Source of the DNA: Raja brachyura
Lineage: Eukaryota
Direction of reading: 5' to 3'
Length of the DNA: 64,000 nt
NCBI GenBank assembly: GCA_963514005.1
Contig: OY740784.1
Coordinates: forward strand, 27,280,001-27,344,000
The notes below the pieces were generated by a model, which saw only the letters and a program-made list of their open reading frames with translations, had not been told where the DNA came from and made no database searches. Each line of letters begins with the position of its first letter. Positions within the stretch are counted from its first letter, which is position 1. Below are positions 1 to 64,000 of this stretch, piece after piece. Both the position numbers and the translations under genes were made by a program.

Positions 1-284
1 CGCCCGCCCGCCATTTTGTCGGCTGTCGAGTCCCACGGGGGAAAGAAACCGATGGCTCAAAAGATAAACGAGGCGCTGGAACACATAGCGGCCGCCGAGA
101 AATGGTGAGGGAGTGGATTTGGTTTGGTTTGGTGGGGTGGAGTGGGTGATCACCGTTCCCCCGGCCGAGCGGCCGAGCGGGAGTGGGGGGTTGAAGCGCC
201 CGGAGACCCGGGTGGACGCCGCCTGACGCCGCCTGACGCCCCTCTGCGGGCGTGGAGCCTGCTGGGAGTTGTAGTCCGAGCCGG
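1..284 (+). promoter_or_regulatory. NAPG CpG-island promoter and first-exon region
   Basis: CpG-rich; YY1-type GCCATTTT at 10-17; ZNF143-type GGACTACAACTCCCAGC on the minus strand at 261-277. Confidence 0.6.
52..104 (+). CDS. NAPG: NAPG coding exon 1
   Basis: [17 protein letters not shown], donor TG|GTGAGG, in a CpG-rich region. Confidence 0.93.
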
Positions 285-3200
285 CTGTCAATGTGTTCAA
301 GGAAGGACTGCAGGTGCTGGAACATCGAAGGTAGACAAAAGTGCTGGAGAAACTCAGCGGGTGCAGCAGCATCTATGGAGCGAAGGAGATAGGCAACGTT
401 TCGGGCCGAAACCCTTCTTCAGACTGTCAATGTCCTGGGGCCAACATGCTGGGGTAACTCAGAGGGACAGGCAGCGTCTGTGGAGAGACGGAATAGGGGA
501 CGTTTCAGGTCGACACCCTTCCTCAGACTCAAGGGGGAGGAAAACGAGAGATATGGGAAAAGTATGATGTGAAAATGACAGGTAGACAAAAATGCTGGAG
601 AAACTCAGCCGGTGAGGCAGCATCTATGGAGTGAAGGAAATAGGTGATGTTTCGGGTTGAGACCTTTCTTCAGATTGATGTGGGAGAGGGAAGAAGAAAG
701 GAAGAGGCGGAGACAGTGGGTTGCTGGGGAGGGGAAGGAGGGAGAAAGCAAGGACTACTTGAAATTGGAGAAAATGACAGATCAGAGTAGACGCTGATAA
801 GGAAATGTAGAATGGTTCATTGTAGATAATCGCAAAATTCTAGAGTAACTCAGCGGGACAGGCAGCACATGTGGAGAGAAGGAATGGGGGACGTTTCAGG
901 TTGAAACCCTTCCACAGACTGATGCTGAACTGTCACCCATTCCTTCTCTCCAGAGATGTTGTCTGTCCCGCTGAGTTACTCCAGCTTTTTGTGTCTATCT
1001 TTCTTGGGTGTCAATCAGCATTGGCAATTCCTTCTTGCACATGTAGAATGGTTCATTGTTGGCTGAGGGGAAGGTGACAAAAGGCATACAAGCAGTAAAA
1101 TTAATCAGAAGGACAGTGAAACTAGTCGGAGAACTTGGGTGGGGAGGGGTGGACAGAGAGGGAATGCAAGGATTTCTTGAAGTTAGAGAAATCATTATTC
1201 ATACCACTGAGTTGTTAGCTATTCAGGTGAAGTATGAGGTGCTGTTCCTCAACACTGTCCTTCTGATTCATTTTACTGATTGTATGCCTCGTTGTCACCT
1301 TGCCCTCAACCAACAATGAACCATTATACATTTCTTTAATCATTGTCTGCTATGATCTGTCGTTTTTACACCCTGCCCTACCATCTCTCCAGTTTCCTTC
1401 TTCCCTGCCTCTGAAGTTCTCGACCTGAAATGTCACCCATTTCCTTTCTCCAGAGATACTGCCTGTTCTGCTGAGTTACTCCACCATTTTGCAGCTATCT
1501 TCAGTGTAAACCAGCATCTGCAGTTCCTTCCACACACAATGTCCTGAGGGGCTGCTAATGCACTACAGCTCCCATGAGCCTTTACAGCCCAGCTGGTTGG
1601 TTCCTACCTGCACTGTCTCCATTGATTGGAAAGGAGGAAAGAGGCATTTGCGAAACCAGTCACTTCGCCCCATACTGACCAAGTTGCTCCATCTACACTA
1701 GTCCCACCTGCCTGTAATTGGCCCATATCCTTCTAAGCCGTTCCTACCCATTGTAGTGTACGGGTTAAACAGCGAATTTCAGCTAAAATGTGAAATGGAG
1801 TTATCAGCTAAATTAGGAGCAGTGCATTCCATAGCCCTGGAAATCAAGATGCAGATGCATTATCCCCTAGAATCGACCTTGCAGTTGTGCACTTTGTCTG
1901 GGAGTGTGGCCTTTCTCGGGCCATTCTATGGGAAAGCATGGCATTCGTGACCAAAAAAACAACAGCAATGATTGGGTGGACCACCTGTGCCCCCTGCTGC
2001 TAGTAGCGCAGAAACATTGCAGACAAGGAGGCATATGATTGTCTCGGGGAGAGGGCAGTGGCACGGTCTGCTCTGATAAGAACTGCCATAAAGGGTGGTG
2101 TTGGGCGCGCTTTTGGATGAGAGCCCCAGCTTTGGACTGTGTTGCGAATGGTGCCAGGTAATCGAGAACAGGAACATCCTGCGGCGTGCTTTATCTGCAG
2201 TTCCTTCCTATACATCTTTTCAATATTGTTGTAGTACCTGCCTCGGGTACCTCCTCTGGCAACTCGTTCCACGTACTCACAGCCCTCACTTTCTACATGT
2301 CCCTTGAGATGCACTCAATTGCAGTAATGACCAGATATGGTTCCCTTCAAATTAAAAATATTATCTTAATACCATAATGGAGTTTGAGAAGACACTTGAT
2401 AGAACATGGAACAGCACAGGATCAGGCCCTTCTGCCCACATTGCCTGTGCTGATCATGATGCCATGACTAACTCTTATCTGCCTGCACATAATCCTTCCA
2501 TTCTCTCCATACCCCATGTGCCTATCCAAAAGTCGTAAGTGCCACTATCGTATCTGCTGCCATTTTCTACCCTATCCATGTCTCTCAGCATTGTGCGTCG
2601 TTTGTTGTAACCAGCAAATGCAGTTCTTTGTGTCTACATAAACTCATCTCATTTGCCTACACATGATCCATACCCCTCCATTCCTTGTATATCCCAGAGT
2701 CTATTCAAAAGCCTCCTACTGAGCATGTTAACCTCAACTAATTAATGTACAAAGATACATGGGTCCCTTTGAACAACAAGCTGTCCCATTTGTCAATATT
2801 TAAAAGCAACATTTTATTTTTCAACCAAGGTGCATGCCCTCAGATTCTTTCAAGTAATATTTCATTTGCCATGTGTTTTACCTTTCACATAACATGTGTT
2901 TATCTCCATGTACATGATTACTTCTTGATTAGGTTAGTTTATTGGACATATGCACCTGGCTGTAATGAAATGCCTTGTTCACAGAGAAAACAGCATTAAT
3001 GCAGCAATAAATACAATGATGGATAAGAATGGTGAGAGGATTGCAGTGCCATCTGAAGTAGTGCATATACATTATTGAAATATAATAGAATTAACTAAAT
3101 GAGGTATAAATAACAGGTGGAGTAACTCAGTGGGTCTGGCAGCATCTCTGGAGAGAAGGAATGGATGACGTTTTGGGTCGAGACTGTTCTTCAGACTGCC

Positions 3201-6200
3201 AGCTGAATCTTCGATTTAGACCAGCATCTGCAGTTCTTTCCTACCTATAATTAGCAGTACATGGCAGTACCTCTGGGAAGAGAGTGTGAAAAAGGTGATC
3301 TGCTCAGGATTCTGATAGCAGTGGGGAAGATACTGTTTCCAGGTCTGGATGTCTGAGCTTTCAAGCTCTTGCACCTTCTCTTGGAAGGTAGATGAGAGAA
3401 AGGGGAATGGCCAGGGTGACAAGCTATCTTGGAAATTCTTCCAACCTACCCAAATTACAAGATTCCCCAGTTTAAAAAAAAAATTCTTTAAAATTGAACT
3501 ATTTCATTCATAATGCTTTTCCCCATTCTTCTTAACTTATTTTTAAGTTAAGTGCACCTCAGGACCTGTGCTGCACAGCTGACGGACGTCTGGACTGACA
3601 TCTTCAACCTGTCACTTGCCCAGGCAGTTGTCCCCACGTGCCTTAAAACTACCTCCATCGTGCCAGTACCAAAAAACTCCACTGCAGCGAGCCTCAACGA
3701 CTTCCGCCCAGTTGCACTCACCCCTATCATCGCCAAGTGCTTTGAAAGGCTGGTCACGGCACACCTCAAATGCTGCCTAACTCCCACTCTGGACCCCTAC
3801 CAGTTTGCATACCGCAAGAACAGGAGCACGGAGGATGCCATCTCAACGGCACTCCACTCCGCCCTCTCCCACCTCGACAACAGAAACACTTATGTGAGAA
3901 TACTGTTCATCGACTACAGCTCAGCATTCAACACCATTATCCCCTCTAAATTGATCGCCAAACTCGATGACCTGGGCATCAACCCCTCCCTCTGCAATTG
4001 GTTACTGGACTTTCTAACCAACAGACCACAGTCTGTTAGGTTGGATAACCACTCCTCTTCTACTCTCACTTGAACACTGGCGTACCCCAGGGCTGCGTGC
4101 TGAGCCCCCTCCTCTACTCCCTCTTCACCTATGACTGCATACCTGTACGTGGTACCAAAACCATCATCAAGTATGCAGATGACACGACGGTGATTGGCCT
4201 CATCAGCGACAACGATGAGTCGTCCTATAGGGAGGAGATTCGGCTCCTATCAGCATGGTGTGCAGACAATAACCTGGTCCTCAACTCCAAGAAGACCAAG
4301 GAGCTCATTGTGGACTTCAGGAGATCGAGAGGCTGCACGCACAACCCCATCCATATCAACAGGACGGAGGTGGAACGTGTCTCCAGCTTCAGGTTCCTGG
4401 GGGTCAACATCTCCGATGACCTCTCCTGGACCCACAACATATCCTTGCTGATCAAGAAGGCTCACCAGCATCTCTTCTTCCTGGGGAGACTTAAGAAGGT
4501 CCACCTGTCTCCCCAGATTCTGGTGAACTTCTACCGCTGCACCATCGAGAGCATCCTTACCAACTACATCACAGTATGATATGGTAACTGCTCTGTCACT
4601 GACCGGAAAGCTCTGCAGAGGGTGGTGAAGATTGCCCAATGCATCACAGGATCCTCACTCCCCTTCATTGAGTCTGTCCATAGTAAACGTTGCCTGCGCA
4701 GGGCGCACAGCATCGCTAGGGACAGCTCACACCCCAACCATAGACTGTTTACCCTTCTCCCATCCGGGAGACGTTACAGGTCCCTCCGCTGCCGTACCAG
4801 CAGACTCAAGAACAGCTTCCCTGCGGCTGTCACACTTCTCAAAGCTGCACCTCAATGACTGCCTGTCTCCACCCCTCCCCTCCCCCCCCCCCCCCCCCCC
4901 CCCCGGACTATCCAATCACCAGAAAATTGCATGGATACCACTGTATATGTTTAGATGTATATACTCGTACTACTGCGCAATTACTTGTTTATTCGTAAGT
5001 TTGCCCTTCGGAGATACCAACTGCATTTCATTGTCTCTGTATTGTACACTGCACAATTAAAGATTGAATTGAATTAAAATTTATTGTTATATGTTTGGCG
5101 TCATCTGTAAATTTAGAATTTATCGCCTTTTGCAAATTCAGACCGATAACATATTTCAAAGTAGGTGCAGTATTGTTTTTTACCTCCAAGGCCACTTCAG
5201 TCTAATACAAATGTAGCTATGAAACTAGAGAGCATAGCTTTAAGGTGAGATGGACAAAATTTAAAGGAGATGTGCAAGAGAAGTTTTATTTAACACATAT
5301 ATCTATGACAGTAAATTATTTCAATTCTTAATATTGATCCTGTTTTATTTCCAGTCTGAAAACTGGCTTTTTAAAATGGAAACCTGATTTCGATGGTGCA
5401 GCATCTGAATATGCAAAGGCGGGTAAGAGTGTTATCATATCTGACATTATTTTGAGAGGTTTTGGGTTGATTTTTATCTAAAGCGTAATCCTTTGCCATA
5501 TTATATATCGAATCCTTTTACAATGAAAGTTGCATGCTATCTGCATCAATAAGTAAGTCTAAAATCCTTTTCCAGCCTGATGCCACCATTTTGGAATTGA
5601 CACGTACATAACATAAAATGTTACAATGAAATAGTTATGCAGCACAGAAGCAGCCCCTTCAGAATTGTATGACTATGCTTGGTTATAATTGGGAAAATTT
5701 TTTGCTTAACTTGTACACAAGATGTCAGAATAATGCGACATCCTTTTTTAAAAAAAATATTTTTATTAGAAGCAATGCGTATTGCCAACAATATAACAGT
5801 TTTTCAAAAACACATTTAACTTGTTTCAAAAATTATACAAATATTACGAAATGATTTATATAAGCTTCTATTTTTTATTTTTTTTAGAAAGTAAAGAAGT
5901 GAAAGAATAGATCTATAATCAGTGGAGATGGTGATTAAATAATATTGATTATGATTATATAAGAAAAAATAAATAAAATAAAATAAAAAAATAAAAATAA
6001 ATATAAAGAATAATACAAGAAAATAATAATTATATAATTTTAAAAAATGAAGTATACATCTTAACAATGAATGGTAAAATTTCACATAACAATATCTATA
6101 GAGACGTGTATACAAATCCCAGAATAGATCTTTTCATCTAATCCTACAACCGGGTATTTATTGAGTGACAATGCTGAGCTCAGCTACCCCTTCAAATAGT

Positions 6201-6780
6201 CAGTGAATGGAGACCATATTTGTTCAAAAAGTTCATATTTGTCCATTAGGACAAACCTGATTCTCTCCAAATGCAACGTCTCCGACATTTCCACTGTCCA
6301 CATTTTAATTGTGGGGGATAATGTTCCCAGAATTTTAATATTAATTTTTTCCAATTATCAAACAGTAATCAAGAACATTTCTTTGATTTACTGTTAATAT
6401 TAGGTTTGAATCAAACTCCTAATATTATTAGCTTTGGGTCGGGATCCAATTTAAATTTAAGAACTACAGAAATGATTTTAAAAATATCAGTCCAATAACT
6501 ATTAAGTTTTATACATGTTACAAAACTATGCGTTAAATTAGCTTCTGAATTCTGGCATTTATCGCAAATAGAGGAGATGTTAGGAAAAATTCTATTTAAT
6601 TTCGTTTTTGAATAATGTAATACTTTGAGTTGTATCAAGGTATGTCTGGCATTTAACGAACAACAGTGTATACGTTGTAGACTTTCTTCCCAGGTATTTT
6701 TCATTATAGATAAGCCTATTTCATTTTCCCATATTTGTCGCTATGATTCTGTTGTTGGGATTTCCGTATCCAAAAGAGTA

Positions 6781-6811
<31 letters not shown>

Positions 6812-9800
6812 GCCTCTAATTTGTAAATACCTAAACAAGTTATTTGGATGCAATCCATAGATATCTTTTAACTCTTCAAATGAGAGAAAATTTCCTTTCC
6901 TCTAAAGGTGTTCTATCCTTATAATTCCTAAATTTTTCCATTGTCTAAACCCCTTATCCAATATAGAGGGTTTAAATGAAGGATTATTCATAATTGGTAT
7001 ACAAAGCGACATATTATCCAAATGTAGAGTCTTAACTATTTGTTTCCAAATACGTCTATTGCTATAAATTATAGGGTTTTCCCTATAATTTTTTTTTTGT
7101 ACTTCCCTTGGAGCAAAGAGAATCGAACGTGTATCAAAAGGTAAACAGTGTTACGTTTCCATCTTTAGCCAAGCTGGATCCATATTTACCAGCCAAAAAT
7201 TCATATTCTTAATCTGAACCGCCCTAAAATAATATTAAAAATTAGGTAGTGCTAATCCTCCATTTATCTTAGATTTACATAAATGTTTTTTACTTATTCT
7301 GTGACTTTTATAATCCCAAATAAAGCTATTAACAATAGAATCGATTTAAAATAAAAAAAAATTTAAAAAAGTTTTAGGGAGGTATAGAGGGATAGCTTGA
7401 AATAAATATAATAATTGTGGTAAAAAAAATCATTTTTATAGCATTTATTCTGCCAATCATTGATATTGGTAGTGTTTTCCAGTATAGAATATTCTTTTTT
7501 AGTTTTTTGAATAATTGGGGGTAATTTGATTTGAATAAAGAGTTGTAAGATTTAGATGCATTAATTCTGTCCGTAACTATTTTAAATGGGAATTGTTGTA
7601 GTACATTTGATTTTATTCCATTTATAGGCATAATTTCACTTTTATTCCAATTAATTCTATATCCTGAAAATGTACCAAATTTAGTTATAACATTAAGTAG
7701 ATTAGGAATACTAAACTCCGGTTTTGTAATATATATGAAGACATCATCTGCATGTAAAGATATTTTATTCATTGTGGTATTGGTATTATATCCATATTTC
7801 TGGATCTGATCTAATCCATTCGGCTATTGGTTCTATTGCAAGAGCAAATAATAAAGGTGATAACGGACATCCTTGTCTACAACCCCTAGAGAGATTAAAT
7901 TTGGCTGATAACATTTGATTTGTTAGTATTGGGTTAGAATATAAAATTTTAACCCATTTACTAAATCTATCCCCCAGTTGAAATTTCTGCATTATCTTAA
8001 ATAAGTAAGGCCATTCAACCTGGTCGAATGCTTTTTCTGCATCAAGGGATATGACAGCTAATTCAATATCATTAATTCTTTTTGAATATATGATATTGAA
8101 TAGATGTCTCAAGTTATGTGGAATAACGTTTGGGAATAAAGCCTGTTTGATCATGATGTATTAATTTATTAATCACTAAACTTAACCTTTGAGATAAGAT
8201 TTTAGTTAATATTTTTTGATCAGTATTTAGAAGAGCAATTGCTCTATATGATCCAGGATCTTCCAGATCCTTATCTACTTTAGGAATGAGTGTGATTGTG
8301 GACTTTAAAGTTTCTGGTAACTTTCCTTGTTCGTAAGCGTATTTATATATTGTTTGTAAACGTGGCGACATCAAATCGTGAAACTTCTTAGAAAATTCAA
8401 CACTTAGACCATCGGGGCCAGCAGCTTTTCCATTTTTCAACGATCTGATTGATTCCTCAATGTCTTTTACTGATATTTCAGCATCTAACAAGTCTCTTCC
8501 TTCCTGATCCAAACCTTTAATATGACATTCATGTAGGAATGTTTCCATTCCATCAGGTTGACCCGTCAGTTTAGTTGAATAAAGTTTTTGATAGTAATGC
8601 AGAAATCTGTCATTAATATCTTTTGGTAAAGTTAGTATTTCTCCTTGTTCAGGTCTGATTTTATATATCATTTTTTCCTCATCTAATTTTCTAAGTTGGC
8701 GTGACAAAATTTTTTGTGGTTTATCCCCGAATTCAATCCTTTTTCTTTTTTTGCATGTAACTCCCTCTTGTATCTGTTTTGATGTAGCTGTCGCATTCAA
8801 AAATGCAAAGCAGTATGACCAAGCTAAGGATGCCTACCTAAGAGAAGCTGAATCACATCAGAACAACAGAGCGTATCCTTTTCAGGCTACTAAGGACTAT
8901 TGAGAACGGCTCCTTCATGGAAACCGGTTTCTTGATTTTTATTTTCTTCCAATACACTTTAACATACTGCGGGCTTATTTTAATTTGATAAGATTAAAGT
9001 TGTCAGAGGATATATCATGGATTTTTTTTTTTCGCTGCATACTTAGTTGAGTTTTTGTGAAGGCCGGCCTGCTTTTACACTGCAAAGTAATTGGAGGGGT
9101 TGATTATGAGAGGCTTTTTTCTGAAAGGAGAGGCTAGAACTAGGGGAAGAGAAGAAGTATCTTTAGTTTTTAAATTCTACATTCTAGTAAATATACTACT
9201 GGAGATAGACATACAATGCTGGAGTCACTCAACGGGACATGCAGCATCTCTGGAGAGAAGGAATGTGATGCTGCCTGTCCCACTGAGTTATTCCTGCATT
9301 TTGTGTCTATCTTCAATTTAAACCAGCATCTGCAGTTCTTTCCTACACAAAATACTACTGTAGGTACAGATAAGATGGGTTTAGAGGAATATGTGGCAAA
9401 TGCAGGCAGGTGGAACTAGGGTAAGTGGGGCATGTTGGTTGGTGTGAGCTAGTTGAGCCAAAGGCCCTGTTTCCCCACTGTATGACTCTGACTCCCAAAA
9501 GTAATCAAAACAGGGATGTGTGTGGCACATTGGACTTTAAGGGAACAGAGGGATATGGAGAGAATGGTGTTGAATTCTAAGATCAGCTGTGATCTAATTC
9601 AATTCTGAATTGGGCTTGGAGGCTATTGGACCTACTCCTTTTCCACATATTCTTACAAAGCAAGACACAAAGTGCTGCAGTAACTCAGCGGGTCAGGCAG
9701 CATCCCTGGAAAGCATGGATAGATGATACTTTGGGTCTTCACACTTCTTATAAAACTGGGAAAGAATTGTGTAAATACTGTTTCAACTGTTAATTCACAG

Positions 9801-12800
9801 AATTAAATTACATTATACTTTTTTGAGTTTAATTATGAGGTTGGATTTTGTATTTATAAAGTTCCAATTTTTTTTGTTAGTTTGTCATCCTTGGAGGTTC
9901 TTAGGGTGCTGGGGCTCAATTTATTTATGTTTAAAACCTTTAAAAACCTTTAAACCTTTGTCAGGCTTTTCAGTTGGAGTTGTCATGCTTTGTTGAGTTG
10001 TTTGGCTTTGCACTGAATAGAAGATTGGGTTCTTGGCCCAGTAATTGGAGTACATGATGCACCCAGAAGCAATGTGTTTCAGATGCTGGTAATCTGAATC
10101 ATAAAGAGAACATGTTGGAATGAACAGCACCAAAATGGACATAAGTTGCAGATTTGAAAATATGCTTTTAAAATGATTGTGAAGTGCTATGAATAAAATG
10201 GGGTTTTCATTTTAAGACTAAAATTTCATCATATTTCATGAAAATGAATGGATAAATATGAACTTTTAAGAGGCTAATGAATTATTGTTGCATTTCAAGT
10301 AATGTCAAGAACTAAATGAAAAATAGATCTGCCTGATCAAATGAATATCTGTAATGTTTTTGTTGCTTTTATGAGTCTTCCTTAACTGTCTATTCACTTT
10401 AGTTTCTTCCACGCTGCTAAGTAAGTAAATTCTATGTCTTTTCTGTGTATCCCAGAATTTTAATTGAATATAAATAAATACAATTTAGAGCAAAAATCAA
10501 AGCGCTAGAAGAACTCTGTCAGGCAGCATCTGTGGAAGGAATGGACCAACAACGGTTTGGATGGATATCCTTCTTCAGGCTGTATACGGTGAAGTTGCAG
10601 GATAACTTTCCAAATGATTTCCAATCGGATCTATTATTTTGTCTTTTGCTTGTATTTCTAGGCAGTTAAAAATACATGATTGAAAAGAGAGGATTATTTC
10701 TCTATGTTTATGTTTGAAACTCTAAATTTGTCAATAATTTTATTAACACTAGATTCCATTCCCTCAAGGTATGTAGGTGTCGTTGACAACATCAGCAAAT
10801 ATTTCCCTATTGTTTCCTCTTGTTCTAGATGGCTTTGAGTTCTTGAGTTGTGTTGGAGCTGCATTCAATGATGCATATTGATAAAATTTAGTTAAATTCC
10901 TAATTTGTCTGTCAGATTATAGTTTATTTGCAAATTTCTGATACCTGTTGTAGCGCCTCTTCTGGTTCATGGTGAACATTTACCCAGTATGTTAATGTTG
11001 TGGGATTAAATGATGGTAATGCATTGATTGTCAAGATGATGTGGTAGGATTCTCCAGTTGCAGCATGTCTTTGCCTGATACTTAAGTAACTTGACTATGA
11101 ACTCTCCCTAGGGGTGTGTAAGTGCTTTGTCAGCTGAAGCGTTGTGAATTGAACTAAAGACGGCACAATCAATTGCAAATGTCTAATTACTTCTGTCCTT
11201 TTTATCTTGGCCACTATCCTATGATTGTTTGGCCCAAATCATTTTGAAAGGAACTTCTATGGTGATTGGCTTCCAATCTTCAGCCGTCTTCCTCTTTATT
11301 CAGGTTGATTCCTGTCAAAAGACTTTTCACCAATTCCCATTGACCTCAATTTTACCAGAACATCTTGAAGGTTCAGTTGGTTAAGTGCTATCTTCATGTT
11401 GAGGGTAGTTATTAACACCTAACTTTTTGTGTGATCACTGGCTGTAATAAGGGGTAGAGCCTCTATGTTCTGTCACAATCGTAGAATCTTTACAGCTCAA
11501 AGGGAGGCCATGCTGGGGTCATGAGGTGTTGTTCTTCCAGTTTGCATGTGGCCTCACTTTGGCAGTGAAGGATGGCGAGGACAGACCGGTTGTAATAGGA
11601 AGGGAAATTGAAGTTGCTAATAAGCTAGGAGGTCCAGTTACCCCAAGCAGTCAGAACTGGAAGACCAGCACCCCTTATTCTGCTTGGATAGCTGGCATGA
11701 ACATGGAATTCTCCAATTTCAGATTAAGCTTCTCCCTTCTTGTCGACCAAGATGCCCTCAACGCATACCATTTTGTATATCCCCCACCCCCCTGCCTTCC
11801 TCCTCCATCAGTTCATCCACACCTCTTCTGCTCTTTCCTCTACCTCCAGTTCCTTTACTACCATTCCTCTGGTTCTACATTTCATTCCCCATCTTCCTTT
11901 TGTCAGATTCCACTCTTTTGTCTTTGCCACTTATTACCTCCACACTTCCCTCCCCCACCTGGCTTCATCTGCCAATCAACCCCTTTACCTGGAGGTCCCT
12001 TTTATTTGTCAACTCTGGCCCCTCACCTCTTTCTTCCAGCTATCTCCCCTCTACTCCATCTGTCTGAAGAAGGGTTTCGACCCGAAATGTCACCCATTCC
12101 TTCTCTCCAGAGATGCTGCCTGTCCCACCGAGTTACTCCAGCATTTTGTGTCTACCTTCGAGTTCCTCCAGCAATCTGTTTTACTTTTTTTGCTTGGGAG
12201 GGTCCAATTCTTACTTGCTCCTGTCTCCAATTAATGCTATTGTTCATTTTGTAGTCAATATTTTTCCTTGGACTGAATCGGTTAGCTTTCTGAGTGTGCA
12301 AGCTTGTTAGATTGCACCTTTCATTGGTATAAAGTCCGTTTACACTCAGTTATATATCCCTTGCCTGTAATCTATTTCATTTTCTCCACAGAGCATTTGA
12401 ACAGGCTGGAATGATGCTGAAGGTTCGTCCCTTGGCTATTTTGAATTATAAAAATTGATTCTTTAAAATAAAATCAAGTAAAATTCATATATTTTTAAAC
12501 AAAGTAGTAAGAATATTCACTTGATACCACCAATAATATGACAGTTTTGTGATGTAAGATTTCCAAGTTATTTGTTATTTGCATGTTGCTTTCGACTTGC
12601 CCAATGGAATAATGTTACTGTATCTATGAAAATGATGGCGACATTTTGGTGAAGACCTGTATTGTAGATGGAATAGCACTTTTTGAGCTATGGTTATTAC
12701 TATAATGATTTTAATGTACATTTTGACATGGATTAACTCAGCGGGTCAAGCAGCATCTCTAGAGAAAAAGGATGGGTGATGTTGCTGGTATGACGCTTCT

Positions 12801-15800
12801 TCAGTCTGACGAAGAATCCCAACCCGAAATGGGTCAGAAGAAGGGTCCTGACCTGTAACATTACCCATCCTTTTCTCCAGAGATGCTGCCTGACTCGCTG
12901 AGTTACTCCAGCATCTGCAGTTCCCTTCGACACATCTTGATATGGATTAATTTGTGTATGATTATTTTAATTGGGGAAGTAACACTATTTGAAATTTATG
13001 TGGTTAACATGGTTCTTTTTTTCATTTAAGTAATTATGGATGCGTGATTTTGCACTCTGGATCCCATAATTAATTCCCAACTGATCTTGCATGGTTACAT
13101 TGAGATTTAAATATCGCCTATCCTATGTTAATTGCAGCTTGCCTAATGAAACTGTGTATAATATGTTCTTAAATAGGAAATGCAGAAGTTGCCTGAAGCA
13201 GTTTTTTTCATTGAGAAAGCCAGCATGATGTTTGTGGAGAACGGAACCCCTGACACTGCTGCCATGGCGCTAGATCGGGCTGGAAAGTAAGGAATTTAAA
13301 ACTGCATCAACTAAGCAATTCCTAATTTTATAATTGTAATCGCAACCTTGGGTTTCTCGATTGAACCGCAATAGGTGAAATATACACCATTGCAGTCTAT
13401 ACTTTATATCAATGTTATCTCTCGTACACAATGTGGGTTGTGTTTACAATAATTTTTCCACGGTCAAATTGTTTACATTGCATGAATTTCTCCATAAATA
13501 TTTTAATGTAAATTCTATGTAGTCTCAGAAATGTAGACAATGTAAAAAGCCACCCAGCAGTGTTATTTATAAAAGCTTATTTTATAGGTTTTAGTTTTGG
13601 AGATAGTGTGGAATCAGGCCCTTCGCTCCACTGAATCTGTGCCGACCAGTGATGACCTGTTCACTAGTTCAATCCTACACTTTAGGGACAATTTACCTAC
13701 AAACCTGCACGTCTTTGGAATGTTGGTGGAAACCGGAGCACTTGAGAAAACCCACATGGTCCCAGGGAGAACATAAAACGGGGCACCTACAGCACCCGTA
13801 GTCATGATCGAACCTGGATCTCTGGCGCTGTAAGGCAGCAACTCTACTGGTGCGCCACTGCAGCCCCATAAAATGCCTATTTCATATATACTGCTCTATT
13901 CTTGTTCTCCATAAATTAACTTTCTCTGCTTAATGGTTATAAATTATGGGATCATGGCCCATTCCACATATCAGGACACAAACTAACCAGACTGCAGTGG
14001 AATATCAAAGGAGTATTTTGCTGTTGCATGTGCTGTCTTTCACATAGTATGCCAGGGCCACATTCACGCTTGCGGTTTCAATAGCTGTCAAGGAGCTTGG
14101 CATCATCTAAGGCAACTAACTGCTTTCTGATCCCCATCTGCGGCTGTGGGCATCTGTCCTCTTGGGTACTGGTATTGTGGGTGTACTTGCACCAGAATAA
14201 CTGCATTGGCTGTAAAGGTTGGTTCACTGCCATCCTTCTCAAGGGTGAGAAAAGACAAAATGCTGCAGTAACTCAGTCGGTCAGGTCGCATTCCTGGAGA
14301 ACATGAATAGTGATGCTTCGGGTCATGACCTTTCTTCAGACCTGACCTGAAACATCACCTATATTCTCTAGGGATGCTACCTGATCACTGAATTATTGTA
14401 AACCAAGACACAAAATTCCCTGTTTCTACATTTCCCAAGGGCAATGAAGGATGCACAGTAAATGTTGGCTTTGTCAGTGATGCCCAGTTCTGAAAAATGG
14501 ATGAACCTGCTTCTTGCGTATGGCGTTCGCAGCCTAATTTTATAGGACAACTTGTTCTATTTGATCTTATTTGATATTGCACGCCGGGTTGATTGCATTC
14601 GTCGAAAAAGGGCGGACCATGTGAAGGTTGCAATCTTCCACCCCAATGAAGGAATGAATGAATGAATAAATAACAGCTATGGGACTCTAATGCCATTTGA
14701 AACCTCATCATGACTATAAACCAAATTAATTTATCCACCAGATTATGTATATTCTACCTCCAGTTTTGTCCTGTTTCGTTTCTTTGTCTTGCAGTCACCT
14801 CCCACCTAGTTCTTGAATCTCTGAATTTCCATTGTTTTTCTCGACTGATTTAAATCAGTCCCAGTGATAGAAGAGCAGTGTCACAGAACTATCTACAGAC
14901 TAAACGGAGATATGTTACTGTGGACAGTCTTCAGTTATGAAGTGGAAAATTGTTTTTTTTTAATTTTCTTTCAGGCTAATAGAAAATGTAAACTTGGAAA
15001 AAGCTGTTGAACTTTATGAACGGGCTGCCTCAGTATTTGAGGTAGGTTGTGGATAATTAAGTTCATTATTTATATTAATTTTTAAAACCCAGCTCTGGTT
15101 ATGTATTTTTGTATTTAGCATTAAACCCAACAAAAATAATTAAGGATAGATAATTAAGTATATTTTTAAATAATATAAGCTGAAAGAAAATTATCAACAA
15201 TTTATTTGGAGCATAAGCAAAAGAATAACCATGCACTGCTTAAGTAAATCATAACTCCTAATTATTTGCACAGATCACAGGAACAGCTCTTGAGGGACTC
15301 GATTGTTGTCAAAACGCTCTAGTAAATTAGACTGATCAGGTTGGTGGCACTGTGGCTACTAGAGCTGCTGCCTTGGCACCAGAGACCTGGGTTAAATCCT
15401 GACCTTGAGTACTGTCTGAATGGAGTTTGCCAGTTTTCTCTGTTCATAAGTTATAGGAGCGGAATTGGGCCATTTGGCTCATCGTCTACTCCAACATTCA
15501 ATCATGGTTGATCTATCTTTCCCGCTCAACCTCAATCTCCTGCCGTCTCCCCTTAATCCCTAACACCCGTACTAATCAAACTGTGACTGCATTGGTCTCT
15601 TCGGGTTTCCTCCCACATCCCAAAGATATACAGGTTTGTTTGTTAATAGGCATCTATAAATTTTTCTGAGTGTAAAGAGTGGATGCATAAAGTGGGATAA
15701 CATGGGACTAGTGTGAACAAGCGATTGAAGGTTGACATGGACTCGATGGGCCAAAGGGCCTGTTTTAATGCTGTATCTTTCAATCAATATTGTTATTGGG

Positions 15801-18800
15801 TTTGCCAAGGTTGATTCTTCTGGAATCTTGGACATAACCAAAGCAATCTGACTTTAGCCAAACTAGATAAAATACATGGCATGTGAGAAGAGAAATCAAT
15901 CCACATTTGTCCAACCTGTCTTGTAGCTACAGTGCCTCCATAATGTTTGGGACAAAGACCCATCATTTATTTATTTGCCTCTGTACTCCACAATTTGAGA
16001 TTTGTAATAGAAAAAAAAAATCACAAAGGCCATTTTTATATATTTTGGTTTCACCATGTAGAAATTACAGCAGTGTTTATACATATTTCCCCCACCATTT
16101 CAGGGCACCATATTGTTTGGGACACAGCAATGTCATGTGAATGAAGGTAGTCATGTTTAGTATTTTGTTGCATATCCTTTGCATGCAATGACTGCTTGAA
16201 GTCTGCGATTCATGGACATCACCAGTTGCTGGGTGTCTTCTCTGGTGATGCTCTGCCAGGCCTGTATTGCAGCCATCTTTAACTTATGCTTGTTTTGGGG
16301 GCTAGTTCCCTTCAGTTTTCTCTTCAGCATATAAAAGGCATGCTCAATTGGGTTCAGATTTGGGCGATTGACTTGGCCACTCAAGAATTGACAATTTTTT
16401 AGCTTTGAAAAGCTCCTTTGTTGCTTTAGCAGTATGTTTGGGATCATTGTCTTGCTGTAGAATGAACTGCGCCAATCAGTTTTGAGGTATTTGTGTGAAC
16501 TTGAGCAGATAGGGTGTGTCTATACACTTCAGAATTCATTATGCTACTACCATCAGCAGTTGTATCATCAATGAAGATAAGTGAGCCAGTACCTTCAACA
16601 GCCATACATGCCCAGGCCATAACACTCTCACCACCGTGTCACAGATGAGGTGGTATGCTTTGGATCTTGGGCAGTTCCTTCTCTCCTCCATACTTTACTC
16701 TTGCCATCACTCTGATATAAGTTAATCTTTGTCTCATCTGTTCACAAGACCCTTTTTCAGAACTGTGGTTGCTCTTTTAAGTACTTGGCAAACTGTAAAC
16801 TGACCATCCTATTTTTGCAGCGTAGCCTCTGTATTTCTGTTCATGAAGTCTTCTGCGGACAGTGGTTATTGACAAATCCACACCTGACTCCTGAAGAGTG
16901 TTTCTGATCTGTCAGATAGGTGTTTGTGGATTTTTCTTTATTATAGAAATAATTCTTCTGTCATCAACTGTGGAGGTCTTCCTTATCCTTAAACAGCAAT
17001 AAATGTTTCTAAAGGTGATGGAAAGACTGGAAGAAAGACAAGGTGCTGAGAGCTCTCTTATACCTGCATTAAGGAGGCAATTAAACACACCTGAGCAATT
17101 ACAAACACCCGTGAAGCCATGTGCCCCAAACATTATGGTGCCCTGAAATGGGGGACTATGTATAAACACTGCAGTGATTTATCCATAGTGAAACTAAAAT
17201 GTTTAAAAATGGCCTTTATTAAAATCTGACAATGTGCGCTTTAACCACATGTGATTTTTTTCTATTACAAATCTCAAATTGTGGCGTACAGAGGCAAATA
17301 AATATATGGTAGGTCTTTGTCCCAAACATTCTGGAGGGCACTGTAATATTCCCTAACGAAAGCAGCATTCTGGTAAACCTCTGCACCTTTTCCAAAGCTA
17401 CCACATCCTGTAATGGGACGACCAGAGCTGCATACAACACTGCTGAAGTCTTATGGAGCTGCATCATAACTTTGTGACTAGCATGCTCAATGTCACGACC
17501 AATGGAAGTGGGCATGCCATAAGCCTTCTTTACACTGTACTTGTGTTGTCACTTTCAGGGAGCTATGGACTGGGGCCCCAAGATCCCCCTGAACATCAAT
17601 GCTGTTAAGGACCTTGCAATGGACTGTGCAGCTTCCACTGAGATTTGACCTTTCAAAATACAACACGTTACACCTAGTAGTTAAAATAATTAAAGTGGAT
17701 GCAAAGAAGAGCATCATGCAAAGTAGGAGATGGGAGAAGCGGCATGGCGAAAGGTGGTGTGGTCAACTGTCATGGACTGCAGAGGAATTCAGGAGGCCAT
17801 AGCCTCCGAATAAAAGGATGTGCTTTTAGAAAGGAGATGAGGAGAGATTTCTTTAGTCAGAAGGTGGTGAATCTGTGGAATTTATTGCCACAGAATCTGC
17901 TCCTATAACTTATGAACTTATTATAGTATACTGTGATCACTCGCATTATAATACCAGAGCTGCATCCCTGGAAAAAGGTTAGGGATGGCACTAGGAACAT
18001 GAGAATAACCATGAATTATCATGGGCAATTGTTTTTAATAATGGAATTTGCTTCTGTACATAGTGAAGACGTTTCAAATGGTTGATGAGTCTATGTTGAC
18101 TTTGCATTTTTTGTTTGATAGAATGAAGAGCGTTTACGACAGTCTGCTGAATTGATGGGAAAAGTTTCCAGGCTGCTTGTCAGAGGGCGGAGGTGAGATT
18201 ATTTTCCAATGTACCGTTTGCCTCGCTAAAGACACAAAATAACCATTAATAAAGGGAAGGATGCTTTCTGTTCTTGAAACATCTCTTCCCTTTTCCATTC
18301 TGTTTTTCAAAAAAACATTGTTTTAATTTTGTATATTGGGCTGACCCATGCAAGCCTTAGCTACCCATAACATTAGCTATCTTTTCATCAGTGCTTAATG
18401 GTTGTTGTGGACTGAAGGGCCTATTTCAGTGCTGTCTCTTTGATTTTGTGTTTATTTTTAAACCATGCAGCTAATTGTAGAATCTAATTCCACCCTACAC
18501 TAGTCCCATGTGCCTGCTTTTGGCCCATATCCATCTAAACCTTTCCTGTCCATATGCCTTTTAAAATATTGTTATTGTACCTGCCTCTGACGGCTCGTTC
18601 CATATGCCTACCACCCTGTGTACTCTGGTTCCTAATAAATCTTTCCCTCCTCACCGTAAACCTATGTGCTCTAGTTCTTGATTCCCATTCTCTGGACTCT
18701 GCATCTACCCCATCTATTCCCTGTGTGATCTTATTATGAGTGTGTGTTGTTTGGTAAATGATTGCACATTCTAGGAGTGGATGGATAACATTGTGAAAAA

Positions 18801-21800
18801 TGTCTGTTAGGCAGCCGGCTAATATAGGTAAACAATTACATGTCTGTATATCACCTTTTTTCTCATTACCGACTAGTTTTCCTTGCCAGGCACTAATTGT
18901 ACTTGAGGCATTCTTCTTATTGAGTCCACACACAAGATTAGAAAGTGTTCAGACACTTCTCGGCATTTGCATACAATGGTGTCTGTCTTGCACTTCTTCT
19001 GCGTGGTGTTGGAAAAATTTGGTGAAAATAGGGCTGCGACGTGAACGCTCTTTCCTTGACCCCACTTGAGGAATTTGGGATTGTTGTTAAAGTGTCATGC
19101 TTTGTGCAGTTAAAAGTACTCTCAGTACAGTTGGAAAATGACTGGCTCGGTGAGAAATGAATAGGAATGTACCAATGGCAAGCGTCTTTTTTAAATGCAT
19201 ATGGTTCATTTGTTCGTATGATCGGTACATGCTTCCTCTCCATAATGCCTGTTCGGCTTCATATAATGTGCTTGTCAGGAAGAGCAACCTTAAGGATGAT
19301 CTTAGAGTTTGGGGGGATGATTGTGGTCATTGCTGGTTATTTGGTAGTAAAGGAGAGTTCCTGTGCACCCACTGTCATTGTCTATGGAGATGTTGTCTTG
19401 GGGAAAGACTGCTGATGATAATAGGTTTTCACCAGCAGACTGCTTTGTCCTAGATATAGTGTTTACTACATTTTTTTTTTTTTACCCATCAAGGCTTAAA
19501 TATTCCATCACAGACCTGCCAAAATATTGGGGATCAAGGAGGAGAACCTTTCTAACCCTCCTGGCTAGCCATGGTATTAACATAATATAAAAAGAGACTG
19601 GAGATGCTGGTTTATACCAATGATAGACACACAATGCTGCAGTAACTGAGTGGGATCAAGCAGCATCTCTGCAGAAAATGGATAGGTGAGGTTTCGGGTT
19701 GGGACCCTTCTTCAGACCTAAACCTGAAGTGTGTACTATCTATTTTCTTGAGACGTGCTGGGGGTGGGAGATTGCAAACTTCACGTGGTCCACCCTGTTT
19801 CGCTGAATGCAATCAACCTGGTGTGCACAATCGAATAAGATGAAATCGAACAAGTTGTCCTACAACTTTAGGCTGTGCATGCCATTTGGAAGAAGAAGAA
19901 GAGGTGCTGCCCGACCCGTTGAGTTACTCCAGCATTTTGTTTATCTATGGTATTAATCTTGTTGGTCAATGTTGCTTCTTAGGCTGTTTGATGTCGGGAG
20001 ATTTGGCTTTGCCTATGAATGGTGAGGAGAGTTGGTCAGGATGTGTCATGAAGGACCGATTCTGCCGTGAATATAAATTATCACTTTGCGGGTATAATCT
20101 AGCTGAAGATAATAGGTTTCTTTCAAGATGCTTTCTGCCTTGCCTTTCAATGTTGAGGAGAGGTGGTCAGTATCTGTCTTGAAGGAATGCCATGACTATA
20201 ATTTATCACTGTGGGCATAATTTAGTTGAAGATAATGGGTTAGTTCTAAACTGCTTTTTGTGGGAACCAGTCGTCTCCTGGTACTGGTGAGTGTAATTCG
20301 TAAATAGAGAATTTGCCTTTCGTGTGATTTTGGCGCATAGGAACTTTGACCCAACCAGCTTTGAGTTTCACCAAGTACTCCACCATGCCGCAGTCAGAAC
20401 CTGGATGTGATTCTGGATTTGGGCCCTGTGTTTGTATTTGGACTGGTGATATGATGAGGGCCACAGTTTGAACTGTGCTGGCAAAACCCAGAGCATTAGA
20501 GATCAGAATATTGCTAAGTGCCAGTTGATCACTATCTGTCACCTTCCTAGGGATTGATAATGGGACAATAAGAACAGGAACATAAGGCAGGAACATAAGA
20601 GATGGAAGCAGAATGCAGCCAAGGAGTCTGTGTGATCTCCCTATGATAGTGTGGAACTTCATTGGATGCTCCCGTTTCCTTCCGCATCCTAAAGATGGGC
20701 TGGTAGGTTGATTCCTGTTGCAAGTTGCCTCCAGCAGAGGTGGGTGGCAGGAGAATTAGTATAGAGTTGATGTGACTCTGAGAAGAATAGGTGGAGAGAT
20801 TGCAGGGCAATAAGTTGGGAGGGAGAAGGAGTCTGGTGATACATGGGATTGCACAGAGTTAAATGGAGATGGAAAAATGGAGGTTAAATGAAGATGGACT
20901 GAATGGCCTCCTTTGTGATTAGGAAAAAGTGATACTAAGTATGGCTTCTGGATAACATGGACTCGTTTGGTAATGTGCAATATATTTACAAATTGAGAAT
21001 TTATAAAAAATGGTGTATTTTACTTTTCACATGTCACTAATATTTTTTAGATCGGCATTCTTGGCATTTACCCCTGCCATAACTGTCTTCCAGTTTCAAA
21101 AGCAACTGTTCGCTATTTTTTTGCTTTCTGTCTCAAAGTCAAATCTTTCTACTGATACTCAAATTTATGTCGGCCACAATTTTACTCAGAACCTTTTGTA
21201 AGAGTCCTTGCATGAATTTTCATCAGGTGCTTGATCAACATCACCTGCCGCACTCCCCTCTCCAACCTCTTGTGTGGCCTCATCAAAAATTCAATCTGTT
21301 TAACCCTACATTGTCTTACAAGGGTCTACGGCAGGGTACAGGTTTAAGGTGAGGAGCAAGAGGTTTTGAAAGGATCTGAGAAAGGTGGTCGGAATTTGCC
21401 CCAAAAAATTGTGGTGGTGGAACGGGGAGGGAGCTGGAGACGTCGGATGTGAGAAGCACCCTCCGGTAGGTGGGTGAACCGGTGTAATTCTTCCAGCGGC
21501 TACAAGGTCGGCTGCAGGAGGTGCCCCCGGGACACAAAGATGGCTGGGCAAGGAGAGGAATGTCGTTTTGTGGGAACTGCTCCAGTACATTGAGTGTGCA
21601 GGTCTTTGGAATTGGGGCCAAAATATGGAATGTGTAATATATGCAAAATTAATTTTGCTGTCATGTTGCATATGTGACAAATAACCATTAAGACAGGCCT
21701 TTCCACAATGTATAAGTATCTAGGTGATCATAAACTTGTGTTAAGAGTTTTTTTTGGATCCAGGCATTTGTTTTGATGGCCAAGTTTACTATTTCAGTGA

Positions 21801-24800
21801 TATTTGTAAAAGTAGTCCCATGAAGACCAGAAAGAGAACTGACAAACATTGAATTAATTTTCGTGGTAATGTTGCTGTAATACTTTGAAAAGCCATTGAT
21901 TGATGATATCCAGATCAAAGCTGGTGTACTTTGTCATGACTTTTGGTTAAATATGATTGGCCACTACTTGAAATGAGCAAAAGTGAAATGTTTTTGCCAA
22001 ATAGAGAACAATGGTGAGGTTTTGTGATCCATGTTACATAAAAATAATAGAAACATAGAAAATAGGTGCAGGAGTAGGCCTTTCGGCCCCTCAAGCTAGC
22101 CATTCAATATGATCATGGCTGATCATCCAAAATCAGATCTCCGTTCCTGCTTTCTCCCCATATTCATATATCAGTGGGAAATGAAACAATGCACAGGGAT
22201 TATGGGAGACATGTCTCCGTTTTGAATTATCCATATCACAAAAAATTATTTTTAATGTCAAGTTTTTTAATGTTTAAAGCTGTTATTAAATGTGTCAATC
22301 TTTTATTTTTAAGGCTTGATGAAGCTGCAGTATCACTTCAGAAGGAAAAGAACATTTATAAGGAAATTGAGAATTACCCAACATGTTTTAAGGTAATGAA
22401 ATACACAAAATATGCATTAAACAGGAACGGGCCCTTTAGCTCATAGTGTCTGTTATTTAAACTCCTCCGATGTCCCGGTGAATTTGTGTCTCCCGGCCTC
22501 TGTATTCTAGTTGAGTAACTTACCCATTATCTTTACAGTGGCTCGTTAGAAAGCCTTTTCTTCTTGACGTGCTAATCGTATTAATCTTCATTAATCTTTT
22601 CATGTGTATATTCCACGAATGCTCGTAATATAACTTTTTTTTCCTCCAGAAAACAATTGCACAAGTGTTGGTTCACCTACACAGGAACGACTACGTAGCT
22701 GCCGACAAATGTGTTCGAGAAAGTTATAGGTAAGCACTAACCAATTGTCTTATTTATTGAGGAGAATTTTTTTATTTTTACCTAAATAAAACCGACAGCT
22801 AGAATGCAGATCTATTAGCGCCTGGGGTTAGTATACTAACCTTTGATAATACACTGTACAAAGTGATAGGTTTGTTCACTGGTTATTAGCTTTCTGTGTG
22901 AAATGAGCATGAAGGGTTGGAACCCGTTATGAATGTATAATATTGATACCAATTTGTAAGCAATTTTAATCTTGGACCATGCAAGTAATTTGCACCATTA
23001 TATCTGGTCATATATTTGTCGAAAGGTATCGGTTCTAGACCAACAAGCGACGTACACTGGCCTGGCAATTGAAGTGTGGCAGTGTCATTAGTGAAGCATT
23101 TTGTCTCAATGATTACAAAGAGCACCGTGTTAATACTGGGGAATATTGACTAATGTCATAGTCCCTGTTTGCCTCATGGACAGTGCCACTGAAAACAGGC
23201 CTGTTGGTGGATCATCCAAATGCAAGATTTTTGTTCTTTTTAACCTTGGAAAATGTACAAATTAAATATTTTGGATTGATTTCTTGGTATACAGAAATAA
23301 CAAAATTTGGGGCAACGTGATATTGTTCAAGTAATAATTATGAGTGTTATGATATGTATAATGTGCCTTTAAAAGCCCTGTCCCACTGTATGAGTTCATT
23401 CAAGAGTTCTCCTGAGTTTGCCCTGATTCGAACTCGGAGTTTTACGGTAATGGCCGCTCGCAGGTACTCTGGGCTCTCGTGGACATTTTTCAAAATGTTG
23501 AAAAAATGTTGCAAAACATGTTGCAACATGTTGAAAAATCTTCACAAGTCTTCCCGAGCTTACCGCGTTTCCCGAGTACCTGCCGTTAGCATAACGAGCC
23601 GCTAAGAGATGTCCCCGATCTCCGACGTACCCGCTACGTTCATTCACGAGTTTGATCAAATTTTTTTTGAAACTCGGGAGAGCTCTTGATTTAATTCGTA
23701 CAGTAGGAAAGGGCTTTAACGACTTAATAAAGTCGAGGCATGCACAGGAGTTAGCAGCTAAAGATTAGTGAAACTGTCAAGCGCCGTAGGATTGGTGAGT
23801 GAGCGGCATTTAAGGCACGGAGAATATTAAAACTGCCGGAAAACGACATGGCTACCCGAAGGGTGGGGCAAACGGCCGCTCAGCAGCAAGCCGAGTCGAG
23901 TGCGGACGAGGAGGCGGGTGACCAGCGGCCTACGCAGACGGCCACTGGTAACACTCCACAGCACGCTGCCGGTCCGCCTCCCATGAGCGGTATACGAACA
24001 CCGACCCCATTAACCGTCAACCACGGTTGAGGGTTGGAAAACATGACGTCGGATGTGGGCAAACTACAGCGTGGTCGTACAGCTAGACAGGCAAACACCA
24101 GCATAGCAGACCGCATTGTTTCTCCATACAATTGGCTGTCAGGACTGGAGATTTGCGACAGTTTTGTGTTCACCAACGACGAGGAGAACCAAGAACTGGT
24201 TGATATAATTAGAGCGTTCAAGAGCTACGCCATTGTCGAGAAGAATGAGACGCATGAGCGATACAACTTCAACAAGAAGCAGGTGAGAACTTTGAATCGT
24301 TCCTGGCGAGCCTGAGGACACTAGCAAAGTCCTGTCATTTCTGCCAATGCATGACGGACAACTTGCTCCGTGATACGATTGTGTTGGGCATTAGCGACTC
24401 TCAGACGAGGAGACGTTTGGTGCAGGAAAGGAAGCTCACTCTCAACGGATGTATCGACACCTGCAAGAGTGCCGAGACTGCTGAGTCACATCTCCAAGCT
24501 TTCACTGACGGTGGAAGTAGCAGGTCTGCTGCTGCAGTCCACAAAATCAGACCGCAGAGCGGCAAGAGAGGCGGGGCTGTGCAATACCCACATAAGCAAA
24601 GCAAGTGGACTAAGCCAAGGCAAGCACAATCAAGAAGCGAAAGCGTGCAAGTATTGAGGCAAGGAGCATGTGATGGACAAACAGCAATGTCCAGTCTATG
24701 GACAGACGTGGAGGGCATGTGGCAGTCGCAACCACTTTGCCAAAGTGTGCAGAAAGAAGAACGTGCACAAAGTAGACGGCCAGGTCGGAAGTGACACGAG

Positions 24801-27077
24801 CACTGAGTACATTGATAGTATCACACTCACAATTAACACGGTGCGGCATAAAGATGTCTACGCATTGGTGCTTGTCAATGGGAAGCAGGTCGACTTCCAA
24901 GTGAACAGCGGAGCGAGTGTGAACATCTTGCCGATATTTACACGGCATAGACCACACACTAGCCCCATGTCAAAGGATGCTCATGATGTGGAATAAGGCT
25001 ACGATGGACGCGGAAGGAGTTTGCCGGGTTAAGCTGCTCAACCCCAAGACAAACCGTAAATATTCTGTGGAGTTTGTTGTGGTCAGTGATGGCTTCACAC
25101 CACTGCTCGGAAGCAAAGCTAGTCAGAGAATGAATTTGATCACTGTAAATGACGACAGCTTTCACTGTGTACACATGTCGACGGTTGTAAAAGAGAAAGC
25201 GGGTAAGACTGAAGAACACTATGCAGAGGTGTTCGGCGATAAACTAGGAGAGCTGCCTGGTGAAGCACACCTGCAGATTGACGAGGAAGTGCAACCCAGT
25301 CTTACCGCCACGACGTTTACCTCGTGCGATAAAGCAGAAGGTGAAGACGGAGCCAGAGCGCATGGTAGAGCGTTACGTGATCGCACCAGTTCATGAGCCG
25401 ACGAGTTGGGTCAGCCAGCTCGTGGTCACGGAGAAAAAGAATGGCGATCTCCGGGTGTGCATCGATCCACAACCACTAAACAAAGCGCTGAAGCAAGAAC
25501 ACTATCCGCTCCTAGTTATTGAGGACATCTTGCCAGATCTCGACCAAGTGAAGATCTTCAGTAAGCTAGACATGAGCTCAGCTTTCTGGCAGGTGAAACT
25601 TGACGATGAATCGTGCAATCTGACGACGTTCAACGCACCTTTCGGGCGTTACCGGTGGCGCCAATTGCTATTCAGTTTAAGTATATCTGCTGAAATCTTC
25701 CAGCGAAGATTACATCAAGCACTTGAAGGGCTACCTGGAGTGATCTGCGTTGCAGACGACATTATCAGGACATTATTAAGGGAGAGGCGATGGAAGACGC
25801 GGACATCAACCACGACTCGAAGCTCGAGCAGTTGCTTCAGCGATGTGTACAGCAACACATCAAACTTAACAAGGACAAGTCTGTCTTCAGAGCAACTGAG
25901 ATACCCTTTTTAGGACATGTGATCCCTGGCGCAGGACTGCAACCCGACCCTAAAAAGGTCGCAGATGTCGTCAATATGCCAGCACCCTCAGATGTACAGG
26001 GTGTGCAGAGGCTAGTTGGATTTGTCAACTACCTGAGCCTTTTTCTACCCAGCCTGTCTGATACCATGGAGCCCATCAGACAGCTGACGAGACCAGACAT
26101 AGCATGGGAGTGGTCTGCTGAGCAGGACACAGCGATGTCCAAGATCAGACAGATGGTATCTGAAGCACCAATCTTAGCGTACTACAATCTCAAGGAGAAG
26201 CTGACGATTCAGTGTGACGCGAGCAACAAGGGACTGGGGACAGCCTTGCTCCAAAAGGGGCGTCCCATCGCATATGCGAGCAGAGCAATAACTGGCACCG
26301 AATCGCGATGTGCCTCGATTGAGAAGGAGATGCTCGTCGTGGTATTTGCAATGGAGCGTTTCCATCAATACACATTTGGCTGATTCACCAGCGTGATCAG
26401 CGATCACAAGCCGCTGGAAATGATAGCAAAGAAGCCGCTAGTGAAAACGCCAAAGCGTCTTCAAGGAATGCTACTCTGCCTACAGAGCTATCATTTCGAC
26501 ATCAGCTACCGTCAGGGGAAGCTCATTTACCTTGCGGATACACTGTCGCGTGCAGTTAGCGGCATTCCCAGCAGAGAGCAAGCGTTCGAGGAGGTAAACA
26601 TGGTTTCACACTTGTTGCTACATGCTACACTTGTCCCTTCACCTCCCCCATCCACTCCTTTCAGGGACCCAAGCAGTCATTCCAAGTCCGACAGAGGTTC
26701 ACCTGCGCCTCCTCCAACCTCATCTACTGCATCCGTTGCTCTAGATGCCAGCTGATCTACATCGGTGAGACCAAGCGGAGGCTGGGCGATCGTTTCGCCG
26801 AACACCTCCGCTCGGTCCGCAATAACCAACCCGACCTCCCGGTGGCTCAGCACTTCAACTCCCCCTCCCACTCCGTATCCGACCTCTCGGTCCTGGGCCT
26901 CCTCCACGGCCAGAGTGAGCAACACCGCTCAAGTTGGAGGAACAGCACCTCATATTCCGCTTGGGGAGTCTGCGTCCTCTGGGTTTAAACATTGAATTTT
27001 CTCAATTCTGTTAACCCAGACTGCCTCCTCCCCACCTCTCCCTCAGCACTCGGGCCCTGACATTCCTTCTCCATCTC

Positions 27078-27109
<32 letters not shown>

Positions 27110-30100
27110 TCGCACTAGCTTCTCATTTTCACACCACAAACAGCTTACAATGGCCTGTTTCCTTTATCACCAATACATTTTTGCATATCTTTCATTCATT
27201 GTTCTTTATCTCTCCACATCACTGTTTATATCTCTCGTTTCCCTGATCCCTGACCAGTCTGAAGAAGGGTCTCGACCCGAAACGTCGCCCATCTCCTTCG
27301 CTCCTTAGATGCTGCTGCACCCGCTGAGTTTCTCCAGCTTTTTGTGTAACCCATGGTTTCACACTTGCCCATTTGAGATGAGTGTCTCGAGCAAATTTGC
27401 GATGAAACAGCAAAAGAAGACGCACTACAGATGCTGAAACGTGTCATCATCAGTGGTTGGCCTAGTGAACGAGATAGGCTACCAGAGCAGCTCACGCCTT
27501 ATTACAGCTATAGGGATGAGCTCGCAGTCCAAGATGGTTTGATTTTCAAGGGCGAGCGCGTGATCATACCGATAAGCTTAAGAAGAAACATGAAAGAAAA
27601 GATACTCTTCACATTAAAGGCTGCCTGCAATGAGCACGCGAATGCCTATTCTGGCCTGGCATGAGTAGCGACATCAAGCAGTTTATTGCTTTTTTTTTTT
27701 TGCCGCACCTATGAGGTGAGCCAGCAAGAAGAGACACTCATAAGTCATGAGCTACCGACAAGGCCATGGGAGAAAGTCGGCACAGATCTCTTCACATGGG
27801 ACGGGATTATCTCGTCACTGTGGACTACCATAGCAACTTTGTCGAAGTAATCGGCTGAGAGACACGAGCAGCCCAACCGTGATTCGCAAGTTGAAAGCCC
27901 ATAATCGATCCAATAACAATATTTACTTTAGAAACCTGGTTTACTCTTACCAGACAACTTAAACTGAATAAACGACAAAAAGTTTTAAGATGGATAGCTT
28001 TGGATAATGAATTTAAACCAGGGATGTATGACTGAACATTTAAAGAGTGGATGAAGAAAGGAATGACTGCATTTTGCACTGTTATTGAAAATGGAGACCT
28101 AAGAAGTTTCAAGATTTGAAGGATAGATTTGCACTTCGGAACCAAGACTTGTTTAGATACCTCCAACTGAGAGATTATTACGGTAAAAAGGGAGGCACTA
28201 GAAGAAAAGAATCCAGTGATTGAAGTGATAGTCAGTGCGTATCATCAAAAAACATTAAGGATTATTTCTAAACTTTATCATAGTTTAATGGAATGTCAAG
28301 CTAAAACTACATTTTATGTAAAATTTAAGTGGGAAAAGGAATTGAACATCACCATCTCAGAAGAGGAACGGCATCATATGTGTGTAACACTACAGACATC
28401 CACTAATTCCCAGAATTGGAGAGAATTTATTTGGAAAAATTTGATTTGTTTCTTTATTACGCCTAACATAAAAAGCAAGCAAATAAGGCAGCAAACATGC
28501 TGGAGGCAATGTGGTCAAACGGACGCAAATCATGCACATATCTTCTGGAGAATTAACGGAGGTATTAGGATATACAGTCTGCAAGAAGTGTTCCATTTTA
28601 TACCTGGGTAATATAAATACAGTGGTGCTGAAGGAAGACCATTACTTGGTTAAAATCCTACTAACAGCTGGCAGGAAGGCCATTACAAGAAACTGGCTTG
28701 GAGCGGACACACCCAGACTTAAGACAATGGTTAGACATAGTACAGTAAATATTTGTCATGGAGAAAATGACATATTTTCTAAGAGTGAAAGAAGATGAGT
28801 TTAATAGAAAATGGGGAAAAATGGATTAGGTATAGAAATAAAGACATCAATACTGTATAATTTTATAGACAATAATGTAAGTTATTGGAAAATGATTTAA
28901 TATGAAAATAGTTCTGTATACTGCATCATTAATTGTAAACTGAACCCCCGCTACACTGTTGTACGTTTCACTGTAATGTATGTTTCATTGTAATATTTGT
29001 GTTTTATTTGTCTATACATAAAAGCAATAAAAACTAAAGTGGAAAAAAAAGAAAGCTCATTTTGCGAGATACGGCAGCCCGACACAAGTTGTGAGTGATA
29101 ACGGGCCACAGTACACATCGGTCGCATTTCGCCAGTTCGCTAGGGAATGGGATTTTGAGCACCTGTGCAGCAGTCCCGGTAATAGCAAAATGAATGGGAA
29201 GGCAGAATCAGCCGTCAAAACAGCGAAGCGAATCCTGACGAAGAGCAGCAAATCACGATCTGACCCCTACCTAGCGATGTTGGATCATCGTAATACGCCT
29301 TCGCAAGGGCTGAGCACGTCACGATCAACGCCTCATGAATCGTCGCACGCGTACACTTCTGCCGAGGACAACAAGACTACTTGAACCCAGAGTTGTGTAC
29401 GAGCCTGAACGCATGAAGCAGCGCATTCACCAGCAAGCTAACAATTACAATAAATCAGCTATCACCTTTCCACACTTCATGAGGGCGACAGTGCGAATGC
29501 AACCCCTCGTGCAAGAAAAGAAGAGTTGGGAGAAAGCCATTGTTTCTCGCCAGCTTGACGAGCGTTCATATGTGGTTCAGAGCCCATCTGGCATTTACCG
29601 TTGCAATCGAGTACATCTCCGCAAGACCTGCGAAAATCCACCAGACGAGCTAGTCGCACGAAACACGGCCAGACCATCAAAGACCAGGGCGAATCTACTA
29701 CACCGACCACAACTAACGCGATACGGGCGTTGAAACAGCAGCCAGCGCCTACTGAAAAGCAAACAGCCACTGAATGAACTAACAAAGACAAGGACATTGA
29801 CGTAAATGAAACAGTGAGAACTCGCTCAGATCGAGCTGTGAGACCACCTAAGTATTTCGGAGACCATGTGACCCATTGATTTAGTTCTTATCAATTGGTA
29901 TGTCTGTATGGGGTTGCAAGTATGATAAAACAAATTTATGTAAATAAGATAATGAGAAGGAAAGGAACTTTTACTTTTTAAAAAGAAAGTGTTATTTTCT
30001 CACGAACAGATATATGCCAAGTGAGCATACATTGTACATCTGTACGTTTTTCTCTTTTGGAAAAAGAGGGGATGTTATGATATGTGTAATGTGCCTTTAA

Positions 30101-33100
30101 CGACAGGCATGCATGGGGGTTCCAGGCTTGCGTAGGAATTTTACTTACTGGAAAAACTTGTCCTTGAACAATGAGTGTGGCTAAAACAGACTATGGGGAG
30201 CAAATAATACATAGGTTCATAAGTAATGAGCAGAATTAGGCCATTTAGCCTATCACGTCCTTCAATCATGGACGATCTATCTTTCCCACTCAACCCCATT
30301 CTCCTGCCTTCTCCCATAACCCCTGACTCTTACTAATCAAATTACTGATCAATTGTGATATTCTGAGCCTGAATTAAGATGGTATTCTATTTTGGGATTA
30401 TAGAATTGTTCTGTTTCATCCAAAAGGTAATTAAAATACATGTTCCTCTGTTGTTTAGACATAAATGTATACTTGTGCTTAATCAGTTTTCAACTGACAT
30501 CAATGTAGTAATTGCCCAAACAATCTCAATACTATATTGATCCCTGTGCCCTTGTTAATAACCGTATGTATCCGCTTTAACCTAATTTTCATATATGTTT
30601 TGAGAATAAAAATATTGACTCTGTATATTTGCACAAGTTTTTCATGTGCTGGATGCTGGCTGTGTCTAGTTAATGCATTAATATTACTGTATACCTTAAT
30701 TGTAATCCTCCCTGTTAAAGGGCATTGTTTGGGGGCAAGTTAAGTTTAAAAAGAAATTTTAAAAATCTAATCTCTTTATTCTTAGTAAGTGATTTTCCTT
30801 TCTGTATCAGTTTGTATTTATAGTACTTGATAGCAATCTGAGTTTTTAAACTTTATGATTTAACAAAAAGGACATGATTTCTTTCCTTATTTTAGAATAT
30901 ATAATTAGTATTTGAATGCTCTTTAAAAAGTGGCATTACAGTTTTGAATAGTGCCACTTTTAAAAGAGTAATCTAATACTAATTATATAATCTAAAGTGA
31001 GGAAAGGCATTTTTAAACCCAAATGCTCTTCTAATTATGGAATGCATGTTGCATATTTAAAATAAAAAATTAAGATTGAGAGCTTACAGAACAAGTTTAA
31101 AATATAGAGCCAGTCTGTGTGTAACGTGTAACATCCAGCAAATGACAATCTGATTCTATATCCCTAACCCAATTTTGAAGCCAACAAATCAGTTAAAACT
31201 TAAATGTATAATTCTCCCCCCTTCATATTTAACTAGATGCATACATAACAGATGCAATTTCTGATTTTAACCTTTCTTGTTAACAGTATACCTGGATTTA
31301 ATGGTAGCGAGGACAGCATTGCATTGGAGCAGCTGCTGGAAGGATTTGATCAGCAAGACCAGGACCAGGTTTTTGCTATCTGTAACTCTGCACTCTTCAA
31401 GTACATGGACAATGATGTAAGTTTGGTTAACTATTTTGAGTAGCCTGATATTGAAATGCACGATAGAGGAGACCATGTGACCACTTGAGATTGGTCAGAT
31501 TTCTCCGAGCTCTAGCTACCCTCGAATATTTAAAAATATAATTAATTCCCATTATTAGTATTCCAAATAACCAAGTTGCAACTGTCCTTAAAAATTCTAA
31601 AGAATATTTGAGTTGAATTCTGCTTTATCTTGATTTTTAGTGACCCACAAATTTCAGATTTTCCAAATAGAGGATGTAAAGAAAAATGTCTCAGCATCTA
31701 CCCTATATACCCTACGTTCTACTGTTGAAATTAATAATTGGATTTCCATAGTCGTAATTTTGTCAACAAATGACATTTTGATATTGATAAAGCAACAACC
31801 AAGTCATCTCGGGTTATTTTTTGTGTAACAAGGAACTGCAGATGCTGGTTTAAACCGAAGATAGACACAAAAAGCTCAGTGGTCAGAGTAACTCAGCGGG
31901 TTAGACAGCATCTCTGGAGAGAAAGAATGGGTGATAATTGGGGTCGAGACACTTCTCCAGTCTGAAGAGGTGTCTTGACCCGAAACGTCACACATTCCTT
32001 CTCTCCAGAGATGCTGCCTGTCCCACTGAGTTACTCCAGCTTTTTGTGTCTACCTTCAGGCTATTTATTGCCATGTAGCCCCAGAGTGCAATGAAAATCC
32101 TTGTTTACACGAAGCAGTAATAATATATAAAACAATTTCTACTCTGGCAAGTGGAAAACAGTAGAATGGTGCAGGATAGTAGTGCAAGTACTTGTGCTAT
32201 GCCAGCATATTGATTTAATTTTGGGCAATGGCCCCAAGTAATTTAAAGTTGCCTCATACCAAATGGCTCGGAACTATGGCCCCAAATTGCTGGCTGTCTA
32301 TTCCAAGGACGTGTTAACAATGTCAATGTTTTAAAAGTTTCATTTTTTACATTTGAAAAGAAAATGTTTGTTCTGACAGCGATGCAAAATTAAATTAATC
32401 CCAATTTCCCATAGATGGGCAATATATTTTCATCCCTTGCTTATTCCTTTTCCTGTAAAAATGCCTCAAATGTAACTTGTGGTATTTGCTTCCACCACTC
32501 ACCCTGGCAGTGCATTCCAGTCACCTATCAGGGGATGGGAGTGGAAAATTACAAATTTCTCTTAAAATCTTTGATGTTTCAGAGATCTTATTGTGCCCCT
32601 TGCAATTTATGTTTAATCTGCATATTCTCTGTAGCTGTAATCTGTTTATTCTGCATTCTGTTTATTTTTCATTTGCACTTTCTGATGTATGGTATGATTT
32701 GCCTATATAGCACTCAAAACAATGTTTTTCACTATTTCTCCGTGCACTTGACATTAATAAACCAATATTAATAATCAAAGTTGCCACAGAACGTCCAAAC
32801 TTTATACACAAAGCCCCTAACAATAAAGGTAAGTATGCAAGGTGCTTTCTTTACCACTTTATCTACTTGTTGCCACTTTCAGGGAGCTATGGAATTACAA
32901 TCCCTCTGTACATTCAAGGGTCCCAACAGTCATTTCCACTTGCATTCAACCCCTCAAAGTACAATACCTCACATTTCTTCAAATTAAACTCTATTTGCTC
33001 ATTAGATTTTGGAGATACAGATACCAGGATCTCTGGTGCTGTAAGGCAGCACTCTGCTGCTGCGCCATTGTGCTGACCAATTTCTCCAGCCATATTTCCA

Positions 33101-33598
33101 TCTGATCTATAGCCTGCTACATATTTCATTTAAAACAAAAATCATTACTACAATGAAACACAATTCAAATAAACTTTGTCCCAGCAACCAATTTCTCCTG
33201 AATTTTTGGAATGCAAGCTTGGATTTATTGCCCTCAGCATTGTGATTTGTTAGGCATTTTCAGATCTGGCATTGCCTTTGCATCTGGTCACATAAGCCAA
33301 AATAATTCATTGATAGTCATTAATGAGCAGATGATATTTTAATTATTATTTTATGACGAGATCTATGTTCACCCCTTGTTAAGATTACTTGCCCTTTTTT
33401 ACATTAATTTGGAATTTTTGTACTTGAAATTATTTAATCTTATTCTCCCAGTATGCCAAACTCGCTCTAAGCTTGAGAGTTCCTGGTGGAGGAACGAAAA
33501 AGAAGTTACCTGTGCAACAAGAAGGTGACCAATCTGCACAAAAGCAACGTGATGGTGGCGATGAAGAGGACGATGACTACTCCTCTGGATTGTGCTAA
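52..33598 (+). CDS. NAPG: Gamma-soluble NSF attachment protein (gamma-SNAP), 12 coding exons: join(52-104,5355-5422,8788-8872,10403-10420,12392-12422,13177-13286,14975-15041,18122-18192,22314-22392,22650-22729,31287-31416,33452-33598)
   Basis: Spliced CDS is 939 nt = 312 aa, [49 protein letters not shown]...[11 protein letters not shown]. It closely matches vertebrate NAPG as recalled. All junctions are GT-AG and in phase. Confidence 0.97.
295..1030 (-). mobile_element. Cluster of short Penelope-derived repeats with minimal hammerhead cores
   Basis: Four minus-strand CTGA(A/G)GA-stem-GAAACGT-like motifs at about 391-425, 499-529, 646-675 and 890-920. Unit 295-423 is flanked by a 10-bp TSD CTGTCAATGT. 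Confidence 0.75.
3552..5078 (+). mobile_element. Rex1/Babar-type LINE, 5'-truncated, RT with frameshifts
   Basis: [42 protein letters not shown] and KYADD motifs; (TTGAA)n tail. Confidence 0.88.
5355..5422 (+). CDS. NAPG: NAPG exon 2
   Basis: ttccag|[24 protein letters not shown]|gtaaga. Confidence 0.95.
5749..8735 (-). mobile_element. L1-clade LINE, 5'-truncated and decayed
   Basis: Minus-strand ORF2 fragments ([47 protein letters not shown] zinc knuckle); candidate TSD ATCCTTTTT at 5740-5748 and 8736-8744. Confidence 0.9.
8788..8872 (+). CDS. NAPG: NAPG exon 3
   Basis: tgtag|[29 protein letters not shown]|gtatcctttt (U12-type donor). Confidence 0.95.
8873..10402 (+). other. U12-type (minor spliceosome) GT-AG intron, NAPG intron 3
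   Basis: Donor GTATCCTTT; branch point TTCCTTAAC 16 nt before the end of the intron. Confidence 0.92.
10403..10420 (+). CDS. NAPG: NAPG exon 4 (18-nt microexon)
   Basis: U12 branch point TTCCTTAAC at 10378-10386; ttag|T TTC TTC CAC GCT GCT AA|gtaagt encodes FFHAAK. Confidence 0.92.
   Translation, partial: FLPRC
11560..12180 (+). mobile_element. Penelope-like element 3' fragment with terminal hammerhead-like motif
   Basis: End of the GIY-YIG ORF ([10 protein letters not shown]), pyrimidine-rich UTR, CTGAAGAAGGGTTTCGACCCGAAATGTC at 12064-12091. Confidence 0.7.
12392..12422 (+). CDS. NAPG: NAPG exon 5
   Basis: cacag|[11 protein letters not shown]|gttcgt. Confidence 0.92.
13177..13286 (+). 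CDS. NAPG: NAPG exon 6
   Basis: [36 protein letters not shown], flanked by AG and GT. Confidence 0.95.
13590..13862 (-). mobile_element. tRNA-derived V-SINE (HE1-like)
   Basis: Reverse complement has a tRNA-like head (GTGGCGCACCAGTAGAG...GGTTCGATC), the V-domain (GGTTTTCTCAAGTGCTCCGGTTTCCACC) and a CR1-like tail. Confidence 0.75.
14510..14644 (-). mobile_element. Short retroposon headed by an HDV-like ribozyme (copy B); ribozyme at 14591-14644
   Basis: Reverse complement reads GGGGTGG-AA-GATTGCA-ACC-TTCACAT-GGT-CCGCCCT-TTTTCGA-CGAA-TGCAATC and fits the P1/P2/P3/J4-2 nested pseudoknot; homologous to 19761-19900. Confidence 0.78.
14975..15041 (+). CDS. NAPG: NAPG exon 7
   Basis: [22 protein letters not shown]|gtaggt. 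Confidence 0.95.
15341..15785 (+). mobile_element. V-SINE interrupted by an antisense CR1 3' tail
   Basis: tRNA-like head, V-domain halves on both sides of a CR1 tail fragment at about 15440-15580. Confidence 0.65.
15930..17343 (-). mobile_element. Tc1/mariner DNA transposon, decayed transposase
   Basis: TA|CAGTG...CACTG|TA ends, long TIRs with internal direct repeats, minus-strand PNLNPIEH...KGYATKY. Confidence 0.9.
17346..17920. mobile_element. CR1 LINE fragments in both orientations
   Basis: [11 protein letters not shown] and [11 protein letters not shown] on the minus strand; [19 protein letters not shown] on the plus strand. Confidence 0.7.
18122..18192 (+). CDS. NAPG: NAPG exon 8
   Basis: [23 protein letters not shown]|gtgaga. 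Confidence 0.95.
19761..19900 (+). mobile_element. Short retroposon headed by an HDV-like ribozyme (copy A); ribozyme at 19761-19814, (GAA)n tail
   Basis: GGGGTGG-GA-GATTGCA-AAC-TTCACGT-GGT-CCACCCT-GTTTCGC-TGAA-TGCAATC; TSD GA(C/G)GTGCTG at 19752-19760 and 19901-19909. Confidence 0.8.
22314..22392 (+). CDS. NAPG: NAPG exon 9
   Basis: [26 protein letters not shown]|gtaatg. Confidence 0.95.
22650..22729 (+). CDS. NAPG: NAPG exon 10
   Basis: [26 protein letters not shown]|gtaagc. Confidence 0.95.
23373..23716. mobile_element. PIF/Harbinger-type MITE in the Gypsy 5' LTR
   Basis: TIR AAGCCCTGTCCCACTGTA, TAA TSD; the empty site is preserved in the 3' LTR (GCCTTTAACGAC). Confidence 0.85.
26615..27351 (+). 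mobile_element. Penelope-like element 3' fragment (GIY-YIG endonuclease plus hammerhead motif)
   Basis: [30 protein letters not shown]; 16-bp TSD CATGGTTTCACACTTG at 26599-26614 and 27352-27367. Confidence 0.9.
27256..27289 (+). ncRNA. Minimal (Penelope-type) hammerhead ribozyme motif
   Basis: AGT-CTGAAGA-A-GGGTCTCGACCC-GAAACGTC-GCC: conserved core, stem II and a palindromic ACGT in place of stem III. Confidence 0.72.
27903..29050 (+). mobile_element. L1-clade LINE 3' fragment inserted in the Gypsy integrase
   Basis: CWRQCG..HAHIFW zinc knuckle, AATAAA plus poly(A); TSD GAAAGCYCAT at 27893-27902 and 29051-29060. Confidence 0.85.
30881..31006. repeat. 126-bp imperfect palindrome (fold-back)
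   Basis: Arms of about 58 nt with few mismatches around a 10-nt loop. Confidence 0.85.
31287..31416 (+). CDS. NAPG: NAPG exon 11
   Basis: [43 protein letters not shown]|gtaagt. Confidence 0.95.
31823..32055. mobile_element. Head-to-head (fold-back) Penelope-derived short element with hammerhead core
   Basis: Inverted halves meet at about 31960; plus-strand core CTGAAGAGGTGTCTTGACCCGAAACGTC; degenerate TSD. Confidence 0.7.
33452..33598 (+). CDS. NAPG: NAPG exon 12 (terminal coding exon)
   Basis: [18 protein letters not shown]...[13 protein letters not shown] (TAA). Confidence 0.95.
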   Translation, partial: YAKLALSLRVPGGGTKKKLPVQQEGDQSAQKQRDGGDEEDDDYSSGLC

Positions 33599-34792
33599 CT
33601 GTGGACAAAACGTGTTTGACATCTCTTGGATCAAGCTGAATTGTGAAGAAGTAGTGAAGGCCAAAGCTCAGAAGAATTAATTTCCTTTCCTAACTCCATG
33701 CTTGTTTAGTTGTAATCCTGTGAATGTCTGGTTTGCATAGGAATGGTGCAAGATTAATTTACAAATTACATTGTGAAGCATTTGGATTTGGCTAACTCTG
33801 TTTATGTATAATTTGATTTTTTTTTTGAAAATGCAATCTTAAAAATGCAGTTTATTTTGGTTCTAACTAGATGGTTTTAAATTGGTGTAATGAATCTTTT
33901 TTGGGAATATATTCTCAACGTAATGCATCCTAAATCAGTATAGGATCAACTGGAGATTTATCTTTGATGTCGTGAGATCTTGATTGATGACACCACTTTG
34001 TAAAACAAAGTGCTGAGCTTGGAGATGTATCAAAATAATGTTCCGGTTTAATTTTCCAATCATTGTAGATTTGAAATATTATTGTACATTTACCAAAAGG
34101 ATGCTGCTTCCTTAAGGCTGCATATCATGACGTTAGTCTTCTATGTTTGTGCTATGGTGTGAGAGATGTTTATGTTTTCTGATATAATTCAGTGTTTTTG
34201 GTTTATTGTAAATGTGTGTGTATATATAATAATTCAATTAATGAACAATGGGCATGTTTCAGCAATTGCTAGTTAATGTATCCTTTGTGATAATTGCTAA
34301 CTTGCAACAAGTTTGTTTTGTAAATGCATTTTTAATGTCAGCCCTTTATCTTACACGAAGATTATCATCAATATCTGCAGTAGCTTTTGGTTCTTTCATG
34401 GTAATATAAAAACCACCAGACAAAATTTGTAATTGTTTTGCCTTATTGCTACTAAGAAAGTATCTCCCAAGAAAAGATCTGCAAGAGCCTGGTGCTTGTT
34501 ATCTATCTGTACTTGTCAATGATGTTCCAGTGTAAACACAAACCTGCTTTATGTACACTCATTTGAAATCTTGTCCATAGTAAAGTATACTGGCATGATT
34601 AGTGTTCTGTTGTGTTATTTCTGCGCAACTAAACCTTTTGTTTAGTTTGTTCTGTACTTGGCACATAAGGTTTAATGTAATTTTCAATGAAAATGTTCCA
34701 TTTCAGTATGTTTCAAAGACATGGAATTTCTCAAATGGAGAACAATTTAATTTAATGTTCTGTATGTTTGTTCAAACACTTTACATTCAATT

Positions 34793-35186
34793 TGTTTAAG
34801 AAGGAACTGCAGAGGCTGGAAAATCGAAGGTAGACAAATGCTGGAGAAACTCAGCGGGTGCAGCAGCATCTATGGAGCAAAGGAAATAGGCAACGTTTCG
34901 GACCGACCAGACCAGACCACTGGTTCTTCAGACCAGTGAGCGAGGAGGTCGTGAAACTGTCTTCAGAGGGAGGAGGAGAACTTCTTCAAAGTAGGCATAC
35001 CTTGAGGAAGTATGTGGAGTAGACACAATGTTTGCAGTGGAGTAGACACAATGTTTAAGAAGGAACTGCAGATGCTGGAAAATCGAAGGTCTGAAGAAGG
35101 GTTTCGGCCCAAAACGTTGCCCATTTCCTTCTCTCCATAGATGCTACTGCACCCGCTGAGTTTCTCCAGCAATTTTGTCTATCTTG
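34793..35186. mobile_element. Inverted Penelope-derived short element
   Basis: Inverted hammerhead-bearing units; TSD CATTCAATT at 34784-34792 and 35187-35195. Confidence 0.7.
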
Positions 35187-35714
35187 CATTCAATTCAGTA
35201 ACTTCAAGGGGCACAATATAGATATATCTGGATATACCATGTTTTAACTAATTTCTAAATTAAAACACTGCTGTACATTTTGAGCAAGTGGCTGTGAATA
35301 TGCAAGCAAAAACAAAATGCTGGAGAAATTCAGTGGATCAGGCAGTATCTGTGGAGAGAATGAACAGATGACGTTTGGGGTTTGGACCTTTCAGATTTAG
35401 TCTGTCTGACCCTGTGAGTTACTCCGGCACTGTTTTTGCTGAAGATGCCAGCATCTGTAGATCCTTGTGCCTCTGTATGCTTAGTGCGCCAAGCCTTATC
35501 TGTGACAATGGAAGCAGTTTATAATTTGGGTTGATGACCTGATTAAGCCTGAAATATTAACTCTGAATGATTTTGTTTGTTTTTTCAGGTTTTGAATGGT
35601 TATGCATTTTCCTCTGAGACCAAGCTATTATATTTGCGGGTTCTTCAAGTGTTAGATGTAATGTGGTAAAGAAAACTATTAACCAATAAATTGTCCTCCA
35701 TTTATTCCTTTAGA

Positions 35715-36809
35715 CTGGTCCTCCAGTGTCTATTGTAAACCTACTGACTCCCACAACAATCCAGAAACTATTATAAACCTACTGACTCCCACAACTATCT
35801 AGACTACACTTCTTTCCACCCTGCTTCCTGCAAAGACTTTATCGCCTACTCCCAATTCCTCGGTCTACATCGCATCTGCACCCAAGATGAGGTGTTCCAT
35901 ACCAGGACATTCAAGATGCCCTCGTTTAGGGAACAGGGGTCTCCTCTTCCATTATAGAGGAGGCCCTCACATGTGTCTCCTTGGTATCCTGCAGCTCTGC
36001 TCTTCCTCCTCCCCCTAATTGCAATGAGTCCCCCCTATTCCTTACCTTTCAACCCATCAGCCGTCGCATACAACACCTAATCCTGACATTTTCGCCACCC
36101 AACAGGATCCCACCACTAGTCACATTTTTCCATATCCACCCCTTTCCACCCTCTGCAGAGGCCGTTCCCTCCATAACTCCCTGGTTAACTCATCCCATAC
36201 CACCCCCTCCCCCAGGTACCTGCTCCAGCAACCACAGGAGATGCAACACCCGTCCCTATATCTCCTCCCTTGACTCTGTCCTGGAACCCTGACAGTCGTT
36301 TCAGGTTGGTTCACTTGCACCTCCTCCAACCTAATCTACTGTAGCCGTTGTTCCAGGTGTGAGATCTTGTACATCGGCAAGACCAAATGTAGACTGGGCG
36401 ATCATTTCGCTGAACACCTTCGTGCAATCTGCCTGGGGTCCACGTGCTGTCCCAGTTGCCAAGCACTTTAACTCCCCTTCCCACTCTGTCCTAGGCTGCC
36501 TCCATTGTCAGAGTGAGGCCGCATGCAAATTGGAGGAATGGCACCTCGTATTTCCTTTGGGCAGCGTACACCTAGTGATATGAATATTGATTTCTCTAAC
36601 TTCAAGTAACCCATGCACCCTCTCTTTTTTTTTTTTTTTTCATTTCAAAAACTTTATTCAACACAAATCATAAAATACAACACATCAAAACACAATCAAA
36701 AATCACACTATAATGAACAGATCATTGTAGTACAGCAGTACATTCATTTATAATCGCCTCAACCCCACGCGGCGACCAGCGCTGACGGAAGGCCTCCAGA
36801 GTCCCCGTG

Positions 36810-36844
<35 letters not shown>

Positions 36845-37125
36845 CCTCCTCCATCCTAGTGGTTGCACTAGTTTCAGTCCTGGTGAGTTTCATTGTGTAA
36901 CTCGTTGACACCTACCCCACAGCCAACAATGGACCGTTGCCTTTATCATCGTTACTTTTTTGCATATCTTTCATTCTTTTATTCTATATCAGTGTCTAAA
37001 CCTCTCGCTTCCCTTTCTGCAGACCAACGAAGGGTCTCAACCCCAAATGTCACCTATTCCTTTTTCTAGAGATGCTGCCTGACCTTCTGTTACTCCAGCA
37101 TTTTGTGTCTACCTTCGATTTAAAC
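35715..37125 (+). mobile_element. Penelope-like element (RT C-terminus plus GIY-YIG), decayed, with an antisense L1/Tx1 tail nested at about 36620-36810
   Basis: YKPTDSHNYLDYTSFHP and LIYC..C..C..LYIGKT...FAEH remnants; degenerate hammerhead tail. Confidence 0.8.
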
Positions 37126-37650
37126 CTGGACATGATTACAATCTGGTATCTTTGATTACAATCAAGCCATCCACAGTGTACAGATACAGGATAAAGAGTA
37201 TAACGTTTAAGGCAAGGTAAAGTCCAATGAAAGGTAGTCCGAGAGTCCAACTAGGCAGATGGTTTACGGAGTTGCAGCAAGCCAGGTGCACAGCGGTGGA
37301 CAGCAAGGAACATCTGGACCTGGCGCCGGCAACGAGAGAGCACGCTTGTGGGCAAATATGCTTGTGTGGGTGGGAGTAACGGATGCGCCTGCGCGTCGCC
37401 GGCCTTCTCGCGGCTGACAGGAGACGCGCACACGCGCACTACCAGAACTGACGGCGCAACCGACCGTCAGAAGGGCAACGCATGCGCATTACCCCATTGG
37501 ATGCTGGTCGCCAGGAGGGCTGTGCATGTGCGTTGCCTGCCTCAACGTGTGCGCGGCCGGCAGTCAGCGGGGCCGCGCGTGCGCACACCCACACTTGACG
37601 CCGCTGCCGGCAAGACGGGACCGGAGTGTGACTGACCCAGAGCAGCGGCG

Positions 37651-64000
<26,350 letters not shown>

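Follow-up and report, generated by a model that had tools for sequence, protein, structure and literature searches.

Bipartite non-autonomous LINEs have been reported for the RTE, Ingi, Vingi and R2 groups (PMC5786205), and HDV-like ribozymes are found in some metazoan LINEs and SINEs (review PMC6765202). Among such ribozymes, that of the trypanosome element NARTc cleaves in vitro (PMC3185411). Vingi elements are described as compact, single-ORF APE elements, sister to Ingi and devoid of RNase H (PMC13708176), and Vingi-2_Gav has a length of 3,128 bp (PMC5786205). We analysed a stretch of 64,000 nucleotides from Raja brachyura, hereafter the window, in which positions 14510-14644 very probably hold a decayed, 135-base copy of a non-autonomous retrotransposon of this kind. 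It would join bases 1-77 of a LINE, likely a Vingi, to the final 36 bases of that LINE, and a self-cleaving HDV-like ribozyme is predicted in the first 54 bases of the element. This is copy B; a second member of the family, copy A, lies on the opposite strand. Their features are as follows.

14510..14644, minus strand: whole element, copy B, 135 bp, very probably a non-autonomous, internally deleted Vingi-type retrotransposon
14591..14644, minus strand: predicted HDV-like ribozyme head, bases 1-54, with cleavage predicted 5' of G1 (14644)
14568..14644, minus strand: segment from the 5' end of the parent LINE, bases 1-77
14546..14567, minus strand: 22-base middle, bases 78-99, present in 20 parent stretches only where a copy of the element has been inserted
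14510..14545, minus strand: segment from the 3' end of the parent LINE, bases 100-135
14534-14536, minus strand: stop codon of the parent ORF (element bases 109-111)
14510-14515, minus strand: start of the (AAG)n tail
14620, minus strand: G25 to A lesion in L3, a CpG transition
14608, minus strand: G37 to T lesion, which breaks the single P1.1 C-G pair
14601, minus strand: predicted catalytic cytosine C44 (equivalent of HDV C75), intact in copy B
14645..14654, minus strand: possible decayed left target-site duplication of copy B, within a (TTCA)n microsatellite, matching 14496-14505 at 8 of 10 bases and rejected by the detector
19761..19901, plus strand: copy A, a member of the same family ending in an (AAG)n tail, with lesions that break P3 and the catalytic C
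19751..19760, plus strand: left target-site duplication of copy A, matching 19900-19909 at 9 of 10 bases

The sequence-only reading had presented the two copies as one HDV-headed element, and its description was accurate in detail. The reverse complement of copy B aligns with 19761-19895 end to end and without a gap (112 of 135 bases identical, BLAST E about 5e-36 within the window), and the two share a GGGGTGG start between unrelated flanks. Mapped on an HDV-like model, copy B retains P3 (ACC/GGT) and the catalytic CGAA, as had been claimed, and P1 and P2 as well; the swap said to be tolerated in P1 is at position 5, a U-A pair in copy A and a U.G pair in copy B. Both lesions ascribed to copy B, P1.1 G37 to T and L3 G25 to A, are exactly as described, and they differ from those of copy A, namely C18A, which breaks P3, and the change of the catalytic C44 to T. 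Copy B departs from its subfamily majority at 10 of 135 bases, like an average neutral copy, and copy A at 13 of 135. Copy B had also been said to have no clear target-site duplication: the detector found none, and the 8 of 10 match in the microsatellite is one made by eye.

The surroundings of the two copies are rich in other repeats. A common SINE was considered for the flank at 14410-14509 and is unsupported, with 0 matches in the fetched loci. A short abundant repeat with a CTGAAGA...CGAAAC motif lies at 19596-19720, 19901-19940 and 14255-14351 and at about 20 other places in the window, and copy A is inserted into one of its copies; the motif is reminiscent of the minimal hammerheads associated with Penelope-type elements. 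A further repeat family has several copies in the window, with inverted repeats inside them, at 15925-17345, 41104-42759 and 50442-51103.

That two copies within about 5 kb point to a high-copy family was correctly guessed. An exact 22-mer from the head has 10,110 matches in the 2.7-Gb genome and an exact 21-mer from the tail 4,209, the reversed-pattern controls giving 0 in both cases. As 12 of the 35 tail matches in the first 25.5 Mb of contig 1 are also accompanied by the exact head, we estimate the family at 29,000-35,000 copies (about 30,000); this is likely an underestimate, since young copies match both motifs more often. We gathered 139 distinct copies or pieces, of which 109 were near full length and could be aligned, part of this set being seeded with the window copies and thus biased towards them. 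Two subfamilies of 94 and 15 copies are apparent, each copy diverging by roughly 5-7% from its own majority. With this level of divergence, and with every examined parent copy broken (see below), the family appears old and its mobilisation has probably ended. Twenty-four runs, all of them assembled contigs, from nine organisms and one metagenome in 13 studies, contained at least half of the sampled words, and the whole element was covered in all four of these runs that were examined. A metagenome scan with a 21-base head motif returned 13 stretches, all of them chance matches in unrelated DNA. We found no paper describing this short element in the literature searched; it may already be named in Repbase or Dfam.

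Some copies have a history of their own. At G000:C1, about 14.80-14.95 Mb, twelve head matches with regular spacing, all with A25, form a tandem segmental array. A separate active A25 subfamily is unnecessary: A25 is found at about 7 of 89 independent head-selected places, counting the 12-copy array once, which is similar to other CpG sites. The copy at the centre of locus L063 has the segment between its two P2 arms apparently inverted, copies L143 and L145 are interrupted near base 99-110 by a GC-rich element with inverted ends, and copies L041 and L126 near base 95-98 by another repeat.

The sequence-only reading had taken the shared GGGGTGG as the true 5' end and proposed to tally 5' ends and duplication lengths over many copies. 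In two samples picked by their 3' sequence only (60 copies, including copy A and one duplicated pair), the 5' end is exactly the first G in 42 and within 3 bases of it in 48, and 12 copies have lost more than 2 bases from the 5' end. Target-site duplications flank 85 of the 109 near-full copies, with a median of 11 bp, against 0-9 per 109 when flanks were mismatched by shuffling, and 64 of these 85 end directly at G1. The family is thus made of dispersed copies with target-site duplications, as in SIDE-type elements, this being unclear for copy B. A target preference is also visible: TCA is present at -14..-11 in 34 of 109 copies (7-12 in control windows) and T at -1 in 60 of 109. We considered that the latter could be a non-templated base and mostly rejected this explanation, as the T is found again in the right-hand copy of the duplication in 32 of 41 cases and is therefore mostly derived from the target. 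Apart from this bias, there is no conservation upstream of the element. The tail is (AAG)n, with a mode of 3 units.

In the fold model, P1 is formed by bases 1-7 and 30-36 with a G1.U36 pair, P2 by 10-16 and 48-54, and P3 by 17-19 and 27-29; L3 has seven bases (20-26), P1.1 a single pair, C22-G37, P4 is reduced to one pair closing UUCG, and J4/2 is CGAA. Two copies had been offered as support for this fold. It does hold across many copies, but two of them are weak support because copies decay neutrally; stronger support comes from (i) the family majority, in which every model pair is standard, as had been predicted for the family consensus, and in which P1, P2, P3 and P1.1 nest in the right order of a double pseudoknot, which copy B, its P1.1 broken, does not form; (ii) the parent LINE, whose head has two differences from the element (U5-A32 to U5.G32 and CUAA to CGAA), both compatible with the fold; and (iii) the match of an intact copy, L123, to the Rfam CPEB3_ribozyme model (19.2 bits, E 0.0029, below the gathering cut-off of 35 bits, from a 91-base search of a copy chosen as intact). 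No two-sided compensatory change exists within the family. At gathering thresholds Rfam gives 0 matches over the window, and at E up to 10 copy B obtains only chance snoRNA matches and no ribozyme. A fold descriptor recovered all five hand-picked intact copies, neither window copy, and nothing (0) in 362,580 shuffled bases.

Among the 109 copies, C44 is kept in 101, U20 in 106 and G1 in 98; G25 is found in only 69 because the first searches were seeded with the A25 copy B. All core features are kept in 21 of 109 copies, and in 8 of 24 in the tail-selected sample. The intact 54-nt head that the sequence-only reading had assembled by combining the two copies is not just a construct: one version of it occurs exactly, in nature, at 364 places in the genome. 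From the model, self-cleavage is likely for such intact copies. A G25A change abolishes observable cleavage in a related ribozyme (PMC13635239), and copy B, with G25A and a broken P1.1, is thus likely dead; we consider ribozyme activity unlikely for it.

The sharp 5' end might have another origin, an internal RNA polymerase II promoter such as the trypanosome Pr77, with a ribozyme fold that is inherited from the parent and slow or unused in the short element. The head has CGTG at +24 to +27, close to the essential CGTG downstream promoter element of Pr77 at +25 to +28 (PMC4748587), and the promoter and the ribozyme of L1Tc yield the same 5' end (PMC3185411); moreover P4 is nearly absent here and P1.1 has one pair only. 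Natural HDV-like ribozymes without P4 nevertheless exist (PMC10879173), and every helix and catalytic position persists in the two subfamilies as well as in the parent LINE. Outside CpG sites, 24 tail-selected copies also diverge less in the head than in the body (4.2% vs 8.6%, the body figure being inflated by differences between subfamilies), and the two roles are not exclusive of each other. We thus regard a promoter acting in place of the ribozyme as improbable, though the most serious of the alternatives, and retain a ribozyme that sets the 5' end.

The parent was reached from the 3' end of the element. In two of the four runs, contigs depart from the element at base 100, and the sequence there is identical between the runs, a recurrent loose end that marks the junction. 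This loose-end motif occurs 351 times in the genome, and in 29 of 30 fetched motif loci the sequence is that of the element from about base 100 to its last bases. A reverse transcriptase ORF lies upstream of the shared 3' end, its stop codon being bases 109-111 of the element. In the 30 + 30 loci sampled by exact tail or head motif, the parent is absent and only short elements occur. Six of the 30 parent 3' loci (L164, L170, L172, L185, L187 and L192) have the head upstream in inverted orientation, with its start at base 9-38; these are 5' inversions as in twin priming, and they gave us the 5' end of the parent. A search with this end produced 41 matches, and 16 of the 20 stretches fetched carry the head. 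Over bases 1-77 the majorities of parent and family agree at 73 of 77 positions. The 5' ends of the parent are ragged, 5 of 16 aligning from base 1 or 2; one copy, at L233, starts at G1 and has a 12-bp target-site duplication, and L237 extends over about 3.1 kb from the parent head to the tail, with both ends present.

All 20 parent stretches are broken, the longest stop-free run being 309 codons. Pfam recognises APE and RT in the parent pieces, and no RNase_H match was obtained in the pieces that follow the RT. A relative, P0002, is intact (1,019 aa, 79% identity) and has the same make-up of APE and RT; no RNase H was detected in it at E up to 1, while the control P0099 matches at 8.5e-12. 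Searches of PDB and the ESM Atlas gave generic LINE RT matches only, and no related loci were found in viral and prokaryote contigs with P0002 as query. In a quick RT tree of 63 rows, none of them a named Vingi, Ingi or RTE, the parent falls within an RNase-H-less clade (SH-aLRT 100) that is sister to RNase-H-bearing elements (support 88-89). The tree has flaws, as one short outgroup fragment is misplaced in the clade and an RNase-H-less row, P0208, lies outside it. A clade without RNase H that is sister to RNase-H-bearing elements is how Vingi is described (PMC13708176). The parent is a broken single-ORF LINE of about 3.1 kb that encodes an endonuclease and a reverse transcriptase without RNase H, and Vingi is its best assignment.

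The structure could be as described and the parent belong to another RNase-H-less single-ORF clade, RTE for instance. Bipartite non-autonomous elements and predicted 5' ribozymes are known from RTE too (PMC5786205), and no row of the tree is a named reference. In the tree, however, the parent and the RNase-H-bearing elements form a group that leaves out the rows that we take, from their motifs, to be CR1-like and Rex1-like. The head also shares its core with the 5' end of a named Vingi, Vingi-2_Gav, whose 3,128 bp agree with the parent length, and the target-site duplication agrees with the 11-12 nt of L1Tc (PMC3383444). We therefore consider a parent from such another clade highly unlikely and keep the Vingi assignment.

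With both terminal segments shared and the middle new, the element reads as parent bases 1-77, 22 new bases, and the last 36 bases of the parent. The middle may have come from a short duplication together with a fold-back of the tail. In intact copies the 3' half forms a stem that encloses a small hairpin, bases 59-69, which come from the 5' UTR of the parent, being paired to bases 114-124, which come from its 3' UTR; the z value of the stem is -3.8 in L123 and -2.4 in copy A, and A61G of the main subfamily turns a mismatch into a G-C pair. One might speculate that this pairing of the two parent ends favoured either the deletion or the recognition by the reverse transcriptase.

The parent gave rise to several short families. 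Locus L242 (G000:C12, about 1,308,350-1,308,830, minus strand) holds another internal-deletion derivative, of about 470 bp and with a target-site duplication, and at the centre of L093 lies a derivative of about 141 bp whose junction differs. A subfamily-2 short element sits inside a near-full parent copy at L243:502-634, so the short element was still moving after that parent had inserted. Another parent copy contains, at L225:2452-3033, a stop-free ferritin-like frame (Pfam E 1e-35), which is probably a processed pseudogene.

The following scenario would account for these data. A source copy would be transcribed by host read-through or from a promoter in its own head, and the ribozyme would cut 5' of G1 and free an RNA with an exact start, as the fold and the 5' junctions suggest. 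The endonuclease and reverse transcriptase of the parent, acting in trans, would recognise the shared 3' end and the (AAG)n tail, in line with known LINE biology; the shared 3' end and the similar length of the duplications point to such mobilisation by the parent protein. The enzyme would then nick the target, with the preference observed at the insertion sites, TCA where the duplication begins and T where it ends, and target-primed reverse transcription of the RNA would leave the duplication of about 11 bp that we see. As the element is short, most copies would be full length and keep the ribozyme. G25 and the P1.1 pair have since disappeared from copy B, which is likely inactive. A classical SINE was rejected: the head is the 5' end of a LINE and not a tRNA, 5S or 7SL sequence, ARAGORN finds 0 genes in 4 of 4 loci, and no Rfam match reaches gathering in the window. 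That the host has kept copy B as a functional antisense RNA element is extremely improbable, as nothing was found in its favour, the core has two lesions, the divergence (10 of 135) is that of an average neutral copy, and the 3' stem is lost (z -0.5 vs -3.8 for L123).

A very compact predicted HDV-like ribozyme is thus present at about 30,000 places in a vertebrate genome, with a large intact minority, so that cutting of host introns during transcription could be tested on a large scale. Anolis Vingi-1 already serves as an RNA gene writer (PMC13708176); the family described here reveals which 113 bases of the parent were enough for natural mobilisation of very high efficiency, as well as a target bias.

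The head may also bear on the origin of a human ribozyme. The mammalian CPEB3 ribozyme (Rfam RF00622; PMC4836649) has the same numbering and the same core (U20, U21, C22, A23, G25, U26, G37, U38), a P1.1 of one G-C plus U-U as in this head (PMC4836649), and the identical 7 nt in L3. It differs by its single conserved intronic locus, its full P4 and its other P1, P2 and P3 sequences, and the match between them stays below the gathering score. A further likeness appears when bases 2-74 of the gharial Vingi-2_Gav, as printed in the supplement of PMC5786205, are compared by eye with the Rfam consensus of mammalian CPEB3: 48 of 50 comparable positions are identical, 36 of 38 on the 5' side of P4 and 12 of 12 on its 3' side; a further 16 model positions lay outside the comparison. 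Compared by eye with our head, the same Vingi-2_Gav 5' end has the same L3, P1 end and CGAA, and its P2 and P3 consist of other Watson-Crick pairs. The alligator SINE2-1_AMi carries a similar segment (PMC5786205). The near identity of the two printed strings suggests that the mammalian CPEB3 ribozyme may be an exapted Vingi head, which would give it a concrete origin. CPEB3 is unmentioned in the main text of PMC5786205, and we did not find this origin stated in the literature searched; it may already be on record elsewhere.

Among systems with the same plan, the hedgehog derivatives of Vingi-1_EE (Kojima et al. 2011, cited in PMC5786205) are likewise bipartite, result from an internal deletion of a Vingi LINE, have no ORF and are moved in trans; host and parent are others, and the comparison is by description, not by sequence or size. 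NARTc and RIME of trypanosomes, which derive from L1Tc and ingi and bear the Pr77 signature, have their first 77 bases in common with the autonomous partner, as here, an HDV-like ribozyme at base 1 with a 3-bp P3 and a 1-2-bp P1.1 like that of our head, and a CGTG near +25 and an 11-12-bp target-site duplication, as in this family. They differ in that the host is a protist and the parent has RNase H, that their ribozyme has 77 nt and a P4 helix, as against 54 nt and almost no P4, and that the (AAG)n tail is particular to our element. The R2 SIDEs of Drosophila join a 5' HDV-like ribozyme to the parent 3' end and spread by target-primed reverse transcription, as we propose here (PMC3414825), but they are confined to 28S rDNA and use another endonuclease class, whereas the copies of this family, tens of thousands in number, are dispersed. 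Theta and other minimal P4-less HDV-like ribozymes (PMC10879173) are double pseudoknots without the P4 domain, as here; they come from metagenomes and phages, beside tRNA genes, whereas ours heads an animal retrotransposon. We lean, by a modest margin of belief, towards a joint reading in which Vingi heads were the source of vertebrate CPEB3-type ribozymes. On this reading, the 5' end of a Vingi would have been exapted as mammalian CPEB3, and the present family would be the member reduced furthest, a P4-less form of 54 nt that seeded tens of thousands of ribozymes in one vertebrate genome, hundreds to thousands of them possibly still able to cut host pre-mRNAs, with the 77 + 36 bases as a natural minimal template for Vingi gene writers. 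The type of element is already known, and the one described here is a further internally deleted LINE of the kind represented by RIME, NARTc, the R2 SIDEs and the hedgehog Vingi derivatives.
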